Notes under the pieces: generated by a model
What the model saw: the letters and a program-made list of their open reading frames with translations, nothing else
Databases searched by the model: none
What the model was told of the DNA's origin: nothing
NCBI GenBank assembly: GCA_965202585.1
Contig: OZ241829.1
Span: 84,134,001 to 84,198,000, forward strand
Direction: 5' to 3'
Length of the DNA stretch: 64,000 nt
Origin: Thalia democratica
Lineage: Eukaryota
Program-made: the position numbers and the translations under genes
Shown here: piece after piece, positions 1 to 64,000 of the stretch
Layout of the letters: the number at the start of each line of letters is the position of its first letter
How positions within the stretch are numbered: the stretch's first letter is position 1

Positions 1-367
1 ACCTACTTGTTCACAAAAAAAGCATGTGTTCTGACATTTTATTCGTGCTGGTAAATGGAAATCTGCAGTAAACTAGTAACTGCGCTTCACCAGAAACATC
101 AACACTCTCATCAAGAAACTGATTACACAAACGTAAATTTTCCAAAAGCTGTTCTTTCACATCTTTAGCTACAAGCGTAGTTGTTCTGGCAGACAAAAAA
201 ATGGTATCAATTTGTTTAGCAGCATCTATGCCGAAAAAACGTTCTACACATCTAAAGAAAAGTAGTTTTAAACCTTCAGCATCAGTATAAGGTTTTTTAT
301 TCTGCATTGTGTAATAAGCTGCATCTTTTGACGATAATATTGCAGGACTACATTTTGTTGGTGTCAA
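1..367 (-). mobile_element. hAT (Charlie/Buster, ZBED5/SCAND3-like) transposase remnant
   Basis: ORF 11..367 reads KPYTDAEGL...IFLSARTT...KEQLLENL...LDESVDVSGEAQLLVYCRF. This matches the Charlie-type KPF/YT..E...LS..T...QL...LDESTD...QLLVFVR region around the first catalytic Asp. Degenerate. Confidence 0.75.
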
Positions 368-1061
368 TGGACATTAAATCAATCATCAAAAAAATTAAAT
401 TAATCTGTCAAGATATAATTTTTTGCTGTTATTATTAGGTACGTTGCTTCCTTTTTTAGCTATATAACTAAATGAGCAACTGACCTATACTACTTGATTT
501 TGTGAAAGATGTTTTTGCAAGTGGGAATAGTTTAAATTGTCGTATCCACCTAAAACCTTAAGATCCAGAAACATTCTCCAATTTGCATCATTACAATACA
601 AAATCTGTCGTAAGTTGGTGTTGCTAACAACCTTAAGATTATCAATAAAACACTCTTAACAGACGTTTACACTTAAGGAGCCTTTATACAATTAAGACAA
701 AAGTTAAATTGTTTCATGCTAGATCGATGATCACAAGTAAGAAAGTAAACTAAGTTTCTGAAAGAATGTAAATATGTTAAAAAGCATACTGTTGCACTAC
801 TTGATAAAAAATACCTATTTTGACAATTTTCATCTGAATACAGCAACATTCTTGTCCAAAAAGGAGTTACAGGCATATAAAATACAACAAGAGTTCTTAT
901 GAAACCAGGCAAATAGCGTTTATTACGATTTTTGCTAATTACTTGTATATTCAAATTTGTATATTTTTTAAATAACATCCCAAAAGGTGATTTTTCTGCC
1001 ATTGTTTTTTCCTTTTTTTTTTTCGTCCACTTTTTTTATCACGAATCTTAATGTTGAAAAA

Positions 1062-1730
1062 TTATCCGGTAGAATTTATTATTAACGTCGGTATCAATTT
1101 TATGTAGGTTAGATGTTTTGTCAGCTCTGACTTTAAATTTTTTAATTTGGGATTGAAATTGGATGCTACACATTTAGTTTTAAGCTTTTTCAAACTCTCA
1201 TAATAATCTTCTTTTCTTTCATTTTTTCTTTTCATTATTCTGTCCTCACCTGTAATAATATCTATAAAGATATCCAGTGGGTGGAAAGATTTTCCGTCAA
1301 AAAGGTAGAATTTACAGCGGTAGCTTTTGTAAAAATATGGTATAGAAAAAACTTTTATTGTTTGCTTCAGTAAGGATGTGCTCAATATCTAGGAAAGGCA
1401 ACTTATCTACTCCATTTTCTGCCGACATTATTGTCGATGTCTAATCTAGATCGTACTCTTTAAATGTTTTCTTGAGATATTTACTTATTTCTTTTAATAC
1501 TGAAATATCGTCAATGTAACGTCTTACAAATAGTGATTTATTTAATTTAGAAGCTTTCGTCATTATATAATGTAATGAAATATTAGCTATGACAACGGAG
1601 TTGTTATCACCTGTAATTATACCCTTCTTTTGTTTAAAATATTTTTCCTGAAAAACTAAAGTTATTGCGTTTTCTAGTAGACTTTTAGTGATACTAGGGT
1701 AAAAATTGATAGTATAGAACTTAAGTAAAT
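1062..1730 (-). mobile_element. Penelope-like element (PLE) reverse transcriptase remnant, non-Naiad type
   Basis: Manual translation of the minus strand gives KFYTINFYPSI (motif A-like, ~1690-1725), then FQEKYFKQKKGIITGDNNSVVIANISLHYIMTKASKLNKSLFVRRYIDDI (motifs B and C, ~1505-1650). ORF 1062..1385 has PLDIFI in the later palm/thumb region. Interrupted by frameshifts. Confidence 0.75.
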
Positions 1731-4493
1731 TATATTTTTCTTATTCTATGATTTTAAACCATTTTAAAACCTCGTCAGAGCTTATCCGTTGGTTAAACTC
1801 TTTTCTACTTCGTATTTGTCTGTTTATATTAACGCTTATTGTTATACTAATTACTCCTATTTCTGATCCAATCGGGTAGGGCTGTTGGAAGAAATCTAGA
1901 AATTTTTAAAACTTTTAGAATTCTGTCATAATGAAAAAAGTTGAATTGATATTTTCAACTTTTTGCAATATTTGTTACTCTTGGTGCCTTACTTTGTACA
2001 CATTTTATTCTTTTTTATTTACTGCAATCAAAACAGTCGTATCAACAATTTCTTCTTAATATCAACAATATAGTTACTTACTCGTTTTTTTATAAAACTT
2101 GATTTATACGTTCACTTATTTGTACGTCCACTTGTGGCCCTTAATTTTTGCACCCTTTCAATCTTATTCAACTCCAAAGAGAAGCTAAATCCTTATAATA
2201 TTGATATAAGGGACTTTAGTGCATAAAATATAATTGTACTTTCTGTTCCTTGTGGTAATTTCTCACATTTTCGTAAAATATCTAAAGTATAAATGATTAA
2301 AATTTTTTACAATTTTGTATATTCACTTACAAATATTGTTTTTCCATAGACTAATTTTTTAAAACTTTCATCAATAGCAGAGTTATCTTTAGCATCCTTA
2401 GACTTTTTTGGTCTGTAGGCACTAAGTTAACTGTAACAAATCTTTCAAACCGTTGATTGAACAATCATCATTTAATAGTCTTATGCAGCAGCTATAGTGG
2501 AAAACCCGTAACAGTCAGTGTTACTAACAAAATATTCAAACCTATTTTTTACCATTTAATCTTTCACGGGTTATTTTCTGAAAGTCTTCAACGGGCCACA
2601 AACAGCCTGTTTCTTCGGCAAGCTCTCTAAGGGTAGTTATAAAATTAATTTTTCTGAAAAATGTATATTACCCATCAATTTCATTAAAACTTTCAAGCTG
2701 TTTCCATTCAGAAGTTTTGAAACCTCCATTTAGGCAGTCATAAGAATTTTTATCGTTTTGGAACATGACCCGCTTATCACCAACTTTTAAAAAGTTGAAT
2801 TTTCAAAACTTTTTTTCAAATTACAAAAATCCTCATTATAATTTTTTTTTGAATCACTGAAATTTGTTGGCAATCATCACAAGGCTCGCTCGTATTTTTC
2901 TTATGAAAATAACAATTTTGATCTTTATTTTTCTCAAAACTTTTATATTTTCTGTAGAAAATTATTCGCGAAGCTTCTTTGTTGTTTTAACTTTAATGTG
3001 AGTGACCGCTTCTCTTGATAATATTTCCTTAGCGAACTGTAAGTATTTTGATGCTTAAAATACTGAGTAAAGTTAACGTTCGTTTTGTTTTTTTTACCAT
3101 AGCATTGAAAAAACAAAAACTACTTTTTCAACAAACCTCTAGTAAAAAGACTTTAGAACTGGTCTCATCTTATTTAAGAAGTCATGGGAAACTTTTATAT
3201 AATTTAACTGAAGCCTTAAAATTCTCTCAGGATAAAGTTCTAATGCTTTATTTCTACTCTCAGTAGAAATAGCATTTTAGAGTCCAGGAGTTTTGACGCT
3301 TAACAATTAACTGAACATGTTTTTTCATGAACTATACTTAAAATTAAAATATAATTCAACTGTAATAAATTTAATAACGCGAACTTGAAATATTGATATT
3401 TTTTAAGAAATCATGGTTTCTCACTAATAACTTTAGAGGCTTTGAATGAAATAAACTATCATTAATGTCTTCTTCTATTGACAAGTTAGTCTCCTTAATA
3501 AAACTTTTTGTTTTAAAATAGTTTTTCCAAAGACTTAAATTTTAAAACTCATAACTAGCACAGTTATCTTCAGCAACCTTAGCCTGAATAGTGCCGCCTT
3601 GATTTTTAAGGATGACTTTGGCTTTTCCATCTTGAAAATCTATTGATTTCAGATAAATTTCTGCTATATATATTATGTATAAATAATAGCTATAAATAAA
3701 AGGTTTGGGTTCTGTTGCATCAGGATCCGTGCGATTATGTACTTCTGCAAACTAATTCACAATATCTTGCCTAAGCTGTTTGCGTTTTATATTAAATGGA
3801 GAATTGTCTTTTTGAATGCGTTATTATCGCTGAATTTTCTATTTTTCCTTATTTTTCGCAGTTATTCCTGCTGCTTCATTCTTAATATTGTTTAATATTT
3901 AAGTTGAGCTTTTTTAATTTAAACAATAAAGCAGGTTAAATAATATTATTTGGAAAACTGACCATCTGATCAGCAATTTCAAGATATTTTTGTTTTCGCC
4001 GTTTGCTGACTCCTTTAGAACTTTTCAGTTTCACATCTTTAGAATGACTGATAAATTACCCACAACTAGTCTTGGAATTCTACCCCTTACCAAAAAGATT
4101 CTTTTTTTTTTGCCTTAAGCATTTGTTCTATTTTATTTTCTAGTAGGCTTCTCAGTATATATTTGCTCTCAGTTTGTTATTCATGAGCAACTATGACACA
4201 TGTATCTAAAAAGGTATTTTTGAAGGTTACTTATCGAAAAAATTAAAAGGTTGTTTGTTTTCAAAACCAATTAAATGTGCCATGAATCCATCTGGGCCTT
4301 TCTTTTAATTAATTCCATTTAAATTTTGGGTTTTCAAGCCAGCCCAGGTACACCATGTGATCAGGTCCACTTTCTCTATGTACACCATGTGCCTGACGTA
4401 GTAATGTTATCTTAAAACAATTTTAAAAGTAAAAGTTAAACACAAACTACAGATCTCTATGTATATGATAATTTAAACTACAGTAGTTGTAAA

Positions 4494-4860
4494 CTAAAAT
4501 GTTTTACTATTAATTTCCTGATAACTTTTTACTTTTTTTTTGTGTTTACATTTAAGTTTTTCCAAACTAATTTTTTTTTCCAACTTTGTGATAATGCATT
4601 TATTTACCAGTTTTTTTATACCTACATGTTCACAAAAAAGTTCTGACATTTTATTGGTGCTGGTATCTGGAAATCTGCAGTAAACTAGTAACTGCGCTTC
4701 ACCAGACACATCAACACTCCAGCTGTATAGAAAACTGATTACACAAACGTAATTTTTCCAAAAGCTGTTTTTTCATATTTTTAGCTACAAGCGTGCATCT
4801 TCTAGCAATTGTTTTGGCAGACAAAGGAATGGTATCAATTTGTTTAGCAGCATCATAAGT
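4494..4860 (-). mobile_element. Second copy of the Charlie-type hAT transposase remnant
   Basis: 4620-4860 is a diverged copy of 1-290; the ORF shows SGEAQLLVYCRFPDTSTNKMSE. Confidence 0.7.
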
Positions 4861-6148
4861 AATTTAGTTATGTGTGTCGCACATATCTATTTAATAATAC
4901 TTTTTACTTTCTTTTAAAAACACTTTTCTCACTTTGTCACAAATGAAAGAATATTTAACAGCTTTACTTCTTTCTACAGTTTTATGTGGCTGTGTCTGGT
5001 TATAGTTTTATTAGTTTATTTTATAAAGAATTGCACATTGAAGCTATTTGGGTCACCAGCTGTGATTTTTATTTTCTAACTCGTAATCTTAAATTTATTT
5101 TTACTTTTTTTATAGACAATGGATCTACCCTTATCCTTATGAAGTTTTTAGACTGTTCTTCTTTATATTGAAAAAGAGCTCTCTTGAATAATAATTAGTA
5201 CGATAAAGCAAAAAAGTAAATTTAGATTCTACTTAACATTTTCACAATAAAGAAGGATAGTTAGTATTTTTACTGTAATGAACAGTTAAGTTACATACCG
5301 CCATTGATAGTAGCATCATTTGTTTCCTGTTGTTGATGATCTTCTGAATATATTGACTTTTTAGTACTTTGAATACCAAAATTACCTATAAAATAACAGG
5401 TTATTAAACGAAGTAATAAAAGTAAAATTACATTGCTAACCTTAGCAGGTATTTAAACCTTAAACTATTCAAAAGAATGTTCGTATAATTAAAAATAGGT
5501 AACTGAAAAATTGCTGTTACTAACCTGGTATAGTTTTTATATAGCATGTGTTTTAAGCTATAACAAATGATTTTAAGTAAATTACACTTTTCAGGTTGAA
5601 CAGCCAATTTTATGAATTCTTGAACAGATTTTTTCTTGTGCTTTTTAAGCATTATTTTATAGACCTTTAGGTGGTTGGTGACAACATAGTTTTTACTTTT
5701 GTAGTCCCACTGAACGCAATCTATATAGAAATTTTTTTCGCCTTCTGAACTAAAATTTTTGTATGTCAACTACAAATTGAATTTTGTTTTTCAACATTTT
5801 TAGCACACAATCATACACTGCCTTACAATTTTTTAACATAGAATAAATGTCTTTAGTCTGCAAAAACTTCAATAAGGCTTAACATACAAATTTTGGTCAG
5901 GAATATCAATTTTCCTACTATTTCAAAGTTTAATTTCTTTATCATGTTTAAAAATATTTCTTTTTACTATTAACACTTCAACTATTGATTGAGTTAATCT
6001 TTTTATTGAATAATTTATGCTGAGGTAACTTAATCATTTCTTAATCACAGTGCTTACAGATTTGCATAATAATTCGTTTGATTCGTCTCTACATGCCACC
6101 TATTTGCCTAACACATTAACTAACAAGTCTAACACATTACTACAAGTT

Positions 6149-7675
6149 TTAATACATTGCACCTACATTAAGTCGAACTTTAAGAGCTAAATTGTTTGAA
6201 TTGTGCATGAACTTTTTTGAGATGTGCATTTTACAGCAGACCAAAGAATTATCGTTGTTGCAGTCTGCGCTTTGATATGATCTAGTTAACAGAACATCGT
6301 TGATACGATGGCGTCTCACTAAGATAAGGTCTAATTGGTGCCAGTTTTTAGAACGGGGATGTCTCCAAGATACTTTATGCTGCCATTTAGTTTTAAAAAA
6401 TGAATTGGTAACACAGAGGTTCTGTTTATGACAAAACTCTAAAAGGCGTTGACCATTAGAATTCATTCTTCCAAAACCAAAATGTCCTAAACAGCGAGCC
6501 CAGGAGTCGTGATCAGATCCAACTCTTGCATTAAAATCACCCAGAATAACAAGTTGATCGTTTTTTGGCAATTTATTCACTACGAGATTTAACTTTTCAT
6601 AAAAAGTATCTTTAATTTGCTCGTCAGTGTATAGCGTATGCGCATATACACTAATAAGGGTCGCTGTTCCTTTTTTGGTGTGTAAACGTAGAGTAGCAAT
6701 ACGTTCGTTTCCGTCACCCGACTTCTACATGTTGTAAGAGTGTATTCTTGACAGCAAAACCAACACCATATTCTTAACGTTCTTCAACAGACTTACCAAA
6801 CCAGAAGAAAGTAATTTTTTTTTCTTTAATTGAGCCTTGACCGGCAAGAGCTTCAATATCAACTTTAAGACGAAGAAGTTCGTTATTTATGTTAGCAGTT
6901 TTTCTTGCATCATTTATGTTTTCGGGGTCCATACCAGTAGTCATGATAAGAACGTTCCAGCTTCCCAGTTTAAGAGTGGGTCTTTTTTTACGTTTATGTT
7001 TGTCAGGTGACATAGTTTCAGTTTACTTCTCACTTAAAGCTATCCCCATTCACCCAATGAGGAAGGTAAACTATGGCGGAACAACACCTTATTGGCTGAG
7101 GGCTGCTCAGCTTAAGGCAGGCGGTGGTTGTTCAGTGGAACTAAAAAAATCCTCCTACCGACGAATACGACCCCTGGCGCCCATCCTTTCGCCAAACAAG
7201 ATTAGGCTTATCACCGGTAACTGCCGTATTTCGTGTTGTGTCTTCGCGAAAAACCTGCGAAGCTGGAGTAAACCTCTCCAAGCACAAAGCCAGGGAATAA
7301 CATTGAGATTCCAGCTGTTGCCCATGCAGCAGGATCTCACTCTCCACAGTGAGAAGAGCTCAGCGAAACAGCAAAGCTGATACAGCCAAGATTCATCATT
7401 GTCGCAGGAGCTGCCGGAATGACATTGAATACAAAGTCAGACCGCCTACGTGGCTCCGACTACGGCTTTTTGATCAGAGTTTTGCATCTCCTAGAGGAAT
7501 AGAAGTACAGTTCTTCGGAGTTTCCTCTACCCCCGTGTTTAAGACTTTACCATGTCTGATTTTTCCTCAGGGTTTACTCCCGAAGCCTTTGCTTAGCCAA
7601 AAGCAACCACAAGGCAGTTGTGGTCGGCAAAGGTTTTACAGAGCTGATGCTAAAACAGCTCTAACCCCAAGGGGA
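6149..7675 (-). mobile_element. RTE-clade LINE, 5' UTR plus APE endonuclease region, 3'-truncated (copy 1)
   Basis: The ORFs carry LKLGSWNV, GVGFAV, LISVYA, LVILGDFNARVG, NSNGQRLLEFC, WRHPRSKNWHQLDLILV and DNSLV, i.e. APE endonuclease motifs typical of RTE/BovB. The upstream leader (ggcttcgggagtaaaccctgagg...ctgctgcatgggcaacagc) resembles RTE 5' UTRs. No RT domain follows. Confidence 0.9.
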
Positions 7676-8930
7676 GATCATGAAAGTTCTTCAGGGATCT
7701 TCTGTGTCATCTTTGTGATCTTCTGGGTCATCTTTGTGATCATCTGCTTATGTTCATCAGTTCTTCTTGCTACTGAATTGTTGCTGAACTCAAATTCATT
7801 ACTCATGCTCACACCCATCAACAACAAACTTCTTGTTAAGTGGATACAAGCATTTGTGCTTTCTTGTTGAAGATTTGAAAGCAAACGTCAGTATTCCATT
7901 TCTGTAGTTGATTCTCAAAGCATCTTATTCAAATAGAATCATACACTGAAGTTTCATACACTGAAATTCATACACTCATCTGAGAGTTTTTATTAGAGCT
8001 CTTATTACTAGCTTGGAATTTTTAGATCAATTTATAAGCTTACTTAGTGCAAAGCACAACAACATCTAAAGAAAATTTTAAAAGTGCAATGCACCAATAT
8101 AAAGTTTTTGAAAGTAAAATTTTTTGCTTCTATTTTTTTAGCTCCGGCATTCTTTCAGAAACATTGATCATATGTTCAACAAAGTACGTAATTAACGGAC
8201 GTTTCTTTGTTGCATCACGATCTTATCTTTGCTGCTGAAGTTCTATTATGTCGCTGGACTTCAAATAGAAGAAGTTCTTCCATCGTTTAGCCGGAACGAA
8301 CAACTTCTACTGAGAAAACTGGACACGTACGTTCCGGTTGATTGATTCTTCAAAAATATTTCTGTTGATCAAGCATCATCTGTACTGCAGTATATTGATA
8401 CCGCTGTAAACACTTTCATAACATTCTAATTGCATTCTCTTGTATCCTTTTTTCTTCTGAATCAAATAATTTTTTTTTCACTCTCCGCTTCGCACATGAC
8501 TAAAAGTTTTTTTGAAACTTTTTCTGTTCTCTACGCTTGCGTCTTATTTTGTCTTCAAATCTTTGGTAAGATGGCTTATATCTTTCTTTTGTTTGAAATA
8601 ATCTTGGAAGATTATAACTCGTAAAGCTATTTATGATAGACTAACTAAGTATTTAATCATTGATGTATAATTTTTGAAATAAAATTAAGGATGTCTCTCT
8701 TGAAATAATTTTATTCCTGACTTTCCTCTTTCATTACCAGGTTTGTGACTTTATTAACTTGTCCTTTTTAAAGACGCTTTTTATAAATTAATTTTGAGAT
8801 CTTTAGATCACATTTTGAAAATAAAAATTTCTTAAATTCGGTTACATTAGGTCTTTGCTACACCAATTTTAATTGACTTTTTCACCAAATTCAGAGTTGA
8901 AAAGATTGAATTTGCAACTTCTTTTTAAGT
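6528..8930. repeat. ~2.4-kb direct duplication, copy A (pairs with 14130-16565)
   Basis: Colinear sequence runs from gcattaaaatcacccag through ...cagagttgaaaagattgaa and covers the RTE 5' half plus ~1.25 kb of flank. Confidence 0.9.
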
Positions 8931-9519
8931 GAGCATATTGATACCGTTAGAAACATCTATAAGATCCCTTTTCAACTACGTTACATTTTAACCTTTTTTT
9001 TTGAGCTCTTCTTATGTCTCCCTATTATCAGGCACATATTTAGAGAATAAAAAGTTTCAAGGGAGTTCAAAATGAAGGGAGTCACCCAGACCTGAGGCTA
9101 AACTTCAGCTTAAAAGAATTCTCAGCCCTTGAATCCTCGTCTGTCATACATGGTACTCCATTTTCATCGATTCTGGTCATTACATTCACGTTCCTTTTTT
9201 TTGGTCGTAATTTTTTATAAATATTGTAGATAATCTTATAACTTGACATTTATAAAACATTTCAAATATTGCATAATTGCGAATGATTGGGTATGTATAC
9301 CGAAACATCATTATTTTATCTACTAATAAATTATTAGTTTGTTATTTTATCCACCAGAATTTTTTTCACAATAACAACTTATCTGTCTATTTCTTTGGTC
9401 TGGCAGGTAAGCTGGAACATTTTTTTAGACAAAAAATTTTAACTTAAGATAGTTTGCACATCTTAAATTATTTCAAAAGCCCACAAAATGTTAACCAAAG
9501 AAAAAAAACATACAACACA

Positions 9520-9845
9520 AATGTGAGCTGGTTCCACCCACTCATTAGTAATGTATGAATACTTTTCAACTGTCGGGACAAGCTCGATATTTCTTTTAAA
9601 CCCACCGAAGACGTAAACATTTCCTTTACAGTAAGCTGTCGCAGGACTGTCTCGACCTGATTGCATAGATGCCAGTTCTTTTGAATCTGAAAAGTCTTTG
9701 GTATTGACCTCGTGAGCGCTTTTCACTGCGGCTAGCGTTCCATCTAAACCCTAAACAAAACCACCGCTGACTACAATGTTAAACGAATTTTGACTGCAGT
9801 ACCTGTTTGTATGAAAAGCGCTTGGTTTTGTTCTATAAACCCTTT
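9520..9845 (-). pseudogene. Kelch-repeat (BTB-Kelch/KLHL-like) gene fragment
   Basis: Translation: RVYRTKPSAFHTNRYCSQNSFNIVVSGGFV*GLDG...LASMQSGRDSPATAYCKGNVYVFGGFKRNIELVPTVEKYSYITNEW. It has the Kelch GG/Y/W signature, an in-frame TAG at 9751-9753, and is truncated at both ends. Confidence 0.75.
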
Positions 9846-11699
9846 CGCTGCTTTGTGAAATAGGTGGTTCCTCACTTACTTCTGTCTCATATTTTTGCTT
9901 GCCGCTTATATAAAAGCTAGTAAATTTTAGACAGGTTTCTTTTCACTTCACGTCCACACAATTAAAATTAAAACAGCCTTATCCTATTTATTGTAGTCGA
10001 AATTCTGGTGTTTGCGTTTTGTTTTCTAGTAAAGAGTACAGTAAAGCCCATTGGAAATATTTAACTGTTTACTTTAAACACATTTTTACCTTGTATTTTG
10101 ACTTTTGTAGACTTAGTTGTTTTTCTAGACCAGAATTTTTTGTTTCTTATACAATTTTTACTAATTAGTTTTATTTTTCTATAACTTATTAGTGAGGTGA
10201 ACACATTTAAGCTGTTTTGTTGTTTTATGGATTTTATTTTTATCGCACTAATGTAAGTACATACATGTGGTTTATAAAGAATTCAATTTGTTTTCTAGTA
10301 CTAAGCACACAATATACTTTTCTGATAAGCTTTTTATCAGCACTTGTTAACATGATTTTTGTAGCAATGCTAAAAACAATATAATCTTTTTTTCTTATAA
10401 GTGAATTAAGGTTGTACTATAATGAAAAATCAATTTTCATTATTTAATAACTGGTATTAAATCTGTTTGTTGCTTTATCAATGTTCAGCAATGGACGGTA
10501 AGAAACCTATACTTGTTTTTTCAAGTTGTGATGAAGAAATAAAAGTTTTTTGCCAAGTTTATTTAAATTTAAATATTTTATATAAAAAACATAACATAAA
10601 ACATAACAAAAAATACCCAAATGTCGGTTTTTGAATTGTTTAACTTTTTGTTTTCATCGTCAGTTTTTTTCACAATCAATACATACGTTTTTATCTTCTA
10701 GTGAGTTCGATGGTCCACCGCATAGTAAAATATCAAATGAGACTTCTTGTCTGTACTTTGTAGAGTTTTTATACCATAACAATCTAATTTCCTTCAAAAC
10801 ATATTTCTATCTACACTATCAAATGCTTTACTTAAATCCAGAAAGACTGAACAAACCGCGTTTCCTTTATCGAAATCGGACAGAGCCTCTTCAACAAATT
10901 CAGAAAAAGCTAAAGTTTTCCTTTCTGCGGCTTTTTATATTTTTGCAGGTCACGAGGCTGTTTCTTAAAAAACATTTTTAAGCAAAAAACATAACTAGTT
11001 TTATGCAGAGTAGGCCACAAAGTAGGTATATAGTTTGCAGAACAGATATTTTCAAACCAATGGTTGATTTTAAAGGGAGTCACTTAGGCCTGGAACTCAA
11101 GAGGCCTTTTCTCATGAAGTTAGCAAAAAAGTGTGTGCACCTTTCTCAAAAGGTGAAATTCTTTCTTTATTCTGTAAATTGATTTTAAAAAGGGTTGCCA
11201 AACATACAGTCTAGTTAAAAAATTTCAAACCAGGTTAAACCTGTTCAGACATTTAAAAGAAACTCTGGTAAACTTATATTTCAAATATTTTAAATAAATC
11301 TTCGAATTTTCAGAATAGTTTTTAAGACTGTAGTGTAGTTTACTAATTGTAATTTTTTTTTTGGTCTACTTATACATTGTGTACTTTTTATACTGATGAT
11401 ATTTTAGTTAGGTATCTAAGCTTAATTAATTGCAAGTTTTATAGGAGTAATCATGTTAAAAGCTAATCAATTACTAATAAGGTACTTTATTAGAATGTTC
11501 GAGCATTAATTATGTTAAAAAAAGTACACAGTTAAATAAGACTTAGGTATATTTGTCAATGTAAATTTTACTCCTATAAATATTTATAATAAAAATAGGC
11601 ATTCTATGTGTAGCTAAGTATCATTAAATTAATAAAGTGAATAAAAGTAAAACTTTTTTTATATGTGACTAAAACTAAAATCAATAGATTATTCAAATG

Positions 11700-11776
11700 T
11701 CACTAAAACTGCGGCCCGCGAAGAATTTGGAAACTTGAAATTTGGCCCGCGAGCACCAACTGCCTGCCGACCCCTG
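11700..11776. mobile_element. Terminus of a Charlie-type hAT element
   Basis: Subterminal ggcccgcga repeats end in tgccgacccctg (reverse complement of the TIR CAGGGGTCGGCA), followed by gtctagtt, which resembles the Charlie target preference NTCTAGAN. The other end was not found. Confidence 0.6.
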
Positions 11777-14129
11777 GTCTAGTTAGTTATCTGAGTACGC
11801 TAAATATGCTTTGCATGCCTTTTCCTCATCATAAAAAACATCTTCTTTTCTTGAAAATAAGTTTTTGAAGCTATCCATACTGACATTTTCCAATGTTTTT
11901 GTTTTGTGACTCCATAAATGGTTTTTATTTTGCAAATTATTATATTCAACGTTTTTTTACAAAAAGTTTTTCAACGGAACTAAATGCACTGCGTCAACCT
12001 CTTTGTAGGCCTTGTGGCCTTTTTGTGTTATCTACTTTTTTTACTAAATTTTGTTGTCTCGAACATCATGTAGGATGTCGTAAAAAGAGTTAACAATCTT
12101 TCTTACAATTAACATTTGTTCGTAGTAACTTATATTTAACATATCACATACTTGTTTCTAATTGGTTCAAAAAATGTTTCATTGATCTATTTTATTTAAG
12201 TTGTTTAAGATATACGCTTCATTTTTTGATTTGGTCATCTTCATTTGTTGGTTGTTCTGAAAAAAAACTTAACTATAAAATAAAAATACCAAGACCAATA
12301 CTACATACATAATTTTCGTAATAATTTGCAACATTACAATTTTTCAAACTCTTTAATTTTGCGGCTTAACCATCATTCATTATTCCATTGCCGAAATCTT
12401 CATACAGCTTGGGAAATACTTAAAGAAGATCTCGTTGAGAGCTAACCTCAACAAAGTATAACAATGACAGTTTAAGTTTGTGAGTTAAGTAAGAAAGTGC
12501 TGCAATTTATTTCAAAGTTAAGCAGTTAAATTCTTATATTGAGATTTAAACAATAAGTTTCGAGAGAGCTTCACACTTCAGTAGCCTTAATGTAATAAAA
12601 CAAAACAAAAGTTCTATTGAATGTATTGCTTAACATATGTTTCTCGCTTACACGATGATCACAAGCAAATAAACTAACATTCTTAACCAATTCGACATTA
12701 CAAAAAATCTTTTTAATTTTTCAAGGAAAGAAAACTTACAAAACTTGAAATTTTCTTGGCCAGGTAATTAACTTGAAATTTTACATAACAATGTTTTAGT
12801 TTTTGAGTTCATTTAAAGTTCATTAGACTAGACTTCATTAGTTTAGAGAGATGCTCGAGCTATCTGTATTGGTTTATCATATTTTTTTTTGCAGATAAAC
12901 TGCTTCCAAGCATTGTGGAACTTCTTGCCAGGTTGTTATTCATACTTTTCTTTGCTTTTTTAATTTATTTAAAATATTTATAAGTGCTTAAACAAATCAA
13001 ACATTAAAACACTAAATAAAAGTTTAAACAATCAAAAAATACCATGCATTAAAATAAGAATTTTAAAACTTTTATATATTCTTTAAAGGTTTAAACAGGT
13101 TTTACTACAAATTGTAAACAAAACTTGAAGAAATCAGCAGGTACGTTAACAAAAAGTTTCGTTTTTGTTTTTTCGTTATCAATTGAAGCTTTAGCGGTGT
13201 TCACCGAAGTACTGTGATCTATTTTCAACAAATTGTTAGAAATTGCGGAGTGCAGAAAGACTTTTTATTATATTTGCTACTTTTTAAAATAACAAAGATT
13301 TCACTATCAAAACTTAATATTTAATTTTAAGTTAATTTATTACACTCTTCGTCGCCATAATGATCAAATTTAATCGTCTTGTTTTTTAACCATATGGCCT
13401 TGTATTTTAAAACAATGAGTTATCTAATATGAACTCAAATGTTATCGTCTCTAATACATTTTAACTGGTCATTTATTCAAACAAATTCAAATCAAATAAG
13501 CTAAAAGTGAACTGATTCCACCACTCAAATGCAATATATACATATAAGTAGTAATAGAAAAATATCATATTTTTTGATTTATTATACTGTTTTAAATTTA
13601 GATAAATTAGTTCTAAAAGATCCAGAAAAAAGTTATGAATTTCCAAATTGTTGATCAAAATTCAAATCCTTTATTTAAATCAAATATATTACATACAGTT
13701 TATTAAATTAACGAAACCAACGAACATTGTAATAACCTAATACAAATAAAACCTAAATGACTAATACTGGTAAATTAAAGACCAAAACTTGCAGGTAATC
13801 ATAGTATATTATAATCATTAGTTTAAACTTTGAAAAAAAAAATTGATAAATATTTTGTATAATACAAAACTCAACAAAAAACCTTAAGAGTTTTCGAAAA
13901 TAAAATTGCAAGTCAGTTAAATAAAACAATTGAGAAGATTATTTTTACGAGCAGATGTTACGTCTTACTTCATTTTTAAAGAGGTAGTTTTTAGATTTAT
14001 TTTGTTTTTAGAATTTTCAAAAAATTCAAATAAGTTTTCTTTATTTAATTTTTCTTTATCTAATTTAACCTCAAAAAGAGTTGATTAATCAAAATCTCAA
14101 TCAAACTGAAGTTCCCCACATAGTTCCCC

Positions 14130-15285
14130 GCATTAAAATCACCCAGAATAACAAGTTGATCGTTTTTTGGCAGTTTATTCACTACGAGATTTAACTTTTC
14201 ATAAAAAGTATCTTCAATTTGCTCGTCAGTGTATAGCGTATGCGCATATACACTAATAAGGGTCGCTGTTCCTTTTTTGGTGTGTAAACGTAGAGTAGCA
14301 ATACGTTTGTTTCCGTCACCGACTTCTACATGTTGTAAGAGTGTATTCTTGACAGCAAAACCAACACCATATTCTTTACGTTCTTCAACAGACTTACCAA
14401 ACCAGAAGAAAGTAACTTTTTTTTCTTTAATTGAGCCTTGACCAGCAAGGCGCGTTTTTTGAAGAGCTGCAATATCAACTTTAAGACGAAGAAGTTCGTT
14501 ATTTATAATAGCAGTTTTTCTTGCATCATTTATGTTTTCGGGGTCCATACCAGTAGTCATGGTACGAACGTTCCAGCTTCCCAGTTTAAGAGTGGGTCTC
14601 TTTTTACGTTTATGTTTGTCAGGTGACATAGTTTCAGTTTACTTTTAACTTAAAGCTATCCCCATTCACCCGATGGAGGAAGGTAAACTGTGGCGGAACA
14701 ACACCTCATTGGCTGAGGGCTGCTCAGCTTAAGGCAGGCGGTGGTTGTTCAGTGGAACTAAAAAATTCCTCCTACCGACGAATACGACCCCTGGCGCCCA
14801 TCCTTTCGCCGAACAGGATTAGGCTTATCACCGGTAACTGCCGTTTTCCGTGTTGTGTCTTCGCGAAAAACCTGCGAAACTGGAGTAAACCTCCAAGCAC
14901 AAAGCCAGGGCATAACATTGAGATTCCAGCTGTTGCCCATGCAGCAGGATCTCACTCTCCACAGTGAGAAGAGCTCAGCGAAACAGCAAAGCTGTTACAG
15001 CCAAGATTCATCATTGTCGCAGGAGCTGCCGGAATGACATTGAATACAAAGTCAGACCGCCTACGTGGCTCCGACTACGGCTTTTTGATCAGAGTTTTGC
15101 ATCTCATAGAGGAATAGAAGTACAGTTCTTCGGAGTTTTCCCCCGTGTTTAAGACTTTACCATGTCTGATTTTTCCTCAGGGTTTACTCCCGAAGCCTTT
15201 GCTTAGCCAAAAGCAACCACAAGGCAGTTGTGGTCGGCAAAGGTTTTACAGAGCTGATGCTAAAACAGCTCCAACCCCAAGGGGA
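14130..15285 (-). mobile_element. RTE-clade LINE, 5' UTR plus partial APE domain (copy 2)
   Basis: ORF 14060..14629 reads LKLGSWNVRTM...DIAALQKTRL...GVGFAV...LISVYA...LVILGDFNA, then breaks off at 14130. It is nearly identical to copy 1, which lacks the LQKTR codons. Confidence 0.9.
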
Positions 15286-16565
15286 GATCATGAAAGTTCT
15301 TCAGGGATCTTCTGTGTCATCTTTGTGATCTTCTGTGTCATCTTTGTGATCATCTGCTTATGTTCATCAGTTCTTCTTGCTACTGAATTGTTGCTGAACT
15401 CAAATTCATTACTCATGCTCACACCTTTGTCTGAGTGCCCATCAACATAGACAACAACAAACTTTTGTTAAGTGGATACAAGCATTTGTGCTTTCTTGTT
15501 GAACATTTGAAAGCAAACGTCAGTATTCCATTTCTTTAGTTGATTCTCAAAGCATCTTATTCAAATAGAATCATACACTGAAATATCATACACTGAAATT
15601 CATACACTCATCTGAGAATTTTTGTTAGAGCTCTTATTACTAGCTTGCAATTTTTAGATCAATTTCTAAGCTTACTTAGTGCAAAGCACAACAACATCTA
15701 AAGAAAATTTTAAAAATGCAATGCACCAATATAAAGTTTTTGAAAGTAAAATTTTGTGCTTCTATTTTTTTAGCACTGAGTGCTCCGCCATTCTTTCAAA
15801 AATATTGATCATATGTTCAACAAAGTACGTCATTAACGGATGTTTCTTAGTTGCATCACGATCTTATCTTTGCTGCTGAAGTTCTATTATGTCGCTGGTC
15901 TTCAAATAGAAGAATTCTTCCATCGTTTAGACACGAACAACTTCTACTGAGAAAACTGAACACGCACGTTCCGGTTGGTTGATTCTTCAAAAATATTTCT
16001 GTTGATCAAGCATCATCTGTACTGCAGTATATTGATACCGCTGTAAACACTTTGATAACATTCTAATTACATTCTCTTGTGTCCTTTTTTCTTCTTAATC
16101 AAATGGTTTATTTTTCTCACTCTGTGCTTCGCACATGACTTTAAAGTTTTTTTGAAACTTTTTATTTTTTCTTTGCTTGCGTCTATTTTTGTCTTCAAAT
16201 CTTTGGTAAGATGGCTTATATCTTTCTTTAGTTTGAAATATTGTTCCGGAAGATAATAATTCGTAGAGCTATTTATGATAGACTAACTAAGTATTTAATC
16301 ATTGGTGTATAATTTTTAAAATAAAATTAAGTATGTCTCTGAAACAATTTTATTCCTGATTTTCCTCTTTCATTCCCAGGTTTGTGACTTTGGTAACTTG
16401 TCCTTTTTTAAGACGCTTTTTATTAATTAATTGATAGCAGTTTTTAGATCATATTTTGAAACTATAGTTTTGAAAATTTCTTAAGTTCGGTCACTTTAGG
16501 TCTTTGCTACTCCGACTTTTATAGACTTTTTTTTTCCTTTTCAGAGTTAAAAGATTGAAATTGAT
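14130..16565. repeat. ~2.4-kb direct duplication, copy B (pairs with 6528-8930)
   Basis: Colinear with copy A throughout. Confidence 0.9.
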
Positions 16566-18299
16566 ATTTTAATAGTGTTATGCAGTTTTCTGCAGTAGCT
16601 ATAGTGGAAAACCTGTAACAGTCAGTGTTACTAACAAAATATCCAAACCTTGCAAGTTAAACTTGTAATATGAAAATAATAAAATAACTTTTCGTTAGTT
16701 TAGTATAATTCCGAGCAATAGCTTGTAAAACCTCCATCACAGTTCTTTCTCCACTTCTTTTTAAACTGTCTTTTTCAGACGGTTATTCAAAGCAACATAT
16801 TTACTTTTTATTTTTTTATGCGGGAAAGTCAGCTTGAAGTCAGTTGACTTTGTGAATCTGTTTTCTTTTCAGCGCCTTTTTACAATTAAAACCATAGGAT
16901 TACCACATGATATTACAGTCTATGCAATATACTCCAATTAATCTTTATATTACTTTTAAGGTTTTCAAACATATTAGGTGTTGGCTCAGTGATCATTTCG
17001 ACACTACTTCAATTGTTTGAATTTTTAATATTTAAACATTCTTAGTAAGAAAGTCTAACCAATTTGCAGATTTCTTCGGCCTATTAGTTGAAGGTTGTTG
17101 TAGGGAGGTTGTTTGTCTCAGCAATAATCCACATAAATCTCAATTAAGAATATAAAATAAGCAGGTTGCTGTGACCCATACATCACCTGGTTTAGTTATT
17201 ATTAATTCAATTAGTTTTTAAGTGTTAATGAGTAAATACAAGATTGTATTGAAACAATTTTGGTGACATTATCTTTTTTCTAAGACTCTTTTCTTTAAGT
17301 TAGTTAACAGAGATTTTAATTCATACTGGAATAGGGACCTACTTCTTAGCAAATCATTAAATAATGAAATTTTCAGAAACTTACTTGAAATCTTCTAAGA
17401 TAAATATTATTAAAAATTTCTCAAAAAAAAAAAACAGTTTGTTTTTAATCTTATTTCTAGATTATGACCAGTGAATAAAAACATTTTTACAGTGTCTTAT
17501 TTCAAGTTGTTTAATTACTAAAACTAACTATTTCGATAGATAGTTTAACCAAAATTCGGATGTTATTCCTAAATGGGTTAAAGGTCTTTAATCGCTCCTG
17601 TACATATGCCTCTTCGCTTAGCAGATGACTTCTTAAGTTTTTTTTTTAAGACTCTTTTCAATGCTTGCGTCTTCAAATCGTAGGTAAGCTGTGTAGATTT
17701 TAGTAATATACTAAAAGCGTTTACATTGACTCGTCTAGTGACGTCATTATTAATTTTTGAGTTTATTAAAAATTCATTAGACCTGTTCTCAGTTTTCTCT
17801 ATCTGAACCGTAATTCATTTTTATACAAGTTTTTCAACGTAACTGAAATGCACTGCGTCAACTTCTTTGTAGGTTAAGCATTTGTATTTGTTTATTAAAA
17901 TTTAAATAAGAAAGGGTAGGGTGATTTCTGTTTTCAAATATCCTTATAGATTATACTAGATTTAAATTTCTATATTCTATGTTATGTACAAACTGTTGCA
18001 TATGAAAACTAATAACTTTTTAATTGTTTATATAAACAAAACAATATGTATGTAATGCTTTCACACTATATGCAACCTTAGTGTTAAGAAGAAAGTGAAA
18101 TCATTTGAGTGTTGTTTGAAGTCCACCAGAAAACTGGAACAAGACATTTTGATAATGTTTTTTTATAATAAAATAAAAAGTCTAAAAACCTGTATTGCAT
18201 ACCAGCTACCTTCAACTTGACTGCTGTGTAAATAGTGCTATTGTGGTAGAGGGTAAGAATCAACGTGTCCATTGTATACTAATAGGTCGCTCATAAGTA

Positions 18300-18620
18300 A
18301 TTTTCTGCAAATTGGTCCAAGCGTGTTTATCATGACCATAGTTGCCTTGTTACGTTTTAGCGTTGCCGATGAATGTGCAACTCCAAGTATTTTCATTTAT
18401 CAGGTGGTTGCTTTCATTCATGTTTCCATGAAGAGCTTGCTGCAAGGCTAGCCTGACTTCCGTCTGACGTTTGTTTTTCTTGAGATATTTATCCAACTGG
18501 ATTTCGAAGATTTCCTTATCCTTGATTTGACTTAATAAACTGTTGTTTATAAAAACAAACGAACCCGCGCTTTGCATTTTCAACCAGTTTTTGAACACAA
18601 TCCCTTGCAGTTCCAATGTT
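18300..18620 (-). mobile_element. Fragment of the recurring transposon family (QLDKYLKKNKRQTEVRLALQQALHGNMN segment)
   Basis: The same segment recurs at 22380-22480, 23170-23400 and 59760-59900, with different neighbouring sequence in most copies. Confidence 0.6.
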
Positions 18621-20539
18621 TGACACTAGTATTGTTTGTTTTGCGTTCAACATAGTATTTTTGTATTTCACCTTAGATGTTATAAATGATACTTATAAAC
18701 TTGTGGAGGGCCACAAAATATCCAAATATTACCATTAATTTCATTATTTTTTGTTTTGTACCTTATTTGTGTACTCGAGTTATAAATGCAATATATATAA
18801 ACTATGACAAGCGCTCCAAATTTGGTCCAGTTTGCCTTCGTTTAGGTGAAAAGGACCCTGCTGAAAACCACGGAAACCTAAAAAAATATCCTTGCATCCG
18901 TTAAAGTGTATCTGGTGGGAATTGGTATTCAAACTTTTCTTCAATGAATTTTTTTTTCTAGTAACATTCTAATATATCAATTGAAGCTTTAGTGGTGTTC
19001 ACCTAAGTACTGTGATCTATTTTCAACAAATTATTAGAAAAAAAAAGAGCAGAAATTCTTGAAAATTTTTACCGCTGTCACTGCAACCAAATCTTGTTTT
19101 CCTATTCTTATTGGCGTTTAGTTGATTTCGTTGTAACGTTCTTGATAACTCAATACTTTATTAATTGAACCTTTCCAACAAGGACGTTACATCCCTTGAC
19201 TGAGCACACTAAGGTGATTGCCTTCAATAAACATTCTTGGTAGTTTATTAATAAACATTCTCTTAAATTTTTTCTACTCTTAACACAAGTTGTGTTGCCA
19301 TACTAACTTTACCTTTTTGCCTTGGCTTCCTCCTGAATAAATTTTCCAACATTAGCTGTAGTCAACTTTGCTAGACAGATCTCTATATACGCGCCAAAAA
19401 TCCTCTATATTTTTGTATAAGAAGCTCAAGTATTGCCATGTCCCTTTTCCCCTCCAGCAAAACTAAACAAGCCTAATAAAAGTTATTAACTTAAGTTTAT
19501 TATACAAACAAAACTTCTTTTAACTTTAAAACAATAATATGTATATTTTATTTTAAATTAACGTTTAATCTTAATTCTTTATTATTTAATAAAATTCTAA
19601 ATGTTTTATCCATACTTAAATAAACCATAAAAATCTCATCATTGCTAACATTTGACTCAAAAGAATTATTAAATATGTTCTAAACAAAATAAATAGGACT
19701 TCACTGTGTTAATGACTACGTAAATTTTATGTAATTTTAATACTTGCTAGTTCTAGTAGTAACCACATTTTGCGCCATTTTGCTTTTTAATTGATTAATG
19801 TAAATAATAAACTTACTGAGAACTGTGCACATTTGAATTTGGCAACTACTTAAAATTATTATCGAAATAAGTTATCTTCAGCATCCTTGGCCTGAATATT
19901 GTCTCCTTGATTTTTAAGGATGTCTTTGGCTTTTCCATCTTGAAAAGCTATTGATTTCAGATAAATTTCAGATGGACTCTCCTGAATCTTCAACAATTTC
20001 TTCACACACTTGTAACACAATTTCCTGAGTTTTATGTTATATTAATATGGTATATTAGGTACTGACTTTATTTGTTAATGTATACCTTAAAATCTTTTAC
20101 AAAGAGTGATTTCCAACTGTAAAGCTCATCGCAGATGTTTTCTTAACTTAAAAATTCTGTAGCTTATTAAAGGCCTCGTCGACCATATCGGCACTGCAAA
20201 TTAAATACATAACAGTTTAAGTGTTTATTGCAAAAAAAAAAAGAGACTTGTACCTCATTCCAAATATTTCAGTAATAAACTTATTACTTTCTTTAACTGC
20301 TTTTGTCTTTGCTGTAAATAAGGGTTAATAAATTATTTAAAAAACAAAACACTATTTTTAGTTCAAAACAATTACTTTTGTTCATGGAAACAACTGCTAA
20401 GTGGTAGAATATCTTCTTTATGTAGTTGTAATCACGTGCCATCATCATTTGACATAAATCTTTTTTTGACCTGCTTTTTAAGCTCCGGTGGCATTACGCC
20501 TCCTTTGTCTCTTACATCGTCTTTTTCTTTTGGATTGTC

Positions 20540-21000
20540 GAAAAAACGTTTCCAGAAGTGAAGATTGAGCATATATGCAATACTGCTTTAATTGACTCGT
20601 TCAAAACCTTTATCGAAGCACACGGCTCTAAATAAATTTTTAAATTAAGTTTTATAACGTAATCATTGTTTTAGTGCTAGTTTTCAGCTACCTCTATTAT
20701 TAAGTGCTTCGTAGCAAACTTTTCTATATAAGTTTAGTGACATTTCGTTGAAAGTTTGACATGCAGCTCCTAGTATTGGAAGACTGTAGTCAGTCTCTAC
20801 GTGTCTTTTCACCGCTTTTCCTAAATATATTCTATTTTTAGCATTTTTCAAAACAGTTAAGTCTTAATAAAACTTAACCATTTGAGACTTGTAGCAAATC
20901 TTCATTCATTTTAGACAAGAAATGGCAAAGTGTAATTTTGTTTGTCTGAACGCTCATCATCTCAGCAATCACCAAGGGTGGGTGATTGCTGGATTTTTTT
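20540..21000 (-). mobile_element. MULE (NOF/FB-NOF-like) transposase core remnant
   Basis: In order on the minus strand: NHPPLVIAEMMSVQTNKITLCHFL (~20990-20900), VETDYSLPILGAACQTFNEMSLNLYRKVCYEAL (~20805-20700), and LHICS/HFWKRF (CxxH, frameshifted, ~20600-20545). Order and wording match the Mutator-like D...D...C(2)H core of NOF-type transposases as recalled, not searched. Confidence 0.6.
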
Positions 21001-21062
21001 GAGTATATTTTAGCTCGTTTATCGTTGCCTATAAATATAGTTCATATATTGAGTAATTTTAA

Positions 21063-21278
21063 AAGTATATGTTGTTACTTTTAACACTATTGTCTTTCTT
21101 TGTAATTACTTCCACTTGGGTGCATTGAGCTATTTCTAACAAATATTGTTGATTTCACAAGTTGACAAGTATATGTTGTTACTTTTAACACTATTGTCTT
21201 TCTTTGTAATTACTTCCACTTGGGTGTATTGAGCTGTTTCTAACAAATACTGTTGATTTCACAAGTTGACAAGTATAT
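21063..21278. repeat. Tandem duplication, period 104 bp
   Basis: aagtatatgttgtt...gttgac occurs twice (starts 21063 and 21167) plus a partial third start at 21271, with 3 substitutions seen. Confidence 0.95.
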
Positions 21279-22148
21279 CAATTGAAGATAAGTTTCGTCC
21301 CTTGTGATTGGGTTTTTAAGCGAGCTAAGTTCCACTTCTTCAAAACCTCTTCGAAATATTAAAAAAAATGTACAATTGAATACTTTTTGATAAATTCTCC
21401 TTGACATGTGTTTTTAAATGTTTTGAAGTTTGCCCGATATAGCAACTTTAACAGAAAAACTTGTGGAGGACCACAAAATACCCACATGTTACCTTAAATT
21501 TCATTTTTAGAGAGGTATTTTTTAGATTTACCTGCCTTCTACAACTTTCCAAAGAATCAAATTAGTTTTCTAAATTAAATTTTTTTTTTCTTAATCAACC
21601 CCAAAAAGAGTTGATTATAAATCAAAATTTTCAATGAAACTGGGTTTTTCCACACACTTGAAAATTTTTATCCTTTATCGTTGGAAAAATGCTTGCTACA
21701 AGTTATTTGATGTCATACCCTTGACGTACTTAAATTTTAATTGATGGATAACTTTGTTACTTTTGCATTTGATATTTCATTCGAATTGTCTGAATTGTTT
21801 TCTACCAATGACCAATAATTTGATGCTTGTTCAATGAAGAGAATGACCAATAGTTTTTATTTCCCATTCCTTATCAAATACCCATGTGCTTTTAGGTTTT
21901 AATGCTATTGCATTAGGATCCGTGCGATTATGTTTCTCTGCAAACAAACTCACTGTATCTAGTCCAAGCAGAATTTCTCATTGGATCCATAATGTACCTT
22001 ATTGTATTTGTCAAACATAAAAAATATCAAGTGTTTCAGCCCATTTACAAATCTATTTAAATCCTATTAATTGCTGTAGTTTAACATTACATATATTTTT
22101 ACAGCAAATTTTAAAATTTTCTTCATCAAGGCACAAATTTCTTCTAAT

Positions 22149-22470
22149 TTACAGTATTACCTCCTTTGGTGATAAATGTAGATATAGGAACTTAATTATG
22201 TTACTACTTTTTTGAGCTCGTTTTTTTACCTCAATGTCTAATTCTAGACCACTCTCTGATGTCCATTCCAATTTAGGCCTAAATACTTTCCCAAAATGAC
22301 CATCTTTTGTGAGTAAAAACTTAAAGGGTTTATATGATTTGTTCTTTCCCTCAGTTATAGCTAAAAAGTTTTTGAATGTATGACTTCCATTCATGTTTCC
22401 ATGAAGAGCTTGCTGCAAGGCAAGCCTGACTTCCGTCTGACGTTTGTTTTTCTTGAAATATTTATCCAAC
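22149..22470 (-). mobile_element. Recurring family fragment with a His-box-like motif (FLLTKDGHF..VFRP..W); second copy at 59410-59955
   Basis: ORF 22149..22469 and the diverged copy at 59410-59640 are both joined to the QLDKY...HGNMN segment. Confidence 0.5.
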
Positions 22471-22744
22471 TGGAATTATAAGATTTTCTTCTTCCTAATT
22501 TGTCTTGATTAACTGTTGTTGTTTGTAACTGGAAGGTTGTTTGTGTCAGCAATAATCCACGTAAATCTCAATTAAGAAAATAAAGTAAGCAGGTTGCTGT
22601 GACCCATACATCACCTGGTTTATTTATTATTAATCCAATTAATTTTTAAGTTTTAATGAGTAAATACAAAATTGCATTTAAACAATTTTGGTAACATTAT
22701 TGTTGACATTGTGCTGAATGTTATTTTGAGATAGTGCTTTTAAA

Positions 22745-22835
22745 ATGTATCTTTGAAATATTTGACGATCTCATTAGCAATTTATTTGCTTTCTGAGATG
22801 AAGACATTGTCATCGACAAATCTTGTAATTAGCAT
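22745..22835 (-). mobile_element. Short RT motif-C fragment (PLE-like)
   Basis: MLITRFVDDNVFISESK*IANEIVKYFKDTF; a single motif only. Confidence 0.4.
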
Positions 22836-23105
22836 TACTTAGCATGTTTTCTTTACTTTTAACATGATGAAATTCAATGTTAGCAATTTCTATTTGTGAA
22901 CTACATCTTAACAACATGCATTTTTATATAGATACAACAAGTAGAAAACCTTTCAGCTGGAATCAAGTCATTCTCAAATTTCTGCAACAGGTCCATCTTT
23001 TCACTTATGTGAAACTTGTTGTGAACTGGAAAACCAGTTATATACACTGAAAACTAGATCATTGATCAAGTTAACTAAACAAAACGTATAAGAAACCTTC
23101 TTACC

Positions 23106-23162
23106 TATAAAACTTGTACTCGTAGTATCTGTGCTTTCATCTATGTACAATGAGCAAGATTT
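23106..23162 (-). mobile_element. hAT transposase first-Asp motif fragment
   Basis: KSCSLYIDESTDTTSTS, matching the hAT SL.xDESTD motif. Confidence 0.5.
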
Positions 23163-23910
23163 TATTCATAGGTCGCTCATAAGTAATTTTCTTCAAATTG
23201 GTCCAAGCGTGTTTATCACGACAATAGCTGCCTTGTTACGTTTTAGCGTTGCCGATCAATGTGCGACACCAAGTGTTTTCATCTATCAGGTGTTGATTCT
23301 ATTCATGTTTCCATGAAGAGCTTGCTGCAAGGCTAAGCTGACTTCCGTCTGACGTTTGTTTTTCTTGAGATATTTATCCAACTGGAATTCGAAGATTTTC
23401 TTCCTAATTTGACTTTATAAACTGTTATTGTTTGTTACTGGGAAAGCGCGTTCATGTCTTTTAGTATGAGAATGAGCTTTCAAGATGCTATTTTTTGAAA
23501 GAAGCTCTATTTTGCATCACTTGGAATATGCTTTTGTACCACTTTGAGTTGGAGCAATCCAATCTATAGAGTAAAACAATTCTACTTAAATTTGACATAA
23601 ATCTTTTTACTTATATCACCTTAAACATAATAAAAACAACTAAGCATCAAACCATTTATTCTTTTAATAATTATAACGCTTGAAATCATTTTAACTCTTA
23701 AGTTGTTCATAGGTACAGTATTACTCTACATATGATTCTTTTTAACCTGATTTTCGAAGCAATATCTTCAAATTGTCCAAAAATTGATTCAAGTGTTTGA
23801 AAATTGATTAGTAAAGGTATTAACAGGGACTTTTTCTTCATCTTCTTGAAATGGTGATTGTCAAGAACTTTCACTAAACACTGGTGACAATATTTCCTCA
23901 TCAGCATTGT

Positions 23911-24619
23911 CTAGTTAGTCTTAGTTGCATGGCGTCCCATTTCTTTACTTTCAATAAAGGAAATTATATCAAATGATGACCTGGATAAAATATCTTCAGT
24001 ACTGAGAACTTCTCTTCTTATATCATCGTCCCCAACGCCAGCAAGCATCAAGTCTTTTATTGCTTCTTCTGTGTAGCTCGTCACATTTCTTTTCCCACAG
24101 TCACACTCACTGACTGTAGTGAAATTGCAGGTTTCTGCTTTGCTTCGTACACGTGTGGCAACCGTTCTAAACGGTTCATCATGATCCTGATGTAGGTTCA
24201 TAAGTTCTGCTCTCTTTACACCAATAGCAACTTTTATGTCTGCAATCGACTCCATCAGTTTAGCAACGTAACTTTCTGATTTGGCCATGAGTCGAGGATC
24301 ACTTGCTAACATATGATCGCCAAGCTTGTCCTGCGCACACTGAAAAAGCTGTATGTTTGCATTTTGGTTGCTTATGTTTGAACCAATCTTGAATGCCTCC
24401 CACCTCCGAATGAAAGCAAGCCAATGTCTCTTGGCTGATCCCCCGGTCAACCCTTGGTCGAATCAATTGAGGTGCATTTGGCATTACTCCATTATTGGAT
24501 AACCCAGAATCTTGCTGATGCTCCACTTTGTGGAGGTTGAGAAGGCTACTCACTACATCACCGGATAGATCTGGCATCTGGAACTCGCATCCACGGATTG
24601 GGCAGTTTAGTACAACCAT
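23911..24619 (-). mobile_element. Ty3/Gypsy LTR retrotransposon gag, frameshifted and truncated
   Basis: Two overlapping ORFs join near 24445. They give an N-terminal CP..GC...LL.LH..EH, then RPRVDRG/W.AFIRRWEAFK...QLFQC...RAEL..L.QD.DEPFR....RVRSKAETC...KD.MLAG..D.DIRREVL, the gag pattern of invertebrate Gypsy elements. No pol follows. Confidence 0.75.
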
Positions 24620-24650
24620 TTTACTTTTCTCAAATTGTTAATAAAATTTT

Positions 24651-24778
24651 ACATGAAGAATAACTCCTTGTCAATATAGTTTAATAATTTATTAACAGTG
24701 TAAACTCTGAAACGAAAGCAAGTATAAATATAAACACTAAAAATGAGCTATAGTCGAATTATTCTACATTCTTCATGT
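24651..24778 (-). promoter_or_regulatory. 11-bp inverted repeat in the Gypsy leader (candidate self-priming PBS)
   Basis: On the element strand, ACATGAAGAAT (24778-24768) and its exact complement ATTCTTCATGT (24661-24651) lie just upstream of the gag start at 24619. Confidence 0.45.
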
Positions 24779-24879
24779 TCTTTTAACTTTAAAAGTTAAA
24801 GATAAAAGTTGGTCGACGAAATAATCCCCACTCACACCAGAACAATTGTATGTTCACTTTTTTAATATTTGAGACTGGA

Positions 24880-25110
24880 GTACTCTGTGCCACCCTTATG
24901 AAGTTGGTATAAATATTTCTGGCATTTTCTCTTATAAATGCTATATATTGATCTTTTTCCAAATCCAATGTTATGTCTAGAAAATCCACTCAATTCACTT
25001 TTAATGTTTAGGTTGTATTCTTGAAATGTTTCTGTAATGGCTTACATTAGTAATTCAACTATTTTAGCGGATGATTTTCAACTATTAGCATACAGTCATC
25101 TTAAGACAGC
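24880..25110 (-). mobile_element. Naiad-type PLE RT fragment
   Basis: DDCMLIV (~25100) is followed by MDFLDITLDLEKDQY...ENARNIY. Confidence 0.6.
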
Positions 25111-26984
25111 TTTGCATTTTTATTAGTTTTGAACACAATTCCTTGCAGTTCCAATGTTTAACACTAGTGTTGCTTGTTTTGCGTTTAACATTGTAGTTAT
25201 TGCTTTTTACCTTATATTTTATAATTGATACTAAAAAACAAATGGAGGGCCACAAAGTATCAAACTGTTACAATTAGTTTTATTTAAAGGGGTAATTTTT
25301 ATTTGTTTGATTTTTGACAGATAAAACTATTGCACAATAGCAAACGAATTGGTATATAACCATGCCTATATAAAGTTTTGATATCTTTTCTTTTAGGTGT
25401 CAATAAATGTATAAGCTATTCAGATTTGACAACAAAAAATGTAATATTCTCTAAACCAGCAAATGTTTTACTTATGTATTTATTTTTCATCCGCGTTATC
25501 AACTATGTAAAAGGTAACTTCTTTCTCCTTAATGTTTTAAAGTTATGTTTATTGACTTCTTGCAATTTATTTTTGTGATCGAGTGAGAGTTAAACCTGTT
25601 TGTTAAGAATTTTAATAAATATGTTGCAACTAAATAAATTCCTGAAGTCTCCCGGCTATGATCGTTTGTAAGAAACAATTTTTAAAACAACTTTTACTCA
25701 TCATAAAAGTTTTTCTCTGATATCAAATGTTATATAAATATATTATCTGATATGAAATTCTGATTCAATTATTTCAGCTCTACTGCGAAGTAACTTGTTT
25801 TTGCATATGTAAGCTTTTCAAACAAATATTTGTTTCATTTTTAGAGTTATAGTAAAAGTGTGCTTTTCCTTGATATACTTAAAGCATATATATCTCAAAC
25901 GACAAAACATGCTTTTTTTATTCTCTTATGAAGAATCTTACTAATTCATCTGCAATCTTTCTAAATTCTGTTAAGAAACTGAAATCTTGTTCCATACTTT
26001 CTGTGAGTTTTTTCAAAGTAGTACGCATGTTGATTTAAAAAGTAGTATATAAAGTATAATTGATTTTAAAAGCATAATGAGTTTAGAAACTGCTACCTTA
26101 CTTATATGGGTTATTATCATAATTATTTAATAAAAATCGTTGTTTAAAAGAAAACTAGCTTATGTTAAGATGCTTTTAAGAACTGAACATGTTCATCTGT
26201 TCTCTTATCTGTTCTACTTTCAACGCTTTTACATTAGCAAAAAACCAGGATTATCACAAGATAACACATAAAACGTCTGTGTTACCTTTCAACCTGGTTG
26301 ACTTTATATACTGCTTTTCAAAACTTTAGGTGGTAAATTTGTTTGACAAAATTGTGTTCACTACTTAAATTGTTAATTTCATAATTTTTACAAGCTTCTT
26401 ATCTTCACACATAATTCCTCCTAATTTATTAATAAATGAATTTAATTAATAAACAACATAAGTCAAATGAACTGATTAGTAGATGCATATTTCCTCTCAC
26501 ACCATAACATTCTAATTTCCTTAGTAAGATATTTCTATTTACATGATCAAATGCTTTACTTAAATTCAAAAAAGACCGCACAGACTGTGTGCTCTTTTAA
26601 ACTTGGTCAGCCCCTTCAACAAATTCAGACAAAGCTTAAGTTGTGGTTTTTACCTTTCTGCGACTTTTTTTATTTTGGCAGGTCACGGAGTTGTTCCTTG
26701 AAAAACATTTTTATCAAAAGCATTGCAAATTCAATGCAGAGCAGGTGACAACTGGTGTCATCTTGTTGAAAAGAGTGATCAATAGTTTTTATTTCCCACT
26801 CCTTATCAAATACCCATGTGCTTAAAGGTGTTTATTTTTTTTGTTGCTGCATTGAAAATGCTATTTTTTTTTGTAGTGAAACTAATAAAGCATTACATGT
26901 AAAACATATTCTACTCAAATTGTTTACGAGCAGCTCGTAGCCCTAAACTCCTGATTTATTGTAAAGTCGTTCATTGCCACTTTC

Positions 26985-27135
26985 TCTCTTTCAGAGTGGG
27001 CTAATTGATGTTTTTTTCAGATTTGAAAATAAATCCTCACCAGCTTGATTAATTTGTAGGAATTCTACCTCTCCTATAGGTTTTACATAAATCCTGTCCA
27101 TAAAGGAACAATAGGAGCCCACTGTCTTAAGAAAT
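26985..27135 (-). mobile_element. MULE/NOF-like transposase catalytic-Glu region (copy of 60930-61111)
   Basis: Diverged nucleotide copy of the 60930-61111 segment. Confidence 0.5.
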
Positions 27136-29574
27136 ATTTTACAAATAGTGGACAAAAAATCTATTTTACTTCCTCATTGTTTTTTTGCAAATCATTTTTT
27201 AGTTGACATATTTTTCAATTGCCTATTGCTGTGTCTCTTTGTCTGCTTGCGTTAGCAGATTTGCATCCCGTGGTTTGAGCAATTAATTTAAATAAGGTGC
27301 TTAAACTTCTTGTCTGTACCTTATAGAGTTTTGAAAATTTAGCTTTGCCATTTTTCATTAGTTGTTGAGCGTACTAAGTAGAATAATTGAAAGCATTAAT
27401 ATATATGTTTTATCTTATGATTAATATAAGTAGAAGGCTCACTTTGAGTATAGCTAATTCTTCGTCATTGACTGTATCCTTAAGCAAATAATATTGATCA
27501 AAAAAATTTTCCATTATGAATTTGATGCGTACTAAATCTTATATGTATTTCTTTCTTCGTAGTTTCTTTGTTTTCGAAGGATTTAGGAAAGTTAAAAACT
27601 TCTTGTCTTTGTTGACATACTGTAAAATTTTGCAATACTTAAAGCGTAAATAATAATTTAGTTCAGCATACAAACTTTTGGCTTGAACATAAATATCCGA
27701 ATTTGAATGAGTGGTAATTGACTTACAATTAGTCTTGGAATTCTGCCCCTTACCAGAAAGATTATTTTTGGCCTTAAGCATTTATTTTATTTTTTCTAGT
27801 AGGCTTCCCGGTATATTTTTGTTTTCAATTTGTTTTTCATGAGCAGCTATGACACATGTATCTAAAAAAATGTTTTTGAAAGCTGCTTATCGATAAAAAA
27901 AAACTTTAACTTGTTTAAGTTATATTGAAACTATACTTAACCTGGATTTTTTAATTTTTTTCAGAAAATATTCTGTAACTATAGGCGTCATTTTATTTAG
28001 GTTCTTCATTAATATAAACATTATTTATAAGTTTTTTTCTTTTTCTATGCTTGCGTCTATTTTATTCTTCAAATCTTAGGTAAGCTGTGTAGATTTACAT
28101 TGACAGATCTACTGGCAACATCATTTTCAGTTTTTAACTTTATCAAAAATTCATTAGACTTAATTAGAGAGAAAGCTTACCTTTTCTACTTGTATTCCCT
28201 TTTGATGCATCGTAAGACGGTTGTGGTAGATATATTCTATACTTTTTACTTTTGTAGTATTCAAAGTCAATAACATATATCCTCGAATTATCTGTGTTTA
28301 AATATGAAATGAAACTTGTTTAGTTAAACAAACTGAAATGTTGACAACTTACATTTGCATCTTAACATTTAGATAAAGATAAAATATCATCTGTTATTAA
28401 AGCCATATCATCTCCTGTACACTCTCTTATTGTCGTTGTAACAGTTTTTACTAAGCTATCTGATCTATTTCTCCAAATGTATTTAACCCTATACGATTTT
28501 TTAAGTACTTTACAATTATGGTTTAAATCAAAATCAAGTTTATACAAAACAAAAACTTACCAGTTCTTCAGGTTGCTGAGCTCTATGCGGTTCCATTGTT
28601 AAAAATTTAATATACTAAGTTATTATATACGAATACAAGTCGTGAAAGCTTTTTTAATTAATTAGGACGTACTTGACCATGTGAATAAACTTTGTATAAT
28701 TTGAATATTAAACTGTTTTCAAAATTCAGGATATTCCTGATTTATATGAGTATTTAAGTGTACTTGTAAATTTTATTGTTTGTAGCTACTTTTGTACTTG
28801 TAAAGTGTAAAAGTAAATTATTTAAAATTGGATAGTAATAATAAATTTTGGACATGTAAATTTAAAGAAGCTATCTTTTGGCACCTCAAAAGTGTTGAAT
28901 GGGACAACCATTAGAACCAGTTTAACTAACAGATTCTTTTTAACCATTTTTATTTGACTTGATAAATCTTAAGTTATGAATTACAAGTAGTTATACCAGC
29001 TATGTTGAAAGATTTGTCATTTTTTTTATTGAGTTATTAAGTAGCTTGAAGTCGGAGTTGTATATTTGATGTTTTTATATTTTTTCGAAACTTTTTGCCG
29101 GTAAAACCTGGTTTTGTACAAGTTGAAAGATTTGATTGAGCCTACCTATGGTTCGAGAATTCCATCTTGTTTCCGCTAGAGTTATCTTAATGGAAATTTG
29201 TGATCGTTTTACGCAACTAGGTAGTAAGTTTAAATTCTTATTACTTATTAGTCAAAAAGTTTGACAAAAAAAGAAAGAGCTTTTTTCCAAGAAAATATTA
29301 ATTTATTCATTATAAAATAAAGTATAATTACGAGAAAAAGCTTAAAAAACTTCCATCACAGTTCTTTCTTCCCTTTCATCAACTATTTTTATCAGATTTT
29401 TCTTTTCACAAAGTCTCTATTTATTTTGTTAACAGTGTTCACTGTCCATGTGTTCTTTCAATGCTTTAACACAAGCGAAAAAGAGGGTTATCATATAATA
29501 AAACAACAATAAACAACAAGTTTTTCAACGGAACTAAATGCACTTCGTCAACGTCTTTTTAGGTTGAGCATTTG

Positions 29575-29790
29575 TATGAAGCTCCATAAATTTGGATGGG
29601 TTCCATTTAACACGCAGTAAAGGGTGCGATGAGCCGCATTAGCGTAATTGTTGGTTCTTTCACTTCTTGATAGAAGCTTTTCATGCTGACTCAGTCTCAC
29701 AATAGTCTTCTATCAATCTTTTAAATGACGTGTGATCTTTTGTTGATAACAAAATTCTCGTTCAAGGTCCTCAGTCTCACACTAGTCTTC
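29575..29790 (-). mobile_element. MULE (MuDR-type) transposase remnant
   Basis: Manual translation RTNNYANAAHRTLYCVLNGTHPNLWSFI matches the RTNN..E..H.......HP.IW.FI motif; RTLNE lies upstream. Contains a ~55-bp internal duplication (29688 and 29770). Confidence 0.7.
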
Positions 29791-30174
29791 TATCAATTTT
29801 TAAAAATGGCTTGTGATCTTTGATTTTTGTTAAAATTGTACAACACATGCTAGTACAATTTCTTACGAGCATATAAAAATAATCTTGCGTTTCTTCTTTT
29901 ATTGCCAAACAAAATTTGGTATTACAATTTAATATTTTCTAATGTAATCACTTCATTACGAAGCTACTTTTTTAATCTCCATCTAACTGATGGATTCAAG
30001 GTAAGTTTCAACCAATTCTTCTTACTTATTTACATTAACTAACTTGTTTAGAGTTTATGAAAATCTTACAAAAATCTTTCAGAAAAAGTTAACTGTATGA
30101 TGTTTTAAACTCAGTAGTTATCCATTGGTACCCACATAAGTTGATAAACTTCATTAATCACGTCAAAAGTCATT

Positions 30175-30345
30175 TTTAATTTGTGTCTATAAAAATATAT
30201 CCCATGCTCTTTCAAGTATCTTATTGAAGCTGAATTTGCCTTTTCTGTTTCTTCGTCGAATCGCATGTTGAAAGTGTAAGTGTGGCTTACAGGCTGTTGT
30301 CCACCGCATGAACAAAAAGACAAACCTAAGTTTGATATACCTAAT
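30175..30345 (-). pseudogene. CAF1/CNOT7-CNOT8-like deadenylase fragment
   Basis: With one frameshift (~30322) it reads IKL/GLSFCSCGGQQPVSHTYTFNMRFDEETEKANSASIRYLKEHGIYFYRH, which aligns by eye to CNOT7 [52 protein letters not shown]. Confidence 0.6.
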
Positions 30346-31834
30346 TATAGTACTTTGTGAATGTACAAATATAATTAAAATCAATATTGAAAAGGCCTAT
30401 ATCATGTTGTAAAAGAAGTAAAGACTAAATTTAATTATATTTATGGTGAGAATACATTTTGACTAAATAGTATTTTATGATTCTAAAACTTTTAATTTTT
30501 AATTAAAACAGTTTTCATAGTTTACCTATCGTTTTTAATACAATTATAATTTTGGACAAAAACCTATTCACAAAGTTTGTTTTTTTTTTGAAATAACCTG
30601 AAATTTGTTGGCTATGATCACAAGGCTCGCTCGTGTTTTTTTTTTTTTAAATAACTATATTTGGATCTTCACTTTTCTTCTTCAATTTGTTAGTTTCACA
30701 TTAGATTCGACAACTCCACATCCACACTGAAAACGGACTTCACAGTCTGTTAAATTGTTTGGTTGTCCACCAATCAAAAGTATGTCGAAAGCGATTTGCT
30801 TGCGATATTCATTGGTTTCTTTAAAACTTAATGTCTGATCTTAATTGTTGTTTTCAGCAATAGTTTGGCATACTGTTAAAAGCGTATTTGGTATAAATGT
30901 GTTATTTTAAGTTTTTTTTTAGTTTAATAACAACTTACATCTTCTAAAAAGTATATAATTAAAAAACATACATTTATCATAGATAGCTCGTCATCGTTTT
31001 TGGTCAAAAAATTGTTTTAATAAATGAAGTTTTAAAATAAAAGTCCTTTGAAATATCTATTTGTGAACTACATCTTAACAACACGCATTTTCATATAGAT
31101 AAAACAAATAAGAAACCTTTCAGCTCCATCTCATACAAATATTTAATGCCATCTCTATTAGTCGTCCAGGCAATTCTCATTACTTGAACATCCTTCAAAT
31201 CTACATTTACTATTTTACAACTTTTGTAAGTTTTGACCAACTCTTTGCATGCTTCTGTCTGATTAATATCAAAATTTGATTTGAAATAATTTGTATTAAT
31301 TAAAATATTTACAAGTTTTATTGTCTTCAAAAAGACATGAAGTATTACGATATTGTTTGACTTTCAATAGCTAGTAGTGATAACACTAAAATTTTTACAG
31401 TTATCTTTTGGCATGTCACTAAGTCGTTAGTTAAAAACATACTTTTTTTAAGAAAAACCATTGCAAATTCTATGCAGAGCAGACCACAACTTAAAATGGT
31501 GCCATCTTACTGAAGAGAATGACCAATAGTTTTTATTTCCCATTCTTTATCAAATACCCTTGATTTCTTTTAGGTTTGAGTTCTATTGCACCAGGATCCG
31601 TGCGATTTCTTATCTTTCCAAACCTTGTTTCACAGTTATAATAAATATGAATTAATTTACAAAAACAAACAAATTTCTTATTCTTAATTTGACTTGATAA
31701 ACTGTTACTTATAAAAACAAACAAACCCGCGCTTTGCATTTTTGACCAGATTTTGAACACAACTCTTTGCAGTTTCAATGTTTGACACTAGTGTTGCTTG
31801 TTTTGCGTTTAACACTGTAGTATTAGTTTTTATA

Positions 31835-32160
31835 ATAACACCAGAGAGTAGAGCATCATTTTTGCTACAACATTTAGTAACTAATTGAAAAGGTTCAAGA
31901 AGGTTTAATATCTGACATACCAATTGCCACTCTTTTTCTGTAATGATAAGAGCTTGCAAATGGCTAGCTACTTAGTTCTGGACACTAATTTTTCATTTAT
32001 TAACCTATATAGCATTAGGTAGGTCGAATTCCACCTCGTTGGGACATCTTGAACAAGTAGCAAGGCTGTTTGCTTTGTTACTATGGAATCTAGACCAACT
32101 TGAATAAATTTTAGCTTTTCACAAGGTGAGGAGGAATGGCTGAAACTGCCAACAGATTTC
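31835..32160 (-). mobile_element. hAT (Ac/ZBED1-4-like) transposase remnant
   Basis: SFSHSS...LVQDVPTRWNSTYLMLYRL...EKEWQLVCQILNLLEPFQLVT; contains the canonical TRWNS motif. Confidence 0.85.
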
Positions 32161-32444
32161 CTTATCCTTAATTTGACTTGATAAACTGTTAATTATAAAA
32201 ACGATCAAACCCGCGCTTTGCATTTTTGACCAGTTAAGAATAAGAAAATGGTTTACTTAATTGGAATATCTTTTTGTCAAATTACCCCAATTTTTTTTTA
32301 AGTACAATATCTTACCTACGTACCTTTTTCAACTACATTGTCAATTCTACTTTTTTTTTTTTTAAGTTTAAGTTTTTAGTTTTCAGACTTGTGAAAGTAT
32401 TGTGAATTTGAAGGGTTAAAAAAAGTAATTAACTGTATCTATAA

Positions 32445-32663
32445 AATTAGATTCCGGTCGGATCCGAAACTTTTATTTAAATTAGAGTTCGACCGGATTC
32501 GGCTCTCTATTTAGAATTAGTATCCAGTCGGATTTCAATCTAAAAAGTCATTATTTGTCTGGATACTGGATCCGGTAAATCACTAGCTCGAAAAGCTCCG
32601 GCCCGCAAAAGACTAAATTTTTCCGGATCCGGCCCGCTGATTTAAAAACGTTGCCCACCCCTA
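32445..32663 (-). mobile_element. hAT terminus with subterminal ccggatccgg-type repeats
   Basis: Ends in gttgcccaccccta (reverse complement TAGGGGTGGGCAAC); several ccgga/tccgg motifs. Confidence 0.6.
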
Positions 32664-33016
32664 TTCTAAACTATACCTATATTTTAATAAAAAACTGTTT
32701 GTAATTACAACATTGTTTGTAATAGTCTGAGAGTATTGAAAATATCTTTTAATCTCTAACATACTTTTGATAGTGATAAAAGTCAGGAAGAAAAAAAAAA
32801 AACATAAGTCAAAAGAAATAAAGGATTATGATAAAATACCAGAAAACTTTTTTGAAACATGCTCTAAATAAGGAAGTTTGTTATTTATTTAAACTGAATT
32901 TTGCTATTGTAATTTTCAATAAAGTTTTGCTTTTGCAATTTTTGTTTTTTTCTGGGTTTAATTGAATTTTTGCGATAAATTAAGATCTAAAGTGTGTATT
33001 TACTATGTTGGAGAGG

Positions 33017-33387
33017 TTTTTATTAAGTTATAAATTAAAACCGATTATAAAATACATAAACAAAGATTGAAATTATGTTAAGATTTCGATATTTATTTTA
33101 TGTAGGTTAAAACAACAGTTTTCTTATTGGAACAATTATTAAAATATAATAAACAGCTCTATAAGCAAAATATTTGTACCTCTCAGATTTTAGAAGATGT
33201 TGATTTATACCAAAATACATTGATCATACACAGATAATTTAAATGGTGCAATGGAAGTTATATGATTTAATCCAACAAGAAAACTGTTGTTTTAACCTTT
33301 ATAAAATAAAGATTGAAAACTTTACATAATTTCAAGTCTTAGTTTATGTATTTTTAAATCGGTTTTAATTTAGAACTTGATCAAAAA
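33017..33387. mobile_element. Foldback/MITE with ~115-bp imperfect inverted arms
   Basis: 33017-33131 is the reverse complement of 33271-33387, e.g. aggttaaaacaacagttttcttattgga / tccaacaagaaaactgttgttttaacct and aaaaccgatt / aatcggtttt. TSD not resolved. Confidence 0.75.
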
Positions 33388-34810
33388 AAAGAGTTATGAA
33401 ATTTTTTTCAGCTGGATCTGTGGCAGCCCTGAAGCATACAGCATAGGTTATCAAAAATGATCGAACTTGTATATAGCTGAGATTAGTTTGGTAAAGAAGT
33501 CTGAATAAAACACTTGTTGTTTTTGCTTCTTTTAATTGTTTTAAACATATCATATATTTCTCACTGGTTATAAAAAATTAAAAATTGAAGCTGTTTATCT
33601 ATTTTCACTTTGTTAGAAGTCATGTTTTAACCGTAAAGCTAATTTTAAGAAAAAGTTCTATATAGAAATCATAAAAAAATGTTTTGTAAAGTTAAAAACT
33701 TCTGTTAGGTGTATTAGTAGTGTATTAGTGTATTAATTAGTTCTTTTAATAATTTGACAAAGTAAACAGGAGCTTAAAAAACTATTAAAAGTTAATTTTC
33801 AAATAAATAAAACATTAGACCAATAAAGAAATAAAATGACTAAAAACTAATTAGATTTGTAACATTTCAGCAATTTGTTACTTTCAAGTTGATTTTTAGG
33901 TTAATTTTCAAAAAGAAAACTTCTAATCATTCTTGCTGTAAAAAAATGACTAATGAAATTTACTAACTGTCGGATAAATAGTGCTTTTAATCTAAGAAAA
34001 AGCAATAGTTTAACTGAAAATTTTATTTGTTCAAAATTTTATTTGACAAACTACTTATTGTTTATTATACAATCAAACCTGTAGTATATTTTAACAATGT
34101 TTGAAAATAAATGATAATTGTTGTTAGATTAAATGATATATAACAAACTGATAATATTTTTTTCGTGGTACTGTCACTAAAGATTTACTTTTTTAATAAT
34201 TAAACATAAAAATTAGCTGAGACTTCATAGTTTTGTTAAGTTCATACACTGAAAATCATAAGTCGTGCACTAACTTGATAACACAAAATGGGTTGAAATA
34301 AAAAGCAAGACAGCAGTAATATATTATAGTTTATTAAACGACAAAGAAAACACTTTAAATGTTTGGTCCTAAAATCTGGTCCACTAAGAAACTATTCGGT
34401 TATCGAGTCGCACTGATACCTTTCAATGTCTTGTCCAGGACACTTAACATTAATCTTTACAGCAATCAACTTATGCTTATCATATGTAACCAATGTTTCA
34501 TAAAAATAAAACCTCACTAGGATAATACAAAAAATAATTATTGAAAATGTTAAAAGTTATAAAGATATTTTCAGATATAACCTACTAAAAACTTGAACTG
34601 TTAAAATGGGAATTTTTCTGTGAACATGTTTTAACTATTTAAAAACTTTAATGATTCTTTAACTAAGATAGTAAACATGAATTCATTGATTTTTAAGTGG
34701 TACGTAATTTCATTGAACTAAACTGTAAGTTTGTTAAACATTTCTCTTGGTCGTACAAACAGTACGCTAGTCGTACAAACGTTCCAAGTTTTACATTATG
34801 CTAAGACAAC

Positions 34811-35257
34811 CAGTGGCGTAGCGTGGTACTTTTCTTAGGTGGTGCAGAAATAAAAAATCAAGTTGTCCCTGCTCGAATTGCCTCTGCTCGAGTAGCCTCT
34901 TCTCGAGTTGTTCCTGCTCGAGTTGCTTCTGCTCTAGTTGTCTCTGCTTAGCTTTGTTTTCAATAGCTTGAGGAATGATACGCAAGCCTGTACTGTTTTA
35001 GGTAATTTTCAACTTAGCTTACTTACCGCAAGATATTGATTTTGCAGTAATTCTTGAAGAAATTTTGATATTTGAGTCAGCTAAGAGTTTGCGGCAGTGT
35101 AGTGAGCAAAATGGTCTTTTTATTTTATTAAAATTTTGAGTTTTATAAGAGATTTTGTTCTAAAAAAAAACGAAAACGTTATAGATACTTAAATTTTTCT
35201 TACAAAATTTTAAGGTAGTGCAATTGCGGCGGTACAAAACCCCACGCAACGCCCCTG
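34811..35257. mobile_element. Non-autonomous hAT MITE with perfect 8-bp TSD
   Basis: TIRs CAGTGGCGTAGCGTGG / CCACGCAACGCCCCTG; TSD AAGACAAC at 34803-34810 and 35258-35265; internal 15-bp tandem repeats at 34862-34945. Confidence 0.9.
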
Positions 35258-36448
35258 AAGACAACTACTTCAAAAAATATTCTTTTACTGTTTGTTTGTA
35301 TTTAACTATATACATAAAAAAGCATTATGTAAAATAGCACTTATTAGACAAAAGTTCTTATTTTATTACTATTTTTTGATCTTTCAGTTTATCAAGCGTC
35401 GGTAAACTACAGTTATCGAACACTTTTGGAGTTAAAAATATATTCCAAGAAAAGTTGAAATAGTAAAAAAACTTTCAATTAGTTTAGTATTTAAGCTGTT
35501 CAGTTAAATGCGAGTAGACAATAATGTATATTGGTTTATTGAACGACAAAACAATTGATTTAGGACATGGTATACAAAAAACTTTTCGGTTATCGAGCCA
35601 TACACCACGGATACATTTTAATGTCTTGTCCAGTATAATATTGTTTTTATCATTATTTTATTTAAATTTACGCTTAAATTTCTGTATTTGCTTAAATTTC
35701 ATAAATACACGGTTTCCCGAAAATTGTATTAATGAGATTTATCCGGTTATTTATAAAAGAATGTGAATTCCTGGAGTAAATCTATATTAAGATATGTAAT
35801 GGAAATTTCAGTAAATTTTACGAAAATAATGTAACTTTTTCATACAAAAAACTGAAAATTAAGTTCTATTGTTACGTCAGTTGCCAAAATTTGTTTTTGT
35901 AAAAATATTAAAAAAAGTAAAAATATTTTCATTACTGTGCTAACAGTTAGTACACAAAATGAGAAAAACAAAAAAGAATAATCGGAATTCCAATCGTAAA
36001 GTGAGTTTATATATTTATTAAGCTTATCATATCTAAGTAACCTGTATTAAATAATTGTTTTTGAAAACTTTTAGATTGAATTAGTCTAATTAAATAGGTG
36101 CAAAACTATACAATTTACCTTATACCAAGACAATCAAACATCTAAAAAAATAAAGATAGTTTCTAAACACATCTAAATTCAAGAAAGCTCGTACTGAATA
36201 TAATAAACAGTAATTACAGTGTTTGTAATCTGAGTACATGTTTTATGTCTCAATAAGTAATATTCCAATAAAAACTACAAAGCAACTAATAAAAAACTAC
36301 TTATAGTTTTTGTCACTAAACGTTTTTTAAGAGCATACGAGAAAGTTTTTCTGTCTAATAAAATTACTGTAAGTATCTATAACAAAACGTAACTTAAAAG
36401 TTTTTTTCAAAGTTATTATTTCTTATTTATGTAAAATATATTTTTCAG

Positions 36449-39400
36449 GGTAAAACCAGCAAAAATGCTGCGAACAAATACAATTTAAAAGCTCAAGTTG
36501 AGAACGAAGTAAGCAGTTTGATATTTTACATTTGCCTAGAATGTTTTCGTTTTAACAGTTTGTGTTTATAACTTTTTAATTTTGTAGAATGGTGAAAAGA
36601 AAAAGCTTTTGCAAAGCATATCGGAAGCTGAATTAAAGCATGAGTTAGTTTTTTTAATACTTTAGTTTTAAATGCTTTAGTCGTTGGTAAGACGAAGAGT
36701 TTTAAATTGAAGTTAAAAAGAGTGTTAGATTAAAAGTTATAAATTGGAAAAAAAACTGTGATATACAAAATTTAAATACAAACCAATTTAAATGTATAAA
36801 CTGTGTTTTTTAATAGCTAAAATCAACTTTAATTTTTATTTACCGAATTAAAGTTTAAATATATAATACCTAATTAACCCGAATTCAAAAGTTATTTCTT
36901 AAATAAAATATCTAGTAAGTTTGATTACTTTAAGTTTTTTTTTAGTGTACTCAAATTGTTATTGTTTCAGAGATAAACAAGAAACTACTAAGGAAGAAAA
37001 GGAAAATCAAATGAACTTTTTGAACATGTAACTTTACAACTTCTAGTTCACCGAATATTAAAAAACGTCTTTTTTTACAAATGTTTTTATAAATGTATAA
37101 ACCACATTGGCTTTTAAAAAAAGACAAAATAATATTGGTCAAAATGAAAACTTTACTTTTAAATTTTTAATAGGAACCTCCAAAAGGCATTGGAAGCTAT
37201 CGACTCGTTGACATCACAAGTAGAAAGTCTCAACAAAAAAACTTCAACACTTGAAGAAAAAGTAAATATAGTTTATTAATTTACAGATCAATAAAAATTA
37301 AACTAAGTATGTAATAAAAATAGTTATTTATTTATTTTTGTTGAAACTTAAACAGTTGTAAAGCTTTCAAAAAAATTTAAAATTTTGATAAACATTTGTG
37401 CTTCTTTTTAAACCGTTGTAATAAATAAAAATTTTAAAATATTACAGTTGTTGAACCAAAATGTTGCTCATCAGACAGAAGTCACGAAAATAAATAGGTA
37501 AGTAGTTTACCTTATAAATCGTTTTAACTTGATTAATTTAAAAATAGTCAGTGTTTATTTTTTTGAAATATTTGAAAAATAAACTTAAGTATAATATATT
37601 ACAGGTGTTCTTGTGCTAAAACTTTATTCCGACTAACGGCGTTTCACTGCTCTCAAATAAATTTAAGAACAGATCTACGGAGTCTATAAAATGTTAACAC
37701 ACATTAGAAAAAAAGCAGAAAAAAGCATGTATAATTATGTATAGTGTTTATCTAGGTAGTAACTATAAATGGACTTTATGGTTTAAAAACAAAGTTTGGG
37801 ATAAAAGCGTAAAATTATAAAATTGTCTACAAAAAAAAAACAAATTTAATAAAAGTAGGCACCAACCTCAAAAAGCTCTAAGAATAGGCAGGTTTTAAAA
37901 ATGAAAATTAAATTGAGTTGTGCAGAAATGTTACGTCATAATAATTTTAACAAATTATTCAATAATTTATACAGCTTGAAAACATGAAGTATTAAACTTG
38001 CAAGAATATATAAGTTTTGTGAAATAAATTAGTACATAAATAGACAGAGTTATTTAAAGTAGAATCGTCGGTTATGGGGACAGATATTCGATAAATCTTG
38101 CCGCTTATTCAGAAGTAGGTCTTTATCTTCTGCTGCAATTACTGCTCTTTCTGTATTGCAAGTTGGGCAAATTCTACTTACTCCGTTGGATGTATGTTTT
38201 ATCTTTGAAACAATACTCCACTCCATGTTTGGCCTTTTACCGTACCTGTGAAAAAAACTCCAGACATAATCCGATAAACGCGTGCTTTGTTTTTTATTTA
38301 TATTTTTAAAAGTATGTTTATGATTAGCATATCTATCCTTGAAACTACCTGCTGTACTTCCGATATAAATTTTATCTGGGCCCTTACTTTCAACTTTAAC
38401 TTTATAAATTACATTTTTAATTAAGCAATTACCTTTTAATGGGCAGTTGTCTTTGTTTAATTTACGGCAATTACATGTTTTAGGCATATTACTTAACTTA
38501 TTACTATTAGTGTTAGTTGGTTTTGAATATTTATTTATAGATTTATTGTTATGCATTTTGCTTATACTTTTAGCGCTATTGTCGCTTACTTGTTCTAAGT
38601 TTTCTTTTATCATTTTAGAAATACTTCTAGTTATACGTTGATTATTATAATCTACACTATTGTTAGTACTATTGATATCGATATTTTCATTATCATTAAT
38701 ATTAAAGTTATCATTATAGCTTATATCTTTAATGTTTAAAGTTTTAATATGTTTTACATTATTGTTACCATAATTAAAATTTTTACTATTAGGATTATTA
38801 TTATTATTACTGTTATTAAAATTATTATTATTATTATTATTATTACTGTTATTATTAATTTGATTAGTATAATTAGAAATATTGTTCATATCTACGTTAT
38901 TACTAACTTTATTACTAGAGTTATTATTTGTATTAGCTTTGATATGTCTATTTTTAAAATTTGAAATTACTGTTTTATTGTGCGATTGTATTAAAGTTTT
39001 AACATTACTCATGCAACTATAAGAAATTAATATGTATATATTCTTGCAAGTTTAATACTTCATGTTTTCAAGCTGTATAAATTATTGAATAATTTGTTAA
39101 AATTATTATGACGTAACATTTCTGCACAACTCAATTTAATTTTCATTTTTAAAACCTGCCTATTCTTAGAGCTTTTTGAGGTTGGTGCCTACTTTTATTA
39201 AATTTGTTTTTTTTTTTTTGTAGACAATTTTATAATTTTACGCTTTTATCCCAAACTTTGTTTTTAAACCATAAAGTCCATTTATAGTTACTACCTAGAT
39301 AAACACTATACATAATTATACATGCTTTTTTCTGCTTTTTTTCTAATGTGTGTTAACATTTTATAGACTCCGTAGATCTGTTCTTAAATTTATTTGAGAG

Positions 39401-42400
39401 CAGTGAAACGCCGTTAGTCGGAATAAAGTTTTAGCACAAGAACACCTGTGATATACATTCCGATAAGCTTAGCTTATCAGGATCTCCAGGATTTAACGCC
39501 TTATAACGTTACACCGTATAATATATTAATAAGTTTGAATTAAATTTGTAGTTGAAGTGTACGCTTACAAATATGGTTATTATTTTTATACGTTATGAAT
39601 ACCTACATTTTCAAAAATCTAATAATTTAAGGCTCCACAAAGAAAAGTCTAACCTACTTATCAAAAAGATTAATGAAATTGAGCAAAACAACATGACGTT
39701 GTTAGATAAAGTTAGTTGTTAACTATAAAAATCATTAAAAAAATAAAATTTTATGCATATACTTTTATAAATATTTATACGTTACTTAATTTTATTCTTA
39801 AAAAAAATTTTGATATCTTTTTTTTTATACTCATTTTCGCTATTTTAAACTTTTACACTAATCAATATAGCAAAAAGTTTTGCAAAAAGAGATTAAAGAG
39901 ACTAATGAAAAAAGCGAAGCAATGAAGCTCCAAGTAAAACAACTGAACCTCGAAAACCAAGATCTAGCAAAAGAAGTTCAGAGCTGTCAGGAAGATCTCG
40001 AAGAAAAGGAAGATGCTCTTATTGCTGCTAAGAGCGCCACCCTTGAGTTGAGTGGTGAGTAAATGTTATTAATCGTAAATTAAATGTTTCTTAATAATCA
40101 ATAAAAGTATTAGAATACTTATAGACTATTTACTTTTTAATCCCTAATATTTTTTTTTAATTTTAATGTTTAGTAGTTACAAATATTGAAAAGACGAAAA
40201 CTATATTTATAAAGTGTTTTTTAAATTGGTTAAAAATCAATTGAAGCGTAATAAAACAACAAAAGTTGCTAATTTTAAGTTAACCTTTAGTCAAGCAGCT
40301 TTACAAGTCTAAATAGAAACTGCTTTTAAATATTTTTATTGTATATGATGCTTAACTTTATCATTTTGTACTTTTCAGAACAAGTTGGTCAATTAAAAGA
40401 CCAATTGTTGTCAGGAAACGAAGAAATAAAAGTTCTTTCAGACAAAAATGAAGCTGCTTTGAAAAACATTGAACAGATTAAAAATGATTTGACCAGCACT
40501 CAGTCGAAACTAGAGCAAGAAAAAGTAAGTTTGAAAAACTCTAAAAATTACAATTTCAAATACTTTTAAAACATAAAAATGTTTAATTTTTAATTTTTAA
40601 AATATATACTGTTTTTTATAGCTTATAAGGTAGAATAACTTATTTTGAGTGTTGATTTTTAACTTTTTTTTTCAAGTTGTAAATAAACAGCACTTTATTA
40701 AACTATTAAATAAGTTTAGATTAAAAAATTGTTTATTGATATTTTTATGACTTTTTTGTGTATTCAATTTCAGAACAACTCGAAAAATAATGATACTTAA
40801 GTTCAGATGTTTCTCATCCAAATGATTAATTTTAAAATTTTAAATTAAATACCGTTCCTTTTTTTTTAAAGAAGTATATATATTTTTTCTCATTATTAAA
40901 TTTTTTTATTGGTATTATCATTGACTCCATTTATTTACCAAACTTCACGTTTGCTCTATTTGTTTCTAAAACTACGAGCCTAACCTGTTTCCGAAATCAA
41001 ATATAAGTTAAATGATATTTATGCGTTCTATTTTTCTAAGATTAGCAATATTAACAATATTTTTATAAGGTTGTTAGTATAATTCATGCTTTTATGTTTA
41101 AATACAAGGAAATAATTAATTGTTAGCTTTTTTTTGTTTAAGATCTTTTTTTTTTTTTGTTTTTAGAACTTTTTGATATTTAAATGATTACAAAAATGTA
41201 TAAAAGTAATTGTTGCTTTTAAAACGGAAAATTTGATGCTTTATAAACTTTAAATAATAAATAATAAACTCACAAACATGAGACATTTCCTATAGAATAT
41301 AGAATTGTTTTTTAAATTTTTTTTAAATCTATACAAATGCAGATACAAGACGCATATTTTTCTTTTTTACATTTAGGTTGTAAGTTATCTAAATAACTTG
41401 ATCTGTAACTTTTTTTAAGATCGAGAGAAAAAATTTGCAATACAAGCTTGATAAAACTGAAAGTATTTGCAACAAAATGACAACTGAAATTTCGTCTTTT
41501 AAAGAGAAAATTAGCGTTTGCGCTAATGAAAAAGCCGAAATTAAAAAAGAGCTTCAAAAGGTAACTAATAAGGTAAGACATTTGCACATTTTTAAAATGT
41601 TTTCATCTATTTTATATTTTTAAAACTTTGTACACTCAGTTACAAACAATAGTAAAAAATTGTAACAAAGTGCAGTAGTTGACGTTAAAAAAACTTGTAA
41701 CTACTTTAAAAATAACTAATAAACATAATAAACTAACAATTTGCTTATTTTTAAAATAACAGCTGGAGATCCAAAAAGAAGAGCTTGTTACATCTCAGCA
41801 GGAAAATGAGAGGTTTTTTTAGTTATTAAAAAATAATTTTAAAAATTAATAGTTCTTGTTCAAAAGTCCATAGATATGTTTTTACTTAAGTAGCTTTTGT
41901 TTAGCATTGTTTTAAGGTTTGTGTTGAACTCGATAAAAGTCAACTAAGTAACAAGAGTAACGTTTTTGTAGTGTTAAGGCTTAAATCATTATGTACACTT
42001 TTAATAAACTATAAAAATTAATTTTATTAATAAAATATCAGATTGAAGAAAGATGAATATAATTTAAAAAAAGCAAATGACAGCTTAAAAACAGAGCTTA
42101 TTGAAGCTAAACGACAGCTAGTAAGTTGACATGTTTTATATACAAGTGTGAGGCCTAAAAAAAAATTCATATATATATATTGTCTTTTTTAAAAGACTTT
42201 TATCTTAACTTATATAGTATAAACAAACCAAATTAATTTTATAATTATTATAGGAAAAAATTAAAAGAGCTGGATTTTTCCGTGAGTTTTTAAAATATTG
42301 TCGTTTATGTTTTACAATATACAATTTCTTAACTTTACTCATTATTTGGATATTGATAATACTAAAAACTACTTATCATAATGTAACCATTCTATTTACT

Positions 42401-42769
42401 AAATTCTTGTTAACCTACTTTGTAACATCTTTTTGATAAAAGCCTTTCTTGTTTTACTTTAAAATTTTTTATTAGTGTTAGTTTTAATATAACTATTGAA
42501 AATAGATAGTATTTTAGAAAAATGTTGTTTGCAACTTTTTTATAAAACATTTTCTTGTATTACTTCAACAATTTTTGTGAATTGCTTTGTTCTGTATCTT
42601 TTGCATGTAAACATCTATAAATGTTAATGCTACAAGAAAGTCTAGTAGTTTGAAATATTCTTTATGACAAAAAACTATATTTCATTATTATTATATACTT
42701 AGAAGGCGTAGAAACAAAAAAAGCTATAACTTTATTTTTTTTACAGGCCGTCTGTTCAGACGCTACTAA
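36449..42769 (+). CDS. Multi-exon uncharacterised long coiled-coil protein (at least 331 aa, 5' end not located)
   Basis: Exons: 36449-36508, 36588-36643, 37174-37261, 37448-37497, 39632-39710, 39871-40054, 40379-40524, 41420-41572, 41763-41812, 42042-42120, 42254-42281, 42747-42769 (TAA). All introns are GT-AG and all phases join without a stop (996 nt). The product is heptad-like and rich in E/K/Q/L/N (GKTSKNAANKYNLKAQVENE...QKVLQKEIKETNEK...LKTELIEAKRQLEKIKRAGFFRRLFRRY*). Tentative upstream exons: 33412-33446 and 35388-35401 (WICGSPEAYSIVYQAS). Confidence 0.88.
37623..37691 (-). ncRNA. Candidate type I hammerhead ribozyme, variant core (3' arm copy, sense to the ORF)
   Basis: Reverse complement of 39360-39427; same structure as that copy. 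Confidence 0.6.
38050..39012 (-). CDS. GIY-YIG endonuclease-only ORF (320 aa) of the Naiad-type PLE
   Basis: (ISYSC)MSNVKTLIQSHNKTV, then an Asn-rich linker, then CNCRKLNKDNCPLKGNCLIKNVIY...IYIGST..FKDRYANH...STRLSDYVW...CPTCNTE...LLNKR.DL..ICPH. The frame is open; there is no RT domain. Confidence 0.88.
   Translation of the reverse strand: MSNVKTLIQSHNKTVISNFKNRHIKANTNNNSSNKVSNNVDMNNISNYTNQINNNSNNNNNNNNFNNSNNNNNPNSKNFNYGNNNVKHIKTLNIKDISYNDNFNINDNENIDINSTNNSVDYNNQRITRSISKMIKENLEQVSDNSAKSISKMHNNKSINKYSKPTNTNSNKLSNMPKTCNCRKLNKDNCPLKGNCLIKNVIYKVKVESKGPDKIYIGSTAGSFKDRYANHKHTFKNINKKQSTRLSDYVWSFFHRYGKRPNMEWSIVSKIKHTSNGVSRICPTCNTERAVIAAEDKDLLLNKRQDLSNICPHNRRFYFK
39360..39427 (+). ncRNA. Candidate type I hammerhead ribozyme, variant core (inverted arm copy, sense to the host pre-mRNA)
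   Basis: Stem I GACU/AGUC with a UUUAU/AUAAA extension; core CCGUAGA; U; stem II CUGUUCUUAAAU/AUUUGAGAGCAG; U; GAA; stem III ACG-C-CGU (near-palindromic, dimer type); cleavage triplet GUU at 39413-39415. Confidence 0.6.
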
Positions 42770-42783
42770 AAAGAGAAACAAAA

Positions 42784-43068
42784 ACGAAATAAGAAACGCA
42801 CAAAAAAAGTAACGAAATAAGAAACGCACAAAAAAAGTAACGAAATAAGAAACGCAAAAAAAAAGTAACGAAATAAGAAACGCAAAAAAAATGACGAAAT
42901 AAGAAACGCAAAAAAAAAAACGAAATAAGAAACCCATAAAAGGAACGAAATAAGAAATGCACAAAAGGAACGAAATAAGAAACTCATAAAAGGAACGAAA
43001 TAAGAAACCCATAAAAGGAACGAAATAAGAAACTCATGAATAAAACGAAATAATACACGCAATATAAA
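42784..43068 (+). repeat. Tandem array of 11 units (25-28 bp), core ACGAAATAAGAAA, starting 14 bp after the stop codon
   Basis: Units counted directly. Length falls from 28 to 25 bp along the array. AATAAA occurs at ~43039 and 43100. Confidence 0.95.
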
Positions 43069-45011
43069 ACCAAAAAAAAAAAGCAGAAAAGTATAACGCA
43101 ATAAATTACAAAAATAAATACAATTTTTTATTACTTGAAATATGTGAATACTTATCAAAACTATGCTCTTTTTATTAATACTAAATTACATCTAAACAGA
43201 ACTATTAAACTTTTAAAAACTTGAAGCTACTTAGTTATTAGTTATAAAATAAGCAAATTGTACCATGTTAAATAGCAGACTTGACTTGGTTTGATGAAAT
43301 ATACATACAAATTTTAATCAGTGAATTATTTAGCTATTTGTTTGCTAAGATATTATTTTTTGCAAGGCTTCCATTTTATAAATGTTTTTGTTTACCGTTT
43401 TATTATAGTTCATATCCAGTAATGACATCACTACAATGTTCTTAAAAAAGTAAGTTCTAATGCTCACTTCATAGAAAACCTCTAATTTTGATCTTATCTG
43501 ATTGTAAAAAAAGAGAGTAGAAGTTACACAATTTTACAAAAAGTTTTCAGGCATAATTCTAATGTTGTTGAACCTTTTGTACACTCAAGTCTAGATATAA
43601 TTACAATAAGGACATTATATTTTAATTTTTTGTATCAAAAGTTAATTTTCAGTGGTAATATACAAGCAGTTTAATAGTTTTACCGAATTAATTTGAGTTG
43701 GAACAAAGTAACTTTAAACTTTTGAAAGCAGTACTTTTCAGTTTACTTATTTTTTTACTTTTATACTTCACATTTATACCCTATTTCGTTATTTATGTAT
43801 ATAATGTTTCTGTCCAAGTTTACCAATTGAAGAGCTTAGAAATTCAGACTAATCTTTAAACATGGATCTGCTATAGAAATGTATTTATACAAGATAAGAC
43901 AACAGCTTTTTATCAACACAATTAATTTATTCTGTTCAGTTGTTGCTATTGATAAATTAACATATATTTTACCTTCATTTGGTTGTTAAATATATTTTAA
44001 CTAATAAATAGAAACGTACAAAATTCTATGGCCAATGAAATACATGGTTAATTAATTTTGACCTGCCAACTTCGATTTAAAGTTTGTTTCGAGTTTTTTA
44101 AACGTTTTCTAGACATTGGTGTTTAACATATAAATGTTCATGACCTTAAAAATAGCTTTTATGAAAATGCTGATACATTTGATCTGAGAACTTCATTATA
44201 ATTTAACATTGAGTCTATTTTGGATAATCAAAGCATATAAATAAATTTGGCAGAGTTAATTAAAGCATTTATTTTAATGTTGTAGTGTGTACATACTTTC
44301 AGATAACAACTAATAAGAAAGTATTATTTTTAAAGATGTGATAAATAAAAAAGAAATAACGACATTAAAAATTTAAATCATTAACTGCAAATAAAAACTG
44401 TATTAAATACTGCATACTATAATGAACATAACATCATATTATTTGAATAGCTCAACTACTACAGCCTAAAGTAACGAAAAAGACAAATCATGTATTGCAA
44501 AATAATAAAAGTACTATTTAGTAAAAAAGCACTTACACAATAGTGAATATTAAGCATAAAAATAATTCTAAAAAAACTGCTAAAAAATTGTAATTAATTA
44601 TAGCGTACTTACGTAAATAAATATTGATAAAAATACAATGCAAAAGCAGGTGTAATGATTAGAACAACTTGAAAGTTATTTTAATTACAGAAGGTACGAA
44701 AAAGCTACATACATAATAATTTAAGATCAGAATGTTTTTATGATTGAACTAAATAATATAATTTTGGTATTCAACTTCAATTATTTCAACCAATGTAAAG
44801 AAGTTCCGCTTGTTTATCTTGACTGTTTGTAAGGCATTAAATAATTATAAAAGTAAAAATACAATTTAACCTATTTTTGCTCGGTTAAAAAAAAGATTAT
44901 CTGATTAAAAGTTTGCTTTTACTGTTAATAAATAAAGCAAGAACTACATATAAAAACTTTCTCTAAGCTTGTGTTCGAGCTTTATAAAATTATTTTATTT
45001 CTAATAAACAG

Positions 45012-45120
45012 AAACGAGATATTGGACGACATGCACAGACTAGTAAGCATCGCACCACAAACAAGGGAGAAAACACTTCAGAAAAATTTGTGGCAAGCTG
45101 TAAGCGACCACGTAATAAAC
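45012..45120 (+). pseudogene. OPA1: Orphan exon fragment of OPA1 (mitochondrial dynamin-like GTPase)
   Basis: After the acceptor taaacag it reads NEILDDMHRLVSIAPQTREKTLQKNLWQAVSDHVIN, versus human OPA1 [36 protein letters not shown]. Homology then stops, and no other OPA1 exon is seen. Confidence 0.75.
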
Positions 45121-47147
45121 CATGAGCAGTTAAGGAGCCACAGAGGGGCCATGAGATTATAATTTGAAACTTACACTAAATATTCTTGAGTTGAAAATGA
45201 AGAGCTAAAAAAAGGTCTTAAGTGTATTTTATCGTAGTTAATGAGTAATCTTGTTGAAGGGGGCTATGGCTTTTTTAATTTCTTTAAAGGGGCCATTTGC
45301 AAAAAAAGTTTGGGAATCCCTGCTCTAAATATTTTTATAATACTTTAATTAATTTACAGTCATAAACATTTCGCCAAGTATAGATATCTGACAAAAGCGT
45401 GTTATTAATTTAAGAGTTATCAAAATTAATCTTTTTTAAAACGTGCTTTAAAAAATTCTGAGTAAACCATATTATTAAATAAATAGTTAATTTGCTAAAA
45501 TTTTGATTTTTAGTTTGTTTTAGATAAACTTTTTAGATTTTTGTTGGCCTTCAAAGATCTGGCCCATATCTAATAAAATTATAATTTCCTTTATTAAAAA
45601 ACTATTAAATGTATACGTTAAAGTTTATACTAAAACTGTTTTCTATTTAAAGTTTTATATTGATTAAAAGAATATATTTATATACATAATATTTTTGTAA
45701 AGTCCAATCAATTGTTTCTAAAACTAGAACAATAAAAAAACGAAAGAAATTAAGAATACTTAAGGTAATTTTTTAATAAATTAAAATTATTGTGTAGTGA
45801 AATTTTATGAACGTATTGAATTATTTTACTTTTAATCTTGTAAAACCCTTAAAAGTCATCATATTATGTGAACTTATTTATTTAGTTCTGATATTTTCAT
45901 TGTTAAACAGTTGTTTTTTTTCTAGCCATTTTTGACTAAGCTGTTTAAATTATACGCAAAGTAATTTTATGTCTTTTACTAAATTACTAGAACCATATTT
46001 ATGCAAACAAGTTACAATTTTAGTTTCCAAAATACAGTAGTAATAAAGACAACAAAACTAAAGACGACAATAATGATAACTCTGATTTAGAATACAGTAA
46101 AATACGTATTTTCAATATCTCACAATTTCCTAGTTATAAATGTGTAATTGATTACACAAAAGTAAGTATAATAAATAATCACCAAATCCCAAGTTAAATT
46201 AAATTTTAAAACTAAAACTAAATAAAAATGCTTTTGGTAACAAAAAAAAAATTCAAAAAACTACTGAAAACAAACTATAAGCTTTTAAAACTTAACAAAA
46301 TATATTGAAAATCTTGAACTAGAAGTGTTTAAAAGTATTATTTGCTTCTATGGTAAATGCTGACTTTACTGAGTAACGTTATTAAGAACGTTTTGTTAAA
46401 TAACAATACGAGAGAAAAATATGCTGTAAAGCAAAATTAAAGTTTGATAATTAAATTTATTTCATAGTAAGGAATAGACATCATTATATAGATTACAAGA
46501 ATACACGCACGTACAAAAACTAAACAATTTTGATGGTAAGCACACTTTTTATTCCTAGTAAACAAACACATTTGTTATATGAAATAAAATTTGCATATAT
46601 ATAATTGCGATGCAAAAATACTTCCGTAAATAGCATAAAGTTAAACTTTCGTATTTTAAGTTTACTTTGTGCATTAATACAAAAAAAAATTAAACAGATC
46701 TTAGCAAACATACGTATTTTTTTTTTAAATACCAACTTTTTTTACTTAATAATCTATTAACTTATTAGTATCAAAAATACATTATTAGAGTTACAATAGA
46801 AAATTATAATACGACAATATACACAATTTAAGACTATAATTGTATATATTAATCTTTTAAGTACAAGTCTTTTTCGTTTAAGCTACATAGCATTTCCCTA
46901 CAGCATATAACTGATATTACGTACTTTTTAATAAGTGTATATATGGAGTATTATTTTACTATAAAAGTGTAAAACTGTGCAAAGTATAATGATAATAATA
47001 AAAAACATAAAATTAAAATGAGAAACATTTAAGCTTCACGACTTTATTTAAGATGTTTTAATCAGAAACTACGTTTTAGGTCAATAAAACCTAATTAAAC
47101 ATATTTTAACCATATCTTTAAAAGTACTTAAAACACCAAAAAAAAAA

Positions 47148-47328
47148 TTATTTGTAGATATTAATAAGACCTAAATACGTGTTTTTAAGATGCACGACTA
47201 TTCGAATTCGGAAAATACAAAAGACAACTCAAATTAAAAGAATTGTTTAAAGGGTCACAACTAAAGAACTAAAGAAAATTAAAGCAACACATGTATTAAT
47301 TTAATTAGATCTTATTAATATCTACAAG
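47148..47328. repeat. Small inverted-repeat element (~30-bp arms)
   Basis: ttgtagatattaataagacct / agatcttattaatatctacaa. Confidence 0.55.
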
Positions 47329-50300
47329 CAGCTGTTTTTTATTTCTATGCGAAACTCGAAATCTATTTTTAGATATATGTTAAACTAAAATTTCAAAACA
47401 CGGTAATTTTTAGTACTTTTTAAATATCTCATAAAACATAAAAAAAAATTTGAAAATAAATAAAAACGGATTGTAAATATTATCTGGACTTACAAACCTA
47501 TAATTATTTTATCCAAACATTTATTACTTTTTGAGATATGTTTAAGAATCTGAACAGTGTTATATATATATATATATAGTGATGTTAGAATATATATACA
47601 TTTTTTTTTCATATTTTGAGGTGTGACTTTTTAATATTTTTAAAGAACTATATGATACTACTAAAAATTTATTGTAAAAAGTTTTTAACTTTTACTATCT
47701 TGTGAGATTTAAGTTTGATGAAAAATACTATGACATATTTTGTTTTAATAAAAATCATTTAAATTTATTTTTTGATTACTCCTTTTCAGGGGCGTGTTTT
47801 GACTAGTTTCCTGTGAACCCCCTGAAAAAATAATTCTTAGAATATCACTAAAACGTTGTTTATTGACTTTGTTTTGGTTATATGATAAGTTTTGAATAAT
47901 GAATGTTGAATTTATAACACTGAAAGCTAAAAAAGTTGCAGTAACAAAAAATGCTCGTTTTTGCCCAGCTGAAATAGATTTTAAACAATTTTTAAATTGT
48001 TACGTCATAATAGGTAAAAGTTTTAAAGTAGCTTTTTTTTCTAGGAATCTTTTTACTAAGATGCTCTTAGTTCCCGTTATAAATTGTTATAGTGTAAATA
48101 ACTTTTGATTAAGTATGGTTTTTGAACTAGTAAGTACAATTTTACTTAAAAAATGTCCAATATAATCACTTAAGTTATATTTCGCGTACTTTATACTTTA
48201 ACGGTGGCAATTAAAGTTCTGAACTGAAATAAAATAAAAGGAGATTGATCAATAGTAAATTTTAAATTTTACTAAACAAAACAATGTTTTACTCGTTTGA
48301 AAACGAGATCTTCAGTTGTTTAAAATCTTATTCAAATATAAATAACTTTATTGTCCCTGGTGAAGGTTGCATGTGCGATCCCTAAATAGTTTATTATGTT
48401 TTGTATTTTTAACTCGTTTTATTGTAAGTGTTCGTAGTATTTAGATAATAAATTAGAAAAATTAAACCAAGGTTTCCTAACCTAGGATGTTCTTTGTGCA
48501 CCAGGTCCTAGGGCCAAGTATTTTAAGCGTCTTTTCGTTTAACAATTTATACATATATATATTATATCACTAAATGAAATTTTAAATTTTGCGTTAAAAC
48601 AAAATTAACAGAAACAAACGTAATGTAATAATTTTAATCAAAACTGTTTAAATAACAAAAAATCTTAGACAGAGCATAAAATTTTCTGAAAACAATTAAT
48701 AACAAAAACCTATTCAACTCTTCCATTTTATTTAACAAAGTTTTTGATTTTTATTATTTTTTACCAGTATTTTCTAACCCAGCATATTTAAAATATAAGT
48801 ATAAACTAGCTTATAGGTTTATCGAGTCACACACCATAGATACCTCTTAAAGTCTTGTCAAGGGCAAATCACTAAGTTTATTTAAGTTAGTTTAAGACTT
48901 ATAACTATTCTTATAATTGTATTTAATATATCATATTCGACAATAAAAATAAATAATGTTTAAGATTTCTTCCATTTCAAGTATAAAAAACTTATTATTA
49001 CTAAAGTCTAAGAACATAAAACAGTTATAAAGCTAATTTTTTTTGAATTCTAAGGATGCTTAAAAGTACTGATAAACTAATTTTTGTAGCTTTAACTTGT
49101 TCAGATAATTAGTTCAGGTAACAAAACCTATAAAGTGTAATAAAAAACTATAGTTTTATTTACACTTAAATTAAAACTTTAACAAAGTTTTTTTTTTGAA
49201 ATACATCACAGTAAACTCAACATCGTGAAAAATAAACTTTAATAGATTGGTTGTAGAGAAATAAACAATTACCCTTAAACTTAAAAAAAAAGATAGCTTA
49301 AAATTACACCAAATGGAGTTTTCATAAAATATTGTTTATTGAACGTTAAAAAAAAAACGCTCAGAAAGTTTAGTCTAACTACCTGGTGTAAAACAAACAT
49401 TCCGGTTATCAAGTATTAACAAGAAAATCACGTATTTTCTAAACGGGTCAGCTGCAGAAGTAAAAATTTTTTTCATTCATAATTCTATGCATGCTATTAG
49501 GTATTTATACAGCAGTATATAACCTTAAACTCCTATCCAAAATGTATTTTACACTCAAATATAAATCAAAACTGTTCTTTTAACCCACCTTGTCAAAGTA
49601 TGTAACAAAAATTAAATATTTCTTTACAAAAAATAAGATAAAAAGAAGTAAAATTATAGTCAATCAGAAGATCTTGCAGCTAACAGGTTTATTTTGTTAT
49701 ACAAACAACCTTACTGCTAAAACAGTTAAAGTAGCTAAACCGACACGACCCAAAAAATTTTAAAAACATTTGATATTTTTTTCTTATTGCGTGTTTTGAA
49801 TAGTTTATCATTTATTTTTATAGAAGAAATAGAGAAAAAAAGTTAGATAAACTTAAGAGACAAGACAAATTTGTTTATTAAAGCATAGATCAATTGTTAA
49901 TATTAACCATCCTTTATCGTTGCAAGTATTTATTTAAAATTGTTTTTAAGTAAACATTTTTGTTTGTTTGTTTTTTATAACAACCATTTTAGCTTTTTTC
50001 TGTAAATGATTCTTTATTACTTTATTAAATTTACAAACATAACCTGCCAAGCACAAGTTTCTAACCAAGACGTTAATTTTACAATTGGTATTTTTTTATG
50101 TGCTTTTTATTAGACTTTCAGTAAACTTAACTACTTATTAAATGATTTTTCATATATATTTTGATTTCTTTATTTTCAGACAAACTTTTCAGATTTTTGT
50201 TTGGCCTCAAAAAACTGGCCCATAACTAATAAAATATTTAATAATGATAATAAAATATAAATTTATTATTAAAAAATAATTGAGGTTTGAATATTTATAA

Positions 50301-50759
50301 ACATGGTATCTGTTAAGTAGTGTTTTCTAACGATATATACATGTCGATGAGACCCAGTTTATAAAAATGCTTTTAAATTCGACAGATTTAAACGTTAAGT
50401 TTTATATTAAATTATTTGAGTTTTATTTTGTGTTCTGTTGTTAATTTAAAAAAAAAATTTAGATTTACAACAATACACCTTGAAAAAAATTAAAAATAAC
50501 GCCACAATGTATTTTGTCATTTTGTATTTTATTAGTTTGTTTGATCATATAACTTAAAATGTGAATATCTATTGTTTAATAGAATCAAGAAAATTTAACA
50601 ATTTGCCTAAAAAACAAGCATTAATTGTTATCAAAAGATTGATAAACATATTTTTCACAGCTTGTTAAAATTTCAATACAAAGAGACTAATTATAATATA
50701 AAAAAAACAAGCAGTAACAAAATTACTAACAAATTATTAACCTAAAATATAAATTGCTT

Positions 50760-51125
50760 CTGAAGACAACGATGATGATGAAGAGATGGAAGTAGATGAG
50801 ATCGCGAAAAGACCGGCTGGCTTCATGGAAAGATCGTTTTTGAAAAAAGGCCTGTAAAGTTTTGAGAGAGTCTCGCTACTGTCTGATGCAATCCTGCATA
50901 TACGCCTACAATATCACTGATGAAACTCAGAAGATAAACTTTAAAATAATTACTGATTACTTCCAGTTCTCTGTTGAAAAGCTCAGTGAGTTTTTGGAAA
51001 ACGACGTCCACAAGTTGTCTGAAGAAAAGAAAAGTAGGGAGATGAATGGAGCTGTTGACTTTTGTGAAAACCATCGCAAAACCATCATTGAGTATATCAA
51101 AGAAAATTATTTTTGCAAGTTTTAG
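50760..51125 (+). pseudogene. ARIH1: Ariadne-domain fragment of an ARIH1-like RBR E3 ligase
   Basis: EDNDDDEEMEVDEIAKRPAGFMERSFLKK, a +1 frameshift at ~50849, then ACKVLRESRYCLMQSCIYAYNITDETQKINF...SVEKLSEFLENDV...FCENHRKTIIEYIKENY. This aligns to ARIH1 [32 protein letters not shown]...ATEVLSGYLERDI...YCESRRRVLLQHVHEGY. No RING or IBR domain is nearby. Confidence 0.72.
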
Positions 51126-54100
51126 ATAATTTACAGCAATCGTTTAGTTTAGTGCATTCCAAAGTCATTGATTTTAGTGCTGAATAAACTAGTATATTTT
51201 AATTTGCTTAGTATTATATATTATTTAAATTTTTAACTAAAAAAAAGAAAATACTTTACACTAAAGTTATATGATTAATAAAAGTAAAACTTAATTTATT
51301 CATAGTTCGAATTCCAAATAACTGTAACTATATTAATTAGATAAAATTTATATAACTAAATATTGTTATTATTAAACACTGCCCTTCCAAAAAGTAACAA
51401 CCCTTTTCTTCGAAAAAGTCAAAGTCGCGCTGAATAGTAAGAAGGATGAAATACCTAAAATTGTAGTGGAATATATTTCTATATTTTTAAAACTATAATT
51501 AATAAAGCTTAGAGTTTATAAAATTTAAATCAAACTTACTAAAAATAAAAGAAATAAGTTATAATAATTTTTATAGCTATCTAAAATTGTTTTACACTAC
51601 AATATAATGCTTTTAAACTATATCATGGTAAAATAAAAAAATTGTTGTTTTATTGTTTAAACAGACCTTAGTTATTTAACATTTTCTGTATATCAAAACA
51701 TGATTAACCTAAGTAAATATAAAATTGGTAATCTTGAAACATGGTATACAACGGTTAAAATTGGACAGAGTGTAAGCATAAAGAATTTTTTTATAAAACT
51801 TAATTACAGTAGAAGGACCAAAAAAATACCCATCTCCAACTTTTGTAACAATACTGTTAAAAAGTTTTACAGTAAAAGTAGCATTAAATTTTAACAAAAC
51901 TTTATATAGAAACCAATTAAAAGAAAATTAGTTTTCTGAGAGAAAAGTGGCTTTTTTTTGTAGGTTGATTTTCTTGTTTAAAAATAACTCAATTCTGATT
52001 TTGAAAAAAAAAAAACGGAATTTTTTATTGAATGAGAAACTAATCTTCATTTGTCTAGTTTTCCGAGTACTTTGAAAAATCTTAATTGCATAAAGTGTGT
52101 TACATCATAATCAATCTAATTTTTGTCATTTCACAAAACGTTTTACATTTCTTTATTTTTGACACAGGAAGTTTTAAGGATATGACAACTAAACTAAAAC
52201 TTTTACTAAGAATTAAAGAATTGAATGCAAATACCATAACCTGGTAATAAAAATAAATTTAAGTCAAATTATAATAAAAATCATAGATATCAAATCTCGC
52301 AGACTTATTTTTTAACTAAGCACTAAAATGAATACAAACAAAATACGTAATTAAAACAAATTATCCAGTGTTTATTAGATTTTTCAAATTTTAGCATAAC
52401 CTAGCAGTAAAAAATACTATAGTTTTTCAATTTCGAGTTTTAAAAAAACAAAAAGAAAAGATTTTAAATCATCTATGGATTTTTAAACCGCTCTGCTTTT
52501 AAAAGTTAGTTAAAATATAAATTCGAGGTATTTTAAACTAGAAATGAAAGGTTTATTAAAACGTTACGAAAGTAAAAGCTAAAAAAATTATTTAGAATAA
52601 AAGATAAGAAGTTAATTTAAATAAATGTTTAAAAAACTCTTATTATAAGCTGAATGTATGAAAGCTTCTTTAAGAATTATTTTTTTAGAATTTTATATGT
52701 GAGGTTTTTCTTAAAATAGATAAAGTTCTGTATAATTATAATTTTTAAGTGTAACTAATAAATAACATTTTTAAGTATAACTGCTTGTAAGCTTGTTTTG
52801 TTTTTTATTACGACCATTTGTTTTCCATTTAAATATAATTGATTAAAATTAATTGCTTTACACTTATGAACGATTATTTGTGATATACTAAGTTTAGTTT
52901 CGTTTATTTTTAGGTATAATACAAAACTAACGTTAAAGTAATTAAAACTTTGAAAATATAAAACGACTACAGTTGAAATAGAGTTGCGAATTGCTTAAAA
53001 TTTATTCATTTTCATTCAGTAAACTCCCATTGAAAATAAACAGAAAGTCAAAGGTTTTACAAAGTGAGCGTGGGCGATACCGCTCTCCTAGGGACGATTT
53101 TAGTAAGTTGGGGGGGCAGGAACTAGTTAAGTGGCGAAAGGGGGAGAACATTAAATTTTTGGGCGGTTTAAAAAAAAAAGGTCTTTGGTGTTTTAAGTGG
53201 AAGTCTTGTTGGAGGGGTCAAATACTCAATAGCCTATTTCATTTCATCAAAGGAGACAATTAAAAAAAAAGCTTGGGAAACACTGCTCTAGTCGAACTTT
53301 GAGTTTTTAATGCATATAAGAAAAAACACCAAATTCTAAATTTTTCAAATGTTGATTAGAGAAACACTTATTTAAAATCAAATAGTTACATCATAATCAG
53401 TTTAGCTTTTCCCATTTCACAACCTGTCTTACAATTCTTTACAGTTTGACACAGAAAATCTTACTTATAATTGGAAGCTTACAGCTAAAGCTTATTAATA
53501 TGTGAAACACATTACAGTGATTTTAATTTCAGATAGTATTTGTACACAAAAAAAACCTTTGCCAACAGAACAAATTTGAATAAAATTTAATAAGCAAGTA
53601 AAGTTTAAAAAATACCACAGTAACAAATTATTCATGTACATATTGAAGATGGACAATATTAAGTTAATAGTTGTTTGAATGATTTAAATTTATAATAACT
53701 AGGTCTTAATAGCACTAAATTATTTGTTCATTCTTGTTTTCAACTCACTTAAGCTTACTCAAGTAATTCAGAATAGTTTATGTTTTTCAAAAATCATAGG
53801 CTTTGTTTATGATACACTTAATTTTGTGCTAAAACTAAGAGTTCTGAATGAATACCATAAAGCAATATTTTGCTAATAATTATCAAAACTCTTTTAAAAT
53901 CATATTTATTTCTTTGTTTATCATAAAAGTACTCATAACATCATAATAAGTTGATTTGGCTATGAACCTTAAATTTGTCAAAACCGTTAAACTATAGCTG
54001 AAAACAATTCTCTAAATATAGTTATTTTGTATTTATATAAATTATTTCTTAAGATTAATGAACAGTCAATGGTTTTGTAATTTTTTAAAATTAATTTTAA

Positions 54101-54623
54101 TTTTTAAGTTAGTTTTTTATCACTAAGAATCCATTTTTGCTTTAAAGAGGCCTGTAGTAACTAAAACTGAATTTATACTGCAAAAAGAACAATACTAGTA
54201 TTTTTCCTTAATATATTCAACCAAATTTTATTAAATAAAAAAACCCTTTTCATATGAATGCTTTTCTATACTTAAAAAAATGTTAATACGTTCATAACTC
54301 TCAAGATTGATTAAATGACCATAAAACAGATAGTTTTGTATTTTAATAATTGGTCAGACTGGAAATTTCTGTTGTGGATCTCTGGAGCATTTCTATTGGT
54401 TTGGATCTAATCTTCTGGTTGGTGGTTTAAAACTATTTTAAACTAATATTTCTTCCTAAATTGATGATAAAAACTTGAATATTTGATAATTTTTAACATA
54501 AAATGTTGTTTAAAACTATTTTCATAGTAAAAAGTTTTAGACAAAAATTAAAGGTATTCATGAAGATAAGCTAAGAATTTTATTAATTTATAATTTTTAG
54601 CAAATAAACAGCTACAGTATTAT

Positions 54624-54969
54624 CAGGGTTGAAAAAAAAATTGTAAGCCTGAAAAAAACCATGAATATGGAAAATTTTGAAAAAAAAGGAAAAACCTGGA
54701 ATTTTAATTAACATTTACATGTTAGATAAGTTTTAAAAATTTGATTTGACACCAATAATCTTTAATAATGGTAAAAATGTTTTGTCATCATCAGTTTTTT
54801 GTTTATAAACATAGTTAAAGTAGCTTTTACAGTATCTTTTTTATGTAGTTATAACATTTAAAACAGTTAACTTCAAATTAAAAATAGACCGAAAATCATG
54901 TACTTGAAAAAACCTGAAAGAAAATCACAAAACCTGCAAGAAAGTTCTCAAAAACCAATGACAACCCTG
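54624..54969. mobile_element. hAT-like MITE (CAGGGTTG...CAACCCTG)
   Basis: 8-bp terminal inverted repeats with tattat on both flanks; related internally to 56218-56609. Confidence 0.65.
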
Positions 54970-56217
54970 TATTATACAAAAACTTAGATTCAGTTACAAC
55001 TTAATATTATCTTTTTAGGGTTTGTATTTAATGTATACTGGTAATTTGTTGATGGCAAATGAAGGGGTGAATTGTATTTTAAAAAGTCAGAGTCCGCTGT
55101 TTTATAACTAAACTGGTAGACTCCATTGTTATGATCTTTCTAAATAACTTTAGAATATTGTTTAAGTAGATATAAAAAACTGTTCCTCCCAAGTTATTAA
55201 GCAATAAATTTAAACAAATTTATATTTTAACTTATAAAAAAATAGTCAGATGAATTTTAAAATATCTGATAAAAATTTTGTTACTAGAATTTAAAAATCC
55301 ATATTATGTTATTGCCATAAACTAAATTGAATATAAACAAGTAACTTACTATTTGAAAAAACTTCTGAAATTTTGAGGACTTCAACTTTATTAACTAGGA
55401 GAAAAAAAAATATTACCTCTTTATTTTGCTTTATTCATCAGTAATCTAATGAATACTTAAATTTTAATCCACTAAATTTCTAAAGTTACTTAAAGGTTTA
55501 ATAAAAAAATGTAAATTAAAAAAAAATGAAAAAAAAAGTCTATTTGAGTTTTACTTTTTAACAGTAACATATTTTTAGTTGAAAACTTGAAAATTTCTGA
55601 AGATAAACTTTTTAATTTTTTAAAAGACTCAACTGATTTTTCCTAATTGCTTCAATATTGGGTTAGGGATAGGTTTTTAATATCGCCATTATATATCATT
55701 TGTAGTCCATAAAAAAGCTCTGAAACTCTTCAAAAACTTGATCATTTATATTGAAAAAATAAAATTAATGTAAGTGGCAGCAATTTTACTAAAAAATAAT
55801 AAGTATTTATGGCCCTGTAATGGCCTTGATGTATAAGTTTCTCTTCCAAGGTAGTACTTTAAGTTAAGACTTGCGTTTAGAAACAATCAAACAGTATAAA
55901 TAAATAATGTACTTATGCTTAATTGTTCATTCAAAATAAAAAGAAATTATGAATAAGCCTTGTACCTCTCCCAATGACCAGCAAAATAAAGCCCCTTTAG
56001 CCAACAGTTTTTCCTAATTTGGACAAACATAATTGTTAAGCAAAGAGAATAATTCTTGGTAAGTTTCGAAAAATAATAAGTTAACTGAGAGAATTAACAA
56101 ACATTTCAAAAAACATGAAGATTTTACAGCAAAGAAGCAGTAGATATGAAAAATTGTCAAAAAGGAAATTAATATAAATGGTAAATTGACTAAAATAATA
56201 AGAAGATAGATTTACAT

Positions 56218-56609
56218 CAGGGTTGCCAAAAAAACCTGAAATCCTGGAATTTGAGAAGTTTTGAACAAAAGTCACTAAAAAGCCTGGAGTTATTTTGATC
56301 AAGAATCACTAACCTGGTAAAACCATTTTCAATTTTAAATAACTTATACATTTAGTTAGTAAAATTTCAATTTGACTCAAAAAGTCTATTGTGTAGATAA
56401 GTTTTTTTGTCATCATGAAAAAAAAAAATAAAAAACACCTATGAAGTAGTTTTACAGTATGTTTTCAATTCATTTACACAACTAAAAACTGTTTTTACCT
56501 TAAACTTTACTTTAAATTAAGAATAGACCCTAAAACGTGTAATTTTATAAACCTAAAATAATTTTTGAAAAACTGGTAGAACATTTTCCAAAAACATCTG
56601 GCAACTCAG
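56218..56609. mobile_element. hAT-like MITE, same family as 54624-54969
   Basis: CAGGGTTGCCA...TGGCAACTCAG; shared internal motifs (aaacctg, cctggaattt, tagataagtttt, tttgtcatcat, aatagacc). No TSD found. Confidence 0.6.
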
Positions 56610-56848
56610 TAATGTTTATAAATAAAAAAATAAATTTTTACTGGATAAAAGGATAAATTTTAAATACTTTCTATAATATCATTATATTTTTTTGTATTTA
56701 TAAGAGAATAGTATGAACTTATTTACCAGAGTTTATTTTCTACAAGAAGTATACACAAAATTTAAAGTAAAATGATTTGCATCACTCTGAAGTTTGACTT
56801 TGAATGTTACCAAATTATTAATATTTTAGAGGTTTAATAACTTTTTAG

Positions 56849-57223
56849 GCTGGAAGTGAAGAACTTACAAAACTGGCAAACAAAGCAAGGGCGGATTGTC
56901 AACTTCTGAATGACAAACCTGAAATTTGTCGATTCTATTTGGTTTGTTTTGTTGAAATGTATATTTTAATTGATTCTTGACACATAAAATTATAATAATT
57001 TATATAAAACCTAAAACTGTGATATAGTTATAAGTGAAAATTCTATTAAACTTAAGTTATTAAATTAGTATAATGTATTGAGAGTCCAGCTGGATACACT
57101 TACTTAAACTTAAACATATTTGTATATACTTTAACTCATACAGTTTATGTCTACTATTACTGATGCCATAGCTTACAAAGCTTGAAAATTTGGGGTTGAT
57201 GCACAAATATGAGAACTGGCAAG
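56849..57223 (+). pseudogene. Possible two-exon remnant of an unidentified gene
   Basis: Exon 56849-56941 is open (AGSEELTKLANKARADCQLLNDKPEICRFYL). The second exon ends at a strong donor, AG/gtaaga (57222-57223), and has two possible acceptors (57143 or 57171). Confidence 0.35.
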
Positions 57224-57354
57224 GTAAGACTTATAGAGTTTCCAAAATAATTGTTTTCAAATTCAGCTTGATTTATTTGATAATTGTTAATAGTAAATCC
57301 AAAAAAATTCCTCTTAGTAACACCAAATTAGCGTTAAAAAATGAACTTTAAAGT

Positions 57355-57846
57355 TAAGGGCATAAGGGGGGGTAAACACCCTTTTTTGGTTTTTGATCTT
57401 ATTTTATATAGTTTTTACTAAGCTACAAGATGCTTTATACAGATTTAAAAAATTAAAATTAATTTTTGAGATATAGCCGGTCAAAGTCGGAGTCAACAAT
57501 AGGTTCCTTATGAGAGGCGCAAACTAAAATGGCAAATAACTAGAAATCACTAAAAATCTATCTCCTCCTACGTTTTTTGAGATAACTACCTCAAATTTTT
57601 AGGAAATGTTCCTTGCAGTATTTAAAAAATTCTGTCGGAACAGAATTAAAAAAAATTAAAAAATAAAAATTTTATAACAAAAAAACAAAAAAAAACTGTT
57701 TTTTTTGTTTATTTTTTATATAAAATTTTTATTTTTTATTTTTTTCAAAATTCTTTCCGACAGAATTTTCTAAATATATCAAGGAACATTTCCTAAAAGT
57801 TTGAGGTAGTTATCTCAAAAAACGTAGGAGAAGATAGATTTCTAGT
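57355..57846. mobile_element. Palindromic non-autonomous DNA element, right arm apparently cut short
   Basis: 57554-57690 is the imperfect reverse complement of 57700-57846 (ctatctcctcctacgttttttgagataactacctcaaa / tttgaggtagttatctcaaaaaacgtaggagaagatag). It ends where the Naiad 3' end begins. Confidence 0.7.
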
Positions 57847-57859
57847 AAAATAGTCTTGC

Positions 57860-58990
57860 ATTCTAACATATTTATATGAATATTAATTTATTCAATGGCA
57901 ACAAAGTTTCACCCAACAAAGATCTTCAGGCCTGCAAAATAAAAGATAAGACAATGAATAACTTATAATAAGTACAAAACAGTTTATATAATCATATTTA
58001 AAAAATTTACAAAAATCAGTACGTCACTTTAACATTGTTGTGCAAGTGAACAAAAAATAATTAAATAAACAAGTTTTAAAAGTAGAAATCTCTTAAGTGC
58101 AGACAAATATAAAATAGTTTTTGTCTTTTATTAAAATTTTGTTTTTTGTCAGCAAGTGATATCTCAATTTTTTCCAGGTTGCAGGTTTTACAGATCTTAC
58201 ATGCATTCTTTAAGTCTCTAATCTTATGCATTTAATTTTCCTTTTAAGTTCGTACCATTAAAATTTGTACCATTTAAGTTTATGTTGTATTTTAATTTCT
58301 ACATGTACTTAAAAAGTTATGTTCCTTTGTTATTTTTATTTCTTATGTCACTACTGTATGCGTACCATCTCTTTTTGTTAACCTGTGGATCCTATGTACT
58401 TCTTGGTTTCGTTCTGAGTAGTGATTATTGCATTGTATACCACATACTCCCACAAACACTTACTATTTTATGGGCTGGAATCTTTACTGCGGCAGTTGCA
58501 CATATTACTCTCATTATCTTTTCTTATTAATCATTTTACTTAGTACCTTTTTGTTGTGATGACTAATTAATGATTTAACATTTTCCATACAGCAGTACAA
58601 TACTTTGCACTTGTATCTGTTAATAATATTTTTTATGCTCTTCTTTTTAAAATTTTTATCAACTAGATCCAAGAACTTTTTTCCAATGTTAGTTTTAACT
58701 GATTGGCAGTATTTGAAGAACATAACTTTTCTTGAGAAAAAGTTGGGAATAACTGGTCTCATCTGATTGTCCGTTGTTGAATTTACTTCTAATATAAGTA
58801 TTAGACGCTTTTAGTCTTTCTAAAATATATTCTAATTGATTCTTTAAAACAATTGAGTTTTAAGTCACATTTTCAAAACTTTGTATTTCAAATATTAGTT
58901 TTCTGCAGATTAAATGCTTAAATGATTCTAAAAAGATTTTGAATTACAGCTTTATCAAAATTTAAAGCATACTAATGTAATATTGTTAAA
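57860..58990 (-). mobile_element. Decayed Naiad-type PLE (RT thumb/linker, GIY-YIG, 3' UTR)
   Basis: RKVMFF...VKTNIGKKFLDLVDKNF...CKVLYCCMENVKSLISHHNKKVL (58514-58762), then MCNCRSKD...CL..VVY....KKYIGSTG and C.TCNLEK with stops and frameshifts. Confidence 0.8.
57885..57945 (-). ncRNA. Minimal type I hammerhead ribozyme, canonical core
   Basis: GGC-CUGAAGA-U(short stem II)U-GAA-AC UUU GU-U-GCC, with a UUUAUU/AAUAAA extension. It lies in the 3' UTR of the Naiad remnant, the expected position. Confidence 0.7.
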
Positions 58991-60929
58991 TCACTAATGC
59001 ACAACTTTAAAGTTGTTGTCAAAGTTGTTTTAAACAAAACTTTGCAAATTCAACTTTGACTCCTCTCTTGACCAGCAAAAATTTTATTTATGTATGATAT
59101 TTTTTAATGTATATACACATAAAGCAGATAGCTAAAGAATGTTGAGAGAATTTCATAAACATATCTATTATAAAATTTTTGTTTTTTTTTTCAAACATTA
59201 TTTTCTTATGCCTAAAAAATGTCGTTTTTAAACTCTCCTCTTTTTGAAGGAGTACATGTTTTTACTTCTTTTTTGTATTTTTTTGTAAAAACGATAAAAA
59301 TCATCTTGAAACTTAAAAAAACTCTTTAAAATAAGATCAACTTGTAAAAAACATGGCTAAACCCCCCTCCCCTATGGCCTTAACATCACATATATTTTTA
59401 TAGCAAACTCTAAAATTTTTTTCATCAAGGCACAAATTTCTTCTTATTTTAGGTTTTAACTCTTTTGGTGCTAAATGTAAATAGAGGAATTTAGTTAGGT
59501 TACTACCTTTTTTGAGCTCGTTCTCCCATTTTGTTTTACCTCAATGTCTAATCCTAGACCACTCTCTGATGTCTTTTCCGATTTAGGCCTAAATACTCTA
59601 CCAAAATGACCATCTTTTGTGAGTAAAAACTCTTTCAAGGACTGATATAATTTATTCTTCCACTCAGTTATAGCCTAATAGTTTTTGATGTCTTTTGTAG
59701 GCCATACTGCCGTTAATATTTTGTAGTTGTCATTTAGGTTGTGAATGTCGTTAACCTTATATGACTTCCATTCATGTTTCCATGAAGAACTTGCTGCAAG
59801 GCTAGCCTGAATTCCGTCTGACGTTTGTTTTTCTTAAGATATTTACCCAACTGGATTTCAAAGATTTTCTTCTTCCTAATTTTATTTAATAAACTCTTGT
59901 TGTTTGTAACTGAGGAATCGCGTTCATGTCTTTTAGTATGAGAATGAGTTTTCAAGATGCTATGTTTTGGAAGAACCTCTATTTTGCATCACTTGCAATA
60001 TGCTTTTGTACTATTGAGTTGGAGCAATCCAGTATATAAAGTAAAACAATTCTACACATATTTGACTTAACACTTTTTACTAATAACACCTTAAACATAC
60101 TAAAAACAACTGAGCATAAAATCAGTTGTTCTTTTTATAATTATAACGCTTGAATTTAAGTTAAATAACTAAAATAAATACTTAACTTTTATTCCAAAAA
60201 TGTGTTATAATAAACAAAAACAAACAATTTAGTTAACGTAATCATTACATACGTACACTTGAAATGCATATTTTAAATAGTTTTTGTGTTTTTACAAGCT
60301 CATTTCAGGGTTGCCAATATGTTAATCTAAAAAAAAACGTCCCTGAGTAACTAACTTAAACTGTCATGATTCACTACTGAAATTTATTTAGGCAGCTAAA
60401 TTGAAACTTTTCCAGACCTGGAATTAAATTATTTTATAAAGTTTAAGAAAAGGTAAATTCTATAATGGTATAATTCAACGAATCTAAATTGATCCAGAGA
60501 GCATCCTTCAATTTGCATAAATTATCTGATTACTTATACTGAGTTTGGGCAGTGACATCATTCAACCTATTGATAAACAAGGTTTTTGTTGCTCAACATT
60601 TTCTGATAATCCAAAAATGCAAATAGCATTACACATCAAAGCTTTCTAGAAACAAAGGAACAAGTAGCTGAATATAACATTTTTTCTTTTCTATTGAGAT
60701 TTAAACAATAAATTTCTAGAGAGCTTCACACTTGAGTAGCCTTTATGCAATTAAGACAAAAGTTATATTGAGTTTATTACTTAACAATTGTTTCACGCTA
60801 AAGCGATGGTCACAAGTAAACAAACTAACAAGTTGCAATAGACAAACACTTTATATTTTGAGAACATTATAAGAACATAGAAAATTCATAGTAATCATAG
60901 AACATAGTAAATTCGTTATTGCCACTTTC

Positions 60930-61111
60930 TCTTTTTCAGGGTGGGCTAATTGATGGTTTTTTAGATTTGAAAATAAATCCTCACCAGCTTGATTGTTTTG
61001 TAAGAGTTCTACCTCTCCAATAATTTTTAAGATAAATCCTGTCCATAAAGGAACATTAGGAGCCCACTGTCTTAAAAAATATCTTACAAATAGTGGACAA
61101 AAAAAAATCAA
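60930..61111 (-). mobile_element. MULE/NOF-like transposase catalytic-Glu region
   Basis: YFLRQWAPNVPLWTGFIL...NNQAGEDLFSNLKN resembles the NOF-type PLWS...N..VE..F..LK motif. Confidence 0.5.
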
Positions 61112-64000
61112 TTTTCCTCATTGTTTTTTTTGCATATCATTTTTTATTTGACACCTTTTTCAATTGCCTATGTAAAGTATTTTAATTGGTTATCTAAAAA
61201 TTAAATCACGTTTTTATCAATTACGGTCCTTGCTGTGTCTCTTTGTCTGCTTGTGTTAGTAGATTTTCATAATAATTTGTTTGGCTCATCTCTACATGCC
61301 ACCTAGTTGTCTCATGAGCTTAATTGATATTACTTTATACAACAAGTTTTTAACTGGACTTAATGACTACTTGAAGTCTTCTAAGATATGTATTTATAAA
61401 AAGTTTCAAATAAAATAAAACAGTTTGTTTTTATTCTTAAATTCATGACGACTTGTGAATATAAACATTTTACTGTGTCTTCTTGAAAGAATATTAATTA
61501 CTAAAATTTACTTGAATTATTTTAATAAACAATTTAACCAAATTTTGATTTTTTGTCGTTCTTTACTTACTATATTATTTTTGTATACCCATCATGAAAT
61601 TTATCTTAAAAATTGGTAAACTTAATAAGCAATACAAGTTTCTGAGATTATGAGTAAGTTTTTCATATTTTTATGTGTTATTGTGTTACATAAGTTAACA
61701 ATTGTGTCTACTACGATGTTGTTACTAGATATTATAGTCTACATCAGTCAGATCGGACTATTGGAGTACAATAGCTTCGGATATTTCCGTTTATTTTCCG
61801 ATATATCAGCTCCTCTAATCTAAAAAAAAATTTTTTTTTGCTGAGCTTGCATAATCTAATCAGACAATCTTGTAAAAAAAGGTAGTTAGTCATTTATTGT
61901 AACAATTTTTTGCTTTCCTTCCTAAAAAAAAACCTTAAAATTTAAATACTTTCATTAGTCTTTTCAATCTTTGGACAAATTTCTGACTGCCTGTTTTCAC
62001 CAACCAGTTAAATCCATCTAAGACGTGAATACCACCATTTATGTAAGCTATGCCGTAGTAATGTTCGTATTTCGTTATTTTTGCTAAGGCTCTGACGTTG
62101 TTGAATTCAGTTCCTTGAACCGACTGTTCCTTCAAACTCTTAAACAGGGGGTTAAATAAACTCTACTCAGAGTTTTTAAGCAAGTCCTGCTAATGCTGGC
62201 TTTTACACTATAACACTTTTGCTTAACCAAGCTAAAAACTCTGAACTGGTTATTAAAAAAGTTTCATGTGTTCAACAAGCTAATTCAAATCCGTGTCCAT
62301 CCAACATCTAAAAGATTTTGAAATATGTTGTGTTATTCTAATATAAAATCTCTGGGACGTTCTGCCAAATTAATCAGCAGGACATGTAGAACTTTTAAGA
62401 GCCACTTGGCTTCCTCGAGCTCTTCTTCTGTTTCCCAGTTATCAGGAATATAGTTAGAAGAATATAAGTTGTGACTGAAGCTGAACGGGGTCACCCAAGC
62501 CCCTCATGAACTTTCATGTTTTTCCCCAATCACTTGTTTCAGTTCAACTTCTTTTTTAGCGTAACGACTGCTCTTTTCTATCACTTTAAAAACTTTTTAA
62601 CCGGCTTTTTTGTTTGAATATAATGAATTTACGTTCAATATAATTTTATATCCTTCTCCGTAAGTCCGTTTAAACTTTTATTCTTTATGTTTTTCTATGT
62701 CACGATTTATCCATTCAATGCTCCATCGTTCTTATACTTGTGTCATATTATACGTGGTGATTTAGATTTGCCCATTTCGTAAACATTTATTTGCTTTGTT
62801 ACAACTCTATTAACTCTTATGATATACAATTCAATTTTTATAAACAAATTTCTTAAATGTCAAGTTTAAATTAAGAATTGTCAAAATTTTGTTTTGATTG
62901 TTTATTTCTTCTTAAAATATAAGTGATCATAAGTATCTCTTTTACGTTTCCTACTTTTATCAGAATGTTTTCTCCTGTGTTGCTCACTGTCATCAAAAAA
63001 ATCACTGTTACGTTTTTTAATGTTATTAAAAGGACTTATCTGACTTTGTTGCTTGTTATCAAAACCAGTTCTATCATTTTGCGGGTTATTATCAAAATGA
63101 ATGCTGTTAGAAAACTGGTTGTAGCTACTCAGGTATTGTTGGGCTGTAAAGTTGTTCTGTGTATTTAGAAAAGCAGGTGTAATGTTGTACATGCTGTTTG
63201 TGAAAGATTGGCTGTAGTTTGGAATTAATTAAACCATAAATTTGCTAACCTTATTACCATTAAAGCATTGAGCAAAAAATTTCCCATTTGACAGTGCCGC
63301 TTATTTTTTGTAAAACTCATCATAGAAAAACCACGATCAATCTTGTCGATGTTTTTTTAATCATCTTCCAATAATATTAGATGACGTGGAGTATGGCTAG
63401 TTGTGCTTAATTTGTTTCATAGGTAAGTGTTCTCGAACAAACAATTTGTAGCTTATGTTTTCAATGCAAGCTAGCTGTGCTATGTGTTTTCTTCTTTCTT
63501 CGATATTATTAATATTTGAAAGGAATTAATTCAGTAAAAAACGTCTAATTAAACGCTAAATTACTCGTTTTAACAGCTTATATTTAGAACTAACTTCTTT
63601 ACGTATTGTTTTATTCGTTGCATTCAAACAAGCATTTTTCAAAGCAGTCTTTTTCGTCAGTTTTTTTTTCCATAATCAAAACATACATATCTATCTTCTA
63701 GTGAGTACGATGGTCCACCGCATAGTAAAATATCAAATGAGACTTCTTGTCTGTACTTGGTAGAGTTTTTGAAAATTCGCAAATGCTTAGCCTCGTAATA
63801 TTTCATTAGTTGCTGAGCGTACTAAGTATAATAATTGAAAGCATTACATATATATAATTTTTATATTATGATATATTATAAAAGACTTTTTTGAGTATAG
63901 CTAATTCTGCGTCATTGACTCTATCCACAAGCAAGTGATTTTGATCATAAAATTTTTCGATTATGAATTTAATGCATACTAGATTTCCTATGTATTTTCT

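Follow-up and report, generated by a model that had tools for sequence, protein, structure and literature searches.

A variant hammerhead-like core in a family of Penelope-like elements of Thalia democratica

A 54-nt stretch laid out as a type I hammerhead ribozyme lies at 39366-39419(+) of the window (the whole 64,000-nt stretch of DNA analyzed here), and an exact-match search recovered an exact twin at 37631-37684(-). Its core reads CCGUAGA where the consensus is CUGANGA, so that C4 and U6 differ, two of the six specified positions. The motif sits in a young copy of a Penelope-like element (PLE), as an earlier note on this DNA had recognized. We lean towards the reading that it is a hammerhead-derived variant, maintained by selection, with an attenuated, protein-assisted or purely structural role. 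Derivation from a hammerhead is close to certain. Comparison with related elements makes selection on the variant core very likely, and by analogy with characterized ribozymes unaided cleavage is probably strongly attenuated or lost.

The motif and its host element

The features of the motif and of its host copy are given below with the evidence for each.

37589..37601, no strand: left target-site duplication, a 13-nt TA-rich word (same 13-mer at 39516-39528)
37602..39034, minus strand: 5'-truncated PLE, ORF remnant and ~450-nt 3' tail (inverted-repeat arms, ORF, comparison with the full unit L031)
37631..37684, minus strand: hammerhead-like motif, sense to the ORF, starting ~366 nt past the stop codon (exact match, descriptor parse)
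38050..39012, minus strand: 320-aa ORF remnant, N-rich linker and GIY-YIG-type endonuclease (C-terminal third of the 881-aa RT-EN ORF)
39035..39515, plus strand: inverted partial copy comprising the tail, the motif and the beginning of the 5' region of the next unit (inverted repeat, full-unit match)
39366..39419, plus strand: hammerhead-like motif, the subject of this report (sequence, descriptor parse)
39366-69 with 39416-19, plus strand: stem I GACU/AGUC, 4 bp (parse)
39370..39376, plus strand: 5' core strand CCGUAGA, C3 C4 G5 U6 A7 G8 A9 (sequence)
U39377 opposite U39404, plus strand: U.U at the base of stem II (parse)
39378-88 with 39393-403, plus strand: stem II hairpin, 11 bp including 2 G.U, loop UUUA (parse, fold)
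39405-07, plus strand: GAA, G12-A13-A14 (parse)
39408-14, plus strand: helix III ACGCCGU (parse)
39415, plus strand: U17 (parse); predicted scissile bond 39415/39416, by hammerhead rules
39462..39478, plus strand: second conserved hairpin, just past the end of the minus-strand copy (read by eye)
39516..39528, no strand: right target-site duplication (same 13-mer as left)

The type I geometry around a CCGUAGA core, as first described in the earlier note, was recovered both as an exact motif and by descriptor parse, which gave three helices meeting at a junction: stem I open, stem II closed as a hairpin and helix III short. No exact 54-nt matches are expected in shuffles, and a relaxed descriptor (stem II of at least 8 and stem I of at least 4) matched twice in the window and never in 30 dinucleotide shuffles. 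Stem II was present in the MFE and centroid folds (z = -2.25). It is long, as previously noted, but comprises 11 bp, the count of 12 having included the U.U. The 5' core consensus C3-U4-G5-A6-N7-G8-A9 is absent here and from every lineage of the variant clade described below, while G12-A13-A14, the A15.1-U16.1 pair and a non-G17 are present here and kept, with G5 and A9, in every parsed row of that clade. The G10.1-C11.1 pair that closes stem II is replaced by U.U here and by A.A or C.A in relatives.

Several relatives with canonical cores likewise lack that pair, and the U.U flank is common clade-wide, so that the U-U pair at 57897-57932, previously invoked in support of the register, lends it little weight. 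That sequence is another decayed hammerhead, as had been proposed, but it is not a copy of the window family (57894-57932(-), 3-bp stems, 18 bits, E = 0.07 with the clade model). Helix III of the window family is an imperfect palindrome with an extra C and is perfect in two marine metagenome relatives, L033 and L034. RNAcofold homodimers mostly swapped stem II between strands and were uninformative on helix III. A pairing of C4-G5-U6 with A15.1-C15.2-G15.3, seen in MFE folds of the window family and L033, was rejected as a conserved helix because L034 and an older family of the same genome lack its third pair.

The window copy consists of a 5'-truncated PLE joined to an inverted tail fragment, with a 13-bp target duplication on both sides, and the claim of an intact duplication was confirmed by the 13-nt word at 37589-37601 and 39516-39528. 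The inverted-repeat arms (37595-38012 and 39035-39455) are 99-100% identical and the motif is identical in both, again as noted before. The inverted copy matches the full unit at 98.6% to about 39522, and the window copy has an extension of ~60 nt on one side. The ORF had been called intact; its 320 aa correspond to no more than the C-terminal portion of an 881-aa ORF. The full-length unit (L031) is 3,203 bp long and encodes this single 881-aa ORF, which has a YRDDG-type RT core, and tandem units lie 3,203 bp apart. The pLTR/tandem or inverted partial copy, the tail extension and the target-site duplication that characterize PLEs are all found. The stem of the second hairpin, GAUAAGC/GCUUAUC here, reads GAUUAGC/GCUAAUC in L033 and L067, where U-A stands in place of A-U.

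More than 1,000 homologs of the 881-aa ORF were found. One of them, P0010, has a Pfam GIY-YIG match (26.2 bits); the C-terminal region of the ORF aligns to it across this match, as does the YIGST...R..H segment of the ORF remnant. A Pfam search with the element's own protein gave no match, and a sequence search of the PDB with the endonuclease region gave noise only. Read against the published description of C-terminal-EN PLEs (Craig et al. 2021, PMC8557442), the ORF places the element by its motifs in the Hydra clade. It shares with that clade DKT rather than DKG, RWR resembling RWK, a Cys-rich linker, CxxC/CxH around the conserved E and N, a TA-rich target and an aquatic invertebrate host; the Cys linker spacing, CxC-x7-C-x5-C, is slightly off the published CxCX5C. 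The element differs from the clade in its 3.2-kb unit with a long Asn-rich linker insert and in its noncanonical core, canonical hammerheads having been reported as universal there (PMC8557442).

Relatives and conservation of the variant core

CCGUAGA is the state of the family. The N7 pattern matched 1,915 copies in the T. democratica genome and the exact 33-mer 876. Among the first 100 N7-pattern matches listed, 89 read CCGTAGA and 4 CTGTAGA, the latter fitting C-to-T decay at CpG rather than an ancestral U4. CTGANGA was found in the family's sequence context in no copy in this genome. The earlier note had proposed collecting the family copies and had named CUGANGA as the refuting outcome; with no such copy found in this genome, a private mutation of the window copy was rejected.

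Variant cores were also found in the two marine metagenome relatives, as CCGUUGA in L034 (1125-1175) and UCGUCAA in L033 (116-164), and in the older T. democratica family (L069-L078), as CCGUUGA or CAGUUGA; position 4 is A in its subfamily L076-L078. In thirteen relatives with 38-55% amino acid identity the layout is the same, including unpaired or mismatched stem II flanks and an A-palindrome-U helix III, and the core reads CUGAUGA, CUGAAGA or CUGACGA. All variant-core elements form one clade (support 100/100) with the canonical L036 as sister. The C4/U6 core occurs in every sampled lineage of the clade bar the CAGUUGA members, and the outgroups and the sister carry CUGANGA; on the element tree the variant reconstructs to a single origin. 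Sampling covered about four variant lineages, of which two are each represented by a single metagenome contig. The contigs of L065 and L066 (90%-identity relatives), L067, L068, L079, L081 and L082 stop before the motif and therefore add no lineage.

The motif starts ~195 nt upstream of the ATG in the T. democratica family (L031), 180 nt in L033 and 330 nt in L034, and the canonical motif starts ~160 nt upstream in L036 and ~350 nt in L080. The position of the motif in the PLE tail/pLTR is homologous to that of the canonical hammerheads of relatives. The shared position and architecture bear out the derivation from a hammerhead put forward in the earlier note.

Within the variant clade, amino acid differences between ORFs amount to 25-37%, and blastn found no alignment between tails from different lineages outside the motif. 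The stems vary in sequence while remaining paired: stem I pairs are U-A/C-G, C-G/G-C and A-U/G-C/G.U, and stem II starts with C-G, G-C or U-A. Among the variant lineages, N7 alone of the core positions varies freely (A, U or C). In L033 a U3...A8 swap replaces C3-G8, a single event. Because other lineages keep the motif with compensatory stems between flanks that cannot be aligned, we infer that the variant is selected as well as hammerhead-derived. In decayed copies of the older family, core positions were mutated, and three copies read UAA at G12; the core is thus not a mutational cold spot. The earlier note was right to warn that identity of the two arms alone is no proof of selection; the evidence for selection comes from the other lineages.

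Rfam scans of the window, of 14 kb, of the full unit and of 111 nt returned no hammerhead match by the gathering threshold, and none even at E ≤ 10 for the 111 nt. Minimal PLE hammerheads are atypical, which makes this outcome uninformative. Covariance models were also built from canonical relatives only (R1 from 6 sequences, R2 from 22). They found many canonical relatives and missed the canonical L080, and so are too narrow; with them, the L034 motif was reported in the expected register at only 11.5 bits (E about 1), and the motif of the window family went unreported at E ≤ 10. A MAFFT alignment of 23 motifs (A2) was discarded since in it the variant and canonical cores were not in the same register, which invalidates its pair counts.

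Possible roles of the variant core

U4 and A6 build the uridine turn of the hammerhead, and Mg-only self-cleavage of the variant is probably strongly reduced for that reason. Published double-mutant scans likewise predict low self-cleavage for a C4/U6 core: within the CUGA turn, all single and double mutants had low activity except the C3/G8 swap (PMC9901934). Natural variants of low activity are known with U4C (a viroid) and A6C (phage Bcep176), and U10.1-U11.1, the mismatch also present here, is the best-tolerated one and a known natural variant (Perreault et al. 2011, PMC3088659). The single changes affect the same two positions as in the motif described here and leave low but usable activity, whereas in the present motif U4C is combined with A6U and the combination has become fixed in a diversified clade of retroelements. 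No description of A6U, or of U4C with A6U, was found in the literature searched.

In most other respects the motif resembles the minimal type I hammerheads of metazoan PLEs (Cervera & de la Pena 2014, PMC4209133). Both have a pLTR/tail location, a 4-bp stem I, a long stem II with an extra base at its 5' end, a short palindromic helix III implying dimers, a GAAA strand, H17 and U3-A8 covariation, and both occur as single motifs and inverted pairs scattered in the genome. The differences are C/U instead of U/A at positions 4/6, the extra C in helix III of the family, and U.U, A.A or C.A in place of G10.1-C11.1 at the first position of stem II.

The reading that we favor would run as follows. An ancestor of one PLE subclade changed U4 to C and A6 to U, and selection presumably then preserved the C4/U6 form as the elements diversified, the window family reaching about 1,900 tail copies. 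The RNA would still adopt the three-way-junction fold of the hammerhead, with helix III pairing as a dimer or forming a 2-bp helix with a triloop, and the motif would lie ~30 nt upstream of the start of reverse transcription on the template. There its most likely role would be that of a weak, protein-assisted ribozyme, or else of a part of the PLE RNA that has a structural function or binds the RT. The PAc hammerhead of Poseidon in Anolis, also near the reverse-transcription start, offers a precedent for a noncatalytic or assisted role: its cleavage needs the protein of the element, and catalytic mutants leave in vitro insertion unaffected (PMC11167929). Unlike the motif described here, it has a canonical core, overlaps the start codon and belongs to another PLE clade.

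Catalysis might instead be retained in full. C4-G5-U6 would then replace the uridine turn U4-G5-A6 in a competent alternative active site that cleaves in vivo on the 3' side of U17 (39415), aided by the protein of the element and/or acting as a dimer, and processes PLE transcripts as has been proposed for canonical PLE hammerheads; we consider this possible but doubtful. That YCGUNRA is a second naturally selected hammerhead active site, with in vivo cleavage kept, is a suggestion as tentative. Apart from positions 4 and 6, the catalytic and structural core is conserved throughout, with N7 alone free, and the U3-A8 swap preserves a pair formed only in the active conformation. The constraint on G5, G12 and C3-G8 is harder to explain if catalysis has been lost and favors an active variant. 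The family, with its 1,915 copies, is highly successful. In the viroid, the U4C variant functions in vivo although its activity in vitro is low, some activity remains detectable with A6C (PMC3088659), and PLE hammerheads are weak in vitro anyway (PMC4209133) and can be protein-assisted (PMC11167929). The comprehensive double-mutant data, however, showed no rescue within the CUGA turn (PMC9901934), and position 4, which is A in L076-L078, seems free of constraint and not restricted to C. Two contigs from metatranscriptomes (715 nt and 299 nt) span the site uncut, but assembled contigs can neither reveal RNA ends nor prove transcription.

Neutral persistence is improbable. The motif would be a dead hammerhead relic hitchhiking in the tail, its resemblance among lineages due to recent common descent only. 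Both arms and the roughly 1,900 near-identical copies do stem from one recent master and are silent on selection, and the Naiad and Chlamys PLEs thrive without hammerheads (PMC8557442). Those elements are, like the present family, highly successful without a canonical hammerhead, but they have an N-terminal EN and either no motif or core strings only, whereas here the whole fold is kept with two core changes. Against a relic, the motif persists, with the core unchanged and the stems compensated, in lineages with 25-37% amino acid differences between their ORFs and tails that cannot be aligned, and truly neutral old copies do show decay of the core. A chance hairpin, unrelated to ribozymes, is very improbable indeed. 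The lack of an Rfam match and the two departures among six specified core positions would suit it, but its location relative to the ORF and its architecture equal those of the canonical hammerheads of sister elements, and no shuffled sequence gave a match of such strength with the relaxed descriptor. We therefore retain as the likeliest account a variant of attenuated, assisted or structural function.

Significance for hammerheads in PLEs

Hammerheads are near-universal in PLEs, although they cleave poorly in vitro and insertion by one tested element does not depend on them. The family described here amounts to a natural experiment on their role, in which a very successful and diversified PLE lineage kept the whole fold and nearly all of the core and fixed two changes in the uridine turn that score as crippling in laboratory scans. 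If the RNA cleaves, the accepted hammerhead consensus is too narrow and descriptor searches miss a class of ribozymes; an active YCGUNRA would mean that a core scored as low in activity by comprehensive in vitro double-mutant scans is at work. If the RNA does not cleave, catalysis would be dispensable for the spread of PLEs in nature, and the fold would have been kept for another job, such as RT binding or organization of the template near the start of reverse transcription.

Structure of the motif and its host element

The hammerhead-like motif lies in the tail of a Penelope-like element (PLE). A relaxed hammerhead descriptor of our own parses it with the full type I geometry that the earlier note described, and the 54-nt string recurs as an exact reverse complement at 37631-37684 (chance expectation 0), in agreement with the identity of the two arms noted there.

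Parts of the CCGUAGA motif as parsed (39366-39419, plus strand)
Stem I, plus strand: GACU/AGUC
Core strand, plus strand: CCGUAGA, seven bases
Stem II, plus strand: 11 bp, loop UUUA, one U on either side
3' part, plus strand: GAA, ACGCCGU, U17 (39415, predicted cleavage position), then the stem I return

With stem II of at least 8 bp and stem I of at least 4 bp, the descriptor matched twice in the window, both times a CCGUAGA copy, and never in 30 dinucleotide shuffles. The MFE fold of the motif contains stem II, as does the centroid fold (z = -2.25 versus shuffles, ViennaRNA). Rfam gave no hammerhead match for the motif at any threshold. Covariance models R1 (6 sequences) and R2 (22 sequences), built from hammerheads of canonical relatives, detect numerous canonical motifs, both in the fetched loci and in the window, and score variant motifs at noise (11.5 bits in the expected register for the marine-metagenome relative L034). 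The CCGUAGA-family motif was not reported at E <= 10 by these models, which also miss the canonical relative L080.

Both copies are held in an inverted repeat (37595-38012 / 39035-39455, 99-100% identity) with a 320-aa ORF on the minus strand between its arms. The earlier note took this ORF to be intact; it comprises only the C-terminal 320 residues of an 881-aa ORF, starting at an internal Met, and the window copy is therefore an element truncated at its 5' end and joined to a partial copy in inverted orientation, a standard PLE insertion form. The intact target site duplication reported for it was found as a 13-nt TA-rich duplication on both sides of the insertion. The plus-strand fragment extends ~60 nt past the point in the unit where the minus-strand copy stops, an extension that fits the PLE "tail" signature. 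In the 0.8-Gb genome (GC 28% in the window), full-length units with the 881-aa ORF occur in tandem, 3,203 bp apart. By our reading, this ORF contains a YRDDG-type RT core, DKT, RWR, a Cys-rich linker, and CxxC/CxH around conserved E and N; DKT, RWR, the linker, and CxxC/CxH are marks of the Hydra clade (Craig et al. 2021, PMC8557442). Pfam found nothing in the 881-aa protein itself, and its C-terminal region aligns to the homolog P0010 across the Pfam GIY-YIG match of the latter. Homologs of the element ORF number >1,000, mostly on marine-metagenome contigs of ~3 kb. Residues ~580-735 of the full-length ORF at L031:4034-6679 form a long Asn-rich low-complexity insert between RT and endonuclease linker; its length is not constant between close relatives (874-882 aa), and the 700-aa relatives lack it.

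Origin and fixation of the variant core

DNA around homologous ORFs was fetched and scanned with the descriptor. Canonical cores (CUGAUGA, CUGAAGA, or CUGACGA) were found in 13 elements (38-55% amino acid identity), in the same place and layout: stem II is flanked by one base at each edge, frequently U on both, and helix III has the form A-palindrome-U. Because these relatives match in place and layout, the window motif is clearly homologous to genuine PLE hammerheads; the U.U flank of stem II is a clade trait. A MAFFT-based pair count was discarded as invalid because the alignment put the cores out of register.

In an IQ-TREE phylogeny of 15 ORFs, a set without L080 (43% identity in full-length alignment, 51% by BLASTP), all variant-core elements form one clade (support 100/100) sister to the canonical L036, and cores are canonical everywhere else. 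The core change arose once, on the stem of the variant clade, and the variant core persisted over branch lengths of 0.2 to 0.4 substitutions per amino acid site.

A query of 26 bases around the core, in which any base was allowed at the seven core positions, matched 1,915 times in the genome (control, 0). Among the first 100 matches listed, 89 had CCGTAGA and the others scattered changes; the CTGTAGA found in four fits C-to-T decay at CpG. The exact 33-mer with CCGTAGA has 876 genomic copies, while CTGANGA in the same surrounding sequence has none. The earlier note had held that family copies with CUGANGA would mark a private mutation; since that count is 0 and CCGTAGA is the family state, CCGUAGA is not private.

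Variation among lineages and neighboring hammerheads

The elements most closely related to the CCGUAGA family differ in the core, which is CCGUUGA in L034 (63% identity, full-length alignment), UCGUCAA in L033 (69%, likewise; also marine metagenome), and CCGUUGA in an older family of the same genome, found by an L034-motif query. One subfamily of the latter, CAGUUGA (L076-L078), has A at position 4; stem I of L076 is compensated (ACC/GGU in place of GCU/AGU). Position 6 is U throughout the variant lineages and position 4 is C except in that subfamily, and the sequences suggest that position 4 is free in the older-family lineage and U6 is not. N7 is A, U, or C, and C3-G8 is U3-A8 in L033; G5, A9, GAA, A15.1-U16.1, and non-G17 are unchanged in all parsed variant lineages. 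Compensatory changes occur in stem I (U-A/C-G, C-G/G-C, A-U/G-C/G.U) and in the first stem II pair (C-G, G-C, or U-A). Helix III is a perfect palindrome in L033 and L034 and has an extra C in the CCGUAGA family. Searches of variant-lineage tails by blastn gave no alignment outside the motif. Because decayed older-family copies carry mutations at core positions, with G12 lost (UAA) in a few, the core is not simply slow to mutate.

Within 39349-39403, the distal half and loop of the long stem II look like a distinct hairpin from the tail of the L034/L079 lineage (L034:4020-4060, L079:1828-1880), which has its hammerhead elsewhere; the 11-mer just 5' of the motif resembles it likewise. Because of this resemblance, the CCGUAGA-family stem II may be chimeric, a hairpin captured into the ribozyme.

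Type I hammerheads with C3-G8 swapped to G3-C8 (GUGACCA, GUGAUCA) lie at 60777-60819 and 12626-12668, both on the minus strand. Both have a stem I of 6 bp, a helix III that is palindromic (ACAAUUGU, ACAUAUGU), and similar flanks, and they therefore belong to a second family of this genome with a non-canonical core; this swap is the sole double mutant known to retain activity (Roberts et al. 2023, PMC9901934). A motif at 48274-48320 (minus strand) with a CUGAAGA core, U.U flanks, a 7-bp stem II, and G12 changed to A (UAAAAC; 28.9 bits with R1) is probably a dead copy. The decayed relative that the earlier note placed at 57897-57932 does have a CUGAAGA core and is a decayed hammerhead, but of another family and not a CCGUAGA copy (57894-57932, minus strand; only 3-bp stems; 18 bits, E 0.07 with R1). 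Beside the full-length element, 48 nt outside the PLE insertion, L031:963-1019 is a canonical hammerhead (CUGAUGA, U.U, 10-bp stem II, ACAUAUGU) that recurs at L071:2526-2585, and PLE insertion in this genome seems to take place next to older repeats that carry hammerheads. About 3 kb away from the element is an A-rich minisatellite unrelated to the motif (42776-43087; AACGAAATAAGAAAC-type, ~12 units of 25-28 nt).

Cleavage and role of the C4/U6 core

RNA runs with the motif sequence are marine and fish-gut metatranscriptomes, as assembled contigs only; two contigs (715 nt and 299 nt) span the predicted cut site and bear neither on cleavage nor on its absence. The literature on C4/U6 activity points both ways. 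U4C occurs naturally in a viroid, weak in vitro and sufficient in vivo, A6C is a natural variant with k <0.1 per min, and U10.1-U11.1 is another (Perreault et al. 2011, PMC3088659). When all single and double mutants of one hammerhead were measured, double mutants of the CUGA turn showed no rescue save the C3/G8 swap (Roberts et al. 2023, PMC9901934). Metazoan PLE hammerheads are barely active, dimers included (Cervera & de la Pena 2014, PMC4209133). One PLE hammerhead needs the protein of its element to cleave, and catalytic mutants of it show normal insertion in vitro (2024 Mobile DNA study, PMC11167929); Naiad PLEs thrive without any hammerhead (PMC8557442).

Alongside the shared place and layout in canonical relatives, a chance look-alike is unlikely, as is a neutral relic beside stems that vary by compensatory pairs. 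A genuinely active alternative core is favored by the U3-A8 swap and by catalytic positions that are still constrained, and we consider it possible but doubtful. Unaided catalysis by the C4/U6 core is most likely strongly reduced.

The motif lies ~30 nt upstream of the end of the minus-strand copy, which we take as the putative start point of reverse transcription. Just 3' of the end of the truncated copy is a hairpin (39462-39478, plus strand; minus-strand twin near L031:3936-3952) that is conserved and covarying: its stem is GAUAAGC/GCUUAUC here, whereas L033 and L067 have GAUUAGC/GCUAAUC, in which U-A replaces A-U. The presumed start falls between motif and hairpin.

PLE hammerheads as such are already known, and so are U3-A8, the U.U mismatch, and the U4C and A6C variants taken singly; a U4C+A6U core fixed in, and conserved throughout, a retroelement clade was not found described in the literature searched. 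We read the motif as a module derived from a hammerhead and held under selection, with a C4/U6 core specific to its lineage; the fold would be retained either to cleave weakly with the help of protein or to fill a structural role.

What the first reader, a model, noticed from the sequence alone, without database searches (positions are those of the whole stretch)
37601..39515. Endonuclease-only PLE cassette: open GIY-YIG ORF between ~410-bp inverted arms with a 12-bp TSD
Seen: the RT is lost (truncation just before the ISYSCM linker motif), yet a 320-codon ORF stays open from an in-frame ATG. The inverted 3' UTR copy supplies a new 5' end, so the unit looks like a TIR element encoding only a nuclease. 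One arm has an extra 66 bp containing a hairpin (GATAAGC-TTA-GCTTATC). Known: inverted-pLTR structures arise during Penelope integration. Inference: this is probably a recent one-off insertion, but it could be a non-autonomous unit that spreads as such or supplies endonuclease in trans.
Basis: partly seen in the sequence, partly recalled or inferred. Interest (0 to 1): 0.72.

Follow-up and report, generated by a model that had tools for sequence, protein, structure and literature searches.

The report
Truncated head-to-head Penelope-like retroelement insertion
This is one ordinary, recently inserted, broken copy of a young jumping-gene family with about 1,000 insertions in this genome; its open nuclease-only reading frame is a routine by-product of how the family inserts, not a new kind of element.

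Summary
There is a 1,915-bp insert (37601-39515) flanked by a 12-13-bp duplication. Two inverted arms of 412 and 415 nt show no substitutions between them. One arm carries 66 extra bases with a hairpin. A 320-codon ORF lies on the minus strand.

The insert belongs to a young Penelope-like retroelement family. Sampled copies differ by about 1%. [quoted passage not shown] Its motifs fit the published 'Hydra' clade.

Every simple insertion I sampled is a head-to-head dimer with 3' ends outward. Each has scattered 5' breakpoints, its own AT-rich duplication, and the extra 'tail' on exactly one end. The window copy is one point on that continuum.

- Its junction 60-mer occurs once in the 801-Mb assembly.
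- Copy counts fall smoothly across the breakpoint (244 versus 213).
- About 300 arms keep the nuclease core but lack the RT core.
- Of 34 sampled RT-less arms, 30 keep an open ATG-initiated nuclease ORF. Seven give the same 318-320-aa ORF from other breakpoints.

Verdict: a dead-on-arrival one-off insertion, not an amplifying unit.

The parts
37589..37600 (.). Left copy of the target-site duplication, GTATAATATATT (a 13th base, A, is ambiguous)
37601..38049 (-). 3' UTR of the longer (forward) copy. It ends at the inner RT start site and has no tail.
38050..39012 (-). 320-codon ORF plus stop codon. It covers the last 320 residues of the 881-aa family protein: the Asn-rich linker and the GIY-YIG nuclease.
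38053..38520 (-). Cys-rich linker (CxC-X7-C-X5-C) and GIY-YIG domain. Y203, Y216, R227, H231, E288 and N302 of the ORF are all present.
39013..39028 (-). Last 16 nt of the forward copy upstream of the ATG (codons of ..ISYSC). The 5' truncation point is at 39028.
39029..39034 (.). 6-nt filler at the head-to-head joint
39035..39449 (+). Inverted second copy, holding only the last about 415 nt of the 3' UTR. It is identical to 37601-38012 apart from the length of one A/T run.
39450..39515 (+). The 'tail': 66 nt beyond the inner start site, with a hairpin at 39462-39478. In tandem full-length copies the same sequence continues into the 5' leader of the next unit.
39516..39527 (.). Right copy of the target-site duplication

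Best explanation
A single, recent, dead-on-arrival insertion of a young Penelope-like retroelement (PLE) of the 'Hydra' clade. It sits in an intron of a plus-strand coiled-coil gene, antisense to that gene.

Like every simple insertion of this family, it is a head-to-head dimer. The likely origin is two reverse-transcription reactions, primed from two nicks staggered by 12-13 bp. One started at the inner start site (no tail) and one at the outer start site 66 nt further along (tail). Both copied the same RNA, or RNAs from the same source, inwards, and both stopped early. One stopped after 1,428 nt and the other after about 481 nt. The two ends were joined with 6 nt of filler.

The RT part was never copied. 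The 320-codon ORF is open because the copy is young and the first in-frame ATG after the breakpoint happens to be Met of ..SYSCM... The unit has not been copied again.

Shown: the anatomy, the family, the uniqueness of the junction, and the continuum of breakpoints. Inferred: priming from both nicks, the lack of function, and the intron context.
For: Family and youth:
- At least 40 scored copies are 97-99% identical.
- The window copy differs from 42 others by 5-28 substitutions in about 1,420 nt (median 15) and has 3 private changes.
- The two arms show no substitutions between them.

Architecture:
- In the six loci run through the repeat finder the arms are reported 100% complementary.
- In the 28 family loci surveyed by BLAST, all simple insertions are inverted pairs with 3' ends outward. 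Their 5' breakpoints scatter from reference position 1 to about 2650, and exactly one end carries the tail.
- 20 of 20 are flanked by their own AT-rich duplication. The longest shared flanking word is 13-21 nt.

No amplification:
- The 60-mer across the joint occurs once in 801 Mb at up to 3 mismatches.
- Counts of 36-40-mers along the element fall smoothly: 3' end 1,949, tail 1,236, YIG core 423, just 3' of the breakpoint 244, just 5' of it 213, RT core 116.

The ORF is incidental:
- 34 of 55 sampled arms with the YIG core lack the RT core.
- 30 of those keep an ATG-initiated ORF of at least 150 aa with the linker and an intact C-terminus.
- 7 have the same MSNVKTLIQSHN... ORF of 318-320 aa from different breakpoints.

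Identity of the protein:
- The nuclease model (pLDDT 80) aligns to the I-TevI catalytic domain with Z 9.2, rmsd 2.4 A, 92 of 94 residues. The next hits are T4 EndoII and UvrC-N.
- The full-length model's best matches are telomerase TERTs at E about 1e-7.

Literature:
- Inverted 5'-truncated copies, a tail at one end and TSDs are standard for PLEs (PMC8557442, PMC3846280).
- A purified PLE protein cleaves and extends both DNA strands and starts reverse transcription at two internal sites that delimit the tail (PMC11167929).
Against: Transcription was not tested, so 'dead' rests on uniqueness and context, not on RNA data.

pLTRs of some PLEs carry promoter motifs readable in both directions (PMC3846280). 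The inverted arm could therefore drive the ORF.

The nuclease domain has all its catalytic residues, and an isolated Penelope EN domain is active in vitro (cited in PMC11167929 and PMC3846280).

The two-nick priming model is inferred from geometry. A self-priming (snap-back) route has also been proposed for PLE palindromes (PMC3846280).
Confidence: 0.88

Rival explanations
1. The cassette is a non-autonomous unit (a nuclease ORF between inverted arms) that is itself copied to new sites by the family's RT.
For: pLTR sequences alone can carry foreign cargo to new sites in trans in another PLE (PMC3846280). The unit keeps a complete 3' UTR.
Against: The joint 60-mer is unique in the assembly. Only the window matches the whole 1,915 bp in one piece. 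There is no step in copy number at the breakpoint. The ORF-bearing arm lacks the tail and everything beyond it, which is the region that holds the RT start sites in the one PLE studied in vitro (PMC11167929).
Confidence: 0.02
2. The 320-aa product is made and acts in trans as a free GIY-YIG nickase. It would either help or interfere with retrotransposition of the family or of the PLE-dependent retrozymes in this genome.
For: The ORF is intact, the catalytic residues are present and the fold is confident. Isolated Penelope EN is active in vitro (cited in PMC11167929). Stand-alone ENs accompany some Terminons (PMC8557442). Bidirectional promoter motifs occur in some pLTRs (PMC3846280).
Against: Nothing singles this copy out. 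About 300 arms genome-wide have the same content and most sampled ones are open, as expected from youth alone. The ORF is antisense to its host gene. This exact protein is in no public protein set that was searched. There are no RNA data.
Confidence: 0.07
3. Same dead insertion, but the inverted arm arose by self-priming (snap-back) of a single cDNA rather than by priming from both nicks.
For: The arms of a dimer are identical. Many dimers are near-perfect palindromes with centres of 16-51 nt. Self-priming has been proposed for PLE palindromes (PMC3846280).
Against: A snap-back copy should end exactly where the first strand began. Instead, every simple dimer has one end with the tail and one without. 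The head-to-head geometry with a staggered-cut duplication follows directly from extension of both nicked strands, which was seen in vitro (PMC11167929).
Confidence: 0.2
4. The inverted structure is an assembly artefact.
For: Palindromes are prone to misassembly (noted in PMC8557442).
Against: The same geometry, each time with a distinct duplication and breakpoints, recurs at about 1,000 loci.
Confidence: 0.01

Closest known systems
'Hydra' clade of C-terminal EN+ Penelope-like elements (Craig et al. 2021, PMC8557442)
   Same: The unit is short (about 3.2 kb) with a single ORF. [quoted passage not shown] A CxC...C linker is present, and CxxC and CxH flank the conserved E and N. Targets are AT/(TA)n-rich. 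The RT is highly divergent and Pfam barely sees it.
   Different: The linker spacing here is CxC-X7-C, not X5. A linker of about 170 aa, rich in Asn, lies between RT and EN. No hammerhead was found by Rfam models, although the paper reports canonical HHRs for the clade.
Penelope (D. virilis) and Adineta vaga Pen2a-type insertions: inverted pLTR, one-sided tail and TSD (PMC3846280, PMC2377424)
   Same: An inverted 5'-truncated copy sits next to the main copy. An optional extension is present at the end of one inverted repeat only. There is a short TSD. N-rich inserts between RT and EN are also seen in A. vaga.
   Different: The tail here is 58-66 nt (31-40 nt there). This copy has no direct pLTR, so it lacks the partial tandem thought to be needed for normal transcription.
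Two internal RT start sites and cleavage of both strands by the Anolis PLE protein (Frangieh et al. 2024, PMC11167929)
   Same: The tail equals the sequence between two start sites. Both DNA strands are cut and extended. Targets are AT-rich.
   Different: That work is in vitro on a Poseidon-clade element. Here the two sites are only inferred from genomic ends.
Twin priming of human L1 (my own knowledge, not checked here)
   Same: A second priming event from the other nicked strand gives an inverted 5' part.
   Different: L1 twin priming inverts non-overlapping parts of one RNA. Here the arms are duplicates of the same 3' region.

Membership tests
Penelope-like element (EN+) | Reverse transcriptase related to telomerase TERT | tested here: met
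   This holds for the family, not for the window copy, which lacks the RT. The 881-aa model (pLDDT 77) has TERTs as its best Foldseek hits, at E 7e-8 to 2e-7. The RT motifs FDIVEFYPSI and YRDDG are read directly. By sequence alone the signal is very weak: RVT_1 hits 1 of 35 relatives.
Penelope-like element (EN+) | GIY-YIG endonuclease in the same ORF | tested here: met
   VIA-align gives Z 9.2 to I-TevI (1ln0), rmsd 2.4 A, 92 of 94 residues, then T4 EndoII and UvrC-N. The top Foldseek rows are all GIY-YIG enzymes but have weak E-values. Y, Y, R, H, E and N are conserved. Pfam finds no hit for this protein and a sub-threshold hit in one relative.
Penelope-like element (EN+) | pLTRs from partial tandems and/or inverted 5'-truncated copies, with a one-sided tail and a TSD | tested here: met
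   Full-length copies are preceded by a truncated copy, the tail and a 129-nt spacer in which the ORF starts.
Penelope-like element (EN+) | Hammerhead ribozyme in the pLTR | tested here: inconclusive
   Rfam finds no hammerhead at E up to 10 in window 37000-40000 or across a tandem junction, L037:3150-4100. The 3' end does fold unusually well, with z -3.9. Another first-reader note proposes a non-canonical core there.
'Hydra' clade of PLEs | DKT instead of DKG; no CCHH in EN; CxC...C linker; CxxC and CxH around E/N; (TA)n-type targets; less than about 3 kb | tested here: met
   The motifs are read. The TSDs are AT-rich and several lie in (TA)n. No phylogeny against Repbase Hydra families could be made, because those sequences are not held here.
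TIR DNA transposon encoding a nuclease | Terminal inverted repeats of fixed sequence and length shared by all copies; spread of the unit as such | tested here: not met
   Arm length differs in every insertion, from 381 to about 2,980 nt in the sampled loci, with shorter dimers elsewhere. The arms are the retroelement's 3' UTR. The unit is unique.
Non-autonomous PLE-mobilised element | Several copies sharing the same internal structure or joint at different sites | tested here: not met
   The joint 60-mer occurs once. Only the window matches the query end to end.

The most novel reading that the evidence does not exclude
The window copy on its own is not special, but the class it belongs to might be. 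About 300 RT-less arms keep the GIY-YIG core, and most sampled ones still have an open nuclease ORF. If some are transcribed, for example from bidirectional pLTR promoters, this genome could make free PLE nickase. That enzyme might assist non-coding passengers such as retrozymes, or compete with the full-length enzyme.
Probability: 0.05. Interest if true: 0.45.

Novelty: new member of a known kind. Interest (0 to 1): 0.15.

Why it matters
The finding matters mainly as a clean negative. An element that looks like a nuclease-only TIR transposon is an ordinary truncated PLE insertion.

The family survey is a useful by-product. It covers about 1,000 head-to-head dimers, each with its own TSD and exactly one tail, with breakpoints spread over the whole element. 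This is genomic support for the idea that PLE proteins prime reverse transcription from both nicked strands at two alternative internal start sites (PMC11167929).

It also warns annotators that most insertions of such families are small perfect palindromes that can be mistaken for MITEs or TIR elements.

Tried and rejected
- Pfam on the 320-aa and 859/881-aa proteins gave no family.
- PDB sequence and profile searches gave only chance hits to SOD, bL19 and similar. Fold comparison was needed instead.
- Rfam found no hammerhead or any other credible family.
- A search for an empty-site allele (flanks joined across one TSD copy) in the assembly found none, so no haplotig shows the pre-insertion state.
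- An exact look-up of the 320-aa and 881-aa proteins in the 15-billion protein collection found neither.
- I asked whether the tail always sits on the shorter arm. It does not: about 16 are on the shorter arm and about 7 on the longer.
- L046 has a shorter-arm breakpoint within a few nt of the window's, but a different partner arm. With about 60 breakpoints over 3 kb, such near-coincidences are expected by chance.
A natural copy (L031:3911-6937) served as the coordinate reference.
Full report
**1. Observation**

- The repeat finder finds two overlapping inverted-repeat segments, 37595-37843/39207-39455 (249 nt, 99%) and 37831-38012/39035-39216 (182 nt, 100%).
- A direct alignment of 37601-38012 with the reverse complement of 39035-39515 shows no substitutions. 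The only difference is a 3-nt change in the length of an A/T run. The right arm has 66 extra bases at its outer end.
- The insert is flanked by GTATAATATATT(A) at 37589-37600 and 39516-39527.
- The minus strand carries a 320-codon ATG-initiated ORF at 38050-39012.
- The extra 66 nt hold the hairpin GATAAGC-TTA-GCTTATC at 39462-39478, which also forms in the predicted RNA fold.
- One refinement: the forward copy matches the family only up to 39028 and the inverted arm starts at 39035, so 39029-39034 is 6 nt of filler.

**2. What the element is**

The assembly (801 Mb; the window is C5:84134001-84198000) holds many copies 97-99% identical to the insert.

A complete ORF of 881-887 aa is found in copies that lie in partial tandem. 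The order is truncated copy, tail, 129-nt spacer in which the ORF begins, then the full copy. That protein reads ...TVKISYSCMSNVKTL... at residues about 556-570. The window ORF is therefore its last 320 residues, cut a few codons before the conserved K[IV]SYSC motif.

Sequence libraries barely recognise the protein.
- Pfam gives nothing for it.
- Among 35 relatives, one hits RVT_1 and one hits GIY-YIG, below threshold.

Fold comparison is clear.
- An AlphaFold model of the C-terminal 156 aa (pLDDT 80) aligns to the I-TevI catalytic domain with Z 9.2, rmsd 2.4 A and 92 of 94 residues. T4 EndoII and UvrC N-domains follow (Foldseek ranks the same enzymes first).
- The 881-aa model (pLDDT 77) has telomerase TERTs as best matches at E about 1e-7. 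Residues 595-736, the Asn-rich linker, are predicted disordered.

A telomerase-like RT with a C-terminal GIY-YIG domain defines an EN+ Penelope-like element. The finer motifs match the 'Hydra' clade of Craig et al. 2021 (PMC8557442; read):
- ADKT instead of DKG;
- an N-terminal RW[R/K];
- no CCHH;
- a CxC...C linker;
- AT/(TA)n targets;
- a unit of about 3 kb.

Rfam found no hammerhead in the window copy or across a tandem junction, so that feature is left open.

**3. How the family inserts**

I surveyed 28 further family loci and the window region itself against one natural copy used as a ruler.
- Every simple insertion is a pair of copies head to head, with 3' ends outward.
- In the six loci run through the repeat finder the arms are reported 100% complementary.
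- The 5' breakpoints of the two arms are independent and scattered over the whole element, from reference position 1 to about 2650.
- The inner joints show 0-14 nt of overlap or 1-41 nt of filler.
- Exactly one outer end carries the 58-66-nt tail.
- 20 of 20 dimers have their own AT-rich duplication. The longest shared flanking word is 13-21 nt.

Genome-wide counts at up to 3 mismatches give 1,949 3'-UTR ends and 1,236 tails. That implies roughly 1,000 insertions, many of them palindromes only 130-300 bp across.

This is the arrangement described for PLEs: an inverted 5'-truncated copy and a tail at only one end (PMC8557442, PMC3846280). The geometry follows directly if both staggered nicks prime reverse transcription inwards. 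Frangieh et al. 2024 showed that a PLE protein cuts and extends both strands, and that it starts at two internal RNA sites that delimit the tail (PMC11167929). That this mechanism produced these dimers is my inference. A self-priming route (PMC3846280) fits less well, because it predicts identical outer ends.

**4. Is the window cassette special?**

No.
- The 60-mer across its joint occurs once in the assembly at up to 3 mismatches. Only the window matches the 1,915 bp in one piece.
- Counts of short words along the element decline smoothly towards the 5' end: 423 at the YIG core, 244 just 3' of the window breakpoint, 213 just 5' of it, and 116 at the RT catalytic core. There is no step that an amplifying nuclease-only unit would leave.
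- About 300 arms (423 minus 116) keep the nuclease core but lack the RT core.
- Of 55 sampled arms with the YIG core, 34 lack the RT core. Thirty of those still have an ATG-initiated ORF of at least 150 aa with the linker and an intact C-terminus. Seven give the same MSNVKTLIQSHN... ORF of 318-320 aa from other breakpoints, because that Met is simply the next in-frame ATG.
- The copy is an average member of the family. It differs from other copies by 5-28 substitutions per about 1,420 nt (median 15) and has three private changes.

**5. Context**

The insert lies about 100 bp downstream of an exon-like segment with AG and GT boundaries (about 37454-37497). It lies upstream of plus-strand coiled-coil ORFs at 39880-40062, 40339-40569 and 41435-41623. 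It therefore probably sits in an intron, with the nuclease ORF antisense to the host gene. This is read from the sequence and is not a gene model.

The ORF-bearing arm has no direct upstream pLTR, which is the arrangement thought to be needed for PLE transcription (PMC2377424). Some pLTRs do carry motifs readable in both directions (PMC3846280), so transcription from the inverted arm cannot be excluded.

**6. What could not be done**

- No empty-site allele is present in the assembly.
- Neither the 320-aa nor the 881-aa protein is in the public protein collection as an exact sequence.

**7. Verdict**

The amplifying-unit alternative is rejected for this assembly, and trans-acting nuclease is untested and unlikely for this copy in particular. 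It is a new member of a known kind and of low interest in itself.

Two earlier notes of this scan bear on it. One proposes a non-canonical hammerhead in the same 3' UTR. The other describes head-to-head PLE insertions elsewhere in this genome, which agrees with the family survey here.

Noticed in passing
window 39340-39450 (and the mirror copy at 37601-37710): The sense 3' end of the element folds into a three-way junction far more stable than shuffles (-45.2 kcal/mol, z -3.9). It has GAAAC and GUC elements in hammerhead-like positions but a non-canonical CCGUAGA box. Rfam hammerhead models do not score it.
   Followed up: partly
L037:3630-3816, L032:4058-4244, L044:4436-4622: In full-length tandem copies the tail is followed by a conserved 129-nt spacer in which the 881-aa ORF starts (MLNPKKKSIFEV). 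The 'tail' is therefore simply the start of the next unit's 5' leader.
   Followed up: yes
genome-wide, for example G000:C1:32999851-33000049 and C2:9526413-9526584: Many insertions of this family are tiny head-to-head palindromes, with 130-300 bp between the two 3'-end words. They could be mistaken for MITEs or hairpin genes.
   Followed up: partly
window 1630-1866 (-) and 58523-58732 (-): Two older fragments of other PLE families are present. They are 36% and 48% identical at protein level to residues 230-309 and 512-584 of the 881-aa protein. The second covers the SYSC linker region.
   Followed up: no
window 37454-37497, 39880-40062, 40339-40569, 41435-41623 (+): These are exon-like coiled-coil ORFs of a plus-strand host gene. 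The insert appears to sit in one of its introns, antisense.
   Followed up: no
L032 (G000:C8:38570500-38580499), L050 (G000:C4:23899400-23906500): These are complex arrays in which a dimer with tails on both ends abuts a full-length copy. They are probably insertions into, or next to, earlier copies, or longer tandem templates.
   Followed up: no
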